In this document: positions 1-64,000 of the stretch, in pieces | Numbering within the stretch: position 1 is the first letter of the stretch | Layout of the letters: the number at the start of each line of letters is the position of its first letter | Notes under the pieces: model-generated | Told to the model about the DNA's origin: nothing | Database searches by the model: none | Seen by the model: the letters and a program-made list of their open reading frames with translations, nothing else | Program-made: the position numbers and the translations under genes | Assembly: GCA_049840735.1 (NCBI GenBank) | Contig: JASGJN010000020.1 | Coordinates: forward strand, 512,001-576,000 | DNA: 64,000 bases | Origin: Anaeromyxobacter sp. | GTDB taxonomy: Bacteria > Myxococcota > Myxococcia > Myxococcales > Anaeromyxobacteraceae | Direction: 5' to 3'

Positions 1-47
1 GCAGCGGTCTGCAGCGTCAGCGGGAGGTGCGGTCTTCCAGATGGCAT
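1..47 (-). CDS. 5' end of a gene running off the window (MPSGRPHLPLTLQTAA...), product unknown
   Basis: ATG at 47 with a GGAG RBS upstream; sits downstream of a TTGACA element and a ROK-type operator. Only 15 codons are visible. Confidence 0.45.
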   Translation of the reverse strand, partial: MPSGRPHLPLTLQTA

Positions 48-106
48 CGGTCGCTCCGGGCGAGTCGAAGAGGGATGGGCCCGGCCGTGGAGCGGCCGAG
101 CATTAG

Positions 107-127
107 TTTGTTCGCCGTACGAACAAA
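107..127. promoter_or_regulatory. Palindromic ROK/XylR-type operator, copy 1 (TTTGTTCG-CCGTA-CGAACAAA)
   Basis: Perfect 8-bp inverted repeat with 5-bp spacer, AT-rich in a GC-rich background; near-identical copy at 12167-12187; TTGACA on the minus strand at 149-154. Confidence 0.75.
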
Positions 128-252
128 TGCCTCTCATTGGGGGTCACCTGTCAAGGCGGAACTGAACCTGAGCAAAGAAAGCCACTTGGCGCACACCCCG
201 GCGCACCTGAGCCGACCCGGGCGGCGCCCATGGCCGGCGAGCCGCTGGGCCG

Positions 253-2130
253 TCACCGCACTCCGCTCCAGGGCGTCATCAGGACGGAGTCGAAGTCGTT
301 GCCGTTGTAGACCATGCGCGGCGCCAGCCCGCCGATCGGCGTGAGCAGGAGCTTCAGCCGCTGCCCCTCGAGCCTCACCTCCGGCACGCCCACCAGCGTG
401 AACCAGGACAGGTGGTTGCCGCCGCCGGTCGCGTTCGTGTCGAGCTCGGCCGAGCCCAGGCGGACGGGGGCCCCGCCGTCCGCGGCGGTCACGAACACCT
501 CCGCCCTCACCACCGCCGCGCTGCCCGGGGACGTCGTGAAGACGCCGACAGACCAGGCGCCTTCGTCGTAGGTGCCGGTGAGCGGCGCGGAGTAGAACGC
601 CGCCGGCGCGGAGAGCTCCTTGATCGGCTGGAAGCCGGAGATCGTGCCCCTGGCCGGGTCGAGCGTCTCCGCGGCGGGGGTGACGCCGCCGGCGGCGGCG
701 CTGGACAGGTGCCAGGCCGTGGGCAGATCGGCGGCCTGGTCGCCGGAGGTGCTCTCGTTCGTGTAGACCCGCACGTAGTCGACCACGTACGTCTGCGGGA
801 ACTCGGTGGTCTCGTCCGCCCAGCCGCCCCACGCCCCGCCCACCGCCAGGTTCAGGAGGACGAACATCGGCCTCGAGAACTCCTCCATGTCCGCGGTGAC
901 GGCCCTCGAGCCGTAGGCGAGCCCATCCACCTTCCACGTGAAGCCGTGGGGCGTCCAGATCACCTCGTAGACGTGGAAGTCGTCCGAGAGCCGCTCCTGC
1001 AGCCGGTAGCCGAACGACGGCCCCGGGTTGCGGCCGCTGGCGTCCCGGTAGTGGAGCGTGCCGTGCGTGGTGAAGTCGCCGCTCCCGTCGGCCAGCCCGC
1101 CGATCATCTCCATCGCGTCGATCTCCCCGCAGTCGGGCCAGGGCACGTCGCCGCCGTAGAGTCCCCAGGAGGCGCTGTTCGCGCCCAGCATCCAGAACGC
1201 GGGCCACAGGCCCTGGCCATACGGGAGCTTCGCGCGCACGGCGAACTTGCCGTAGGTGAAGGCGCGCTTCTGCGAGGTCTGGAGGCGCGCCGAGGTGTAG
1301 GGGGCGTCGCCGTACGCCTCCTCCCTGGCGGTGATGGTGAGGAGCCCGCCGCCCACCGTCGCGTTCTCCGCCCGGTAGTACTGCGACTCGCCGTTCCCCC
1401 ACCCGCCCGACCCGAGGTCGAAGGTCCAGCTGGAGGGGTCCACGGCGTCGCCGTCGAACTCGTCCGACCAGACCAGCGCCCAGCCGGCGCCCGGATCGTA
1501 TCCGCCGGCCGCGGCCGTCACCTCCACCGCCACGCTGTCGGTCAGGACGCCCACCGAGGCGGTCACGGTCGCAGCGCCCGGGGCCACGCCGGTGAGGAGC
1601 CCCGCGGCGCTCACGCCCACCACCGCCGGCGCGCTGCTCTGCCAGGTCACGCCCGTCGTCAGGGGCGCCACGCTCGCGTCGCTGTACGTCCCGGTGACCG
1701 CCAGCAGCCGGGACTGCCCGGCGGGGATCTCGATCGAGCCCACCTCCACGGCGATGGCGGTCAGGGTCACCTCGGTGACCGTGACCTCCACCGCCACCTC
1801 GTGGCCCGCCGCCGAGGCCGTCACCGTCGCCCGCCCCGGCGAGACGCCGCTGATCACGCCGGCGGCGGTCACGCTGGCCCGCGCCGCGTCGGAGCTGCCG
1901 AAGGTGAGGCCGGTGGTGACGGGCCGGCTGGCCCCGTCGGAGAAGGTCCCGGTGACGAGCAGCGCCTGGCTCGCGCCGACCTGGAGGGACACGCGCGAGG
2001 GCGAAGCCTGGAGCCCGGCCAGGCTCGGCGTCCCCCCGCCGCCATCCCCGGCGCAGGCCGTGACCAGCCCGGCGAGGAGCACGAGCAGCGCTGCGGCGAT
2101 CCGATGAAGACGGCACGTCGTCCGGTCCAT
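253..2130 (-). CDS. Lipoprotein GH16 endo-beta-1,3-glucanase (laminarinase-like) with two Ig-like Big_2 domains and a C-terminal beta-sandwich
   Basis: Lipobox LVTAC; two Big_2-like repeats (VTGTFSD / VTGTYSD...WQSS); LVWSDEFDG, GGWGNGESQYY, WPAFWMLG and the catalytic EIDAME motif. Confidence 0.9.
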   Translation of the reverse strand: MDRTTCRLHRIAAALLVLLAGLVTACAGDGGGGTPSLAGLQASPSRVSLQVGASQALLVTGTFSDGASRPVTTGLTFGSSDAARASVTAAGVISGVSPGRATVTASAAGHEVAVEVTVTEVTLTAIAVEVGSIEIPAGQSRLLAVTGTYSDASVAPLTTGVTWQSSAPAVVGVSAAGLLTGVAPGAATVTASVGVLTDSVAVEVTAAAGGYDPGAGWALVWSDEFDGDAVDPSSWTFDLGSGGWGNGESQYYRAENATVGGGLLTITAREEAYGDAPYTSARLQTSQKRAFTYGKFAVRAKLPYGQGLWPAFWMLGANSASWGLYGGDVPWPDCGEIDAMEMIGGLADGSGDFTTHGTLHYRDASGRNPGPSFGYRLQERLSDDFHVYEVIWTPHGFTWKVDGLAYGSRAVTADMEEFSRPMFVLLNLAVGGAWGGWADETTEFPQTYVVDYVRVYTNESTSGDQAADLPTAWHLSSAAAGGVTPAAETLDPARGTISGFQPIKELSAPAAFYSAPLTGTYDEGAWSVGVFTTSPGSAAVVRAEVFVTAADGGAPVRLGSAELDTNATGGGNHLSWFTLVGVPEVRLEGQRLKLLLTPIGGLAPRMVYNGNDFDSVLMTPWSGVR

Positions 2131-2231
2131 GTTCGACCTCGGCTGCGGCGGGTGCCGCGCGGTTGCAGGACTCCAGGTCCCGGCGCCCAGGGCGCCGGGG
2201 GATGGCGGCTCGAGGGCGGCCGGCGTGGCGG

Positions 2232-3185
2232 CTAGGGGGCCTTGTGGCAGGCCACCTGGCGCTCCTGGCCGAGCGCCCGCACCTGCGGCGAGCACTCAGC
2301 GCAGGCCTCGCCCCGCTGATCGCAGCGCGGGTGGAAGCGGCAGCCCGCGGGCGGGGCGCGCAGGTTGGGTGGGACGCCGGGGATGCTCCCCAGGGCCCCG
2401 TCGTCGAGCCGCGGGAAGGCGCGCAGCAGCCCCTGCGTGTACGGGTGGAGCGGGCGCTCCCGCAGGGCCGCGGCCGGCCCCACCTCGACCAGCTGCGCCG
2501 CGTAGAAGACCGCCACGCGGTCGGAGATCTCCAGCATCCGCGCCAGGTCGTGCGAGATGAACAGGACCGAGAACCCCAGCCGCCGCCGCAGCTCCAGCAG
2601 CTGGTCGAGGATCTCCCGCTCCACGATCACGTCCAGCGCGGTGGTGGGCTCGTCCAGGATCACCAGCGCCGGGTCCAGCGCCAGCGCCAGCGCGATCCCG
2701 ACCCGCTGGCGCATGCCGCCGGAGAGCTGGTGCGGGAAGGCGTCCAGCCGGTCGCCGGAGATGTGGACCAGCGCCAGCAGCTCGCGCGCCCGCTCGCCGG
2801 CCTCGCGGCGCCCCATGGGCCGGTGGGCCTGCAGCGCGTCCACCAGCTGCTCGCGCACCGACAGCACCGGGTTGAGCGCGTCCATGGCGCTCTGGAAGAC
2901 CATGGAGATCCGCGTCCAGCGCACCCGCCGCAGCCCCTCCTCGTCCAGGCCCAGCAGGTCCTGCCCCTCCAGCAGCACCTCGCCGCCCGAGATCACCGCC
3001 GGCGGCGGCAGGATGCGGAGCAGCGCCTGCGCGAAGGTGGACTTGCCGCTGCCGGACTCGCCGCAGACCCCCACCACCTCGCCGCGCCCCACCTCCAGCG
3101 AGACGCGGTCCACGGCCCGGACCGGCCCCTCCGGCGACAGGTAGTCGACGCAGAGGTCGCGGACGGAGAGCACGGGCTCAGCCAC
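2232..3185 (-). CDS. Opp/Dpp-type ABC transporter ATP-binding subunit
   Basis: GESGSGKS Walker A, FPHQLSGGMRQR signature, DEPTTALD, HPYT and the C-terminal GCRFHPRC motif. Confidence 0.95.
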   Translation of the reverse strand: MAEPVLSVRDLCVDYLSPEGPVRAVDRVSLEVGRGEVVGVCGESGSGKSTFAQALLRILPPPAVISGGEVLLEGQDLLGLDEEGLRRVRWTRISMVFQSAMDALNPVLSVREQLVDALQAHRPMGRREAGERARELLALVHISGDRLDAFPHQLSGGMRQRVGIALALALDPALVILDEPTTALDVIVEREILDQLLELRRRLGFSVLFISHDLARMLEISDRVAVFYAAQLVEVGPAAALRERPLHPYTQGLLRAFPRLDDGALGSIPGVPPNLRAPPAGCRFHPRCDQRGEACAECSPQVRALGQERQVACHKAP

Positions 3186-4140
3186 GGGACACCACCGGGG
3201 TGGAGCGCGGCGTGGCCAGCCCGGCGCGCCCCAGCGCGTCGCGCCAGGCGCGCTCCAGCTGGAGCCGCGGGTTGGTGATCTCGTCGAAGCCGGCGTTGAG
3301 CATGGTGAGCGCGAAGCCGACCAGCGCGATGCAGAGGCCGGTGGGCACGTAGGTCCACCAGGCGCCGGTGAGCAGCGCCGCGTCGTTGGCGGCCCAGTAG
3401 AGGTTGGTGCCCCAGGTGACGCTGGAGACGTCCCCCAGCCCCAGGAACTCCAGCCCCACCTGCGCGCCGATGGCGTAGACGGTCGAGCCGATCACCTGCG
3501 CCACCAGCAGGGACGTCATGTTGGGCAAGAGCTCGCGCAGCACGATCCGGATCCCCGGCTCGCCCGCCACCACCGCCGCCGCCACGAAGTCGCGCTTCTT
3601 GAGCGCCAGCGTCTGGGCCCGCAGCACGCGCGCGTTCCAGGCCCAGCCGGTCACGGTCAGCACCAGCGCCACCGTGGCGGGGCCGGCCGGCAGGTAGGCC
3701 GCGATCACGATGGCCAGCGGCAGGCCGGGGATGACCAGGAAGACGTTCACCAGCAGCGAGAGCGCGGTGTCGACCCTCCCGCCCACGTAGCCGGCGGTGA
3801 CGCCGATCACCGCCCCCACCAGCACCACCAGCCCGCCCACCAGGAACCCGAGCGCCAGCGAGGCCCGCGTCCCGGCCACCGCCTGGGCCAGCACGTCCTG
3901 GCCCTGCCCGGTGGTGCCCAGCCAGTGCGCCAGCGAGGGCGGCGAGTGTGGCACGCCCACCAGCGCCGCCGGCGAGGGCGCCAGCAGCGGCCCCAGCAGC
4001 CCCAGCAGGAGGAACACCGCCATGATGACCGCGCCGGCGGAGGCCTTGCGGTCGCGGCGCACGGCGTCCAGCCAGGCGCGCAGGCCCGTCAGGCGGGCGG
4101 CCTTGCGCGGTGCGCCGCGGGCGAGGAGCGGGAGCCTCAC
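3178..4140 (-). CDS. Opp/Dpp-type ABC permease (OppC/DppC-like)
   Basis: HWLGTTGQGQDV motif, EAA-like loop (DFVAAAVVAGE), multiple TM segments; GTG start overlaps the upstream TGA. Confidence 0.92.
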   Translation of the reverse strand: MRLPLLARGAPRKAARLTGLRAWLDAVRRDRKASAGAVIMAVFLLLGLLGPLLAPSPAALVGVPHSPPSLAHWLGTTGQGQDVLAQAVAGTRASLALGFLVGGLVVLVGAVIGVTAGYVGGRVDTALSLLVNVFLVIPGLPLAIVIAAYLPAGPATVALVLTVTGWAWNARVLRAQTLALKKRDFVAAAVVAGEPGIRIVLRELLPNMTSLLVAQVIGSTVYAIGAQVGLEFLGLGDVSSVTWGTNLYWAANDAALLTGAWWTYVPTGLCIALVGFALTMLNAGFDEITNPRLQLERAWRDALGRAGLATPRSTPVVSRG

Positions 4141-5120
4141 GGCGACACCTCCCGCGTGCGCGGGTCGAGCCAGAGGTACACGATGTCCACCAGCCAGTTC
4201 GCGCCCAGCACCGCCAGGGTGATGACCAGGAAGATGCCCTGCATGAGCGGGTAGTCCTGGTTGCGCACCGCCTGCACCAGGAGATAACCCTGCCCCGGGT
4301 AGCTGAAGACGATCTCGGTGAGCAGCGAGCCGCCCAGCACGAACCCCACCGCCATGCCGAAGCCGGTCACGCTGGGCAGGAGCGCGTTCCGCGCCGCGTA
4401 GCGCAGCATCACCCGGCGCGGCGCGAGCCCCTTGGCCCGGGCCAGCGTCACGTACTCCGACCCCAGCACGGCGATCATGGTGTTGCGCATGCCCAGCAGC
4501 CAGCCGCCCAGGGTCGCCAGCACCACCGTGGCCACCGGCAGCGCGGCGTGGCGGACCACGTCGGAGACGAAGAGCCAGGACCAGGCCGGGCTCAGGTCGT
4601 CGCCGTAGGCGTGGCCCAGGGGGAAGAGCTGCCAGTGGAAGCCCAGCAGGAAGAGCGCCACCATGGCCAGGAAGAAGTACGGGAACGCCCCCAGGAAGGC
4701 GAAGGCCGGCGGCAGCACGGCGTCGAGCCAGCCCCGCCGCCACCAGGCGGTGACCACGCCCAGCAGCGTGCCCAGCACGAAGCTCGTCACCAGCGCCGAG
4801 CCGGCCAGGAAGATGGTCCAGCCCAGGCCGGTGCCGATCACGCTCGAGACCGGCGCCGGGAAGTAGGCCACCGAGACGCCCATGTCGCCGCGCAGCACGT
4901 GGCCCAGGTAGGTGAGGTACTGCCGCCAGAGCGGCTCGTCGGTGAGCCCGAAGGCGGCGCGGAGCGCCCCCATGGCCTCCGGCTGCAGCTTGCCCTGGAA
5001 GCGGGCGAAGAGCGCGGTGGCCGGATCGCCGGGCATGAGCCGCGGCAGGAAGAAGTTGAGCGTCAGCGCGGCCCAGGCGGCCAGCGCGTAGAAGCCGAGC
5101 CGGCGGAGGAGGTAGTTCAT
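4137..5120 (-). CDS. Opp/Dpp-type ABC permease (OppB/DppB-like)
   Basis: LMPGDP, EYVTLARAKGL, EIVFSYPGQG, QDYPLMQG. Confidence 0.95.
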   Translation of the reverse strand: MNYLLRRLGFYALAAWAALTLNFFLPRLMPGDPATALFARFQGKLQPEAMGALRAAFGLTDEPLWRQYLTYLGHVLRGDMGVSVAYFPAPVSSVIGTGLGWTIFLAGSALVTSFVLGTLLGVVTAWWRRGWLDAVLPPAFAFLGAFPYFFLAMVALFLLGFHWQLFPLGHAYGDDLSPAWSWLFVSDVVRHAALPVATVVLATLGGWLLGMRNTMIAVLGSEYVTLARAKGLAPRRVMLRYAARNALLPSVTGFGMAVGFVLGGSLLTEIVFSYPGQGYLLVQAVRNQDYPLMQGIFLVITLAVLGANWLVDIVYLWLDPRTREVSP

Positions 5121-6785
5121 CGGTCACCCCCCGCCGGCCGCAGGTTCACCAGCACCAGCAGGCACTCGGGGATCTTGTTGGGCGAGGCGGCCGCGTAGGG
5201 ATCCTCGGCGCTGGGGAAGCCCTCCACCCGCTGCAGGTTGTAGGCGGCCCAGGACGGGTTGGGATAGAGCGGGATGGCGGGCGCCTGGTCGACGAAGATG
5301 GCCTCGAGCCGCTCCACCAGCGCGCGCTGCGCGGCCGGGTCGGCCTCGGTCTCGAAGGCGGCCAGCGCGCGGTCGGCCTCGGGGCTGCCGAAGCGGTGCC
5401 AGTTGCCGGCGGCGGCCACGCCCACCGGCCGCACCGTCGCGGAGCCCATCAGCCAGCGGTAGAAGCCGTACGGCGTCGGCCCCTCGTTGGACCACCCCAG
5501 CGACAGGTCGTACCGCCCCTCCTGCAGCCGCTGGAACCAGGCGCTGAAGTCGTAGGTCCGGACGCTCGCGTCCACCCCCACCTCGCGCAGCCCGCGCGCC
5601 ATCACCTGGGCGGCGCGCACCCAGTCCGACCAGCCGGAGACGGTGAGGATCTCGTAGGTGAGCGGCGTGCCGTCCGGCCGCCGGCGGATGCCGTCAGGCC
5701 CGCGCCCCAGCCCGGCCTCGTCCAGCAGCCGGTTGGCCTCGGCCACGTCGTGGTGGACCCAGGTGCCGCGCTCCACCAGCCCCGGGTCGCGCCAGCCGGC
5801 GTAGGCGTCGGAGAGCGCCGTGGCGTCGGCCGGGCGGCTGTAGCCGTAGAGCCCCACGTCGATCATCAGCTTGCGGTCGAGCGCCATGGAGAGCGCCTTG
5901 CGGACGCGGGCGTCGTCGAGCGGCGGGCGGGTGGTGTTGGGGTAGAGGAAGATGGTGCCGCCGATGAGCGGGAACCAGTAGCGGTGGTGGGCCGGATCCC
6001 GGGCCACGAAGGTCCGGTCGATGGCCGGCACGAAGTTGGCCGCCCAGTCCACCTCGCCGTAGACCAGCGCCAGGTTGGCGCGCTCGTTGGACGGGAGGGC
6101 CGGAAAGCGGAGCGCCTCGATGGCCGGCTTCCCCGGCTGCCAGTAGTGGGGGTTGCGCCCCAGCTCCCAGATTCTGGTTCTGGAAGACCCGCACCTGGGT
6201 GAACGGACCGGTGCCCACCGGGTCGGGGTTGGTGAACGTGACCGGGTCGGCCACCTTGCTCCAGACGTGCTCGGGCACGATGGGCCGGCCCACCAGCTCG
6301 TCGAAGCCGGGCAGGAACACCCGCTGGAAGGCGAAGTCCACGGTGCGGTCGTCCACCAGCCGCACGTCCTGGAGGAAGGCCCAGACGCCGCCGGAGTCCA
6401 GCGCCGGGAACCGCCGCATCAGCTGGTAGGTGAAGACCACGTCACGGGCGGTGAACGGAGCCCCGTCGGACCAGCGCACCCCCTCGCGGGTGGTGATGCG
6501 CACGACCCGGTTCCCCTCCCGCCACTCCCAGCGCTCCGCCAGCCAGGGCACCCGCTCGCCCTTGACGCTGTTGAAGACCACCAGCGGCTCGTGGATGCCG
6601 GCGGCGGTGGGCCAGGGGGCGCCGGCGCCGGGCGCGAGCGGGTTGAAGTTCCGGACCCAGGCCGAGGTCTGGTCCATCGAGATGGTGATCACGCCGCGTG
6701 GGGGCGGCGGCTTCTCGCGGACGCAGCCGGCGCCGAGGGCCAGGGCCAGCGCCGCGGCCGCCAGGCGGCGCGCGGCCGCGGTCAC
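5117..6785 (-). CDS. Family-5 solute-binding lipoprotein (probably oligosaccharide-binding); frameshift near 6172
   Basis: Signal/lipobox GAGC; NFNPL, WSDGAPFTARDVVFT and PVGTGPF in one frame; removing one base near 6172 gives QIWELGRNPHYWQPGKP, which continues into ORF 5117-6052. Confidence 0.88.
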
Positions 6786-7618
6786 GGCTGCACCTCGCGG
6801 TAGACGCGGACGTAGTCGACCACCATCGAGGTCGGGAACGCCGTCGCGCCGGCGGGCGCGCCCACGAAGTAGCCGCCCACCGCCACGTTCAGGATCACGA
6901 AGAACGGGTGGTCGTAGGCCCAGGCCGCGCCGCCAGGCTGGTCGCCCTTCTCGACCGTCTGGTACTCGCGCCCGTCCACCAGCCAGCGGATGCGCTGGGC
7001 GTCCCACTCCACGGCGTAGACGTGGAAGTCGGCGTCGAGCCGGGGCGAGCCCACCAGCGACCAGGAGCCGGTGATCGCCTCGCCGCCGGAGTAGCCCGGC
7101 CCGTGCAGCGAGCCGTGCACCACCTGCGGGAACTGGCCCTTGTACTCCAGGATGTCGATCTCGCCGCAGGCGGGCCAGCCGACCTGCGGCTGGTTCGCCC
7201 CCAGCAGCCAGAAGGCCGGCCAGAGCCCCTGCCCCGACGGCAGCTGCACCCGCGCCTCGAACCGGCCGTACTGCTGCGAGAAGCGGCCCTGGGTCTTGAG
7301 GCGCGCGGAGGTGTACGCGTTCCCCTGGTAGCTCTCGCGGCGCGCGGTGATGAGCAGGTGCCCCTCGCCGTCCAGCGCGGCGTTCTCGGCGCGATCGGTG
7401 TCGTACTCCAGCTGGGCGTTGCCCCAGCCGCCGCCGCCCACGTCGAAGGTCCAGCGGGACGGGTCCGGGAGCTCGCCGGCGGCGCCGTCGAACTCGTCCG
7501 ACCAGGCCAGCTCGTAGGTCTTCGGCACCGGCTCCTCCACGGGGCCGCCCCCGCACCGCCCCCAGCCGGCCAGCAGCGGGAGGAGGACCAGGGCCAGGGT
7601 GCGGACGCGGGGCGACAT
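6782..7618 (-). CDS. GH16 beta-1,3-glucanase (single catalytic domain, exported)
   Basis: AWSDEFDG, GGWGNAQLEY, YTSARLKT, WPAFWLLG, catalytic GEIDILE, ILNVAVGG; TGATG coupling to the ROK gene. Confidence 0.93.
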   Translation of the reverse strand: MSPRVRTLALVLLPLLAGWGRCGGGPVEEPVPKTYELAWSDEFDGAAGELPDPSRWTFDVGGGGWGNAQLEYDTDRAENAALDGEGHLLITARRESYQGNAYTSARLKTQGRFSQQYGRFEARVQLPSGQGLWPAFWLLGANQPQVGWPACGEIDILEYKGQFPQVVHGSLHGPGYSGGEAITGSWSLVGSPRLDADFHVYAVEWDAQRIRWLVDGREYQTVEKGDQPGGAAWAYDHPFFVILNVAVGGYFVGAPAGATAFPTSMVVDYVRVYREVQP

Positions 7619-8874
7619 CAGGACTCCAGGCGGCGGGGCGCCGCGAAGGGGAAGCGGGTCAGGTCGGCCAGCGCGGCCTCGAGGGCCAGCGTGGCGGCGC
7701 CCAGGGCGATGGCCCGGGCGCCGAGGGGGCTCGTGACGATGCGCGCGGCGGCCACGCTCGACACCAGCGTGCGTCCACGCACGGTGGCGCGCAGCGGCTC
7801 GAGCAGCGCCTCGCCCACGCGCGCCAGGCTCCCGCCCACGATCACCGCGGCGGGGTTGAGGAGGTTCAGGAGGCCGGCCACGGCGATGCCCAGGTGCCCG
7901 GCCGCGTCGCGCACCACGCGGAGCGCCAGCGGGTCGGCGGCCAGCGCCGCCTCCTCGATGCGGTCCAGGGAGAGCTCGCCGCGCGCGAGCAGGCTGCCCG
8001 GCGCCTCGGGCAGCAGCGCCGCCGCGCGCGCCACCAGCGCCTGCGCGCCGACCAGCGTGACCAGGCAGCCGCGCAGGCCACAGACGCACGGCGGGCCGTT
8101 GGGGTCGATGGCGAGGTGTCCGATCTCGCCGGCCACCCCGGTGGCGCCGCGGTAGATCTGCCCGCCGATGATCAGGCCCGAGCCGATGCCGGTGCCCAGC
8201 TTCACGTAGGCGACGTCCTGCACGCCCTGCCCTGCGCCCCACCAGCGCTCGGCCAGCGCGCCCAGGTTGGCGTCGTTGTCCACCAGCACCGGCACGCCGA
8301 ACCGCTCCTCCAGCGCCACGAAGCCGCCGCTGCCCTTCCAGGCCGGCAGCACCACGTCGGAGAGGCGGTCGGGATCGCGCGGATCGACCGGGGCCGGGAC
8401 CGCCACGCCAATCCCCACCAGCCGGTGCGGCCCCTGCCCCCAGCGCGCCAGGCACTCCTGGATGAGCGCCACGGCCAGGCTGCGGGTGCCCTCGGGGTCG
8501 GTGCGGACCGGATGCGCCCGGTCGGCCCAGGCCAGCACCTGGCCGCGCAGGTTGGTGAGGGCCACGCCGACGTGCGAGGCCCCGACGTCCACGCCCACCA
8601 GGCCGAACGCGTCGTCCTGGAACTGCAGCACGATGGGGCGCCGCCCGCGCACCGACTGCCCGGCCCCCACCTCCTGGACCAGGCCCGTGACGAGCAGCTC
8701 GTTCACGGTCTCGGACACGGTCGAGCGGGAGAGCTCCGTGCGCCGGGCGATCTCCGCCCGCGAGATGTTCCGCTCCGCCCAGATGAGCCGGAGGAGCGCC
8801 GCGGCGTGCGGCAGCCTGGGCGTCACCGCCGCCACCTCCACCGCCTCCGCCCCGCCCCTGCGCTGCCCCTGCAT
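7618..8874 (-). CDS. ROK-family transcriptional repressor (XylR/NagC-like)
   Basis: N-terminal HTH (ISRAEIARRTELSRSTVS), GRRP hinge, DNDAN, GEIGH...CVCGLRGC. Confidence 0.93.
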   Translation of the reverse strand: MQGQRRGGAEAVEVAAVTPRLPHAAALLRLIWAERNISRAEIARRTELSRSTVSETVNELLVTGLVQEVGAGQSVRGRRPIVLQFQDDAFGLVGVDVGASHVGVALTNLRGQVLAWADRAHPVRTDPEGTRSLAVALIQECLARWGQGPHRLVGIGVAVPAPVDPRDPDRLSDVVLPAWKGSGGFVALEERFGVPVLVDNDANLGALAERWWGAGQGVQDVAYVKLGTGIGSGLIIGGQIYRGATGVAGEIGHLAIDPNGPPCVCGLRGCLVTLVGAQALVARAAALLPEAPGSLLARGELSLDRIEEAALAADPLALRVVRDAAGHLGIAVAGLLNLLNPAAVIVGGSLARVGEALLEPLRATVRGRTLVSSVAAARIVTSPLGARAIALGAATLALEAALADLTRFPFAAPRRLES

Positions 8875-8954
8875 GTGCGCCTCCGGTCTGCCCAGGCCTG
8901 CGTGGACCGGGCGGCGCCGCAGCGGCCGCCGCCCGGTCCCGAGCTGCTACGTGA

Positions 8955-11900
8955 CTACTTGTAGAAGTAGATGTTGTCCACCCACACCGAGGAGCCGGGG
9001 CTCCCCTGCAGCACCAGCTGCTCGAGGTGGGCGCGGGCCGTCGGGCCGCCCTGGAAGGCGGAGAACGGCACGTCGATGGAGACCCACTGGCCGGTGACGA
9101 GCGCGGGGCTGGTGACGGCGGTGAGGTTGAGCTGCCCCTCGCTGTCGTCCCCGCCGCCGAACTCGGCGTTCGCGCCGAAGTCCACCACCTTGAGGAGGAA
9201 CGAGGTGGCGTCGCCGGTCCAGATGTCCATGTGGACGTGGGTCATGGCGGTCGCGTCCACCGGGTGGCTCACGAACTCCACGCCGGCGTAGCCGAAGCCC
9301 GAGTACTTCTTGGCCGCGTCACCGGCGATGGTCACGTCGGTCACGGACGCCTGGCTCCAGGCCGCCAGCCAGCTGTCGACCGGCACGTTGTCGTAGGCCC
9401 CGGAGTAGAGGGAGATGACGTCCGTCGCGGTGCGCGCCGGCGGCGCCGGCGCGGCCGCCGTGGGCAGGCTCAGCCCCACCACGGTCACGGAGGTGAGGCC
9501 GTTCGCGGCCACGCCCTTGAACCTGGCCGTGATGTTGGTGGTGCCGGGCGCGACCGGGGTGATGACGCCGTCCGCGTCCACCGTCGCGGCGGCGGGGTTG
9601 GAGGACTCGTAGGTGAACCAGCCCGGGCCGACCGAGAGCACCTGGTGCCCGCCGGCGACGGCGTAGTCCAGCGACTGGCCCGCCACCGTGCCGGTGCTGC
9701 CGACGGTGATGGTCTTCGACTCCGTGGCGATGGCGGCCGCAGGCGCCCCGTAGGCGGACAGGTCGGCCACCTCGTACTGCACGTCGTCGAGCCAGATGAC
9801 CATGCCGCGGCCGAGATCCTGCGCCGCGTCGGCCACGAAGAAGACGCCCGGCTCGGCCGTGAGCTTCGAGGGGTCCGGCAGCGGGATGGTGAACTTCTGC
9901 CACTCGGTGGTCAGCGCGGCCTGGTGCCAGCTCACGGCGTAGGGGCTGGCGCCGTTGCGGTCGCCCAGGCCCACGCTGTCCAGCAGGTTCGGGTCGGTGG
10001 CCTTCGCCCAGAAGGTCAGGGCGTTGAAGCCGGACAGGTCGCGCGGCGCCGAGGCCAGGAACGCGCCGCCGATGTAGGCGCCGGGGCCCGGGACCGGGAC
10101 GAACATGCTGGCCGTGCCGGCGTGGTTGACGTTCGCGTCGGACGACGGGGCGCCGGCCGAGCCGCCGAAGGGCGAGTAGGCGAGATCGGTGGCCAGGGCG
10201 TCGTCGAAGACGGTCCCGCCGCCGACGGGAGGCTCCTCACCGGTGGTGTACAGGTAGACGTTGTCCACGTAGACGGTGGAGGAGGAGGACGAGAGGACGA
10301 GCTGGGCCAGGTGCGCCCGCGCCGCCAGGCCGCTGAACGCGGTGAGCGGGACGTCGACGGAGACCCACTGGCCGGTGGCGATGCCGTCGGTGACCACCGA
10401 GCCCTCGGTGTCGTCGCCGCCGCCGTAGGCGCCGTCGGCCCCGAAGTCCACCAGCTTCACGTCGACGTGGGTCGCGTCCGGCGTCCAGGCGTCCAGGTGG
10501 AAGCGGGTCATGGCCGTCGCGTCCACGGCCGGGAACTCGACCCCGGCGAACTGGAGGCCGGTGTACTTCTTGGCCGCGTCGCCGGCGATCTGGAGGTCCT
10601 CCACCGCGGCGCTGTCCCAGTCGGCCGACCAGGTGGTGACCGGCAGCTCGGCGTAGGCCCCGGAGAGGAGCGCCTTCACGTCGGCGGCGTCGCGGGCCGG
10701 CGGCGTGGGCGCCGGGGTGGAGGGCGTGGGCAGCGGCTCGGCGTCGCCCACGTAGAGGTACAGGTTGTCCAGGTAGACGGTGCTGTTCGAGCCGGAGAGG
10801 ATCACCTGCGCCAGGTGGGCGCGGTGGGTCAGGCCGGCGAAGCGGCTGAGCGGCACGTCGATGGAGACCCAGGTGTCCTGCGCCAGCGCCGGGCTGCTGC
10901 TCCCGTCGAAGATCAGCTCGTGCTCGGCGTCATCCCCGCCGCCGTAGGCGCCGTCGGCGCCGAAGTCCACCAGCTTCACCTTGATGAGCGTGGAGTCGTG
11001 CGTCCAGACGTCCGCGTGGAAGCGGGTGGTGGCGCTGGCGTCCACCGGCGGCAGCTCGATGCCGGCGTAGAGCAGGTTGGAGTACTTCTTGACCGGATCC
11101 GAGAAGAGCGCCAGGTCGGCCACGTCGGCCGAGTCCCACTCCGCCGACCAGGTGGTGACCGGCACGGCGGCGTAGGCGTCGGAGAAGAGCGACACCACCT
11201 CGGCCGCCGGGCGGGCCGGGGGCACCGGCGCCGCGCTGGCCGGCATGTTGGCCTCGCTGACGTTGACGGTCAGGGCGCCCTGGGCGTCCACCGTGCCCAG
11301 CCGGGCGGTGATGACGGCCGTGCCCACCGCCTGCGCGGTGGCCAGGCCGTCGGCGTCCACGGTGGCCACGTCCGCGGCGGAGGAGGAGAAGGTGAGATAC
11401 CGGGCCGACATGGACTCGGTCACCGGCACGTTGTTCACCGGGAAGGTGACCGTGATCTCGCTCACCTGGGCGGTCGTCCCCACCTCGCGGGCGACGGTCT
11501 CCTCCTTGATGGACGGCACCGGCGCGCCGAGCACCGAGGCGTCCAGCGCCTCGAACTTCATGTCGTCGAGCCAGAGGGTGTAGCCGCCGGTCTCCGCCTC
11601 TGCGAAGTAGAAGAGCCCGGCCTCGGACGCGAGCACCGAGGGATCGGGGAGCGGCAGCACGACCTTCTGCCAGTCGGTGCCAACCGCCAGCTCGCCGAGG
11701 TGGACGTCGTGCGCGACGTTGCCGGTGTTGTCGTTGCCGAAGCCCACCACGTCCACCGTGGCCGGCGCCGAGGCCTTGGCCCAGAAGGTCAGGGCGTTGA
11801 AGGTGCGCAGGTCGCGCGGCGAGGTGGACTTGAGCACGCCGCCGGTCCAGCCGGTGGTGGGCACCCCGATCCGCAGCGAGGCGCTGCCGGCATGGGCCAC

Positions 11901-12092
11901 CGTGGTGTCCTTGCCGAGGTCCGCGACCGCCCCGTCCCCGAACATCTCGAACGTGACGCCGCTGGCGAACTCGTCGTCGAAGACCTTGTCCAGCACCTCG
12001 GGCTTGGGGGCGGACTCGCCCTTGCAGCCGATCAGCATGAAGGCTGCGAGCGCCGGGACGGCGAGGCTCGACAGCCAGTTCCGAGAAGTCAT
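8955..12092 (-). CDS. Large modular lipoprotein with repeated carbohydrate-binding-like domains and Big_2 domains; no catalytic motif seen
   Basis: Lipobox LIGC; two VFDD...RDLxxFNALTFWAKA...WQKxxxPLPDPS modules, three PARxAxxVxxLxSxAY...VDFGA...DN modules and two Ig-like linkers. Confidence 0.75.
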   Translation of the reverse strand: MTSRNWLSSLAVPALAAFMLIGCKGESAPKPEVLDKVFDDEFASGVTFEMFGDGAVADLGKDTTVAHAGSASLRIGVPTTGWTGGVLKSTSPRDLRTFNALTFWAKASAPATVDVVGFGNDNTGNVAHDVHLGELAVGTDWQKVVLPLPDPSVLASEAGLFYFAEAETGGYTLWLDDMKFEALDASVLGAPVPSIKEETVAREVGTTAQVSEITVTFPVNNVPVTESMSARYLTFSSSAADVATVDADGLATAQAVGTAVITARLGTVDAQGALTVNVSEANMPASAAPVPPARPAAEVVSLFSDAYAAVPVTTWSAEWDSADVADLALFSDPVKKYSNLLYAGIELPPVDASATTRFHADVWTHDSTLIKVKLVDFGADGAYGGGDDAEHELIFDGSSSPALAQDTWVSIDVPLSRFAGLTHRAHLAQVILSGSNSTVYLDNLYLYVGDAEPLPTPSTPAPTPPARDAADVKALLSGAYAELPVTTWSADWDSAAVEDLQIAGDAAKKYTGLQFAGVEFPAVDATAMTRFHLDAWTPDATHVDVKLVDFGADGAYGGGDDTEGSVVTDGIATGQWVSVDVPLTAFSGLAARAHLAQLVLSSSSSTVYVDNVYLYTTGEEPPVGGGTVFDDALATDLAYSPFGGSAGAPSSDANVNHAGTASMFVPVPGPGAYIGGAFLASAPRDLSGFNALTFWAKATDPNLLDSVGLGDRNGASPYAVSWHQAALTTEWQKFTIPLPDPSKLTAEPGVFFVADAAQDLGRGMVIWLDDVQYEVADLSAYGAPAAAIATESKTITVGSTGTVAGQSLDYAVAGGHQVLSVGPGWFTYESSNPAAATVDADGVITPVAPGTTNITARFKGVAANGLTSVTVVGLSLPTAAAPAPPARTATDVISLYSGAYDNVPVDSWLAAWSQASVTDVTIAGDAAKKYSGFGYAGVEFVSHPVDATAMTHVHMDIWTGDATSFLLKVVDFGANAEFGGGDDSEGQLNLTAVTSPALVTGQWVSIDVPFSAFQGGPTARAHLEQLVLQGSPGSSVWVDNIYFYK

Positions 12093-12166
12093 CGGGTTTC
12101 TCCCATGAGCTGCACGCGCGCGCTGTGGCTGCCGGCCTGACGCTCCCCCGGACAGCGCCGAATTTG

Positions 12167-12187
12167 TTTGTTCGGCGTACGAACTAT
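12167..12187. promoter_or_regulatory. Palindromic ROK/XylR-type operator, copy 2 (TTTGTTCG-GCGTA-CGAACTAT)
   Basis: Matches copy 1 at 18 of 21 positions; TTGACA on the minus strand at 12207-12212 upstream of the operon's first gene. Confidence 0.75.
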
Positions 12188-12400
12188 TTCGCGACCGGAC
12201 TGCGCATGTCAAGGAGCGCGGTTCAGGATTTGTGAATCAGCGGATTTATGGCTGTATAAACAGCATGTTACGCTGCGGATCGCCGGATCTGGTCAGCGCT
12301 CGCACGGCCCCGCACTGCGGCAGCGCCGCGCAGCGGCATCCTAACCCGAGAGAGCCAGATGAAGCACCCGACCAAGCCGCGCGGCCGCGCCGGCCCGAGC

Positions 12401-13513
12401 TCAATCGATGCGGGCCAGCTGCTCCAGCGCGAACGCGTAGGCCCCGAGCGCCATGGCCTCGCTGGTCCCCAGCCGCGAGAGCCCCACGCCCGTCCGCCGG
12501 AGCGGATCATAGGGCACGGTCCGGCCGCCCGGGCCGACCGGGATGCGGCGCACCTCACCCTGGAAGAAGGCCGCCCGCTCGCGCGAATCCTCGAGATCGT
12601 AGGGCCTCGCCAGCAGCCTCGGCTCCTCCCGTCCGTCCAGCCAGCGCAGCCGGCCGCGCATCGCCTCCAGCAGCGCCGGCAGCAGGTGCGGCGCCGCCGC
12701 CGAGAGCCCCCCACCCAGCACCACCAGCCCGTCCATCACCGCCACCGCCGTGGCGATGGCGTCGCCGGCCACCGCGCCCATCGCGCGCCAGGCCTCGCGC
12801 GCAGCGTCCCGGTCACCGTCGGCGGACCCGTCGGCGATGGCGGCGATCACCTTCGGCTCCGGCGCGTGCTCCGGCGCCAGCCCCGCGCGCTCGGCGTAGA
12901 CCCGCCGCACGGCGCGGATCGACGCGCCCTCCTCGACGAACACCCCGCGCTGCTCCGGGTGGCGCAGCGTCCAGACCTGCGCGGCGGCCGAGTTGTCGCC
13001 CCGCAGCAGGCGCCCGTCCACCACCAGCCCGCCGCCGAGGCCGGTGCCCAGGGTGAAGCCGATCAGCGTGCCGAAGCGGCGCGGCGCCCCGGCCGCGGCC
13101 AGCTGGCCGTTCACCCAGGGCAAAAGCCCGCCCAGCGCCTCGCCGTACGCGAAGAGCGCGCCGTCGTTGTTGATGAAGACCGGGAGCCCGAAGCGCTCCT
13201 CCAGGAGCGGCCCCAGCGCCACGCCGCCGCGGAAGGCCGGCAGGTTGGGCAGGTCGCCGATGATGCCGTGGGCGTAGTCGGCCGGCCCGGGGAAGGCGAA
13301 GGAGAGCGCCACCGCCGACCGGCCGGTGGACTGGTGCACCGCCTCGAACCCGTCCAGCAGCTGCCCCAGGCAACGGTCCAGGTCGTCGCCCAGCGTGGGC
13401 ATGCGCAACGGCTCCAGCACGGCCCGGCCGCCCTGCACGGCGTTGAAGCGGAAGCTGGTCCCGCCCGCGTCCACGGTCAGGACCACCCGCCGGTCGTCCC
13501 GCAGCGTCAGCAT
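12401..13513 (-). CDS. ROK-family sugar kinase (glucokinase-like)
   Basis: N-terminal DAGGT phosphate loop, FPGPAD, NNDG, TLGTGLGGG; no HTH. Confidence 0.88.
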   Translation of the reverse strand: MLTLRDDRRVVLTVDAGGTSFRFNAVQGGRAVLEPLRMPTLGDDLDRCLGQLLDGFEAVHQSTGRSAVALSFAFPGPADYAHGIIGDLPNLPAFRGGVALGPLLEERFGLPVFINNDGALFAYGEALGGLLPWVNGQLAAAGAPRRFGTLIGFTLGTGLGGGLVVDGRLLRGDNSAAAQVWTLRHPEQRGVFVEEGASIRAVRRVYAERAGLAPEHAPEPKVIAAIADGSADGDRDAAREAWRAMGAVAGDAIATAVAVMDGLVVLGGGLSAAAPHLLPALLEAMRGRLRWLDGREEPRLLARPYDLEDSRERAAFFQGEVRRIPVGPGGRTVPYDPLRRTGVGLSRLGTSEAMALGAYAFALEQLARID

Positions 13514-13595
13514 GCCCAGACGCTTTCATGGGGCTCGGCCGCCGGCAAGGGGGGCCGCGCGTGCCCCGGCCGGCGGGGCGGCCTATGCTCCGCGG

Positions 13596-14177
13596 GTGAG
13601 CGCCCGCGCCCTGCTGCTGGCCCTCCTCGGGCTCGCGCCGCTGGCCGCCGGGGCCGGTCCGGAGGGCGTCTACCGCATGTCCTTCCAGGCCCGCCTCGAG
13701 GCGCCGCCGCTGCTCCACCGGGACGAGCCGCTCCCCGCCGACGCGATCCTCTCCAGCTCCACTGGCGCCGGCGCGGCGCGCCTGCGGCTGCGCGCCCAGG
13801 GGCTCGTCTGCACGCTGGAGGTACGGCTCGCGCCCGGGGGCGCGCTCTCGCTGCCCGCCGGCCAGCGCTGCCCGCTGGAGCTGGACGCGCCGGCCGCGCG
13901 CGGGCACGTCCTGGCGCTCCTGGAGTCGGGCCGGGGCCAGGTGGGCGGCGGGCGGCTCAGCCTGGAGCTGCGGTTCAAGCTGGACGGGACCGTGCGCCTG
14001 CTGGAGCGGCTGCCAGGGCTGGACGTGGCCCTGCCCGGCCAGTCCGACGTCCCGGTGAAGGGGGTGGCCGAGGGGCGCGGCGAAGGGAAGCGCGACGAAT
14101 CGCGCGCCGCCGAGGAGGCCCTTCGACAGGCCCAGGGTGGCCCGGACCAGCGGGACTTGACGGGGCATCCGCGATGA
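13596..14177 (+). CDS. Exported hypothetical protein
   Basis: Signal-peptide-like N-terminus (ARALLLALLGLAPLAAGA) and beta-rich body with two Cys. Confidence 0.55.
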   Translation: MSARALLLALLGLAPLAAGAGPEGVYRMSFQARLEAPPLLHRDEPLPADAILSSSTGAGAARLRLRAQGLVCTLEVRLAPGGALSLPAGQRCPLELDAPAARGHVLALLESGRGQVGGGRLSLELRFKLDGTVRLLERLPGLDVALPGQSDVPVKGVAEGRGEGKRDESRAAEEALRQAQGGPDQRDLTGHPR

Positions 14178-14199
14178 CGGATGTTCCTCCACCACTCCC

Positions 14200-14787
14200 A
14201 TGAGCGACGCCACCCCCCTGCTCCCGCTGTTCGTGAAGCTGGCCGGCAAGCCGGTGGTGGTGGTCGGCGCCGGCCCCATGGGCACGCAGCGCGTGGGCCA
14301 GCTGGCCGAGCTCGGCGCCCGCGTGACCGTGGTCGCCCCGGAGGTCTCGCCCGAGGCCGCGGCCCGCGCCGCGGAGGTGCGCCGGAGGGCGTTCCGGCCG
14401 GAGGATCTCGACGGCGCCTGGCTGGCCGTGGCGGCGGCGCCGCCGCAGGTGAACGCCGCGGTGGCCGAGGCCGCCGAGGCGCGGCGCATCCTGGTGAACG
14501 CGGTGGACGATCCGTCGCGCGCCACCGCCTACCTGGGCGGCGTGATCCGGCGCGGCGAGGCGGTGGTCGCCATCTCGACCGGCGGCCGCGCCCCGGCGCT
14601 GGCGGGCCTGCTCCGCGAGGCGCTGGACGCGCTGCTGCCGCAGGACGCGGCCCGCTGGGTGGAGGTGGCCGAGGCCCAGCGCGCTCCCTGGAAGCAGGCC
14701 GGCGTGCCCATGGCCGAGCGACGCCCGCTGCTGCTCGAGCGGCTGCTCGCCCTGTACGACGGGCGGCGCGCCGATCCCGCCCCCTGA
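14200..14787 (+). CDS. Precorrin-2 dehydrogenase / sirohydrochlorin ferrochelatase (CysG N-terminal part, SirC-like)
   Basis: LPLFVKLAGKPVVVVGAG Rossmann motif, NAVDDP, VAISTGGRAPALA. Confidence 0.9.
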   Translation: MSDATPLLPLFVKLAGKPVVVVGAGPMGTQRVGQLAELGARVTVVAPEVSPEAAARAAEVRRRAFRPEDLDGAWLAVAAAPPQVNAAVAEAAEARRILVNAVDDPSRATAYLGGVIRRGEAVVAISTGGRAPALAGLLREALDALLPQDAARWVEVAEAQRAPWKQAGVPMAERRPLLLERLLALYDGRRADPAP

Positions 14788-14809
14788 CGGGCGGAGGCGC
14801 CTCCTCCGC

Positions 14810-14839
14810 TTGACCAGACGCCCGTCCGTTATATAGGAT
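14810..14839 (+). promoter_or_regulatory. Sigma70-like promoter for cobA and the reductase gene (TTGACC-N18-TAGGAT)
   Basis: -35 and -10 hexamers in an AT-rich intergenic patch. Confidence 0.5.
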
Positions 14840-14891
14840 GATCCTGTCGCCGCGCAGGACGTGCGCTGCGGCGCACGAAAGCGAGGGCACG

Positions 14892-15671
14892 GTGAGCGGG
14901 TTCGTTTCGCTGGTGGGCGCGGGGCCGGGAGATCCGGAGCTGCTGACGCTGAAGGCGGCGCGGCGGCTGGCCGAGGCGGACCTGGTCCTCTACGACGCGC
15001 TGGTGAGCGGCGAGGTGCTGGCCCACGCGCGCGGCGCCCACTGCTTCTTCGTCGGCAAGCGCAGCGGCGCACCGGGCGTGAAGCAGGCCACCATCCACCG
15101 CATGCTCGTCGGGGCCGCGCGGCTGGGGAAGCGGGTGGTCCGGCTCAAGTGCGGCGATCCGTTCGTGCTCGGGCGCGGCGGCGAGGAGGCGCTGGCGCTG
15201 GCCGCGGCAGGCATCCCGCACGAGGTGATCCCCGGCGTCAGCTCGGCGCTGGCGGCGCCGGCGCTGGCCGGCATCCCGCTCACCCACCGCGGCCTGGCCT
15301 CCGGCTTCGCCGTCCTCTCCGGCCACGCCGAGGAGGCCTGGCAGCCCATCCTCTCGGCCATCGCGCCCGGCTCGCTCAGCCTGGTGGTGCTGATGGGGCT
15401 CTCGGCCCGGGCGCAGATCGCCCGCGCCCTCCTCGACCGCGGCTGGTCCCGCAGCACCCCGGCCGCCGTCCTGCTGGCAGCGTCCACGCCGCGCGCCGCC
15501 GCCTGGCACGGGCCGCTCTCCGACCTGGGCACCGCCCCGGTCGAGGAGGCCAGCCCGGGCGCGCCGGCCACGCTGGTGATCGGGCCGGTGGTGGCGCTGG
15601 CCGGCGAGACCGGCCTCGCGCCCGCGGCGCATGCCCCGCCCGCGCTGGCGGCGCAGGGAGGTGTCCAGTGA
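14892..15671 (+). CDS. cobA: Uroporphyrinogen-III C-methyltransferase
   Basis: VSLVGAGPGDPELLTLKA, YDALV, RLKCGDPFVLGRGGEE, IPGVSS. Confidence 0.95.
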   Translation: MSGFVSLVGAGPGDPELLTLKAARRLAEADLVLYDALVSGEVLAHARGAHCFFVGKRSGAPGVKQATIHRMLVGAARLGKRVVRLKCGDPFVLGRGGEEALALAAAGIPHEVIPGVSSALAAPALAGIPLTHRGLASGFAVLSGHAEEAWQPILSAIAPGSLSLVVLMGLSARAQIARALLDRGWSRSTPAAVLLAASTPRAAAWHGPLSDLGTAPVEEASPGAPATLVIGPVVALAGETGLAPAAHAPPALAAQGGVQ

Positions 15672-17467
15672 GCGGCGCGGGCGAGGCGCGGACGAGGGCC
15701 GGGTTCGCCGACCCGGCCGACGCGGATCGCTTCCTGGAGAAGCTGGGACAGTACGAGCGCGGCGAGATCGGCCCGGACGACTGGCGCGCCTTCCGCCTGC
15801 TGCGCGGCACCTACCCGCAGCGGCAGGAGGGCGTGAACATGCTCCGGGTGAAGCTGCCCCAGGGCGTGGTGGGCGCGGCCCAGCTGCGCGCCCTGGCCGA
15901 CGTCGCGGCCGGGCATTCGCGCGGGTTCCTGCACGTCACCACCCGCCAGAACGTGCAGCTCCACTTCGTCCCCACCGCCTCGCTGGGGCCGGCCATGGCG
16001 CGGCTGGCCCAGGACGGCCTCACCACCGTCGAGGCCTGCGGCAACTCGGTGCGCAACGTGGTGGGCTGCCCGGACGCCGGCGTCTCGGCGGACGAGGTCT
16101 TCGATCCCACGCCCTACGCCGAGGCGCTGACCCGCCACTTCCTGCGCCTGCCGCTGGCCTCCACGCTGCCGCGCAAGTTCAAGATCGCCTTCGAGGGCTG
16201 CGCCCAGGACCACGTCCTGACCGCCATCCACGACCTGGGCTTCCGCGCCCGGGTGGTGGACGGGCGGCGCGGCTTCGCGGTGGGCGCGGCGGGCGGCACG
16301 GCCACGCTCTGCACCTCGGCCTACCCGCTGGCGGCGTTCCTGCCGGCGGGCGAGCTGCTCTCGTTCACCGAGGCGGTGCTGCAGGTCTTCCACCGGCTGG
16401 GCGACCGGCAGAACCGCAAGAAGAACCGGATGAAGTTCCTGGTGAAGCAGCTGGGCTTCGACCGGTTCAAGGCCGAGGTCGAGGCCGAGCTGGCGGCGGT
16501 GCGCGCCCGCGGGGGCGTGCCGCTGCCGTTCGACCCCGAGGCGCCGCCCGCCGAAGGCCCGCCGGCGACGCGCGGGCCGGTCCCCTCCCCTGCCGCGCTG
16601 GCGGCGCTGGTGGCCGAGGCGCCGGTCCGCGGCCCCGGCGTGGTCCCGGCCGTCGCGACCACGCTCTCGCCCGCTCCGGCCGCGCTGGAGACCTGGCGGC
16701 GCACCAACGTGCGCCCGCAGCGCCAGGCCGGGTTCGTGCTCGCCACGGTGGCGCTGCCCATCGGCGACCTCACCAGCGGCCAGCTCCGGGCCCTGGCCCT
16801 GGTGGCCGAGGCCTACGGCGACGCCACCGTCCGGTTCACGCCGCGCCAGGACCTGGTGCTGCGCTGGGTCCCGGCGGAGGTGGTGCCGGCGCTCCACGGC
16901 GCGCTGGCCGCCGCCGGGCTGGCGCGCGACGGCGCCGGCACCGCCGGCAACGTGGTGAGCTGCCCGGGCGCCGAGTCCTGCCGCCTGGCCGTCACCCGCT
17001 CGCGCGGCATCGCCGAGGCGGTGGAGGCCCGGGTCCGCGGCGACGCCGCGCTGGCGGCCCTGCCAGCGGACGTCAACGTGAGCGGCTGCCCCAACGGCTG
17101 CGGCCAGCACCACGTCTCGGCCATCGGCCTGCAGGGCAGCGCCCGCAAGGTGGACGGCCGCCCGGCCCCCCAGTACTTCGTGCTGGTGGGGGGCGGAGAC
17201 GCCGGTGACGGGAAGGCCGCGTTCGGCCGCATCGCCGCCAAGGTCCCGGCCCGCCGCGCCCCCGAGGCGGTGGCCCGCCTGCTGGGGCTCTACCAGCGCG
17301 AGCGCGCCGCCGGCGAGGACGCCTCCCGCTTCTTCCGGCGCCTGCCCGCAGACCAGGTCAAGGCGCTGCTGCGCGATCTGGAGCCGCTCGATCCCGCGGC
17401 GGTCGATCCGCAGGACTTCGTGGACCTCGGCGACGACCAGCCCTTCGTGGTGACGAGCGAGGGCTGA
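15668..17467 (+). CDS. Ferredoxin-dependent sulfite/nitrite reductase (siroheme, 4Fe-4S)
   Basis: [25 protein letters not shown], and cluster ligands CPGAESC...[13 protein letters not shown] overlaps the cobA stop. Confidence 0.92.
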
Positions 17468-17474
17468 GGCGTCG

Positions 17475-17515
17475 GGGGCTGGGGCGTCCCCGCGCACGGG
17501 GACCACCCCAGCCCC
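17475..17515 (+). terminator. GC-rich hairpin after the reductase gene
   Basis: GGGGCTGGGG-CGTCCCCG...CGGGGAC-CA-CCCCAGCCCC inverted repeat; no U-tract. Confidence 0.35.
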
Positions 17516-17611
17516 ACCCGAGGCGCCGTCATCGCTTCACCCCGGCGCCCGCCGGGGCCATCATCTCGGCCACCAGCGCGCCGCCCTGCGCGGCGCAGGA
17601 GGCCCAAGCCC

Positions 17612-20052
17612 GTGGAACAGCCGGCGATCACCGCTCCCAAGGACGTCTCCAGCCTGCGCGCCAGCGGCAAGGCGCGCGCCAGCATCTCCGGCGCGCCGCT
17701 CTCGCCCGAGGAGCTGCTGCAGGTGGACCTCTTCTGGCGGGCCTGCAACTACCTCGCGGTGGGCATGATCTACCTGCAGCAGAACCCGCTGCTGCGCCGG
17801 CCGCTCGCGCCCGAGCAGATCAAGAACCGGATGCTCGGCCACTGGGGCGCCAGCCCGGCCCTCTCCTTCGTCTACACGCACCTGAACCGCGTCATCCGGC
17901 AGCGCGACCTGGACGCCATCTTCCTGGCCGGCCCGGGCCACGGCGCGCCCGGCGTGCTGGGCCCGGTCTACCTGGAGGGCACCTACTCCGAGGTCTATCC
18001 GGAGAAGGGGCTCGACGAGGAGGGGCTGGAGCGCTTCTTCAAGGAGTTCTCCTTCCCCGGCGGCGTCGGCAGCCACTGCACGCCCGAGACGCCCGGCTCC
18101 ATCCACGAGGGCGGCGAGCTGGGGTACGTGCTCTCCCACGCCTGCGGCGCCGCCTTCGACAACCCGGACCTGATCGTCGCCGCCGTGGTGGGCGACGGCG
18201 AGGCGGAGACCGGCCCGCTCGCCACCTCCTGGCACGTCAACAAGTTCCTCAACCCGGAGCGCGACGGCGCCGTGCTGCCGGTGCTGAACCTCAACGGCTA
18301 CAAGATCAACAACCCCACCCTGCTGGCCCGCATCTCCCACGAGGAGCTGGACGCGCTGCTGCGCGGCTACGGGTGGACGCCCTGCTTCGTGGAGGGCTCG
18401 GACCCGGAGTCGATGCACCAGGCCATGGCGGCCACGCTCGACCACTGCGTGGACGCCATCCGCGAGGCGCAGGCCATGGCGCGCCAGGGCGGCACCACCT
18501 TCCGCCCGCGCTGGCCCATGATCGTGCTGCGCTCGCCCAAGGGCTGGACCGCGCCGGCCGAGGTGGACGGCCACCAGCTCGAGGGCTCGTGGCGGGCGCA
18601 CCAGGTCCCATCGCCGACGTGAAGTCCAACCCGGCCCACCTGCAGCTGCTCGAGCGCTGGATGCGCAGCTACCGCCCGGAGGAGCTGTTCGACGCCAGCG
18701 GCGCCCCGGTCCCGCTCATCCGCGCCCACGCGCCCAGGGGGGCGCGCCGCATGGGCGCGAACCCGCACGCCAACGGCGGGCTGCTGAAGCGCCCGCTGCG
18801 GCTCCCCTCGTTCAAGGACTTCGCCGTCGAGGTGAAGGCGCCCGGCCAGTCCTACGCAGAGAACACGCGGCCGCTGGGCGCGTTCCTGGCCGAGGTGATG
18901 CGGCGCAACCGGGACAACTTCCGGGTCTTCGGCCCGGACGAGAACACCAGCAACAAGCTGACCGCGCTCTACCAGGCCACCAGGAAGCTGTGGCTGGAGG
19001 CGGCCTTCCCGGAGGACGCCGACGGCGCCGAGCTGGCCCGCGACGGCCGCGTGGTGGAGATGCTCTCCGAGCACACGCTGGAGGGGATGGTCGAGGGCTA
19101 CCTGCTCACCGGTCGCCACGCCTTCTTCTCGTCCTACGAGGCCTTCGTCCACGTGATCGACTCGATGTTCAACCAGCACGCCAAGTGGCTGGACATCTGC
19201 AACCGCATCTCCTGGCGCGAGGAGATCGCCTCCCACAACCTGCTGGTCACCTCCACCGTCTGGCGGCAGGACCACAACGGCTTCACCCACCAGGACCCGG
19301 GCTTCCTGGACGTGGTGGTGAACAAGAGCGCCCGCGTCACCCGCATCTACCTGCCGCCGGACGCGAACTGCCTGCTCTCGGTGGCCGATCACTGCCTGCG
19401 CTCCGAGAACTACGTGAACGTGATCGTCTCGGACAAGCAGAACCACCTCCAGTACCTCGACATGCAGGCCGCCGAGATCCACTGCACCAAGGGGATCGGC
19501 ATCTGGGACTGGGCCTCCTCCGACCAGGGGGCCGAGCCGGACGTGGTGGTGGCCACCGCCGGCGACATCCCCACGCTCGAGGCCCTGGCCGGCGTGGCCA
19601 TGCTGCGCGAGGCCTTCCCCGACCTGCGCATCCGCTTCGTGAACGTGGTGGACCTCTTCACGCTCCAGCCCGAGACCGAGCACCCACACGGCCTCTCCGA
19701 CCGGGACTTCGACTCGCTCTTCACCCTCGACCGGCCGGTGATCTTCAACTTCCACGGCTACCCGTGGCTCATCCACCGCCTGGCCTACCGCCGCGCCAAC
19801 CACGGCAACTTCCACGTCCGCGGCTACAAGGAGAAGGGCAACATCAACACGCCGCTCGAGCTGGCCATCTCCAACCAGATCGACCGCTTCTCCATCGCCA
19901 TCGACGTCATCGACCGCGTGGCGCGGCTGCGGGTGGCCGGCGCGCACGTCAAGGAGGCGCTGCGCAACCGGCAGATCGGCTGCCGCCTCTTCGCCCACGA
20001 GCACGGCATCGACCCGCCGGACATCGTGGGCTGGAGGTGGCCGGGGAAGTGA
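17612..20052 (+). CDS. xfp: Xylulose-5-P/fructose-6-P phosphoketolase; frameshift near 18608
   Basis: [23 protein letters not shown] motif [30 protein letters not shown]; one missing base joins HQVP to [11 protein letters not shown]. Confidence 0.93.
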
Positions 20053-20055
20053 GGA

Positions 20056-20376
20056 TCAGGGCAGGTCGCCCTGCCCACCCTGCGTGGCGGGATCCGGCTG
20101 CAGCACCTGGGCCGGGCTCTCCATGTCCGCCAGCGGGATGACCTCGTAGCGGGCGTAGTTGTAGACCGGCGCCGCCGCCAGCAGCCGCTCCAGCTCCTCG
20201 TTGGAGTCCACGTCGTAGATCCAGGCGCCGCCGTGCTTGCCGACCACGTGGTAGCGCTTGTCCAGCTTGCGCCGCGCGATGACGTCCTTGGCGTAGTCGG
20301 GCATCCGCAGCACCGCCTGCACCAGCGCGGCGCTGAGCGGCCGCACGTCCAGCTCCCACAGCACCAGGAACTTCAC
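20056..20376 (-). CDS. Small muconolactone-isomerase-like / DUF3303-like dimeric alpha-beta barrel protein
   Basis: MKFLVLW start; GGAWIYDVDSNEELERLL...P...YEVIPLAD pattern. Confidence 0.6.
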   Translation of the reverse strand: MKFLVLWELDVRPLSAALVQAVLRMPDYAKDVIARRKLDKRYHVVGKHGGAWIYDVDSNEELERLLAAAPVYNYARYEVIPLADMESPAQVLQPDPATQGGQGDLP

Positions 20377-22181
20377 GGCTCGAACCCTCCTGCCGGCGGC
20401 GGCGCGGCCCCACCGAGCGCCCGCTCACCGCGGGCCCGCCGGATCGCCGGCCCGCGCGCCAGCCGCTCCAGCTCCGCCGCCAGCAGCCGCCGGTAGCGGT
20501 CCAGCATCCCGTCCCGCCGCCTCCGCTCCGGCCCGTCCGGCTCGGCTGCGGCGGCGTAGCTCCAGCGCCCCACCTCCAGCGCCGCCAGGCAGGTCCGGTA
20601 GAACGGCAGGGCCGACGGGTCCGCCCCCGGGCCGGCCTGCCGCGCCGCCTCCGCCAGGCGCAGCGCCTCCCCCTCCGTCAGCCCCAGCTCCAGCTGGGCG
20701 CCCGCCACGTCCCAGAGCGCGTCCTGGCAGCCGGCGCGGTCGTGGCCGGCGTGGTGATCCACCCCGTCCGCCTTGGCCAGCCGCCCATCGCCGCGGACCA
20801 GCCACTCCCAGGCCTGGAGCTTCCCGTCCACCTCGACCGGTCTCGCCTCGCGCTCCAGCGCCGGGAGGTACGCCTCCAGCCGGCGCGCCGTCTCGCCCGC
20901 CTCCGGGCCCAGCGCCTCCGCCGCGTTCGCGCAGGCCAGCGCCGCCAGCCGGGCCGGGCTCGCCCCCTCCCAGCCCTCGCGCGGGCGGGCCGCCGAGAGC
21001 GTCACCAGCCGCCGCGCCGCCTCGCGGAGCGCCGGTCGCGGCGCGCCGGCCAGCGGCAGCGGGCGCGCGTCCTCCAGCCAGCGCTCGAAGAGCAGCCCGT
21101 GGCGGAGCGCCAGCGGCGGCGCGGCCAGCCCCACCGCGGCCAGCGCCCTGGCGCGCGCCAGCTTCAGCTCGCCCGTGCGCCCGAGCCCCGCGAAGCGGGC
21201 CAGCACCGGCCCCAGCTCCGCGCGCAGGAGCCACTTGCGCCGCTCCATCCAGCCCTGGCTCGGCGGCCACGCCGCCCCGGCCGCGCCGAACAGGCGCGCG
21301 CGCCAGGCGCCGCCCGCGAGGTCCTCCTCGAGGTGCGCGCGCCCCAGCACGTCCTCCGCCAGCCGCGCCAGCCCGAGCGGCCCCGGCGGCATCAGCAGCC
21401 GCTCCAGCGGCACGAAGTGACGGGGCAGCGCCTGGTAGAGCGCGAGGATCTCCGGCGAGGCCTGCGACCCCGGCGGCCAGGGGTGGCTGGTGAAGAGGTG
21501 CACCCGGCCCGGCGCCGCGCCGGCCTCCAGCAGCGCGGTCGCCACCGCGGCGAGGGAGGAGCCCGAGAGCCCCGGCCCCTCGTCCACCACCGCCACGCGC
21601 GCGCCCGCCGCGGCCGCCCTCCGGAGCGGCGCCGGCAGCGAGAGGCTGCGCTGGTAGGGGTGGCCAGCCGGGCGGACCGAGCAGGGCACCGCGCGGGAGC
21701 CCGCGCCCGCCGCCACCATGGCCGCCAGCGCCGTGCCGATGGAGCGCAGCCCCACCACCAGCGGCGGATCGGCCGCCAGCTCCTGCCCGGCCAGCGCGTA
21801 GGTCTCCGGGTAGAGCGCGTACAGCCCGAACCCCTCTGCGCGCCGGGTGCGGATCCGGTCGGGGAGCGGGTGGCCGAGCAACGTCGCGAGCAGCCGCGGG
21901 CCTGGCGCGGGGACCCGCCCGCCGGCGCGCCAGGACCGCCAGAGCGCGCGGCCCAGGCGGGAAGCCACCCGCATCGAGCCCCGGGCCGCCCCGTCCTCCG
22001 CCCCGCCCTCGGCGTCGCCCAGCCCCTGCGCCAGCTCTCCGGCGCGGGCCAGGCAGGCGCCCAGCGCGGCGTGGCGCTGCGGGCCGGCCGGCGCCCGGGA
22101 CGCCGAGAGCAGCGCGGCGGCCAGCTCCTCCGCCACGTCCCGGGGCGCCTCCAGCCGCTCGCGATCGCCGAAGAACTCCAC
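20373..22181 (-). CDS. Conserved hypothetical protein with a PRTase-like motif and a kinase/APH-like C-terminal region
   Basis: EGFGLYALYPE, VVGLRSIG, VVDEGPGLSGSS (PRPP-loop-like), ERRKW, VDGKLQAWEW, WDVAGA. Confidence 0.7.
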   Translation of the reverse strand: MEFFGDRERLEAPRDVAEELAAALLSASRAPAGPQRHAALGACLARAGELAQGLGDAEGGAEDGAARGSMRVASRLGRALWRSWRAGGRVPAPGPRLLATLLGHPLPDRIRTRRAEGFGLYALYPETYALAGQELAADPPLVVGLRSIGTALAAMVAAGAGSRAVPCSVRPAGHPYQRSLSLPAPLRRAAAAGARVAVVDEGPGLSGSSLAAVATALLEAGAAPGRVHLFTSHPWPPGSQASPEILALYQALPRHFVPLERLLMPPGPLGLARLAEDVLGRAHLEEDLAGGAWRARLFGAAGAAWPPSQGWMERRKWLLRAELGPVLARFAGLGRTGELKLARARALAAVGLAAPPLALRHGLLFERWLEDARPLPLAGAPRPALREAARRLVTLSAARPREGWEGASPARLAALACANAAEALGPEAGETARRLEAYLPALEREARPVEVDGKLQAWEWLVRGDGRLAKADGVDHHAGHDRAGCQDALWDVAGAQLELGLTEGEALRLAEAARQAGPGADPSALPFYRTCLAALEVGRWSYAAAAEPDGPERRRRDGMLDRYRRLLAAELERLARGPAIRRARGERALGGAAPPPAGGFEP

Positions 22182-22338
22182 CCGGTGATGTTGCTACCGG
22201 TCCGGGGCCCACGGCAGCCCGCGCCCGGGGCGCGGTCGGCCTCGGCGAGCGTACATCCTGGGTGCTCGAGGCCTGGACGGGCGGCGGCGGCGAGCCGACC
22301 TCACCGACGCCGGCCGGTCGCCGTGCCGTGGCCCCAGC

Positions 22339-22636
22339 TCAGAGCTCCGCCCACTCCCGCCCGCCCAGCGCGGGCGGGAGCTGCGGCGGCTCGAGCGCGG
22401 GTGGCTCGGCCAGGGCCCGCGCCGCCTGCGCCGAGGCCAGGCCCCGCAGCTCCACCGGCCGGCCGGTCCGGCGCAGCGCGCCGGCCAGCAGCGACAGCTC
22501 GTGGTCCCGCACCCGCTGGCCCCGCAGATCGACCCGCACGCGCGCGCCGGGGGGAGCGGCCTCCACGGCCTCGACGATCTCCTCCACCGCCTGCGCATCC
22601 AGCGTCCCGTCCGCCCGGGCGATCTCCCAGCAGCAT
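22339..22636 (-). CDS. Small STAS-like protein; probable frameshift just after the start
   Basis: GAGAGG RBS then ATG CTG CTG; removing one G gives MLLEIARADGTLDAQAVEEIVEAV...VRVDLRG...LRGL, a STAS-like pattern. Confidence 0.4.
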
Positions 22637-22819
22637 GGGCACCTCTCGATTGGTCCTGCTCCCATAGCCCTGCAACCCGCGGGCGACCATCCGAAACTCC
22701 CGCCGCCTCCCCCGCTCCCTTCCTAGGCAGCGGCCAGGCGAGCAGGCCTGGGACGGCTGCGACGACGCCGCGTGTCAGCGCGCACCCCTCCCGGCCAGGG
22801 CCGGTGCTAGAACACGGCC

Positions 22820-24775
22820 GTGACCCTCCTCCACGCTGCCGGGCTGCGGCTGACCTTCGGCAGCCGCGCCGTCTTCGACGACCTCACCCTCACCATCGAG
22901 GAGGGCGAGCGGGTCGGCCTCATCGGCGTGAACGGCTCGGGCAAGTCCTCGCTCATGCGCATCCTGGCGCGGGCCGCCGAGCCGGACCGGGGCGAGGTGC
23001 AGCTCCGCCGCGGCGCCACCGTCACCTACCTGCCCCAGGAGCCGCAGTTCGCAGAGGGGGCCACCGTCGCCTCCGAGCTGGAGGTGGCCCGCGCGCCGCT
23101 GAAGGCCGCGCTCGACGCCCACGCGGCGCTGGCGGCGCGGCTCGGGTCCGAGCGCGACCCCGCCTCGCACGACCGGCTGCTGGCCGAGCTGGCCGTCTTC
23201 TCCGACCGGGTGGAGCACCTGGGCGGCTGGGACACATCGCACGAGGCGCGGCGGCTGCTCGATCGCCTGGGAGTGAAGGACTGGGACCGGCCGGTGGCCG
23301 AGCTGTCCGGCGGCGCCCGCAAGCGCGTGGCCATCGCCCGCGCCCTGCTCACCCGCCCCGACCTGCTGCTGCTGGACGAGCCCACCAACCACCTCGACGC
23401 CGACACGGTGGACTGGCTGGAGGAGGAGCTGGACCAGCACCGCGGCGCGCTCCTGCTGGTCACCCACGACCGCTACTTCCTGGACGACCTGGTGGACCGG
23501 ATCGTGGAGATCACGCCGGGCGCGGGCGTGACCAGCTACCCGGGCAACTACGAGGCCTACCTCGAGCAGAAGCTGGAGGCGGAGGCCCTGGCGGCGGACG
23601 CCCAGCACAAGCGCGACCGATGGATTGCCCAGGAGGTGGCCTGGCTGCGGCGGGGCGTGGAGGCCCGGCGCACCAAGAGCAAGGCCCGCATCGACCGGGC
23701 CCGCAAGCTCATGGCCGAGCGCGGCTTCGCGCGGCCCAAGGTGGCCGGCCTGCAGATCGCGCCGCCGCCGCGCCTCTCGCAGATCGTCATCGAGGCCAAG
23801 GGGATTGCCAAGCGGTTCGGCGAGCGGACGGTCCTGCGCGCCGTCGACTTCAACCTGCAGCGCGGCGAGCGGGTGGGCATCGTCGGCCCCAACGGCGTGG
23901 GCAAGACCACCTTCCTGCGCGTGCTGCTGGGCGAGCTGCCGCCCGACCAGGGCGAGGTGGTGGCCGGCAAGCGGACGCGGGTCGCCTACTACGACCAGCA
24001 GCGGACCCGGCTGGACCCGGAGCAGACCGTCTACGAGGTCGCCGGCGGCTCTCCGCCGGGCCGGACCGGCGAGGACTTCATCGAGCTGTCCGGCCGCCGG
24101 GTGGCGCTGCGCGACTACCTCGACGACCTGCTCTTCCCGCCCACCACCCAGCGCATGCAGGTGAAGGCGCTCTCCGGCGGCGAGCGCAACCGGCTCCTGC
24201 TGGCCAAGCTCTTCCTCGAGGGGGCCAACGTGCTGGTGCTGGACGAGCCCACCAACGACCTCGACCTGGTCACGCTCAACGTGCTGGAGCGGCTGCTGCT
24301 CGACTTCGACGGCTCGGTGCTGCTGGTCACCCACGACCGCTACTTCCTCGACAAGGTGGCCACCGCCATCCTGGCCTTCGAGGGGGACGGCCACGCGGTC
24401 CGCTACCCCGGCAACTACGAGCTCTACCGGACGCTCAAGGAGCAGGGCGAGGCCGCCGCCCGCGCCGAGGCCGCCGCGACGGCCCCCGAGCGCCGGACCG
24501 CGCCGCCGCCCACCGCGGCCGCGCCGGCGGAGCGGCCGCGCAAGCCGGGCAAGCTCTCCTTCAAGGAGCAGCGGGAGCTGGAGGGCATCGAGCCCGCCAT
24601 CCTGGCCGCCGAGGAGCGCAAGGGGGCGCTGGAGGCGGCGCTGGCCGACCCCGCCACCTACCAGAAGGACGGCGCCGCCGTGGCCGGGCTGCGGGCCGAG
24701 CTGGAGCAGGTCACCGGCGAGGTGGAGCGGCTCTACGCGCGCTGGCAGGCGCTGGAGGCCGTGCGGGGCGGCTGA
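22820..24775 (+). CDS. uup: ABC-F ATPase, Uup-like
   Basis: Two ABC domains (GVNGSGKS, GPNGVGKT), ARRTKSKARI linker, C-terminal KLSFKEQREL...LYARW domain. Confidence 0.9.
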   Translation: MTLLHAAGLRLTFGSRAVFDDLTLTIEEGERVGLIGVNGSGKSSLMRILARAAEPDRGEVQLRRGATVTYLPQEPQFAEGATVASELEVARAPLKAALDAHAALAARLGSERDPASHDRLLAELAVFSDRVEHLGGWDTSHEARRLLDRLGVKDWDRPVAELSGGARKRVAIARALLTRPDLLLLDEPTNHLDADTVDWLEEELDQHRGALLLVTHDRYFLDDLVDRIVEITPGAGVTSYPGNYEAYLEQKLEAEALAADAQHKRDRWIAQEVAWLRRGVEARRTKSKARIDRARKLMAERGFARPKVAGLQIAPPPRLSQIVIEAKGIAKRFGERTVLRAVDFNLQRGERVGIVGPNGVGKTTFLRVLLGELPPDQGEVVAGKRTRVAYYDQQRTRLDPEQTVYEVAGGSPPGRTGEDFIELSGRRVALRDYLDDLLFPPTTQRMQVKALSGGERNRLLLAKLFLEGANVLVLDEPTNDLDLVTLNVLERLLLDFDGSVLLVTHDRYFLDKVATAILAFEGDGHAVRYPGNYELYRTLKEQGEAAARAEAAATAPERRTAPPPTAAAPAERPRKPGKLSFKEQRELEGIEPAILAAEERKGALEAALADPATYQKDGAAVAGLRAELEQVTGEVERLYARWQALEAVRGG

Positions 24776-24892
24776 GCAGCCTGTGGAGCACCACCAAGGA
24801 GCGACCCCGGGCCCGCCCCGACCGACGGGGCTCCCCGCAACTCCCCGTCATGACGCCGCGCATCATCCTAGGATCTCCGCGGAGGTGCACCC

Positions 24893-25123
24893 ATGACGAC
24901 CCGGATGCAAAAGGCCGAACCCGTGAAGCGTGACCTCGCCGCCCTGGGCAACACGATCCAGGACGCCGGGCGGTCGATCGCGAAGCTGGCCAGGGACACC
25001 GTCACCGGCGCCGCCGAGGGAGCCATCGGCATGGCCGACGACGCGCTGGCGGCCGCCCGCGGGAAGCTGAAGGGCGCGCGCGCCCGCCTGCACAAGCCGT
25101 CGCACAAGCCACGCGTCTCCTGA
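24893..25123 (+). CDS. Small hypothetical helical protein
   Basis: GGAGG RBS; 76-aa ORF with GC3-biased codons. Confidence 0.45.
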   Translation: MTTRMQKAEPVKRDLAALGNTIQDAGRSIAKLARDTVTGAAEGAIGMADDALAAARGKLKGARARLHKPSHKPRVS

Positions 25124-25195
25124 GCTCGCGCCGGCGGCGGAGGGACCGTGAGGTGGCGCGTGACGGCGACCCGCCGCCGTGGTTTGCTGCCCCCG

Positions 25196-25707
25196 ATGCT
25201 CCGCCCTTCCGCCCGGCGCCTGCCGGCCGCGCTCTCCGCCGCGCTGCTCCTCGCCCTGTCCCTGGCCCCGGCCGGCTGCCGCCAGGGCGCCCCCGGCCGC
25301 ACCGGGACCTACGACAGCCGCAGATCCCCGACCGCGAGAAGCGGCTGGAGATCATGCGGCGCTACTACAAGCCGGTCACGCCGGTGGAGGACACCGTCTT
25401 CCACATCGACTACTGGGACAACAGCGCCGGCGTGGTCACCGGTCCGTCCGACGGCGAGCTGCGCATCGTGCTGCGGGTGCCGCGGGAGCGGGTGGACGAG
25501 TGGACCCGGTCCTTCGAGGCCAACCTCCCGCGCCGCGCGGCGCCGGGACCGCTCGGCGACCCGGAGCTCTCCTGGGCCCGGCCGCTGATGGACGCGGCAG
25601 GCTGGAAGCCGCCGGCGACCGACGCCGTGGTCTACGCCCAGGGGGACTCCATCCGCGCCGTCTTCGAGCAAGGCGGGATCGTGATCGTCCGCGAGATCAC
25701 GCACTGA
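25196..25707 (+). CDS. Hypothetical lipoprotein; frameshift near 25320
   Basis: Signal peptide ending APAGC in one frame; globular part (QIPDREKRLEIMRRYY...GPSDG...) in another frame. Confidence 0.55.
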
Positions 25708-25709
25708 CC

Positions 25710-27533
25710 TCAGGGCCGCGCGCGCGCCAGCAGGCCGCACACCGCCTGGATCAGCGCCGCCGACTCGAACGGCTTCTCGAGGAAGGCCGTCTCCGCCTCC
25801 GCCGCCGGGACCCCCTCGCGGCCGTAGCCGGAGATGACCAGCGCCGGCAGCCCGGGGCGCAGCGCCCTCAGCCGCTCCAGCAGCTCGCGCCCGCCCATGG
25901 CCGGCATGGCCAGGTCGGTGACCAGGAGCTCGAACCGGCCCGCCTTCCGCTCCCACTCCAGCAGCGCGTCCTGCCCGTGCCGCGCCGCGGTCACCTGCAT
26001 CCCGGCCCGGACCAGGATGCGGACCAGCGACCCGCGCACCGCCGCCTCGTCCTCCACCACCAGGACCGGGATGCCTGCCAGGCTGCGCGCCGGGACGGCG
26101 GCCTCCCCGCCCGGCTCGGCCTGCTCCGCCGCCACGAGCGGCAGCTCGACGGTCACCGCGGTGCCCTGGCCAGGCGCCGAGGAGAGCTCCACCGCGCCGC
26201 CGGCCTGGGCCGCGAACCCGTGCACCATGGCCAGCCCCAGCCCCGTCCCCTCGCCCGGCGCCTTGGTGGTGAAGAAGGGCTCGAAGGCCCGGGCGCGGGT
26301 GGCGTCGTCCATGCCCAGGCCCGTGTCGGTGACCGTCAGGGTGGCGAACGGCTCCCGCTCGCGCAGGGTGCGCCCCACCTCCAGCGTCAGGGTCCCGCCC
26401 GCCGGCATCGCGTCGCGGGCGTTGACCGCCAGGTTGATGATGGCCTGCTGCAGCTGGCCCGGATCGACCCGCACCCGCACCGGCCCATGCGCCGGGAGGA
26501 CGAACAGGCCGATGCCGGGCGGCAGGAGCCGGCGCAGCATCCGCTCCACCTCGGCCGCGGCCTGGTTCAGGTCCACCACCCGCGCCTCGAAGACGCTCCG
26601 GCGACCGAAGGCCAGCAGCTGGCGCGTGAGGCCCGCCCCCTTCCGCGCGGCGACCAGGATCTCCTCGACGTCGCCTCGCGCGACGTGCCCCTGCGGCAGG
26701 CCATCCAGCGCCAGCTCCGCGCAGGAGAGGATCACCGCCAGCAGGTTGTTGAAGTCGTGGGCCACGCCGCCCGCCACCCGCCCCACCGCCTCCAGCCGCT
26801 GCGCCGCCCGCAGCGCCTCCTCGGCCTCGCGCTGCGCGCTGACGTCCTCCAGGATCACCACGTCGAAGCGGGGAGCGCCGGCCTCGTCGAGGACCGCCGC
26901 CAGCGTGGCGCTGGCGTGCGCCACCCGGCCGTCCCTGCGGATGCAGCGGAGGTCGACGCGCCGCGGCGCCGCGGCGCTGCCCGCGGCCGCGATCAGCGGC
27001 CGGTCCTCCGGGTGGGCCACCGCCTCCAGGCCGGCCTGGCGCAGCTCCTCCAGGGAGCGCCCGGTGAAGGCCTGCAGCGCCGGGTTCGCGTCCTGGATCC
27101 GGCCGTCCGGCCCGCGCAGCGCGATGCCCAGCGGCCCGTGGTCGAACACGGCCCGGAAGCGCGAAGCGCTCTCCCGCAGCGCCTCCTCGGCCCGCCTCCG
27201 CTCGGTGACCTCGGAGAAGAAGATCCCCGGCCCATCCGGCGACGGGAAGACGCGGTTCTCGAACCAGCAATCCCAGGGTGGGTAGTAGTCCTCGAAGAAG
27301 ACCGGCTGCTGGGTGGCCAGCGCCCGCTCGTAGTGGCGGTGGAACGGCTGGCCGACGCCCTCCGGGAACTCCGTCCAGATGTGCTTGCCCACCAGCGCGG
27401 CGGGGTCGCGCCGGAACAGCTCGCCGGCGCGCGCGTTGACGTACACGTACCGCCAGTCGCGATCGAGCGCGACGAACGCGTCGGTCATGCGCTCCAGCGT
27501 GTCGCGGAGCAGCTCGTACGACGGGGGGCTCAC
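25710..27533 (-). CDS. PAS-PAS hybrid sensor histidine kinase / receiver
   Basis: Two PAS domains, H-box VAHDFNN, NARDAM, FFTTK...GTGLGL, receiver LVVEDE...TDLAMP. Confidence 0.95.
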   Translation of the reverse strand: MSPPSYELLRDTLERMTDAFVALDRDWRYVYVNARAGELFRRDPAALVGKHIWTEFPEGVGQPFHRHYERALATQQPVFFEDYYPPWDCWFENRVFPSPDGPGIFFSEVTERRRAEEALRESASRFRAVFDHGPLGIALRGPDGRIQDANPALQAFTGRSLEELRQAGLEAVAHPEDRPLIAAAGSAAAPRRVDLRCIRRDGRVAHASATLAAVLDEAGAPRFDVVILEDVSAQREAEEALRAAQRLEAVGRVAGGVAHDFNNLLAVILSCAELALDGLPQGHVARGDVEEILVAARKGAGLTRQLLAFGRRSVFEARVVDLNQAAAEVERMLRRLLPPGIGLFVLPAHGPVRVRVDPGQLQQAIINLAVNARDAMPAGGTLTLEVGRTLREREPFATLTVTDTGLGMDDATRARAFEPFFTTKAPGEGTGLGLAMVHGFAAQAGGAVELSSAPGQGTAVTVELPLVAAEQAEPGGEAAVPARSLAGIPVLVVEDEAAVRGSLVRILVRAGMQVTAARHGQDALLEWERKAGRFELLVTDLAMPAMGGRELLERLRALRPGLPALVISGYGREGVPAAEAETAFLEKPFESAALIQAVCGLLARARP

Positions 27534-27602
27534 ACCCCGCCCATCCTAGCTCCCCTCGCCGCGGAGCGCGCGCGCGGGCCCTGGGCCACCGGCGACCCAG
27601 GC

Positions 27603-28142
27603 CTACTGCTGCCCCGCCGCCATCATGTCGCCCCACCCGCCCTCGACCATGGCCTTGGCCTTCCAGGCCCCGCCCTTGCGGATCACCACCAGGCCGCTGG
27701 TGCCGGTGACCTTGCCCTTGCCCATCTTCATGGTCCAGGGCGTGCCCACCAGCGCCAGCGAGTCCGAGATCAGCACGATGGTGGGCTTGGCGTAGGAGGT
27801 CATGCCGGCGGGCATGGGCTGCGCGTAGAACGGCTTCATGGTCTCGATCCACTGCTCGCGGGTCCAGGCCTCGCCGCCGGCCTCGCCCTTGGCGTCGTCG
27901 GTGACCATCAGCACCGGGAAGTCGACCAGCGCGGCGGCGGCCTCCAGGTCGCCCTTCTCCGACGCGGCCTGCATCTGCTTGAAGAACGCCGCCAGCTCCT
28001 TGCGATCCTTGTCGGCGTGCTTCACCACCGGCGGCTTCCAGCCGCCCATGGGATCGCTGCCGGTGGAGGGCTGCTCGGCCAGGGCGGGCAGCGCGAGGAG
28101 GACGGTGGCCGCCAGGAGCGCGGCGCGGGGCGCGTGGGACAT
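27603..28142 (-). CDS. Exported NTF2/SnoaL-like fold protein
   Basis: Signal peptide (LALPALA); helix then beta pattern ending GAWKAKAMVEGGW. Confidence 0.6.
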   Translation of the reverse strand: MSHAPRAALLAATVLLALPALAEQPSTGSDPMGGWKPPVVKHADKDRKELAAFFKQMQAASEKGDLEAAAALVDFPVLMVTDDAKGEAGGEAWTREQWIETMKPFYAQPMPAGMTSYAKPTIVLISDSLALVGTPWTMKMGKGKVTGTSGLVVIRKGGAWKAKAMVEGGWGDMMAAGQQ

Positions 28143-28301
28143 GATGGACTCCGGGTGAACAGGTGTGAGCGTTAACCTCATCGCGGCACCAGGGCGCCGC
28201 CGCGCACCGCGCGGGGCATGCCCCGACCAGGCCGCCGGGCCCGAGCGGGGCTGGCCGGACCTGCTGCGGCCGGATACCTCCAGCCACCACTGGAGGCGGA
28301 C

Positions 28302-28943
28302 ATGAAGGTCGGCGTGATCGGCTCGGGCGTGGTGGGGCAGGTGCTGGCGGATGGGTTCCTGAAGCACGGCCACGAGGTGCTGCGTGGCTCGCGGGAGCCG
28401 GCCAAGCTGGCGGACTGGAAGGCGGGCGCCGGCCCCAAGGCCCGGACCGGAACCTTCGCCGAGGCCGCCGGCTTCGGCGAGCTGGTGGTCCTGGCGGTGA
28501 AGGGCGGGGGGGCGGCCGCCGCGGTGGACGCCTGCGGCGGCGCGCTGGACGGCAAGCCGGTGATCGACGCCACCAACCCCATCGCCGAGGCGCCGCCGGT
28601 GAACGGCGTGCTCCAGTTCACCACCGGCCCCAACCAGTCGCTGATGGAGGCGCTCCAGGCCCGGGCGCCCAGGGCGCGCTTCGTGAAGGCCTTCTCCTGC
28701 GTCGGCAACGCGCTGATGGTGAACCCGCAGCTGCAGGGCGGGAAGCCCACCATGTTCATCTGCGGCAACGACGACGCCGCCAAGGCGCAGGTGCGGACCG
28801 TGCTGGATCAGTTCGGCTGGGAGACCGAGGACCTGGGCAAGGCCGAGGCCGCCCGCGCCATCGAGCCGCTCTGCATGCTCTGGTGCATCCCGGGGTTCCT
28901 GAAGAACGACTGGGTGCACGCGTTCAAGGTGCTCCGGAGGTGA
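28302..28943 (+). CDS. NADPH-dependent F420-reductase-family oxidoreductase
   Basis: MKVGVIGSGVVG, IDATNP, VKAF, ICGNDDAAK, ARAIEP. Confidence 0.88.
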   Translation: MKVGVIGSGVVGQVLADGFLKHGHEVLRGSREPAKLADWKAGAGPKARTGTFAEAAGFGELVVLAVKGGGAAAAVDACGGALDGKPVIDATNPIAEAPPVNGVLQFTTGPNQSLMEALQARAPRARFVKAFSCVGNALMVNPQLQGGKPTMFICGNDDAAKAQVRTVLDQFGWETEDLGKAEAARAIEPLCMLWCIPGFLKNDWVHAFKVLRR

Positions 28944-29000
28944 GCTCCCGGTTCCGCCCGGGGCGCTGGACTCTGGCCGCCGCGGGCGTACGCTCCGGGC

Positions 29001-30657
29001 GTGCCCTCCCGCCGCGCCGCCCTCCTGCTCCTCGTCCTCGCCGCCTGCAACGGCGGGTCGGAGCCCCTCCCCGACGCGCCGGACGTGGTCTACGAGGAGC
29101 AGCTGCCGGTGGCCGAGCCGCCTACCGACCGCGGCGCGGAGTGGTGGCGAGACGCCGTCTTCTACGAGGTCTTCGTCCGCTCCTACCAGGACTCGGACGG
29201 CGACGGCCACGGCGACCTGCCCGGCCTCACCTCGCGGCTCGACCACCTCCAGGCACTGGGCGTGAACGCACTCTGGCTCATGCCCATCACCGAGAGCCCG
29301 TACCGCGAGAGCGGCTACGAGGTGAAGGACCACCGGGCCGTGGAGGACTCCTACGGCACCCTGGCCGACTTCCAGCACCTGCTCGACGAGGCCCACGCGC
29401 GCGGGATCCGCGTCATCATCGACTACGTCGGCAACCACACGCACACCAGCCACCCGTTCTTCCAGGACGCCCTGGCGCGCCAGCACGGCGGCTACCACGA
29501 CTGGTACGTGTGGTCGGGTGACTCGCCCGGCTGGACCCGCTACTGGGACGGTGCGCCGGTCTGGCGCTACGGCCGGTTCGGCTGGTACTACGCCATCTTC
29601 TACGAGCACCTGCCCGACCTGAACTTCAAGAACCCCTCGGTGGTGGCCTACACCCGCGACAACCTGCGCTTCTGGCTCAACGCCGGGGTGGACGGCTTCA
29701 GGTTCGACGCGGCCCACCTCTACGTCGAGAACGGCCCCGGCGAAGGCGAGCACGACCAGCCAGAGACGTTCGCGCTGGCCGCCGGCTTCCGCGAGCTCTT
29801 CGGCCAGTACACCGACGTCTTCAGCGTGGCCGAGGTCCCGTTCACCGGGGCGCGGTACCTGGGCGACGGCACCGACGGCTACCGCGCGGTCTTCGCCTTC
29901 GAGCTCTCCACCGCGGTCATGGAGGCGGTGCGGACGGGCCGGGCCGGGGACGTGCCCTACTTGCTGGACTGGGTGGCCACCGCGCCGGAGGGGAGCACCT
30001 TCGCCACCCTCCTCACCAACCACAATCCCTTCGCCGGCTACCGCCCCTTCACGCAGCTCGGGGGCGACCTGGGCCGGTGCAAGCTGGCCGCCGCGCTGCT
30101 GCTCACCGCGCCGGGCGTGCCGTTCATCTACTACGGCGAGGAGGTGGGCCTGGACACGCTGCCGGCCGCCCAGGCGCCCTACGAAGACGCCCGCATCCGC
30201 TCGCCCATGCAGTGGAGCCCCGGCCACGCCGCCGGCTTCACCACCGGCGCACCGTATCTGGCCATCGCCCCCGGGAGCGCCACCCGAAACGTGGAGACCG
30301 AGAACCGGCAATCCGACCTCGCTGCTGGAGCGCTACCGCACGCTGATCGCGCTGCGCCGGACCCACGCCGCGCTCCGCACCGGCGCCATCGAGCACGTCT
30401 GGGCCGACTCGTCCGGCCACCTCGCCTTCGTGCGCCAGGGCGCGGGCGAGGCGCTGCTGGTGGTGGCGGACCTGGCCGGCGCCGGCGGCACCGCCACGCT
30501 CGACCTCTCCGGCACGTCCGTCGAGGGCGGCGCCACGCCCGCGCCCGACCTGCTCGACGCCAGCTACACCGCCCCGCCGGTCACCGCCCAGAACCTCTCC
30601 ACCTACCCGGTGGCGCTGCCGCCGCTGGGCGTGCGGGTCATTCCCATGGGCCCCTGA
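29001..30657 (+). CDS. GH13 alpha-amylase-family lipoprotein; frameshift near 30318
   Basis: Lipobox LAAC; FYEVFVRSYQDSDGDGHGD, DYVGNH, DGFRFDAA, YYGEEVG, RSPMQW; removing one base gives SLLERYRTLIALRR and the C-terminal domain ending at 30657. Confidence 0.85.
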
Positions 30658-30659
30658 GG

Positions 30660-31028
30660 CTACCGCAGCGGCACCACCTCGTCCCCCTCGCCCTCCCAGT
30701 CGGCGAAGCGGGAGACCTTGCGGGCCAGCTCCGGCCAGCTGGCCGCCGAGCAGCGCTCCACCTGCTCGGCCAGGAAGGCCCGCAGCCGCTCGTAATCCCA
30801 GCCGAACACCAGCAGGAGCCCGCGCCCGACCACCACCCCCTCCGGCCCGTGCCGCTCCTGCAGCCAGCCCGGCGTGGCGGCCAGCACCTCGAAGCGCTCG
30901 CGCCCGCGCAGCCCCAGGGGGCCCACCTCCAGCACCAGCGGGACCGCGAACCGCTCCGGGTCTGGCGGCCGCCAGCGCTTCAGGTCGGGGATCTCGTCGC
31001 TGGTCAGGCTCTTGAGGCGCGCGCGCAC
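30660..31028 (-). CDS. Imm8-family immunity protein (orphan)
   Basis: Pattern PxDPERFxVxLxLxVGP...ERF...TPxWL...GRxLLLV...SWPELARKVSRFADWE matches Imm8 as I recall it; no database search was run. Confidence 0.7.
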   Translation of the reverse strand: MRARLKSLTSDEIPDLKRWRPPDPERFAVPLVLEVGPLGLRGRERFEVLAATPGWLQERHGPEGVVVGRGLLLVFGWDYERLRAFLAEQVERCSAASWPELARKVSRFADWEGEGDEVVPLR

Positions 31029-31070
31029 GGCCGGATCATGCCCCGGAGGCGGCCGCGGCGCACGCCCGCG

Positions 31071-32696
31071 CTACGCGGCCCGCACCACCACGCCCATGGC
31101 GGTCTCGCCGAAGACCAGCTCCGGGTGGAGCCGCTCGGCGGTGCGGAGCGGCCACTCGCGGTCGAAGAGCATCACCGTCCGGCCGCGCACGTCCAGGACC
31201 ACCATCCCCTCGACGGCGCCGGAGAGCCAGTCGAGGTCCACCGGCTTGCCGTCGGCGCGGGTCACCCAGCGGGCCAGCTGGTAGGGCGCCGGCTCGAGCA
31301 GCACCTCCACGCCGTACTCCGACTCGAGGCGGTACTTCACCACCTCGAACTGGAGCCGCCCCAGCGCGCCCAGCACCAGCTCGCCGGCGCGGCCGGCCGG
31401 CGGGCGGTAGAGCTGGATGGTGCCCTCCTGCGCCAGCTGCTCCAGCCCCTGCGCGAACTGCTTGCGGCGCAGCGGGTCGCGCAGCAGCAGCCGGGTGAAG
31501 TGCTCGGGGGCGAAGCTGGGGATGCCCTCGAAGGTGAAGTCGGAGCCGCCGGTGAGCGTGTCGCCGATCTCGAGGTTGCCGGGGTCGTGGATGCCGACCA
31601 CGTCGCCGGCGAACCCCTCGTCCACCACGTTCCGCTCGCGCGCCATGAACTGGGTGGGGTTGGCCAGGCGCACGTCCTTGCCGGTGCGGACGTGCCGGGC
31701 CTTCATGCCGCGCACCATCTTGCCCGAGCAGATGCGCAGGAAGGCAATCCGGTCGCGGTGCGCCTTGTCCATGTTCGCCTGGATCTTGAAGATGAAGCCG
31801 CTGAACTCGTCGCGGGCGGGGTCGATGGGACCCTGGTCGGAGGGGCGCGGCCGCGGCGGCGGCTGCAGCTCGATGAAGCTCTCCAGGAAGGCCTCCAGGC
31901 CGAAGTTGTTGATGGCCGACCCGAAGAACATGGGCGACAGCTCACCGGCCTCGAACCGCTCCCGGTGGAAGCCGTCCCCGGCCAGCTCGAGCAGCTCGGC
32001 GTCGTGGCGCAGCCGGTCGTAGCCGGCGTCGTCCAGCGCCTCCTTGACCGCCGGATCGTCCAGGCCGGTCACCTCGACCGGCGGCCGCTCCGCGCCCACG
32101 CCCGCGCTGGAGCCGGCCCAGGCCTCGTCGAAGAGGTACACGCGCTGCTTCAGCCGGTGGTAGACGCCGCGGAAGGTCCCCTCGCGGAAGATGGGCCAGG
32201 TGACCGGGTAGACGCCGATCCCCAGCACGCTCTCCACCTCGCCGATCAGCTCGAAGGCGTCGCGCCCCGGGCGGTCCATCTTGTTCACGAAGGTGAAGAT
32301 GGGGATGGCCCGCTGCCGGCAGACGCGGAAGAGCTTCCGGGTCTGCGCCTCGACGCCCTTGGCGCAGTCGAGCAGCATCACCGCCCCGTCCACCGCGTGC
32401 AGGGTGCGGTAGGTGTCCTCGCTGAAGTCGGCGTGGCCGGGGGTGTCCAGCAGGTTCATCTGGAACCCGCGGTAGGGGAACTGGAGCACCGAGGTGGTGA
32501 TGGAGATGCCGCGCTCCCGCTCCATCTCCATCCAGTCGGAGACGGCGCTGGACCGGCCGCGCTTGGCCTTGACCGCGCCGGCGAGCTGGATCACGCCGCC
32601 GTACAGCAGCAGCTTCTCCGTCAGCGTGGTCTTGCCGGCGTCGGGGTGGGAGATGATGGCGAAGGTGCGGCGGCGCTCGATCTCGTGGCGGCTCAT
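31071..32696 (-). CDS. prfC: Peptide chain release factor 3
   Basis: RRRTFAIISHPDAGKTTLTEKLL, SDWMEMERERGISIT, DTPGHADFSEDTYR, FKIQANMD. Confidence 0.98.
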   Translation of the reverse strand: MSRHEIERRRTFAIISHPDAGKTTLTEKLLLYGGVIQLAGAVKAKRGRSSAVSDWMEMERERGISITTSVLQFPYRGFQMNLLDTPGHADFSEDTYRTLHAVDGAVMLLDCAKGVEAQTRKLFRVCRQRAIPIFTFVNKMDRPGRDAFELIGEVESVLGIGVYPVTWPIFREGTFRGVYHRLKQRVYLFDEAWAGSSAGVGAERPPVEVTGLDDPAVKEALDDAGYDRLRHDAELLELAGDGFHRERFEAGELSPMFFGSAINNFGLEAFLESFIELQPPPRPRPSDQGPIDPARDEFSGFIFKIQANMDKAHRDRIAFLRICSGKMVRGMKARHVRTGKDVRLANPTQFMARERNVVDEGFAGDVVGIHDPGNLEIGDTLTGGSDFTFEGIPSFAPEHFTRLLLRDPLRRKQFAQGLEQLAQEGTIQLYRPPAGRAGELVLGALGRLQFEVVKYRLESEYGVEVLLEPAPYQLARWVTRADGKPVDLDWLSGAVEGMVVLDVRGRTVMLFDREWPLRTAERLHPELVFGETAMGVVVRAA

Positions 32697-33023
32697 GGTC
32701 GGGTTGACGCGCCGGACCGGCCGGCGGACCGGCGGTTTCTAGCAGGCCCGGGGCCGCCTGGCGAGCCGATCGGCCAGGCTGCGGCCGCGGCGCCTGGCCG
32801 CCCGCCCGCCGGAGGCTCGCGCTGGTGAGCAATCACACCGCGGCGGCCTGTCCCGGGAGGCCGGGACGCACGGCTGCGCCCGCTCCGCCCCGGGGAGGTC
32901 CGGCCCCCAATGTGCGCCTGAACCCCGCGTCACGCGACCCGCGAGCCACCGGTCTTCACTCCGGGCGGAACGTACTCGCCGTGCACCCTCGATCCCCGGG
33001 GGTCTGACTCATGCGGAGGTCCA

Positions 33024-35223
33024 ATGACCCAGCTCACAGTCCCCCTGGACGCGTCTGCCGTGCAGGGGCTCGATCCGAAGCAAGCGGTGAAGGTCCTGCT
33101 CACCTCGCGCGGCAAGCCGGTGGCCTCGCACGCCGTGAGCTTCGAGAAGAAGCCGCAGGCCCAGGTGACCTTCCAGGTGGACGAGCGCGCCAGCGGCCTG
33201 CGCGTGCTGGTCGGCCCGGCCGAGGCCAGCGACGCCGAGCTGACCGGCCTGCAGACCATCGGCGTCGACGTCCCGCGCCGCAGGTTCGGGGGGAAGGAGC
33301 AGCTCGTGCTCCGCCATCCGCATCTCGCCCTTCTACTGGGCCTGGTGGCTGAGGTGGTGCCGGAGGTTCACCATCAGCGGCCGGCTGCTGTGCGCGGACG
33401 GGAGCCCGGTGCCGGGTGCCGTGGTCTGCGCCTACGACGTGGACGCCTGGTGGTGGTGGTGGAGCACGCAGCAGGTCGGCTGCGCGACCACCGACGCCAC
33501 CGGCTCGTTCACCTTGAGCTTCCGCTGGTGCTGCGGCTGGCTGCCGTGGTGGTGGTGGCGGCTGCGGCGCTGGACGGTGGAGCCCTGGCTGGCCCGGAAC
33601 ATCCTGGGCGCGCTCCAGCGGCAGCCCCGCATCCCGCGGCTCCCCATCCCCGAGCCGGATCCGGCGCCTGGCTTCTTCGAGCGGCTCCTCGGCGCTGCGG
33701 CCGCGGGCCCGCGCGCAGCCCCGGCCCTGCAGCCGGGCTGGGCGACGCACGCGAGCCACCCCGCCGCCGCGGCGCCCGTCGTGGCTCGCGCCGCGCGCGC
33801 CATGTTCGACCCTGCCCGGCTGGAGGCGGTGCGCGAGCGGCTGGCCGAGCTCGTGCCCGAGGTCCCGGCGCTGGCGGGCCTGCGGCTCTGGCCCTGGTGG
33901 CCGTGGCAGCCGTGGTGGGACTGCACCCCTGACATCGTGTTCCGGGCCACGCAGCAGTGCCACGGCGCGGAGCGCGTCATCGTGAGCGAGGGCCTGCAGT
34001 CGGTGCGCCGGGACATCCCCACCACGCTCGACGTCACCCTCACGGCGTCCGAAGAGGCCTGCTGCATCCCCACCGGCGACTGCGCGGAGGGGGACTGCCT
34101 GGCGCTGGCCAAGGTGTGTGGCTTCGACGCCGACGAGGTGGGCGGCAACCCCGGCGCGGCGCCGGCGCCGGCCGGCTACGCCCGCCCCAACCTGATCGCC
34201 AGCAACGGCGACGCGCCGTTCGCCGAGGTGGTGGAGATCCGCGGCACCGCGCAGTGCCTCACCGGGATTCGACTACTACAGATCCTGTTCAGCCCCGACG
34301 GCCTCACCTGGCTGCCGGTGCCCCCGGCGGCGCTCGGCACCTTCGCCCGCGAGTACTGGGACTTCGGCCTGGGCACCGACGTGGACGTCCCGTTCAGCGC
34401 GCAGGTCCCCATCGACGGGCACCACGTCTACGAGACGGTGGAGCACTACGAGGCCACCCACTCACCCGCCGACTGGGGCGGCGCCAAGGTCTGGCTGGGC
34501 ACCAACCTCGACATGATCGTCCCCTGGGTCACGAACCCCACCTTCGCCGACGGGACCTACCGCCTGAAGGTCGTCGGCTACACCGCGGCCGGCGGCGTGC
34601 TCACCAGCCAGGGCGTGCTGAAGGTGTGCGGGTCGGACGCCGACGCGCAGCTCACGGTGACCCTGGACAACCAGTCCACCTTCCCGCCGCCCGGTCCGCT
34701 CGACAACCCGTGCGGCCCCGGCACCAGCCACGCCTGCACCCGCGAGCCGGACACCGACATCGTGGACGTCCGGATCGTCCGGGCGGGCGGCGACACCGTG
34801 CCGGTCGGCGCCTGCGGAAACGTGAAGCTCGCCGCGGGAGACCAGCTCGAGGTGGACCTCGTGGCCCACGACGCGCAGGGCCACCTAGCCTCCTACTCCC
34901 TGGTCGCCACCTACGGGGAGAACCTGTCGCGCGACCTCCTGGCGCTCGGCGGTGTGCTCTCGCCGCTCGGAGGCGTCCCGGGGGTGCCCGCTGCGTCCCA
35001 GGTCGGCCCGGACTATGCCGCGGCCCGCACCGCGCCGCAGACGGCGGTCGCGCCCACCTGGACCGGCGGCGCCATCCGGCTCTCCATCCCGGCCGCGCTC
35101 GCCTTCCCCGAGACCTGCTGCTACCAGCTCGAGCTCCGGGCCTACAAGCGCACCATCGTCAGCTGCCAGGACAACAACGCCCACCAGAACCTGAGCGAGC
35201 GCAGCTTCCAGATCACGGTGTGA
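33024..35223 (+). CDS. Uncharacterised Trp- and Cys-rich protein (~730 aa) with a transthyretin/carboxypeptidase-regulatory-like segment; frameshift near 33311
   Basis: GGAGG RBS; the N-terminal frame joins AIRISPFYWAWWLRWCRRFTISGRLLCADGSPVPGA, then DVDAWWWWW, WCCGWLPWWWW, WPWWPWQPWWDC. A probable compensated indel pair lies at about 34267-34280. Confidence 0.75.
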
Positions 35224-35230
35224 GGGGGCC

Positions 35231-35521
35231 ATGACCGGGGTGACGCTGCTCATGGGCGTGCTGGCGACCTGGCGGCTCACCCACCTCGTGGTGGCGGAGG
35301 ACGGGCCATGGAACCTCGTGGCCCGCCTCCGCCTGCTGGCCGGCGCGGGCATGCTCGGCCAGCTGATGGACTGCTTCAAGTGCGCCAGCCTCTGGGTGTC
35401 GGTGCCGTTCGCGGCCTGGCTCTCGGGCGGCTGGCGCGAGGGCGGCCTCGCCTGGCTGGCGTTCTCGGGCGGAGCCATCCTGCTGGAGCGCCTCGCGCAG
35501 GCGCCCGGCGGGGACCACTGA
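35231..35521 (+). CDS. DUF1360-like small membrane protein with CxxC
   Basis: LATWRLTHLVVAEDGP...LMDCFKCASLWV; hydrophobic helices; GAGG RBS. Confidence 0.72.
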   Translation: MTGVTLLMGVLATWRLTHLVVAEDGPWNLVARLRLLAGAGMLGQLMDCFKCASLWVSVPFAAWLSGGWREGGLAWLAFSGGAILLERLAQAPGGDH

Positions 35522-35537
35522 CGCGGAGGGACGGACC

Positions 35538-35804
35538 ATGTGCTGCGGAAGCAACAGGGAGGCGGCGCGCGCCGCCGCGATGGCGGCCGGTGCGGGGCGC
35601 TCCCAGCCGGCCGGCGCGCCGGCGGGGAGCCCGGCCACCTCGGTGATCGATCGTTCGAGTACCTGGGGACCGGCGCGGTGACGATCACCGGACCGGTGAG
35701 CGGGCGGGCCTACCGGTTCGCCGGGACCGGCGACCGCGTGCGGGTCGACGCGCGGGACCGCCCCGGGCTGGCAGGACTGGGCACGCTGCGCTGGCTGCGC
35801 GTAG
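35538..35804 (+). CDS. Small MCCG-start protein; frameshift near 35650, stop inferred
   Basis: GGAGGG RBS then ATG TGC TGC GGA (MCCGSNR); a shifted frame gives FEYLGTGAVTITGPVSGRAYRF...VDARDR...LRWLR. Missed as a unit by the ORF track. Confidence 0.6.
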
Positions 35805-35860
35805 ACGACCGTGCGCGGTTCGGGATCAGCTACGCTGTCCCGAACCGCGACGGCCGTCTA
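35802..35860. repeat. Long imperfect inverted repeat (terminator or REP/MITE-like)
   Basis: TAGACG.CCGT.CGCGGTTCGGGA.CAGC-TAC-GCTG.TCCCGAACCGCG.ACGG.CGTCTA. Confidence 0.6.
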
Positions 35861-36083
35861 GCAGATCGCACCGGGGGCTGCGCCCCCGCCCCGCCGGCGG
35901 AGCCGTCCGGGCCCCACCCCTGCTGCGCTGGGTCCCGCCGCGCTGCGGGCCGGATCATCCAGACAGTGGACTGGGCCCTTGCGCGGCACCCAGCGTCGAG
36001 GGGCTGCGCCCCTCCCCCAGCTGCGCTGGGGCCCCCACCCTGCCACGTGCCTCCGATTCACGACCGCTCGTCCAGCCGGGCCC

Positions 36084-37686
36084 TCAGGCGCCGGAAGTCG
36101 AGGTCGCCGCCGGGGTGGCGGACGAGGCCTGGAGCCGGCGCGCCTCGGCGCTGATGGCCGGGAAGGTCCGCCCGCCGGCGACCGCGGCGGTGCAGGCCAC
36201 GCCGCCCATGAGCGCGCCCACGATCCCCAACACGGCGGCATCCGCGCCGGTCAGGAAGAGCCCGGGCACGGGCGTGCGCGGCTGGAGCCAGCGCTGCCGG
36301 AACCGCTCCGGCGTGCCCGGCAGCCCGTAGAATCTCGCCGCCCGGGTGCGCGGTGAACCCCTCGCTGGAGAGCGGCGTGGAGAGCTCCTGGTGGACCACC
36401 AGCCCGCGCAGCCCGGGGAGCCGCGCCTCGGCGGCGGCCAGCAGCGCCTCCGCGATCCTGGCCTTCTGGGCCTCGTACTCGGCCCCGCGCCTCTTCCAGG
36501 CGGAGCCCGCCCAGCGCGCGAAGGCGGCGCCGTCCACGCTGGTGATGAGCTCGGCGGTGTGGGCCCGGGCGGCCGGGTCCTTCATGGAGGGGAAGGACAG
36601 GTAGCACTGCGGCACGCGCCCCTCCAGCACGCCGCTGCGGTCCGCCCAGGCCGCGTCGTGGTCGAGCCCCTGGTGCAGCCAGAAGTTCTCGCCCCGCACG
36701 CCCAGCTCGGCCGGAGAGCGCGACAGCCCGAGGTAGAGCGTCACCGCGGCCATGCTGGGCGGGAAGGCGCGCAGGGTCTCGCGGAAGGGGATGGGCACCT
36801 CGTCGCCCAGCAGCCGGAGGAAGGTGTTGCGCGCGCCGGCGTCGGAGATGACCACCGGCGCCCGGACCTCCTCGCCCGCCGCGAGCCTGACGCCCACGGC
36901 GCGCCCGCCCTCCACCAGGATGCGCGCCACCTCGGCGCGGACGCGGACCTCCCCGCCCGCCGCCTCGATCACCCTGCGCGCGCCGTCCGCCAGCGAGGCC
37001 GCGGAGCCCTCCGGGTAGGCCGCGCCCTCCAGGTAGTGCTGCGCGATCACCGCCTGCATCAGGAAGGCCCCCTGCCCCGGCGGCAGCCCGTGATCGCCCC
37101 AGCGCGCCCCCAGCACCGCCCGCAGCCGCGGGTCGCGGACGTGCGCGGCCAGCCAGTCGCCGGTGGTCTGCAGCGCCAGCCGCTCGCGCCCGGCCAGCAG
37201 CCACCCCACCGCCGCCGCCACCGGCCGCGGCGCGGCGCTGCGGAGGATGGGCAGCGCCATGACCGCCTGGACCTTGCGCACGTCGCTGAACCAGCGGTCG
37301 ATGGCCTTCCGCTCGGCCGGGAAGGCCGCGACCAGGTCGTCGCGCTGGTTCCGCGCGCCAGCCCGGTAGGTGAACTCGAAGCCCGGGAAGACCAGCCGGT
37401 CGAACCCCTCCGGCATGGGGTTCCAGCGGACCGTGCCGCCCGTGACCACCGCCATGGCGTCGCGGGGCATGCCCGGCTCCAGCATGCCACCCACGTAGTG
37501 GAGCCCCACGTCCCAGCGGAAGCCGCCCGGGCGCTCGAAGGTGTGCGTGAAGCCCCCTGCCCGCCAGTGGCGCTCCAGCACCAGCACCCGGCGCCCGTGC
37601 AGCCGCGCCAGCAGCGCCGCCGCGGCCAGCCCGCCCATCCCCGACCCGATCACCACCGCGTCCCAGCCGCCGCTCGCCTGAGCCAT
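36084..37686 (-). CDS. Phytoene-desaturase/retinol-saturase-family FAD oxidoreductase; frameshift near 36332
   Basis: DAVVIGSGMGGL, AGGFTHTF...WDVGLHYVG, ELSTPLS; removing one base gives YGLPGTPERF...TPVPGLFLTGAD. Confidence 0.85.
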
Positions 37687-37792
37687 CACCGCTCCCCGCC
37701 GGGCGCCGCGCGCCCGAGCCTGCAGTCATCATGCCTCGTCGCGGCCGCGCCCGCTCGGCCCGCGCTGCCGGCGACCTGGCCGGCGGCGCCGG

Positions 37793-39226
37793 TCACGGCT
37801 GCGCCGGCACCGCGCAGCGCGCCGCCTCGTCCGCGCCGAGCAGCACCCCCTCGCGGAGCAGCCGCAGGTTGACGGCGGACCGGACGTCGGACGGGTCGAG
37901 CCGCAGCGCCTCGCGCAGGGCGGCCTCGGCCTCCTCCGGGCGGCAGGCGTGGGCCAGCGCCCAGCCCAGGTTGGCGTGGGCGCGCGGGTTGTGCGGCGCC
38001 TTCTCCACCACGTCGCTCCAGAAGGTCACCTCATCCCGGTAGACCTGGCTGCGGACCGCGGTCACCACCCCCAGCGCCAGGAGCAGCGCCGCCACGCCGG
38101 CGCGGACCGCGCTGGAGCGCAGCGCCACGGCGTGCAGCGCCACCGCCGCCGCCCAGGCGGGCCCGAGCAACGCCAGGTAGAGCTGCCGCTCGCTGGCCGG
38201 CTCCGGGCGGGGCAGCCACCACCCCTGCGGCGCCAGCCAGAGCAGGAACCAGAGCACCGCGAAGCCGGCCACCGCGGCGCCCCCGCCGGCCCGCCGGCGC
38301 AGCCCGGCCAGCGCCAGCGCGGCGAGCAGGCCCAGGGCGGCCAGCGCCGCCACCGAGGCGGCGTCCGGCGCGAGCACCGCCCGGAGCGCCGGGTCGGCCA
38401 CCAGCCGGTGGGGACGGACCAGCTGCCCGGCCAGCCAGAGCGTGGCCTCGGCGTGCGTGAGCAGGTTCGCGAGCGGCCCGCGCAGCGCCAGGCTGCGCGT
38501 CATCATCCGCGCGTAGACCGGCGAGCCCAGCAGCAGCGCCGCCCCCCCGGCCAGCACCAGCCAGTGGACCGCGGTGGAGCCGAGCGCCGCCCGCCAGGAA
38601 CGGCCCGGTCGCCGGTCGAGCGCCTCGCACAGGAGCAGCGCGGGCGGCACGGCCAGCGCGCCCTCCTTCACCCCCAGCGCCAGCACCATGAGCGCCGGGG
38701 AGAGCAGGTAGACGCGCACCCAGCTGCCGCGCTCCCGGCCCGCCACGTGGGCCAGCAGGGAGGCCAGCGAGAGCGCCCCGCAGAGCGCGCTGGAGCGGCC
38801 GGAGACGTAGGTCACCGCCTCGACCTGGACCGGGTGGAGCGCGAAGAGGAGCGCGCCCACCACCGCCGCGGTGGGCGGCAGGGCCGGCCTCAGGCGCCGC
38901 CCCAGGCGGTCCAGCAGCGCCAGCGCCAGCAGGGCCGCCGCCACGTGCACCGCCAGGTTGACCGCGTGCTGCCCTGGCAGCCCCCAGCCCAGCTGGTGGT
39001 CCAGCGCGTAGGTGAGCTTCAGCAGCGGCCGGATGCCCGGCATCGAGGCCCACCACGCACCCAGGGACTGGACCCGCGCGTCCCCCTCGATCACCGCGAA
39101 GTCGTCGAACTGCAGCTGGCCCGCGAACGACGTGGCGTGCGCCGCGGCCGTGGCCAGCACCACCGCCACCCGGGCCGACGGCGGGACCGCGGGCGGCGCC
39201 CCGGCGCCGGTCCCCTGGTCAGCCAC
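37793..39226 (-). CDS. TMTC-like GT-C membrane glycosyltransferase with a C-terminal TPR
   Basis: FDD motif, RPLLKL, LFALHPVQVEAVTYVSGRS, KE, SERQLY, TPR (RAHANLGWAL). Confidence 0.8.
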   Translation of the reverse strand: MADQGTGAGAPPAVPPSARVAVVLATAAAHATSFAGQLQFDDFAVIEGDARVQSLGAWWASMPGIRPLLKLTYALDHQLGWGLPGQHAVNLAVHVAAALLALALLDRLGRRLRPALPPTAAVVGALLFALHPVQVEAVTYVSGRSSALCGALSLASLLAHVAGRERGSWVRVYLLSPALMVLALGVKEGALAVPPALLLCEALDRRPGRSWRAALGSTAVHWLVLAGGAALLLGSPVYARMMTRSLALRGPLANLLTHAEATLWLAGQLVRPHRLVADPALRAVLAPDAASVAALAALGLLAALALAGLRRRAGGGAAVAGFAVLWFLLWLAPQGWWLPRPEPASERQLYLALLGPAWAAAVALHAVALRSSAVRAGVAALLLALGVVTAVRSQVYRDEVTFWSDVVEKAPHNPRAHANLGWALAHACRPEEAEAALREALRLDPSDVRSAVNLRLLREGVLLGADEAARCAVPAQP

Positions 39227-40049
39227 CGTGGCGCGCCTCGTCGAACCCGGCCTCGAGCAGCGCCGCCGCGGTCCACCAGCGATCCGGGGCGTCCAGCAAC
39301 ACCACCAGCACCTCCACCCCCTCGCGCTCGGCCCGGGCCACCACGCAGCGCCCCGCGCCCGGCGTGTAGCCGCTCTTCACGCCGTCCGCGCCGCGGAGAC
39401 GCCCCAGCAGCGCGTTGTGCGTGCGCAGCGTGAAGGTCCGGCCGGCGCGGGTGGTCACCTGCGCCCCCTGCAGCGCCGCGATGCGCCGCAGCTCCGGGAC
39501 GGCGAGCGCGGTGCGGGTCAGGACCAGCAGGTCGGCGGCGGTGGCCTGGTGCCCGCGCGCGTCGTGGCCGCACGGATCGGCGAAGTGGGTGCGCGCCAGC
39601 CCCAGCGCCCTCGCCCGGGCGTTCATCCGCTCCAGGAACCCGGACACGCTGCCGCCCACGCCCTCGGCCAGCACCACGCAGGCGTCGTTGGACGAGGACA
39701 CGAGCGTGGCGGTGAGCGCATCCTGCAGCGTGAGCGCGTCGCCGGCGGTCAGCCCCAGCCGGCTGCCGGTCTCGGCGGCGGCGCGCCGGCTCACCGGCAG
39801 CCAGGTCCCGGGGCCGCGGCCGGACTCGGCCACCAGCAGCGCGGTCATGATCTTCGTCAGCGACGCGGGGGCCCGCGGCACGTCGGCCGCGCGCGCCCAG
39901 ACCACCTCCCCGTTCACGGCCACCACGTACGAGGCCGCGGCCCGCGGGAAGCGGTCGGGCGGCGCGGCGCGCGGCGACGCCGGCGCCAGGGCCAGCGCCG
40001 CCGCGAGCACAGCCGTGAAGCAGCGGACGGCGGGAGCGGGAGTCCGCAC
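39219..40049 (-). CDS. D-alanyl-D-alanine carboxypeptidase (peptidase S11)
   Basis: SxxK (PASLTKIMT), SxN (SSNDA), KSG triad; signal peptide. Confidence 0.92.
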   Translation of the reverse strand: MRTPAPAVRCFTAVLAAALALAPASPRAAPPDRFPRAAASYVVAVNGEVVWARAADVPRAPASLTKIMTALLVAESGRGPGTWLPVSRRAAAETGSRLGLTAGDALTLQDALTATLVSSSNDACVVLAEGVGGSVSGFLERMNARARALGLARTHFADPCGHDARGHQATAADLLVLTRTALAVPELRRIAALQGAQVTTRAGRTFTLRTHNALLGRLRGADGVKSGYTPGAGRCVVARAEREGVEVLVVLLDAPDRWWTAAALLEAGFDEARHGG

Positions 40050-40050
40050 C

Positions 40051-41043
40051 CTAGCGACCGAAGAACCCCTTCAGCAGCTTCTTGCCCTGGTTGACCGCCT
40101 CGTCCTTCGCGTCCGGCTTGCCCTTGGCGGGCTCGGCCGCCGCCCCCTTCTTCGGCGGCGCCAGCTCCTCCGCGCTCAGCACCTCGCGGGCGTAGCGCAC
40201 GCAGAAGTCGGACATGGGCGGCTGCATGCCGGTGAAGGCCCGGCCGGCGCACTCCGCCTTGGCCAGCGTGCGGGCCTCCTCCGGGCAGCTCTGGCCCACG
40301 AAGTCGAGCGCCGCCCCGTCCGGCCGGGCCGCGTCGCGCGCGGCGTCCGGGCACAGCTTCTTCTGCACCTGCGCGGCGCTGGCCTTGCACAGCTGGCCGA
40401 TCTGCTGCAGCCCCTGCTCGCCCTGCTTGCTCGCGACCTGGAACCCCTCGCGAGTCTGCCAGCGCGCGCAGAAGGACTGGGCCATCGCCGGCTCCTTGCA
40501 GAGCGCGTACGGGCCGGAGAAGAGCTGGACCGACATCTCCTTCTCGCCCTGGGCGCAGAGCTGCTTCATCGAGTCGGCCTGCTGCTGCTGCGCCGCCGCG
40601 GCCTGCGCCTGCATCCCCGCCACCTGGCGCTTCATCGCGCCGGCGTCGCAGGCCTGGCCCAGGTTCTTCCCGGAGATCTTGACGCTCATCTCGCCCATCT
40701 CGCTGGAGCGCATGGTCATGAGGCCGTCGAAGGCCTTGGGGCCGTAGGTGATCTGCCCCTCGCCGCTCATGGCGTGGTCCCCCTGGCAGACCATGGTCCA
40801 GCTCATCTTCTTGCCGTCGTTCTTCAGGTTCTCCATCCGGCAGTCGGACTTCTGGTCCTTGGGCTGCGGCGGCTCCTTGAGGCCATCCTTGGGGGCGCAG
40901 AAGGTGCTGGTCGTGGGAGGCACGGCCATGCCCTTCATCTGCACCTGGGAGGTGTGCTCCCACAGGGTCCCGGGCTCGGACTGGGCAGCGGCTGGGAGGG
41001 CGAAGGCGGCGAGCGCAGCGAGGAACCAGCGGGTGGGATGCAT
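40051..41043 (-). CDS. Exported DUF3617-like protein with a Cys-rich helical C-terminus
   Basis: Signal peptide, PGTLWEHTSQVQM...C...C...C...GKNLGQAC, followed by many further Cys. Confidence 0.7.
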   Translation of the reverse strand: MHPTRWFLAALAAFALPAAAQSEPGTLWEHTSQVQMKGMAVPPTTSTFCAPKDGLKEPPQPKDQKSDCRMENLKNDGKKMSWTMVCQGDHAMSGEGQITYGPKAFDGLMTMRSSEMGEMSVKISGKNLGQACDAGAMKRQVAGMQAQAAAAQQQQADSMKQLCAQGEKEMSVQLFSGPYALCKEPAMAQSFCARWQTREGFQVASKQGEQGLQQIGQLCKASAAQVQKKLCPDAARDAARPDGAALDFVGQSCPEEARTLAKAECAGRAFTGMQPPMSDFCVRYAREVLSAEELAPPKKGAAAEPAKGKPDAKDEAVNQGKKLLKGFFGR

Positions 41044-41439
41044 GAAGGAACAGGACATTGCGGGACCCCCGTGACCGACGCCGAAACACTCGGCGCCTGG
41101 CGACGCGGAAAAAGAGACCACATGTCCGGCCTGCCGTCGACGTCCTGACGCCGGGAGGTCGCCGGACGCCGCAGGGCTGGGCCGCGGCGTGGAAATCCGG
41201 GTGCGTCCCCGGGACCGCGCGCAGGCCCGTAAACGGCCAGAATCCCTGGCCCCGACCACCTCAGCCCGCGACCTTCGGCCGCGAGCCGCCGCGTTGTGCG
41301 CACCCGATCGCGGATCCGTCGAGATGGTCACCATCCGCCGCGCTCGCCAGACTGCGCGCCACGCGTGGACCGGGAGCTGCTCTCGCGGGGTCGGGGCCCC
41401 GCGCGACGCCCGCCTGCCACGCCTCAACGGGAGCGTGGG

Positions 41440-44400
41440 ATGGTCGACAGGAAGCGTGCAGGAGTCGGGGTGGCGGTCGTCGCGGCGATGCTCATGGCCG
41501 CGTGCGGGGGAAGCGGCCCGGCGCAGCAGGAGGAGCCCGGGGCCGAGGTGATCCCCACCGTCGAGAGCTCGGGGATCACCGTCTACACCTCGGGCTACAC
41601 CCACATCTACTGGTGGGGGTCGACGCCGGCGTCGTCGCCCGCAGACGGCACGTGGCCCGGCGTGGCCATGGGGACCGACGCGAGCTCGGGCTACCGGACC
41701 TACTCCTTCCCCAACGCCACGGCCATCAACCTCATCTTCAGCAACAACGGCGCCGGGCAGACCGCCAACCTGAGCCGCACCACGGGCAGCTGGCTCTACG
41801 TGAACGGCACCTGGTCGGCCTATACGCCGACGGCCTCGGTCTCGGCCTCACCGGGCACCTCCTCCTTCTCCGGCGCCAGCCTGGCCGTCACGCTCACGGC
41901 CGCCAACCCGGCCTCGGGCACCTACCAGGTGGACTCCGGCGCGGCCACCGCCTTCACCAGCGGCCAGGTGATCCCGATCAGCGGCACCGACCTGACCGCG
42001 GGACAGGGCCACACCCTGACGCTCCGCAACGGGACCGCCACCGCGACGTACACGTACACCAAGGTCACGGCCGGCATCACCGTGTACACGTCGAGCTACA
42101 CGCACGTGTACTGGTGGAGCGCGACGCCCGCCGGCTCGCCCGCCGACGCCACCTGGCCGGGCGTGGCCATGGGGACCGATCCAGCCACGGGGCTCAGGAC
42201 CTACGCCTTCCCGAACGCCACCGCCATCAACCTCATCTTCAGCAACAACGGCTCCGGCCAGACCGCCAACCTCAGCCGCACCACCGGCGCCTGGCTCTAC
42301 GAGAACGGCGCCTGGTCCGCCTACAACCCGGGGCCCGCGGCCTCGGCCAGCCCTGGCACCTCCTCCTTCTCGACCTCCAGCCTCTCCGTGACGCTGAGCG
42401 CCGCCAACCCGGCCTCGGGCACCTACCAGATCGACGCCGGGGCCACGACCGCCTTCACCCACGGACAGGTCATCACGCTCGGTGCGGGGCTGGTGGCCGG
42501 GCAGAGCCAGACGCTCACGGTCAAGAACGGCACCGCCAGCGCGACCTACACCTACACCAAGGTCGCCGCCGGCATCACCGTCTACACCAGCGGCTACACG
42601 CACGTGTACTGGTGGAGCGCGACGCCTGCCGGCTCGCCACCCGACGCCACCTGGCCTGGCGCGGCCATGGGGATTGACTCCGCCTCGGGGCTCAGGACCT
42701 ACGCGTTCCCCAACGCCACCGCCATCAACCTCATCTTCAGCAACAACGGCTCCGGCCAGACCGCCAACCTGAGCCGCACCACCGGCGCCTGGCTGTACGC
42801 CGGCGGCGCGTGGACGCCCTACTCGCCCATCCCCTCGGCCACGGTCACGCCCGCCGGCGGGACGTTCGCCGCCACGCAGACGGTCACGCTCAACGCCGGC
42901 AACCCGCCCTCGGGCACCTACCAGTGGGACTCGGACCAGGCCACCGCCTTCACCGACGGGACCACGCTCACGTTCGGAGCCGACTGGTCCAACGGCCGGT
43001 CGAGGGTGCTCAAGGTCGTCAACGGCACCGCCACGAACTCGTACACGTTCGTGAAGAACACCGCCGTGTACCCGAACACGCTGGGCGCGCTCTACCTGCC
43101 GGGCGCGACGAAGTTCCGCCTCTGGTCGCCGGACAGCAGCAGCGTCACCGTCACCGTCGGCGGCGCCACCTACCCGATGGCCCGCGTGGCGGACTTCGCC
43201 GGCTACACCTCGATCTACGAGGCCACCGTGTCCGGCGACCTCGAGCTGCAGCCCTACCAGTTCGCGGTGGGCGGCGCGGCGGTGCGCGATCCCTACGCGC
43301 TGATGGTCAACCCCGGGACCACGCAGGGCGTCGTGATGGACATGGCCTCCATCGCGCCGGCCGGCGGCTGGGCCGCCACGCCCGCCCTCGTCAACCGTGA
43401 GGACGCCATCATCTACGAGGCGCACGTGCGCGACTTCACCATCGACGCGAACTCGGGCGTCGACGCAGCGAGGAAGGGCAAGTTCCTGGGCATGGTCCAG
43501 ACCGGGACCACCTACGGCACGGCCAAGACCGGCCTCGACCACCTGAAGGAGCTGGGCGTCACGCACGTGCAGCTCATGCCGGTCTACGACTTCGGCACGG
43601 CCCTCTACAACTGGGGCTACGACCCGGTGAACTACAACGTGCCCGAGGAGCAGTACGCCCAGGCGACGGATCCCGTGGGCCGCGTCCAGGAGTTCCAGAC
43701 CATGGTCAACGAGCTCCACAAGAACGGCCTGCGGGTCGTGGTGGACGTGGTCTACAACCACACCTACGACAAGACCGTCCTGCAGCTCATCACCGGCAAG
43801 TACTACACCACGGTCGATTTGTCCGGCGTCGGCAACTCCATCGACGACGGCAACCCCATGGTCGCGCGGATGATCCAGGACAGCCTGGAGCAGTGGGTCC
43901 GCAACTACAACGTGGACGGCTTCCGCTTCGACCTGCTGGGCGTCTTCTACGCCACCAACGCCGCCGCCTGGGGCAACTACCTCAACGCCACCTTCCCGAC
44001 CAGGAACCTGCTGCTCTACGGCGAGCCCTGGAACGGCTACGCCACCGACCCCAACGACGCGCAGAAGGTCCGCTTCGGCAAGATGCCGACCCTGGCCGGC
44101 GCGCACGTCGGCGTCTTCAACGGCGGCTACCGCGACGACCTGCGCGGCCCCGGCGACAGCGCGGTGCAGCGCTACGTCGTGAACCAGGCCCCCAGCTGGT
44201 GGGGCGCCATCGCCGCCGGCTCCCGCGGCTCGATCACGGCGGCCAAGAGCACCAGCGCGCTGCCCAACGCCTGGGACTCGATGTTCGCCTACGACCCCGA
44301 GCAGGCCATCAACTACGTCTCGGCCCACGACAACCTGAACATGTGGGACAAGATCAACTACGCCGGCCTCTCCGGCGGCCCCACCGGCTACGCCGGCCGC

Positions 44401-44943
44401 GTGGACCGCTTCACCATCGGCATCCTCATGACCAGCCAGGGCATCCCCTTCTTCTACGAGGGGGACGAGATGCTGCACAGCAAGGCCTACGGCGGCGACT
44501 ACACCACCGCCAAGAACAGCTACCGGGCCGGCGACAACTACAACGCCATCCGCTGGGCCGACAAGGTCACCAACGCGGCCACCCACCAGTTCTACCGCGA
44601 CGCCATCGCGCTCCGCCGCGCCAACCCGGCGCTCCGGCTCACCAGCTGGGACGAGATCAACACCCGCGTCCGGACCACCCTCAACGCCGGCTCGCAGAGC
44701 GCGTCGTCCATCAACGTGGTCCACGACGCCTCGCTCCCCGCCGGCGTGGTGGTGAACAGCATCGACGCCGACGGGAACGTGGGCAACGGTTACGAGCTGG
44801 TGGTGGTCTACAACAACGGCAACAACTTCAACCTCACCCTCCCCGCCGGCAGCTGGACCAAGATCTTCGACGCCGGCGGCGCCGTCTCGAAGACCGACGT
44901 GGTCTGCGAGGGGACCGCGGTGACCGTGTTCAGGAAGAACTAG
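41440..44943 (+). CDS. Lipoprotein type I pullulanase (GH13) with three N-terminal tandem starch-binding/Ig-like modules
   Basis: Lipobox MAAC; FRLWSP, IYEAHVRDFT, YNWGYDP (pullulanase signature), DVVYNH, DGFRFDL, YGEPW, YVSAHDN. Confidence 0.92.
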   Translation: MVDRKRAGVGVAVVAAMLMAACGGSGPAQQEEPGAEVIPTVESSGITVYTSGYTHIYWWGSTPASSPADGTWPGVAMGTDASSGYRTYSFPNATAINLIFSNNGAGQTANLSRTTGSWLYVNGTWSAYTPTASVSASPGTSSFSGASLAVTLTAANPASGTYQVDSGAATAFTSGQVIPISGTDLTAGQGHTLTLRNGTATATYTYTKVTAGITVYTSSYTHVYWWSATPAGSPADATWPGVAMGTDPATGLRTYAFPNATAINLIFSNNGSGQTANLSRTTGAWLYENGAWSAYNPGPAASASPGTSSFSTSSLSVTLSAANPASGTYQIDAGATTAFTHGQVITLGAGLVAGQSQTLTVKNGTASATYTYTKVAAGITVYTSGYTHVYWWSATPAGSPPDATWPGAAMGIDSASGLRTYAFPNATAINLIFSNNGSGQTANLSRTTGAWLYAGGAWTPYSPIPSATVTPAGGTFAATQTVTLNAGNPPSGTYQWDSDQATAFTDGTTLTFGADWSNGRSRVLKVVNGTATNSYTFVKNTAVYPNTLGALYLPGATKFRLWSPDSSSVTVTVGGATYPMARVADFAGYTSIYEATVSGDLELQPYQFAVGGAAVRDPYALMVNPGTTQGVVMDMASIAPAGGWAATPALVNREDAIIYEAHVRDFTIDANSGVDAARKGKFLGMVQTGTTYGTAKTGLDHLKELGVTHVQLMPVYDFGTALYNWGYDPVNYNVPEEQYAQATDPVGRVQEFQTMVNELHKNGLRVVVDVVYNHTYDKTVLQLITGKYYTTVDLSGVGNSIDDGNPMVARMIQDSLEQWVRNYNVDGFRFDLLGVFYATNAAAWGNYLNATFPTRNLLLYGEPWNGYATDPNDAQKVRFGKMPTLAGAHVGVFNGGYRDDLRGPGDSAVQRYVVNQAPSWWGAIAAGSRGSITAAKSTSALPNAWDSMFAYDPEQAINYVSAHDNLNMWDKINYAGLSGGPTGYAGRVDRFTIGILMTSQGIPFFYEGDEMLHSKAYGGDYTTAKNSYRAGDNYNAIRWADKVTNAATHQFYRDAIALRRANPALRLTSWDEINTRVRTTLNAGSQSASSINVVHDASLPAGVVVNSIDADGNVGNGYELVVVYNNGNNFNLTLPAGSWTKIFDAGGAVSKTDVVCEGTAVTVFRKN
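41572..43056 (+). repeat. Three intragenic tandem repeats of about 500 bp (starts at 41572, 42073, 42571)
   Basis: Each begins GITVYTSxYTHxYWW...WPGxAM...INLIFSNNG; long identical DNA runs, e.g. ATCAACCTCATCTTCAGCAACAACGGC. Confidence 0.92.
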
Positions 44944-44965
44944 CAGGCAGGCACGGCTGACGGGC

Positions 44966-45003
44966 CGCGAGGCCGGGACTTCGAACGAGGTCCCGGCCTT
45001 CGC
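44966..45003. terminator. Hairpin between convergent pullulanase and ABC-F genes
   Basis: AGGCCGGGAC...GTCCCGGCCT stem. Confidence 0.6.
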
Positions 45004-45027
45004 GTCAGGGCGCGGGCGATCGCAGGC

Positions 45028-46662
45028 TCAACGCCCGCCCAGGTGCCGCAGCCCCGGCCCTTCGCGGCCAGTGCGGGCCACGTACTCGCCGTAGCCGCCA
45101 CCGTAGGGGACCGGCCCCTCCGGCGTCAGCTCCAGCACGCGGTTGGAGAGCGCGGCCAGGAAGCGGCGGTCGTGGGAGACCAGGAGCAGCGTCCCCTCGT
45201 AGCCGGCCAGCGCCCGGATCAGCATCTCCTTGGTGGAGAGGTCCAGGTGGTTGGTCGGCTCGTCCAGCACCAGGAAGTTGGGCGGGTCGTAGAGCATGGT
45301 GGCCAGCGCCAGCCGCGCCCGCTCGCCGCCGGAGAGCACCCGGCAGCGCTTCTCGATCTCGTCGCCGGAGAACCCGAAGCAGCCGGCCAGGGTGCGCAGC
45401 GAGCCCACCGAGGCCCGGGGAAGGCGTCCTGCAGCGTCTCCCAGACGGTCTTCTCCGGCTGCAGCAGGTCCATGGCGTGCTGGGCGAAGTAGCCCATCTT
45501 CACGCTGGCCCCGAGCGCCACCACCCCCTCGTCCGGCCTCGTCTCGCCGGCGACCATCTTGAGGAGCGTGGACTTGCCGGCGCCGTTGGCGCCCAGCACG
45601 CACCAGCGCTCCCCGCGGCGGACCAGCAGGTCCAGCTGGTCGTGGACCGCCCGCCCGCCGTAGCGCTTGGTGACCGCCGCCAGGCGCGCCACGTCCTCGC
45701 CCGAGCGCGGCGCGGCGCGGAACTCGAAGTCCACCTGCTTGTGCACGCGCGGCGGCTCGACCTTCTCGATCTTCTCCAGCTTCTTCACCCGCGACTGGAC
45801 CTGCGCCGCGTGCGAGGCGCGGGCCTTGAACCGCTCGATGAAGGCCAGCTCCTTCTTGAGCGTGGCCTGCTGGCGGTCGAACTGGGCCTGCGGTGCGCGT
45901 CGGCGACGGCCCGCTCGCGCTCGTAGAAGTCGTAGTCGCCGGAGTAGCTGGTCAGCTCGCCGGCGTCGATCTCGACGATCTTCTTCACCACCCGGTTCAT
46001 GAAGGCCCGGTCGTGCGAGGTCATCAGCAGGGCGCCGTCGTACGCCTGCAGGAACTCCTCCAGCCAGATGATCGACTCCAGGTCGAGGTGGTTGGAGGGC
46101 TCGTCCAGCAGCATGCAGTCCGGGCGCATGAGCAGGATGCGCGCCAGCGCCACGCGCATCTTCCACCCGCCGGAGAGCGCCCGCCACGTCGCCGTCCATC
46201 ATGGCGGGCGAGAAGCCCAGGCCGGCCAGGATCTCGCGCGCCCGCGCCTCCAGCGCGTAGCCGCCCAGCTCGTCGAAGCGGGCCTGCACGTGACCGAACC
46301 GCTCCACCAGCGTCTCCAGCTCGTCGGCCCGGGCCGGATCGGCCAGCGCGTGCTCCAGGGCGTGCAGCTCGGCCGCCACCGACGAGACCGGGCCGGCGCC
46401 GTCCATGGTCTCCTCGACCGGCGCTCCGGCCGGACATCTCCCCCACGTCCTGGGAGAAGTGACCCACGGTCACGCCCCGGTCGATGGAGACCTGCCCCTC
46501 GTCGGGCTCCTCCTGGCGCATGATCATGCGGAAGAGCGTGGACTTGCCGGCGCCGTTCGGGCCGACCAGCCCGACCTTCTCGCCGCGGTGGATGACGGCC
46601 GAGGCCTCGACGAAGAGGAGCTGGCGGCCGTGCTGCTTGGAGATGGCGTCGAAGCGGATCGC
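45028..46662 (-). CDS. Second ABC-F ATPase, broken by about 4 indels (near 46420, 46185, 45893, 45418); start codon appears damaged
   Basis: Pieces IRFDAISKQHG...GPNGAGKST, LSGGWKMRVALA, DEPSNHLD, QVQSRVKKLEK, GANGAGKST, LSGGERARL, DEPTNHLD fall in successive frames. Confidence 0.85.
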
Positions 46663-46831
46663 AGGGGGCGCGTTCTCTCACGCCCGCACGGGCGGCTCAA
46701 CCCCCGCAGACGCCCTCCTGCGACCTCGTCGCACACCCGTGGGACGGTTCCGCGCAGTCGTGAAGTGTGGTTGGCGCTGCCGGCCCGGGTGCGGGGCGTG
46801 CTCGCGGGCGAGGGTGAGGGCTGGGCGCCCC

Positions 46832-49775
<2,944 letters not shown>

Positions 49776-49779
<4 letters not shown>

Positions 49780-50681
49780 GCGCCGCCGCCGCCGAGGAGG
49801 CGCCGCCGGCGCAGGTGGACCTGGGGGTCCTGGCCGCCGAGGCCGGCGTGGCCGAGGCGCTGGGGGCGCTGGAGCGCGACCTGGTGGGCCTGGCCCCGGT
49901 GAAGCGGCGCATGCGCGAGATCGCTGCGCTGCTGGTGGTGGACCGCGCCCGCGCCCGGCTCGGCCTGCCGGGGGTGCCGCCGGGGCTGCACATGTGCTTC
50001 ACCGGCAATCCCGGCACCGGCAAGACCACGGTGGCGCTCCGCCTGGCCGGCATCCTCCACCGCCTGGGGTACGTGCGCCGGCCGCAGCTGGTGGCGGTCA
50101 CCCGCGAGGACCTGGTGGGCGAGTTCGTGGGCCACACCGCCCCGCGCACCCGCAAGGTGCTGGAGCGGGCGCGCGGCGGGGTGCTCTTCATCGACGAGGC
50201 CTACGCGCTCTACCGCCCGGAGAACGAGCGCGACTACGGCCAGGAGGCGGTGGAGATCCTGCTGCAGGCCATGGAGTCGCAGCGCGGCGAGCTGGTGGTG
50301 GTGCTGGCCGGCTACCGCGACCGCATGGAGACCTTCTTCGCCTGCAACCCGGGCCTCTCCTCCCGCATCGCCCACCACGTGGACTTCCCCGACTACGGCG
50401 TGGAGGAGCTGCTGGCCATCGCCGACCGGATGCTGGAGGCGCTGTGCTACCAGCTGGGCGGCGGGGCGCGCGAGGCGCTGCGCGAGTACGTCGTGCGCCG
50501 CATGGCCCGCCCGCGCTTCTCCAACGCGCGCTCCATCCGCAACGCGCTGGACCGGGCCCGCCTGCGCCAGGCCAGCCGGCTGCTGGACGCCGGCGGACCG
50601 GTGGACGGCGCCGCCCTGGCCACCCTGGCCGCCGAGGACATCCGCCGCAGCCGCGTGCTCCAGGCCGCAGAGGAGACCTGA
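49776..50681 (+). CDS. cbbX: Red-type RuBisCO activase CbbX (AAA+)
   Basis: [35 protein letters not shown]...[25 protein letters not shown]. Confidence 0.96.
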
Positions 50682-50686
50682 GACCC

Positions 50687-51745
50687 ATGAGCCCAACCGC
50701 CCCCGGCGCACCCACCCTCACCCGCTTCATCCTCGAGGCGCACCGGCGCGCCCCCGGCGCCAGCGGGGTCTTCAGCGCCCTGCTCACCGACGTGGCCACC
50801 GCCATCAAGGACATCGCCCGCACCGTCTCCCGCGGCGCGCTGGACCGGCCGGCGGGCGGCCGCGGCGCGGCCCTCGACGCCGCCGCCCACGCGCTGCTGG
50901 TCCGCCACTGCGAGTGGGGCGGCCACCTGGGCGGGATGGTCTCGGAGGCGCTGGAGGCGCCCTACGCCATCCCCTCCGCCTATCCCTGCGGCCGCTACCT
51001 GCTGCTCTTCAATCCGCTCGACGGCTCGGCCAGCGCGGACGTGGACGCCGCGGTGGGCACGGTCTTCTCGGTCCTGCGCCGCGAGGCGGGCGCCGGCCCG
51101 GCCGCGGCCGAGGAGTTCCTGCAGCCGGGCCACCGCCAGGTGTGCGCCGGCTACGCCATCTACGGCCCCTCCACCGTGCTGGTGCTCACGCTGGGCGAGG
51201 GCGTGCACGGCTTCACGCTCGACCGCGAGCTGGGCGAGTTCGTGCTCACCCACCCGGACCTGCGCATCCCCGAGCCGGCCCGCGAGGTGACCGTCAACGC
51301 CTCCCACGAGCGGTTCTGGGAGGCGCCGGTGCGGCGCTACGTCGAGGAGTGCCGGGCCGGGCACGCCGGACCGCGCGGCGCCGACGTGGATCTCCGCGGC
51401 GTCTCCTCGCTGGTGGCCGACGTGCACCGGCTGCTGGTCCGCGGCGGCGTCGCGCTCCACCCGCGCGACACCCGCGAGCCGGCCCGCCCCGGCCGGCTGC
51501 GGCTGCTCTGCGAGGCCGCCCCGCTGGCCCTGATCGTCGAGCAGGCCGGCGGCGCGGCCTCGACCGGGCGGGCCCGGCTGCTGGACGTGACCCCGGGCGC
51601 GCTGCACGAGCGCGTCCCGGTGTTCCTGGGCTCCAGGGCCGAGGTGGAGCGGCTGGCCCGCTACCACGACGAGCACGACCGCGGCGTCGACCGCCCCTTC
51701 CGCTCCCCGCTCTTCGGCACCCGCTCGCTCTTCATCGAGCCATGA
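50687..51745 (+). CDS. cbbF: Class 1 fructose-1,6-/sedoheptulose-1,7-bisphosphatase homologue with degenerate motifs
   Basis: NPLDGS, AGYAIYGP, GFTLDRELGEFVLTHP, VADVHR, GRLRLLCEAAP; position within the cbb operon. Confidence 0.85.
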   Translation: MSPTAPGAPTLTRFILEAHRRAPGASGVFSALLTDVATAIKDIARTVSRGALDRPAGGRGAALDAAAHALLVRHCEWGGHLGGMVSEALEAPYAIPSAYPCGRYLLLFNPLDGSASADVDAAVGTVFSVLRREAGAGPAAAEEFLQPGHRQVCAGYAIYGPSTVLVLTLGEGVHGFTLDRELGEFVLTHPDLRIPEPAREVTVNASHERFWEAPVRRYVEECRAGHAGPRGADVDLRGVSSLVADVHRLLVRGGVALHPRDTREPARPGRLRLLCEAAPLALIVEQAGGAASTGRARLLDVTPGALHERVPVFLGSRAEVERLARYHDEHDRGVDRPFRSPLFGTRSLFIEP

Positions 51746-51791
51746 GAGTCGCACCCGCGGCGCGCCCGGCGCGCGCCAGGAGGAGGCCACC

Positions 51792-52667
51792 ATGTCGCAG
51801 CGCCACCCCGTCATCGCCGTGACCGGCTCCTCCGGCGCCGGCACCACCTCCGTCACCCGCACCTTCCAGCAGGTCTTCGGTCGGGAGGGGATCAAGGCGC
51901 AGGTGGTGGAGGGCGACGCCTTCCACCGCTACGACCGGGCCGAGATGCAGCGCCGCATGGCCGAGGCGGCCAGCCGCGGCGACCGCCACTTCAGCCACTT
52001 CGGCCCCGAGTCCAACCTGTTCGTGGAGCTGGAGGAGCTCTTCCGCGGCTTCGGCCAGACCGGGCGCGGCCAGGTGCGGCGCTACCTGCACGACCACGCC
52101 GAGGCGGCCCCCTACCACCAGGACCCCGGCACCTTCACGCCCTGGGAGGACATCCCCCCCGGCGTGGACCTGCTCTACTACGAGGGGCTGCACGGGGGCG
52201 TGGTGACCGGCGGCGTGGACGTCGCCCGCCACGTGGATCTGCTGGTGGGGGTGGTGCCCATCATCAACCTGGAGTGGATCCAGAAGCTGCACCGCGACCG
52301 CGCCACGCGCGGCTACAGCACCGAGGCGGTGGTGGACACCATCCTGCGGCGCATGCCGGACTACGTGAACCACGTCGTCCCGCAGTTCGCCCGCACCCAC
52401 ATCAACTTCCAGCGGGTGCCCACCGTCGACACCTCGAACCCCTTCATCGCCCAGGACATCCCCACCGCCGACGAGAGCTTCCTGGTGGTGCGCTTCGCCG
52501 ATCCCAAGGGGATCGACTTCCCCTGGCTCCTCACCATGCTTCACGATTCGTTCATGTCGCGGCGGAACACCATCGTGGTGCCGGGCGGGAAGATGCCGCT
52601 CGCGATGCAGCTCATCATGACGCCCATGATCCTCCAGCTGCTCGATCGCCGCCGCCGGGCGCTGTGA
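51792..52667 (+). CDS. cbbP: Phosphoribulokinase (proteobacterial octameric type)
   Basis: HPVIAVTGSSGAGTTSV, EGDAFHRYDR, YEGLHG, NLEWIQKLHRD, FQRVPTVDTSNPF. Confidence 0.97.
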   Translation: MSQRHPVIAVTGSSGAGTTSVTRTFQQVFGREGIKAQVVEGDAFHRYDRAEMQRRMAEAASRGDRHFSHFGPESNLFVELEELFRGFGQTGRGQVRRYLHDHAEAAPYHQDPGTFTPWEDIPPGVDLLYYEGLHGGVVTGGVDVARHVDLLVGVVPIINLEWIQKLHRDRATRGYSTEAVVDTILRRMPDYVNHVVPQFARTHINFQRVPTVDTSNPFIAQDIPTADESFLVVRFADPKGIDFPWLLTMLHDSFMSRRNTIVVPGGKMPLAMQLIMTPMILQLLDRRRRAL

Positions 52668-52942
52668 GAGGACCCCCCGGGTCTGGAAATTTGGGTCGTC
52701 CCCGTCGGGTATAATCACCCGCTGTAACATGGCGGATTATTTGGATCCGGACGGCCGGCTGCCTCCGGTCGCGGCCGCACCTGCCGGAATTTCGCGCACT
52801 CAGCCGCGAGCACGCAGGGGTTCTCCCGGCCGCCCGCTCCCTCCACACTCCCGCCACCGATTTCACCGGGCGAGGAACGTCCCACGGCCTCGGGGGCCGG
52901 GCGGGACCGCGGCGGTGGGCGGACCAACGGGGAGCACACGCG

Positions 52943-55630
52943 ATGAAACACCTGAAGCACGGAGCGGTCCTGGCGATGCTGGCGGCAGGGCTCGTGGCCT
53001 GCGGCGGCGCGGGCGGCAGCGGTTCGCAGGCGGGCGGCGGCGACGACGGGACGGTGACGGTGAGCAGCGCGACGCTCAACCCGCCCGACACCTACGTCAA
53101 CCTGTTCAAGTGGCGCTGGACCGACATCGGCAACGAGTGCACCCGGTTCATCGGCCCGGCCGGCATCGGCGCGGTGCAAATCTCCCCGCCCGCCGAGCAC
53201 AAGAACGTGAACGCCTGGTGGAACATCTACCAGCCGGTGAACCACCACGTCCTGACCAGCGACATGGGCAACGCCGGCCAGCTGCAGACCATGATCGAGG
53301 CCTGCCACGCCGCCGGCGTGCGCATCTACGCCGACGTGGTCTTCAACCAGATGGCGGTCGGCAGCGGCACGGGCGTGGGCGGCTCCTCCTTCGACTCGGG
53401 CACCCTCACCTACCCGTTCTTCTCCGCCAGCGACTTCCACCCCTACTGCGACATCAACTACTCCAGCGAGGACAACACCACCGCCTGCTGGCTGCTGGGC
53501 ATGCCCGACCTCAACACCGGCGCCTCCTACGTGCAGGGCCAGTTCCGGGCCTACCTGAACTCGCTCATCGCCATGGGCGTGGACGGCTTCCGCATCGACG
53601 CCTCCAAGCACATCAAGCCCGGTGAGCTGCAGACCATCCTGGCCGGCATGACCCAGACCACCACCCTCGGCGAGCCGGTCTTCATCACCCACGAGGTGAT
53701 CGAGGACCAGGGCTGGATCAACATGGCCGGCTACCAGGCCAGCGGCACCGTCAACGAGTTCCGCTTCGCCCGCGCCATCCGCGACGCGCTCCGCAACGAC
53801 CAGCTGTCCCAGATCACCACCTACTCCGGGACCGGCGCCGGCGGCGGCACCTACCAGCTCATCCCCAGCGACAAGGCCACCATCTTCGTGGCCAACCACG
53901 ACACCGAGCGCCACCCGACCGACTCGCTCAACTACACCAGCGACTCCGGCGGCCGCTATGACCTGGCCAACGTGTACATGCTCGGCCAGCCCTACGGCCG
54001 CGCCCAGCTGCAGTCCGGCTTCTCGTTCTCGTACGCCAACGTGGACGTGAACATGCCGAGCGCGAGCCCGTACGACGCGAGCGGCAACCCCATCTTCACC
54101 ACCACCTGCAGCAACACCTCGGCCGCCTGCGGCTGGGACTTCACCCACCGCTGGAGCACCATCTACCCGATGGTGAAGTTCCGCAGCGCTGCCGCCGGCA
54201 CGGCCATGACCGTCCGCTCCACCGGCAACGGCAACCAGATCGCCTTCAGCCGCGGCAGCGTGGGCTTCGTGGCCCTCAACAACGCCGGCTCCTCGTGGGC
54301 GCTCTCGACCGCCACCGGGCTGCAGAAGGGCACCTACTGCAACATCGTGCACGGCCTCAAGTCGGCCGACGGCAAGAGCTGCACCGCCGACTCGGTCGTG
54401 GTGGACGCGAGCGGCAACATCTCCGTCACCGTCCCGGCCCGCGGCGGCAGCGCGCTCTCCGCGGTGGCCATCTACACCGGGCAGATGATCGACGGCGTGG
54501 TGGTGATCCCCACCGCGCCCACCAACCTGTCCGGCTCGCTCTCCGGCACCTCCGCCACCCTGTCCTGGACCGCCTCGGCCGGCGCCACCAGCTACACCGT
54601 GTACCGCGCCACCGCCGCGGCCGGGCCGTTCAGCGTGGCCGGCACCAGCAACACCACCGGCTTCAGCGACGCCGGGCTCGCCGCGGCCACGGCGTACTAC
54701 TACTACGTCACCGCCTCCAACACGGCCGGCACCTCGCCCCCCTCCACCACCCTGGCGCTGAAGCCGGGGACGCCGTACACGTCCAACTACCCGACCATGC
54801 ACCTGCGCGGCACCATGAACACCTGGGGCGCGACGGCCATGGCGCTGGTGGCCAACAACACCTGGTCGGTGGACGTCACCCTGACCGCCGGCACGACCTA
54901 CCAGTACAAGTACGAGGTCGGCGGCGGGTCCACCTGGACGACGAACTGGGGCCTTTCCACCGCCTCCACCACCAGCACCACCTCCGGGACCCTGGTGCAG
55001 GGCGGCTACAACGTCTACTTCACCGCCACCGCCACCGGCGTGCACACCCTGAGCTTCAACGACGCCACGCTGGCGTACAAGGTCGTGGCCCCCACCCCGA
55101 ACCCGCCCGCGGCCCCGACCAACCTGACGGGCACGGTCTCCGGCTCCACCGTCGCGCTGACCTGGACCTCCTCGGCCGGCGCCACCAGCTACACCGTCTT
55201 CCGCGGCGCCGCCTCGGCCGGGCCGTTCACGCAGCTGGGCACCACGACCAGCACCAGCTACAACGACACCGGCGTCTCGCCCGGCACCTACTACTACGCG
55301 GTGTCGGCCTCCAACAGCGCCGGCACCTCGCCGCTCACGCCGGTCATCCCCGTGGTGGTGCCGTCCTCCGCGACCACCACCATCCGCGTCCACTACGACG
55401 TCGGCTTCGGCAACAGCGTTGCCATCCGCGGCAGCGTCTCGCCCCTCACCTGGACCAAGGGCGCGGCGGCCCAGTGGACGACCGGCAACATCTGGGTCTA
55501 CACCACGACCGACATCGCCGCCGGCACGCGGTTCGAGTACAAGCCGCTCCGGAACGACGTCACCTGGTCCACCGGCAGCAACTACGTCGGCACCGGCGGC
55601 GCCACCATGGACATCTACCCTTCGTTCTGA
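52943..55630 (+). CDS. Lipoprotein alpha-amylase (GH13) with two FN3 domains and starch-binding modules (internal SusE-like, C-terminal CBM20-like)
   Basis: Lipobox LVAC; LFKWRWTDIGNEC, VQISPP, YQPV, DVVFNQM, DGFRIDASKH, FVANHD; two PTNLxG...WT..AGATSY FN3 units; HLRGTMNTWG; IRVHYDVGFGN. Confidence 0.92.
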   Translation: MKHLKHGAVLAMLAAGLVACGGAGGSGSQAGGGDDGTVTVSSATLNPPDTYVNLFKWRWTDIGNECTRFIGPAGIGAVQISPPAEHKNVNAWWNIYQPVNHHVLTSDMGNAGQLQTMIEACHAAGVRIYADVVFNQMAVGSGTGVGGSSFDSGTLTYPFFSASDFHPYCDINYSSEDNTTACWLLGMPDLNTGASYVQGQFRAYLNSLIAMGVDGFRIDASKHIKPGELQTILAGMTQTTTLGEPVFITHEVIEDQGWINMAGYQASGTVNEFRFARAIRDALRNDQLSQITTYSGTGAGGGTYQLIPSDKATIFVANHDTERHPTDSLNYTSDSGGRYDLANVYMLGQPYGRAQLQSGFSFSYANVDVNMPSASPYDASGNPIFTTTCSNTSAACGWDFTHRWSTIYPMVKFRSAAAGTAMTVRSTGNGNQIAFSRGSVGFVALNNAGSSWALSTATGLQKGTYCNIVHGLKSADGKSCTADSVVVDASGNISVTVPARGGSALSAVAIYTGQMIDGVVVIPTAPTNLSGSLSGTSATLSWTASAGATSYTVYRATAAAGPFSVAGTSNTTGFSDAGLAAATAYYYYVTASNTAGTSPPSTTLALKPGTPYTSNYPTMHLRGTMNTWGATAMALVANNTWSVDVTLTAGTTYQYKYEVGGGSTWTTNWGLSTASTTSTTSGTLVQGGYNVYFTATATGVHTLSFNDATLAYKVVAPTPNPPAAPTNLTGTVSGSTVALTWTSSAGATSYTVFRGAASAGPFTQLGTTTSTSYNDTGVSPGTYYYAVSASNSAGTSPLTPVIPVVVPSSATTTIRVHYDVGFGNSVAIRGSVSPLTWTKGAAAQWTTGNIWVYTTTDIAAGTRFEYKPLRNDVTWSTGSNYVGTGGATMDIYPSF

Positions 55631-55652
55631 TCCCGGCCCCAGGGCTGGACGC

Positions 55653-55684
55653 GAACGGCCTCCGCCTCCGGGCGGGGGCCGTTC
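55653..55684 (+). terminator. Rho-independent terminator-like hairpin after the amylase
   Basis: GAACGGCCTCCGCC-TCCG-GGCGGGGGCCGTTC followed by CATTTG. Confidence 0.6.
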
Positions 55685-55845
55685 CATTTGCTGGCGCCTC
55701 CCCGGCAGGCGTCCGGCCCTGGGAGAGGCGGGTCCGCCGCCGCCCTGACCCGCGGTCCACCCCCCGGTGGGCCTCCCCTTTCACCGCCTGCGCTCGCCGC
55801 GCTATGCAGGTGGGGTCGCTGCGCCCAGCCGCGCGGGACCGGGTG

Positions 55846-57471
55846 ATGGAATACACCGAAGCGACCCCTGGCGCCCGGACGGGCGCCACGACGAGCGGCC
55901 TCGACGCCGAGGGCGCCCTCCATTTCCTCGCCGGCATCCTCGACGCCCTGCCCAACCCGGTCTTCGTGAAGGACGAGCGCCACCGCTTCGTCCTCGTGAA
56001 CGACCTGCTCTGCCAGCTGCTGGGCCGGGCGCGCCCGGATCTGCTGGGCCGCAGCGACCCGGAGTTCTTCCCCGCCGAGGAGGTGGAGGTCTTCTGGCGC
56101 CAGGACGACCTGGTCTTCACCACCGGCGAGGTCAACGAGAACGAGGAGGCCTTCACCGACGCCTGGGGCACGTCCCACGTCATCCTCACCCGCAAGACGC
56201 TCTACGTGGACCCGGGCGGGCGGCGCTACCTGGTCGGCGTCATCACCGACATCACTGAGCGCAAGCACCACGAGGAGGAGCTGGTCCGCACCCGCGACGC
56301 GCTGGAGTCGAGGGTGGCCCAGCGCACCGGCGAGCTGCGGCGCGCCAACGACCGGCTCCGCCGCGCGGACCAGCACAAGGACGAGTTCCTGGCGGTGCTC
56401 TCTCACGAGCTCCGCAACCCGCTGGCCCCGGTGCGGAACGCGCTCTGGCTGCTCGACCACGCGGGGCCCGGCAGCCCGGAGGCGTCCCGCGCCCGCGAGA
56501 CCATCGGCCGCCAGGTGCTCCACCTGACCCGGCTCATCGACGACCTGCTGGACGTGACCCGCATCTCGCGCGGCAAGATCCTGCTGCAGCGCGGGCGGCT
56601 CGACCTGGTGGACCTGGTGCGGCGCACCGCCGAGGATCACCGGCCGCTCTTCTCCGCCCGGCAGGTGCGGCTGGAGGTGGCGGCCGGCGCCCTGCCCATC
56701 TGGGTGGACGCCGACGGCACCCGCGTCGCGCAGGTGGTCGGGAACCTGCTCACCAACGCGGCCAAGTTCGCGCAGCCCGCCACCGGGGTGCAGGTCGCCG
56801 TGGCCCGCGAGCCCGGCGGCAGCGCCGAGGTCCGCGTGCGGGATCAAGGGGTGGGCATCGAGCCGGCCTTCCTCTCCCGCCTCTTCGAGCCCTTCATGCA
56901 GGCCGACGCCACGCTGCACCGCACGCGCGGCGGGCTGGGGCTGGGCCTCTCGCTGGTGAAGGGGCTGGTGGAGCTGCACGGCGGGACCGTCTCGGCCCGC
57001 AGCGACGGCCCGGGCCAGGGGGCGGAGTTCACGGTCCGGATCCCGCTCGCGCCGGAGGCGCCGGCGCTCGACCGCGCCCCGCCGCGCCAGCCCGCCGACA
57101 CGAGCCCGCGCCGCCGCGTGCTGGTGGTGGAGGACAACGCCGACGCGGCCGAGACCCTCTGCGAGATGCTGGACGTCTGGGGTCACGAGGTGGCCCTGGC
57201 ACGCGACGGCCGGGCCGGGCTGGGGCTGGCGCGCAGCTTCCGGCCCGACCTGATCCTCTGCGACATCGGCCTGCCGGAGCTGGACGGCTACGAGGTGGCC
57301 CGCGCCATCCGCGCCGACCCGGCGCTGGCCGGCACGTTCCTGGTGGCCCTGACCGGCTACGCCTCGCCGGAGGACCAGCGCAAGGCGGCGGACGCGGGGT
57401 TCCACCGGCACCTGGCCAAGCCGGTGCCGATCGACGTCATCGAGGAGGTGCTGGCGACGGCGCCGCGGTAG
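55846..57471 (+). CDS. PAS hybrid sensor histidine kinase / receiver
   Basis: PNPVFVKD PAS, LSHELRNPL, NLLTNAAKF, GGLGLGL, receiver VVEDN...CDIGLP. Confidence 0.95.
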   Translation: MEYTEATPGARTGATTSGLDAEGALHFLAGILDALPNPVFVKDERHRFVLVNDLLCQLLGRARPDLLGRSDPEFFPAEEVEVFWRQDDLVFTTGEVNENEEAFTDAWGTSHVILTRKTLYVDPGGRRYLVGVITDITERKHHEEELVRTRDALESRVAQRTGELRRANDRLRRADQHKDEFLAVLSHELRNPLAPVRNALWLLDHAGPGSPEASRARETIGRQVLHLTRLIDDLLDVTRISRGKILLQRGRLDLVDLVRRTAEDHRPLFSARQVRLEVAAGALPIWVDADGTRVAQVVGNLLTNAAKFAQPATGVQVAVAREPGGSAEVRVRDQGVGIEPAFLSRLFEPFMQADATLHRTRGGLGLGLSLVKGLVELHGGTVSARSDGPGQGAEFTVRIPLAPEAPALDRAPPRQPADTSPRRRVLVVEDNADAAETLCEMLDVWGHEVALARDGRAGLGLARSFRPDLILCDIGLPELDGYEVARAIRADPALAGTFLVALTGYASPEDQRKAADAGFHRHLAKPVPIDVIEEVLATAPR

Positions 57472-57557
57472 CGGCTGAGGGCACCTGCCGCCGCGCCGCA
57501 CCCCCGTTCGTCCTGAGCGGATGGTGAACGACGGCGGGGTCCGCTTGCTGGCCGCGC

Positions 57558-58190
57558 TCAGCCCCCCTGCATCCAGCGCTTCATGGCCGGGACCACCGTG
57601 CGGCCCCAGGCCGGCGTGGCCCGGACCTCCAGGAAGGCCTCCACCAGCGCGTCCACGAAGCCGGACAGCTGCTCCGCCAGCGCCAGCCGCTCCAGCACCC
57701 GGTCGTCCTCGGCCTCGGCCAGGAGCTCGGGCAGCTTGGCCGAGCGCACGTCGAGGAACTCGGCGTCGAGCGTGGCCTCGAAGACCCGCTCGCCGTGGGT
57801 GAGCCTGAGCCGCGCCTGGTGGACCAGCAGCCCGGCGTCGATGGCGCGGCGGACCTGCTCGGCGTAGGGCGCCTCGGTGCCGCGCGCGGTCAGCTCCACC
57901 ACGTCGCCGGCGATGCCCCGCAGCGCCAGCTTGCCGGTGAACAGCACCACCAGCCCGGCCCCGTCCACCTCCACCAGCGGCTCGCCCTCCTCCGACCGCC
58001 AGAGCAGCCAGGTGAGCCACTCGCGGCCCAGCCAGGTGCGCCCGCGCAGCAGCGCCTCGCGCGCCTTGCCGCGCTCCACCTCGGCCTGGTCCTGCTCCGC
58101 CTCCGTGGCCTGGCCGTCCACGCCCACGTCGCCGCGGAGGAAGGCCGCCTCGGCCCGCGCCCCGCCCCGCCCGCCCTCAGCCCTCGCCAC
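57558..58190 (-). CDS. RdgC-related protein (second of a tandem pair)
   Basis: WLGREWLTWLLWRSE motif; overlaps the RdgC-like gene upstream. Confidence 0.6.
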   Translation of the reverse strand: MARAEGGRGGARAEAAFLRGDVGVDGQATEAEQDQAEVERGKAREALLRGRTWLGREWLTWLLWRSEEGEPLVEVDGAGLVVLFTGKLALRGIAGDVVELTARGTEAPYAEQVRRAIDAGLLVHQARLRLTHGERVFEATLDAEFLDVRSAKLPELLAEAEDDRVLERLALAEQLSGFVDALVEAFLEVRATPAWGRTVVPAMKRWMQGG

Positions 58191-58806
58191 GGACCACCTC
58201 CTTCGCCCCCAGGCCGACCAGCGCCGGGGTGGGCCCCAGGGCCGACTCCGGCAGCCGGGCCAGCGTGGCCGCCGCGCCCGGCGTGCAGGGCTGCAGCTCC
58301 ACCTTGAGCGCCTCCTCCAGCGCGGCCACGATCTCCTCCACCACCTTGCGCGAGGCGGCCCAGACCGCCACCTGCCCGGTGTCCAGGTTCCAGCTCAGGT
58401 CGTAGGTCTTGCTCACCGGCGGCGTCTTGCTGCGCAGCGCAGCGCGGATGGCGTCCTTGCGCGCCGCCTTCTCCCCGCGGGTGGCCGGCCGGCCCTTCTC
58501 CGCCTCGTGGGCCTGCTGCCAGCGCCCCAGCTCCGCCTTGACCGCCGCGCCGGGGATCTTCACCGCGTCCACGCGCCAGGCCACCAGCAGGTGGTCGCCG
58601 GTGAGCGTGTCGCCGCCGAAGCCGGTGGCGTCGGCGTCCTCCAGCTCCACGAAGCCGGCGGCGCGCTCCTCGTCGCCGCGGGCCGGGTCGAGCGGCTCGA
58701 AGGCCTTCTTGCGCAGGCCCTGGGTCAGCCAGCGCTTGACGTCGCCGCGCGGGCGGGCGCCCGCCTTGAAGCGGGCGAAGGTGACGGAACCGCCGAGGAT
58801 GGGCAT
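58177..58806 (-). CDS. Recombination-associated RdgC-family protein (N-terminal-like half)
   Basis: GSVTFARF, AFEPLD...GFV, RVDAVKIP..AVK, EAEKGRP. Confidence 0.7.
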   Translation of the reverse strand: MPILGGSVTFARFKAGARPRGDVKRWLTQGLRKKAFEPLDPARGDEERAAGFVELEDADATGFGGDTLTGDHLLVAWRVDAVKIPGAAVKAELGRWQQAHEAEKGRPATRGEKAARKDAIRAALRSKTPPVSKTYDLSWNLDTGQVAVWAASRKVVEEIVAALEEALKVELQPCTPGAAATLARLPESALGPTPALVGLGAKEVVRGEG

Positions 58807-58858
58807 AGGGGGCGGCACCATGACCGGGACGGCGGCGCCGGTCAAGGGGCGGCGGCGC

Positions 58859-60496
58859 CTACCAGGGAGCCGGCCGGTAGTCCTTGTAGAACAGGCCCGC
58901 CGCGTGGCGGCCGCTGGCGAACCCCTCGAAGATGGGCGCCACGATCCGGGCCGCGCCGTCCACGATGTCGAGCGGCGGGGAGAACCCGTGCTCCTCCACC
59001 TTGCGCGCCGCCAGGTGGGCCGGGTCCTCGTCGGTCACCCAGCCGGTGTCCACCGCGTTGAGGTGGATGCCGTCCTTGGCGAGGTCCGGCGCGCTGGTCC
59101 GGACCAGCATGTTGAGCGCCGCCTTGGCCATGTTGGTGTGCGGGTGCCGGTCGGTCTTGTGCTCCCGGTAGAACTGCCCCTCCATGGCCGAGACCATCAC
59201 CACGTGGCGGGCGGCGTCGGCGCTGGTGGCCGTCCCCGGCGGCGGGGTGGCCGAGCGCAGCATGAGGGGCTTCAGCCGCGAGGCCATCACGAAGGGCGCG
59301 GTGGCGTTGACCAGCAGCACCTCCAGCAGCTCGAGCGTGGGGACCTCGTGCAGCGCCAGGCGCCAGGAGTTGTGCGTGCGCAGGTCCAGCTGCTGCAGGT
59401 CCTGATCCAGCACGCCGTGCGGGAAGAGCTCCAGCGCGGCCTTGCCGGGCAGGAGCAGGTCCGCGTCGCTGGCGGCCTGGGTGAGCAGGGCCGGGCTGGC
59501 CACGCCCGGCGCGGCCCGCGCGGCGCGCAGCTCGGCCCGCAGCGCCTCGTAGCCGGCCAGCAGCGGCCGCAGCGGCTCGGGGACGTCGCCGGCCGGCCCC
59601 TCCTCCCGCTCCACCAGGTGGGCGTAGAAGCCCGGCGGCCGCCGCACCGTCTGGCAGGCGTTGTGGAGCTGGAAGTCGAGGCGCGGCAGCGTGGTCTCCA
59701 GCCGGTGGCAGAGCAGCTCCACGCTGGGCGTGTGGCGCAGGTCCACGCCGTGGAGGGTGAGCCGGTCGCGCCAGGCCTCGAAGTCCGGCTCGCGCGCGTA
59801 GCGGGCCGCGGCGTCGCGGGGGAAGCGGGTGCAGGCCACCACCGCGCAGCCGGCGCGCAGCAGCAGGATGGCCGCCTGGTAGCCGATCTTGACCCGGGCC
59901 CCGGTCACCAGCGCCACCCGCCCGCGCAGGTCCACGGTGGCGGTGCGGCGGGCGAAGCTCTCCTCGCCGCAGGGCGGGCAGAGCTGGTCGTAGAACGGGT
60001 GCAGGCGGCGGTAGGGCTGCTTGCAGACGTAGCACTTGCGCGGCTCGCGCAGCTCCGGCCCGCCCGCGTCCGCCGGCGCCCCCTGCCGCCCCGGCGCCTC
60101 GGCCCCGGGCAGGAGCCGCGGCCACCAGCCGGACGCGTCGGTGCCGGCCGGCGGCAGCTCCGGGAGCGGCGTCTCGAACACCGGGGCGCGGCGCAGCTGC
60201 TGGATGCCGGTGGCCCGGCGCAGCGCCTCGTCCTCCTCCCGGACCGCGTCGCGCTCCGCCCGGCCCAGCGCCTTGCGCAGCTTGCGCCGCTGCACCACGT
60301 CCGGGCCGGCCACCTCGCCCGCCAGCCGCTGCAGCCGGGTCCGCGTGGCCGCGTCCACCTGGGCCAGCAGCCCGCGATCCGCCGCCACCGCCGCCAGGAC
60401 CTCCACCGCGGCGGCGATCTGGCCTGCACCCACCGGGATCTCCCCCGGCAGGCCGCCCACCTCCGCCTCGACTGGCCCTCGCTCGTCACCCGGCAT
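58859..60496 (-). CDS. SDR oxidoreductase with an N-terminal extension and a 4-Cys zinc-ribbon-like motif
   Basis: CYVCK...LCPPC; VTGARVKIG; NACQT; HPHTNMAKAALNM; DTGW. Confidence 0.85.
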   Translation of the reverse strand: MPGDERGPVEAEVGGLPGEIPVGAGQIAAAVEVLAAVAADRGLLAQVDAATRTRLQRLAGEVAGPDVVQRRKLRKALGRAERDAVREEDEALRRATGIQQLRRAPVFETPLPELPPAGTDASGWWPRLLPGAEAPGRQGAPADAGGPELREPRKCYVCKQPYRRLHPFYDQLCPPCGEESFARRTATVDLRGRVALVTGARVKIGYQAAILLLRAGCAVVACTRFPRDAAARYAREPDFEAWRDRLTLHGVDLRHTPSVELLCHRLETTLPRLDFQLHNACQTVRRPPGFYAHLVEREEGPAGDVPEPLRPLLAGYEALRAELRAARAAPGVASPALLTQAASDADLLLPGKAALELFPHGVLDQDLQQLDLRTHNSWRLALHEVPTLELLEVLLVNATAPFVMASRLKPLMLRSATPPPGTATSADAARHVVMVSAMEGQFYREHKTDRHPHTNMAKAALNMLVRTSAPDLAKDGIHLNAVDTGWVTDEDPAHLAARKVEEHGFSPPLDIVDGAARIVAPIFEGFASGRHAAGLFYKDYRPAPW

Positions 60497-60559
60497 GCGG
60501 GACCTTCCTACCCTGGGAAGGCCCGTCCTGCCCAGGGGCGGGAGGGCTACACTGGCCCC

Positions 60560-61066
60560 ATGTCCAAGGCGTTCACCAGCGAGGAGACGCCCGAGAGCGT
60601 CCCGGTGGTGCGGCCGCCGCCCCGGCTGCGCCCGGGCGAGGTGCGCTACGTCACGCCGGAGGGGCAAGCGGCCCTCACCGCCGCCCGCGCCCACCTGGCC
60701 GCGGCGCGCGCGGAGGCGCTGCGCCTGGCCGAGCCGGAGCGCGCCGCGCGCCTGGCCGAGCTGGACGCCCGGCTGGCGGCCGCGGACGGCACCCTGGCCG
60801 CGCTGACCGTGCTGGGTCCGACCGGCCCCGAGGACCAGGTCGGGTTCGGGAGCTGGGTCACCGTGGAGAACGAGGCCGGCCAGCGCACCACCTGGCGCAT
60901 CGTGGGGCCGGACGAGGCCGACGCCCGCCGGGGCTCCATCAGCGCCGAGGCCCCGGTCGCCCGGGCGCTCCTCGGGCGCGAGGCCGGAGATGAGGTCGAG
61001 GTCCAGCGACCAGGAGGGTCCCGGACCCTGCGGGTGGTCGAGGTGCGGCGCACGGTGCCGGCGTGA
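60560..61066 (+). CDS. GreA/GreB-family factor with a short coiled coil
   Basis: MSKAFTSEE, YVTPEG, VGFGSWV...IVGPDEAD...ISAEAPVARALLG. Confidence 0.85.
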   Translation: MSKAFTSEETPESVPVVRPPPRLRPGEVRYVTPEGQAALTAARAHLAAARAEALRLAEPERAARLAELDARLAAADGTLAALTVLGPTGPEDQVGFGSWVTVENEAGQRTTWRIVGPDEADARRGSISAEAPVARALLGREAGDEVEVQRPGGSRTLRVVEVRRTVPA

Positions 61067-61184
61067 GCCCGGCCGGCGCGGAGAGCAGGAAACCGGCACA
61101 GGTCAAGCAGATCCGATGGGCGCGCACGGGTGCCGCAGGCTGTGCAAGGCGGCCGCACCGGCGTAAGGTGCGTCTGGATCCCGA

Positions 61185-62222
61185 ATGCCCCCGCCCCCTC
61201 CTGCGAGCAAGCCCGCCGCCTCGCGGCGCCCCGCGGTCATGGCCGACGTCGCCAAGCTGGCCGGCGTCTCCCACCAGACCGTGTCGCGCGTGCTGCACGA
61301 CAGCCCCTACGTCCGCCCCGACACGCGGGAGCGGGTGCTGCGCGCCATCCGGCAGCTCGACTACCGGCCCAACCTCGCCGCCCAGGCGCTGGTCACCGGG
61401 CGGACGCGCACGCTGGGCGTGGTGAGCTTCGACTCCAGCCTCTACGGCCCCGCCTCGACGCTGGTGGGCATCGAGGAGGCCGCCCACCAGGCCGGCTACG
61501 GCGTCACCATCGCCAGCCTCAAGTCGCTCCACCGGGCGGCGGTGCTGGGCGCGGTGCAGCGGCTGCACGACCAGGGCGTGGACGGGGTGGTGGTCATCGC
61601 GCCGGTCCGCTCCACCGTGGAGGCGCTGCGCCACGTCCCGGAGCACGCGCTGGTGGTGGCGGTGGAGGCCGGCCCGGAGGACTCGGTGCCGGTGGTGGCG
61701 GTGGACCAGCACGCCGGCGCGGTGGCGGCCACCCAGCACCTGCTGGACCTGGGCCACGCCACGGTCTGGCACCTGGCGGGCCCGTCGGAGTACCTCGAGG
61801 CCGACCAGCGGCTGGAGGCCTGGCGCTGCACGCTGGAGGCGGCCGGCCGGCGCATCCCGCCGGTGCTGCGCGGCGACTGGAGCGCCCGCTCCGGCTACGA
61901 GCTGGGCGAGCGGCTGCTGGAGGCCGCCGACCTCACCGCCGTCTTCGTGGCCAACGACCAGATGGCGCTGGGGCTGCTGCGGCGGCTGCACGAGGCCGGC
62001 CGGCGCATCCCGCGAGACATCAGCGTGGTCGGGTTCGACGACATCCCGGAGGCGGCCTACTTCACGCCCCCGCTCACCACCGTCCGCCAGGACTTCGCCG
62101 AGGTGGGGCGCCGCAGCCTGCACCTCTTGCTGGCGCAGCTGGGCCAGGGCGGCCGGCAGTGGTCGCGCGTGGTGGTCGCGCCGGAGCTGGTGGTGCGGGG
62201 GTCGAGCGCCAGGCCGGGGTAG
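61185..62222 (+). CDS. LacI-family transcriptional regulator
   Basis: MADVAKLAGVSHQTVSRVL, YRPN, ANDQMALG, VVGFDD, LTTVRQ. Confidence 0.95.
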   Translation: MPPPPPASKPAASRRPAVMADVAKLAGVSHQTVSRVLHDSPYVRPDTRERVLRAIRQLDYRPNLAAQALVTGRTRTLGVVSFDSSLYGPASTLVGIEEAAHQAGYGVTIASLKSLHRAAVLGAVQRLHDQGVDGVVVIAPVRSTVEALRHVPEHALVVAVEAGPEDSVPVVAVDQHAGAVAATQHLLDLGHATVWHLAGPSEYLEADQRLEAWRCTLEAAGRRIPPVLRGDWSARSGYELGERLLEAADLTAVFVANDQMALGLLRRLHEAGRRIPRDISVVGFDDIPEAAYFTPPLTTVRQDFAEVGRRSLHLLLAQLGQGGRQWSRVVVAPELVVRGSSARPG

Positions 62223-62301
62223 CGCCTCTTCGACTTCGCGAGCCCCGCGGGCTCGCCACGCTCAGGACGAACGGATCGCGTCGACGCAGGGGCGCCGGTC
62301 C

Positions 62302-63468
62302 TCAGGCGTCCGCCAGCGCCCGCTCGGCGATCAGCGTCAGCTCCGCCTCGGTGAGCGCCACCGGGTTGGCCTTCATGCTGCTGGCCGCCCTGGCGCGGGC
62401 CACCAGCGCCGGCACCTCGGCCGGTGGCAGCCCCAGCGAGGCCAGCCCGCGCACGCCCAGCGCGCGGCAGAGGCCGGCGATCCAGGCGATGCCCTCCTCC
62501 GGCGCCTCCAGCGGGCGGCCGGTGAGCCAGGCCGCCACCTCGGCCAGCCGCGCCAGCGCCGGGTGCGCCGGGGCGCGGGCCCGCAGCGCGGCCAGGTTCA
62601 CCTCCAGGCAAGGCACCAGCAGCGCCGCGCACAGGGCGCCGTGCGGCGCGTCCAGCATCCCGCCGGCCGGGCCGGCGAAGCCGTGGACCGCCCCCAGCCC
62701 GGCGTTGGCCAGGCACAGGCCGCCGAACAGGCTGGTCAGGGCCAGGTCCTCGCGCGCCGCCGCGTCCGGCCCGTCCAGCACGGCCCGGCGCAGCGCGCGG
62801 GCCGAGCGGCGGATGCCGTCCGCCGCCAGCGCGTCGGTGAACGGGTTGGCCCGCGCCGAGAGGTAGGGCTCCAGCACCTGCGTGAAGGCGTCCAGGCCGC
62901 TCGAGGCCATCACGGAGCGCGGCGCCCCGGCCAGCAGGTCCGGGTCCACCACCGCCACCCGCGGCAGCAGCAGCGGGCTGCGCAGGCTCACCTTCACGCC
63001 CGCCTCCGGCACGCCCAGCACCGCGTTGCGGGTCACCTCCGAGCCGGTCCCGGCGGTGGTGGGCAGCGCCACCAGCGGCAGCACCGGCCCCTGCAGCGGC
63101 AGGCCCTTCCCCACCACCTCCAGGTGCTCGTAGGGATTGGCGCCGCCGGCCAGCCCCGCCACCGCCTTGCCCGCGTCCAGCGCGCTCCCGCCGCCGATGG
63201 CCACCACGCCGTCGCACTTCTCCCCGGCGGCCAGCGCCACGCCCTCCAGCACGGACGCGACGGTCGGCTCGCCCGCCACGCGGAAGGGGATCACCACCAG
63301 CCCCCTGGCCTCCAGCCCCGCCTGCAGCGCCGCGGCGCGGGCGGGCGTGCGGCCGGTCACCAGCAGCGCGCGGCGGACGCCCAGCGCCGCCACCTCGGCC
63401 GGCGCCTCGGCGGCCTTGCCGGCCCCGAAGACGATCCGGGCCGGGGTGTGCAGCTCGAAGCTCACCAT
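62302..63468 (-). CDS. Iron-containing alcohol dehydrogenase
   Basis: [31 protein letters not shown]. Confidence 0.93.
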
Positions 63469-63779
63469 CCGCCGTCGTCCGGGCACACGTTGACGTGCTT
63501 GCGCGAGCTGCGCGGCTCGGCCATCCAGGGCGCCACCGCGTCGCGCCAGCGCTGGTAGTGCGCCGTCTCCTTGTGCGCCGCCGGGGCGGCGGCGTCGCGG
63601 TAGACCTCGACCAGCACGAAGCGGGTGGGCTCCTCCAGGTCCTGCACCACGTCGAAGCGCGCCACGCCCGGCTCGCGCAGGCTGGCGGCGGCGTTCTCGC
63701 GGGTGGCGCGGATGAAGTCCTGCACGTGCTCGGGCTTGACCCGGACCTGCACGTGGACGGCGAGCAAGGTGTTGGACAT
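63462..63779 (-). CDS. ABM-domain protein (LsrG/putative quinol monooxygenase-like)
   Basis: VRVKPE...EPGVARFDV...FVLVEVY...[11 protein letters not shown]. Confidence 0.85.
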
Positions 63780-63857
63780 GGCCGGAGGGTACACCGCGTC
63801 CGGGCCTTGGTGCAGCGCGGGGAGTCGTCGCTGCGCTGCTGCGGAGCCCGGGAGAGG

Positions 63858-63913
63858 GCTGCGGCGCGTCTCGATTCGGAGCTCCCTGGTCTCCGAAGGG
63901 GACGCGCCGCAGC
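63858..63913. repeat. Long stem-loop upstream of the ABM-ADH operon
   Basis: GCTGCGGCGCGTC..TTCGGAG-N9-CTCCGAA..GACGCGCCGCAGC. Confidence 0.55.
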
Positions 63914-64000
63914 AAGAGGGTGCCCCGCTCAGGCGGGCGGGGCGGGAGGCGCCGGGAGGGTGTCCGGCGCATCCCTGCAAAGTCCTGCAGCCGGCCGGGC

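Follow-up and report, generated by a model that had tools for sequence, protein, structure and literature searches.

What do three adjacent genes for thiol-rich proteins in Anaeromyxobacter sp. do, and do they act together? They lie in the 64,000-nucleotide stretch of DNA that we analyzed (the window), and an earlier note on it had proposed that they form one uncharacterized system, such as a disulfide- or metal-crosslinked assembly with a membrane redox partner. The claim of novelty stands: none of the three proteins has a characterized match in the sequence libraries, the structure databases, or the accessible literature, whose scope excludes most subscription journals. Our main reading, to which we give a probability of about 0.45, is that gene 1 encodes a disulfide-locked structural protein and that genes 2 and 3 encode a cytoplasm-side thiol-oxidation or crosslinking pair.

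The locus and its conservation

The features of the locus are as follows:

33024..35223, + strand: gene 1, ~732 aa, frame broken near 33312 and at ~34270-34285
35231..35521, + strand: gene 2, 96 aa, three predicted transmembrane (TM) helices, DUF1360/phrog_781
35538..35804, + strand: gene 3, ~88 aa, frame broken near 35650 and at the stop
35805..35857, + strand: long hairpin directly 3′ of gene 3, a possible terminator or transcript stabilizer

The genes are codirectional, and a Shine-Dalgarno-like motif precedes all three starts. The sequence features reported earlier are all present: the (TGG)5 run at 33448-33462, the Trp clusters, and the CC pairs of gene 1; the CxxC of gene 2 (CFKC) beside TM helices; and both the MCCG start and the FEYLG...GPVSGRAYRF...VDARD segment of gene 3. 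Genes 1 and 3 are indeed fragmented in the open reading frames, with frame changes in each and intact homologues that match both sides. Residues 1-96 and 99-734 of the intact gene-1 homologue P0002 match in different frames, with the change near 33312 and 76% and 72% identity on either side; at ~34270-34285, a conserved DYY motif is readable in another frame, over a short stretch. In gene 3 the frame changes near 35650, and the stop is out of frame at ~35801-35804. Because homologues are intact and two genes neighboring the trio appear split in like manner, these breaks are likely to be assembly errors.

The hairpin described at the end of the cassette is real (35805-35857; region z, −4.1), but it has no U-tract on the + strand and is not wholly cassette-specific: two look-alikes occur elsewhere in the same genome and a dispersed genomic repeat (about 35872-36043) follows it, so that this part does not belong to the cassette alone. 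We found no sigma-70 site in the window stretch and no shared promoter motif upstream of gene 1 across 38 gene-1 loci.

Searches with gene 1 yielded 646 relatives among 8000 scored candidates; the family has 288 cluster representatives, and its complete members are mostly 700-790 aa. Its carriers include many bacteria of soil and sludge. Judging by name, we take the hosts to include Gemmatimonadota, Acidobacteriota, Chloroflexota, Verrucomicrobiota, Proteobacteria, and Solirubrobacterales metagenome-assembled genomes. None of 16 genomes searched from the same family, including 9 from the same genus, yielded gene 1, and we therefore regard it as accessory.

That the trio is one conserved system is supported by linkage: genes 2 and 3 adjoin gene 1 in 33 of 38 informative loci, several of which are kin, so that they do not represent 38 independent events. 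These 38 were drawn from 47 gene-1 loci by excluding 9 with <700 nt of downstream DNA (L001, L017, L022, L028, L032, L040, L043, L048, and L049). The order is gene 2-gene 3-gene 1 in 2 of the 33. As for the remaining five, one has only gene 3 and four have neither helper; 3 of the 4 gene-1 loci without either helper have <600 nt of upstream DNA. No fourth gene is conserved among the neighbors, save through shared ancestry within Gemmatimonadota.

In one locus, L006, gene 1 immediately precedes the genes for Pvc16, sheath, and tube, as it might if it encoded cargo for, or an accessory to, an extracellular contractile injection system (eCIS); signal-less proteins are typical eCIS cargo. We give this idea hardly any credence: by inspection, such linkage occurs in 1 of 47 loci; of 25 genomes that carry gene 1, Pvc16 turned up in 8, and it was absent from G000 (94% complete). 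A consistent link with sheath, tube, and Pvc16 genes was therefore rejected.

The module is also plasmid-borne in cultured isolates. Plasmid p2 of the soil isolate Burkholderia sp. FERM BP-3421 carries an intact trio (gene-1 family; E, 1e-43) that adjoins an IS3 transposase, and R. solanacearum PSI07 has a plasmid module of the P0308 family (described below). A tblastn search of plasmids with P0002 gave no match, yet gene 2 subsequently led to a distant plasmid member, so the blank reflects a sensitivity limit. One supplement of PMC10589681 has no entry for the plasmid genes.

Fold and cysteine pairing of the gene-1 protein

Gene 1 encodes ~21 Cys and ~31 Trp in all. Its C-terminal part, with 30 W and 21 C in 634 aa, is above the background of five neighboring genes (1.1-2.9% W and 0.5-2.2% C). 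The Trp clusters and Cys are conserved among 161 full-length homologues, which average 2.8% Cys and 4.1% Trp. The claim that gene 1 lacks a signal peptide extends to the family: a signal-like N-terminus occurs in 0 of the 161, and the same is true of TM stretches and Tat patterns; a simple proxy, hydrophobicity windows combined with a Tat pattern, was used for scoring in place of SignalP. Thus, the signal peptide or TM anchor that would mark an S-layer protein or Sec-exported adhesin was found in none of the 161.

The AlphaFold model of P0002 (pLDDT, 85.9; pTM, 0.62) is built of four β-sandwich domains, at about residues 1-101, 113-343, 356-550, and 574-734. The second resembles prealbumin and carries an insert that is helical and Pro-rich; in a structural alignment, residues 116-343 match a single 82-residue sandwich interrupted by a long insert (Z, 7.1; rmsd, 2.4). 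The match of gene 1 to Prealbumin/CarboxypepD_reg PF13620 (21.1 bits) falls under the 32.3 cut-off, and structural matches of single gene-1 domains (VIA) reach a Z of 8.8 (rmsd, 2.2 over 92 residues). The Foldseek comparison suggested earlier was run and returned generic β-sandwiches with no whole-protein match (TMq up to 0.18). Gene 1 has no PDB sequence match at E up to 1. The ESM Atlas gave unnamed clusters, the one lead being TTR-52 (45% of members). Viral origin was considered and rejected, because we found no gene-1 relative in viral contigs and no PHROG match. The Trp runs flank the strand ends of the 113-343 domain and so probably gather at one pole.

The cysteines of gene 1 are gained and lost together. 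Among the 161 homologues, Cys 136 and 154 are both present in 134, both absent in 27, and single in none; the counts for both, neither, and single are 156, 4, and 0 for 312/346, 140, 10, and 1 for 564/572, and 154, 5, and 2 for 124/347. A gained pair, 147/324, has both Cys in 17 sequences and a single one in 2, with Trp-Trp instead in 39. On a tree built without the Cys columns tested, positions 136 and 154 change 13 times each, jointly in 13 of 13; a control pair, 136/701 (13 + 8 changes), gave 16 joint changes on the same tree. Positions 136 and 154 oppose each other across a hairpin in the P0002 secondary structure. Judged from these alignments, the pattern is that of structural disulfides; since just 29% of homologues have an even Cys count, one free thiol would often be left.

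Between the two roles proposed earlier for the thiols, disulfide formation is preferred for gene 1 because its Cys covary as pairs, and metal binding is less favored there. A wider version, in which the thiols of all three proteins chelate a metal or metalloid or hand it on, draws on the fact that CC and CxxC motifs are common metal ligands. We judge it highly improbable: the Cys of gene 1 vary in pairs that lie far apart, among them a cross-strand pair and a swap of Trp-Trp to Cys-Cys, and no metal-resistance or transport gene recurs among the neighbors.

The membrane protein, its candidate dithiol partner, and their proposed clients

Gene 2 is DUF1360-like, as had been suggested: PF07098 matched every one of 47 homologues (E, 1 or less; best, 2.3e-8). 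The nearest homologue scores 25.3 bits and the window copy 18.4, against a cut-off of 21. Gene 2 shows the DUF1360 pattern of a small membrane protein with a conserved CxxC ahead of a TM helix; its model has helices at 3-21, 27-37, 41-47, 49-64, and 68-89, and the CxxC (C48-C51) sits at the start of the second TM helix. W14, R15, E23, G25, P26, R34, C48, F49, and C51 are invariant in the 47 homologues, and the invariant CxxC agrees with the proposed membrane redox-type partner. By K+R bias, the CxxC loop is inside (cytoplasmic) in 49 of 54 sequences scored; three further sequences were dropped for lack of an anchor motif, and 2 of 4 negatives are slicing artifacts. From these charge counts, made in a loop that is long and also acidic, the CxxC is predicted to face the cytoplasm.

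The six Pfam families matched by the 47 members include neither DsbB nor VKOR. A fold search gave generic helical matches (best Z, 6.5), and VKOR and DsbB are absent among the matches listed, which excludes nothing. The gene-2 model has three long helices; the quinone-binding fold of DsbB/VKOR has four. Gene 2 has no second catalytic Cys pair, only C48 and C51 being conserved. The CC of gene 3 could supply a second pair in trans.

Gene 3 encodes an N-terminal CC, a variable linker, and a small β-rich domain of ~50 aa. Among 57 sequences, chosen partly by their MCC start, C2, C3, and Y58 do not vary; there is one single-Cys relative, at L065. We found no match for gene 3 in Pfam, NCBIfam, PDB, or PHROGs, nor by tblastn in 50,697 phages. 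Where a thioredoxin or DsbA would have a thioredoxin fold with CxxC, gene 3 has a vicinal CC at its N-terminus.

Gene-2 relatives also occur in 50 phage records; in the three that we read (Rosebush, Baddon, and a Microbacterium phage), they lie directly before the portal gene. Hhalign of gene 2 gave 93.8 with Rosebush gp11 and 96.7 with Baddon gp11. The head modules of Rosebush and Baddon have small proteins with N-terminal CxC before the capsid gene; comparison of gene 3 with phage MxCxC/CxC peptides gave hhalign probabilities of 2.5, 0.1, and 0.9 (single sequences).

As a small 3-TM protein, gene 2 might instead be a holin-like pore for gene 1, whose disulfides would form after release and whose product would act outside the cell as an adhesin, matrix protein, or antagonist, binding via its Trp pole. 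Gene 1 does consist of Ig/CBM-like sandwiches (best Z, 8.8), some relatives have signal-like N-termini, so the fold can work outside the cell, and genes for CHAT proteases adjoin 4 of the 70 loci searched, as well as L098. Such a release device is nevertheless distinctly unlikely, given that a holin needs no invariant CxxC, that the phage relatives lie near the portal and not near lysis genes in those three records, and that no conserved wall hydrolase adjoins the trio.

Alternatively, genes 2 and 3 might do no catalysis. Their CxxC and CC, together exactly four invariant Cys, might jointly ligate a single zinc or be locked in fixed disulfides, thereby anchoring a gene-1 assembly to the membrane, or gene 3 might be a structural crosslinker like the linking proteins of phage Milano. 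The accessible part of PMC10491603 describes Milano LP1, a crosslinker of capsid proteins, as an N-terminal Cys strand with a β-domain, and the odd Cys count of most gene-1 proteins (29% even) and the portal-adjacent phage relatives would fit as well. We consider a tether or staple unlikely: gene 2 keeps polar membrane residues (R15, H18, E23, and D47) that suggest chemistry, and about 10 disulfides in a signal-less protein would be left unexplained.

The pair also occurs beside other proteins. Genome G209 has a second gene 2+3 pair downstream of a different, 776-aa protein, P0308, which resembles the C-terminal half of gene 1 (hhalign, 95). A survey of 400 sampled genomes of its phylum, with 12 candidates scored per genome, found 10 new gene-2 loci, with gene 3 in 10 of 10. 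In eight, the pair follows a signal-less protein of 590-805 aa with 1.7-4.8% Cys; in the other two, it follows a CHAT gene (L099) or lies at a contig edge. Six of the eight large proteins match gene-1 or P0308/P0309 queries directly, with weak scores for L091 and L097 (E, about 3e-4); L096 is tied to the family by eye alignment of its C-terminus only. The P0308 family (2264 matches) has signal-like N-termini in 0 of 116 members, paired Cys, and only 1.6% Trp; thus, the Trp runs, restricted to the gene-1 family, are not the core of the module. From these gene neighborhoods, portability of the gene 2+3 pair is well supported.

The large proteins do not need the pair, because many relatives keep their Cys without it. 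Four gene-1 loci (L005, L006, L030, and L034) have no pair nearby, yet their full-length proteins keep 19-21 Cys, and signal-less relatives at L130-L134, L136, L139, L143, L144, L146, and L069 show neither gene 2 nor gene 3 within the stretch read; a recheck of pair-less loci with broader profiles had the same outcome. By this comparison of loci, the pair's dependence on a client far exceeds that of clients on the pair, and pair-less relatives must acquire their disulfides from air once the cell has lysed, or in some other way. Three members of the superfamily have signal-like N-termini and are likewise without the pair, which fits the model but in numbers too few to test it.

Proposed mechanism and comparison with known systems

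Three elements of our reading are well supported: the conserved three-gene unit, disulfide-type Cys without an export signal, and a portable pair of DUF1360 and CC proteins. A crosslinked structural assembly as the final role of gene 1 is a best guess and the weakest step. Lacking a signal peptide, TM stretch, and Tat motif, the gene-1 protein would fold in the cytoplasm, where its Cys, paired as covariation suggests, would form about 9-10 disulfides, often with one free thiol. Gene 3 would engage gene 1 via its β-domain and exchange thiols via its N-terminal CC; the gene-2 CxxC would then reoxidize gene 3 and pass electrons to a membrane acceptor such as quinone, in the manner of an inverted, nonhomologous DsbB/VKOR. 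The pair would speed or direct oxidation without being essential. More speculatively, the Trp-rich pole may let oxidized gene-1 protein pack into a stable assembly that stays near the membrane or escapes when the cell lyses.

We favor oxidation because of the co-conservation (33/38), the strict Cys pairs, the lack of signal-like N-termini in both large-protein families, and the invariant CxxC with its predicted cytoplasmic side, and because the pair follows other large signal-less Cys proteins and phage relatives of gene 2 lie near the portal. It is weakened because gene 2 has one CxxC, three helices, and no VKOR/DsbB match; because pair-less loci keep their Cys and the L099 pair follows a CHAT gene; because gene 3 shares only the motif with phage CxC peptides; and because air could oxidize the thiols once cells have lysed, a route that the authors of the work on phage Jabs (2026 preprint) suggest in its accessible part.

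We offer a broader generalization tentatively, as closer to doubtful than to likely: a DUF1360 protein plus an N-terminal dithiol protein may be a minimal, portable, cytoplasm-facing disulfide machine, unrelated to Dsb, VKOR, and Erv, that serves a large, undescribed superfamily of signal-less β-sandwich proteins in bacteria, disulfide-stapled virions in phages, and perhaps the Bacillus spore crust; gene 1 would then form a new covalently crosslinked intracellular or lysis-released assembly. The cassette sets DUF1360 beside a soluble client whose Cys pairing is readable from sequence, so the oxidase idea is testable with three genes. If true, it would provide a new way of making disulfides in the cytoplasm, of use in protein production, and a candidate for the catalyst that 2026 phage papers leave unnamed. 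Even if it is false, a widespread, unannotated superfamily of disulfide-paired, signal-less proteins remains (646 and 2264 matches in two families).

Gene 1 shares a generic single-domain fold with the Prealbumin/CarboxypepD_reg and Ig/CBM arrays of adhesins and S-layers, but differs from them in having neither a whole-protein match nor a signal peptide. Gene 2 is homologous to the DUF1360 proteins of phages (mycobacteriophage cluster B and Gordonia phages); those adjoin a head module, whereas gene 2 lies on the chromosome, linked with genes for a CC protein and for a large soluble Cys protein. DUF1360 is a family without an assigned function. We take YjcA of B. subtilis to be another DUF1360 (PF07098) member. 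A sigma-E sporulation gene, yjcA (BSU11790) is numbered next to cotV (BSU11780) in the accessible part of PMC517825; our literature search found nothing linking the spore crust with an oxidoreductase.

Milano and Jabs virions are built in the cytoplasm from β-rich proteins and locked by many disulfides, as we propose for gene 1, which is itself not a virion protein by the PHROG and viral-contig searches. Bases 1-50000 of the 68531 of Milano, the part scanned, hold a gene for a small membrane CPCC protein (gp4) and then one for an N-terminal CxC peptide (gp5) just before the terminase and portal; gp4 is not DUF1360, and neither is homologous to gene 2 or 3, so these are analogues. In the passages available from two Milano papers, the terms oxidoreductase, thioredoxin, and Dsb do not appear. 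As far as the accessible part of the 2026 preprint goes, Jabs has about 1,700 virion disulfides, with the catalyst left as an open question.

The poxvirus pathway for disulfides consists of E10, A2.5, and G4. Like genes 2 and 3 as we read them, poxviruses and mimivirus have dedicated genes for disulfides of proteins assembled in the reducing cytoplasm; genes 2 and 3, however, have no Erv/ALR or thioredoxin match and are bacterial and membrane-embedded. These viral pathways are described as cytoplasmic thiol oxidoreductase pathways in the accessible part of PMC13576161 (2026), according to which dedicated thiol-oxidoreductase machinery is not known from phages.

With DsbA-DsbB and bacterial VKOR, the trio shares a membrane protein whose CxxC begins a helix, a small soluble partner with a dithiol, and a client rich in disulfides. 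Genes 2 and 3 differ from DsbB/VKOR systems in having no sequence match, three helices, one CxxC, a partner without a thioredoxin fold, a predicted cytoplasmic face, and a dedicated client in the operon. Inverted VKOR/DsbB is employed in CyDisCo, according to the accessible part of PMC5471842. If our reading holds, the trio works like an inverted Dsb relay, yet stands outside the DsbB/VKOR and thioredoxin families.

Proteins sharing the C-terminal domains of gene 1

Gene 1, the large Cys/Trp-rich β-sandwich protein, sits within a broad superfamily of β-proteins of 500 to 850 aa, all of which have its two C-terminal domains while their N-terminal halves differ. Members occur at loci of other genomes (L066:1955-4285, L091, L093, L095-L098, L131-L139, L143-L146, L069, and L150); the majority are signal-less, and a few have signal-like N-termini. 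No Pfam family was found for P0308, a 776-aa protein that resembles the C-terminal half of gene 1 and precedes the second gene 2+3 pair of genome G209. In another database protein, P0254, a gene-3-like start is joined to an N-terminus of the gene 1 type; this fusion is probably a frameshift artefact from a locus where gene 3 lies ahead of gene 1.

Neighboring genes at related loci

Several kinds of genes adjoin the gene 1 and gene 2+3 loci:
L006:2818-6997, extracellular contractile injection system genes (Pvc16, sheath, tube), immediately after one gene 1 homologue of an Anaerolinea MAG
L029, L038, L039, L098, L099, L135, and L017, flanking TPR-CHAT protease genes
L066:4848-9424, two B12-binding radical SAM genes in G209, converging on its second gene 2+3 module

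Some of the TPR-CHAT genes adjoin genes that, judged by eye, are sigma-like and anti-sigma-like, and in L099 genes 2 and 3 directly follow the CHAT gene. One of the radical SAM genes matches PqqD weakly.

Other features of the window

29001-30657, alpha-amylase-family gene
30660-31028, orphan Imm8 immunity-family gene (PF15586, E 3.7e-31), directly after prfC
35872-36043, palindromic repeat of ~170 bp
36058-37689, FAD oxidoreductase gene

Because the alpha-amylase-family and FAD oxidoreductase genes both appear to be split by frame changes, we suggest that the assembly is indel-prone. Dozens of copies of the repeat are dispersed across many contigs of this genome.

Phage and prophage parallels

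Immediately ahead of terminase and portal, phage Milano encodes a small CPCC-bearing membrane protein, gp4, and next to it gp5, a basic peptide with an N-terminal CxC that comes after gp4 (L078:3913-4287); neither shows homology to gene 2 or 3. DUF1360 genes, the family of gene 2, lie in terminase-portal regions of prophages or phages from uncultured hosts (L068:5611-6030, L070, and L071).
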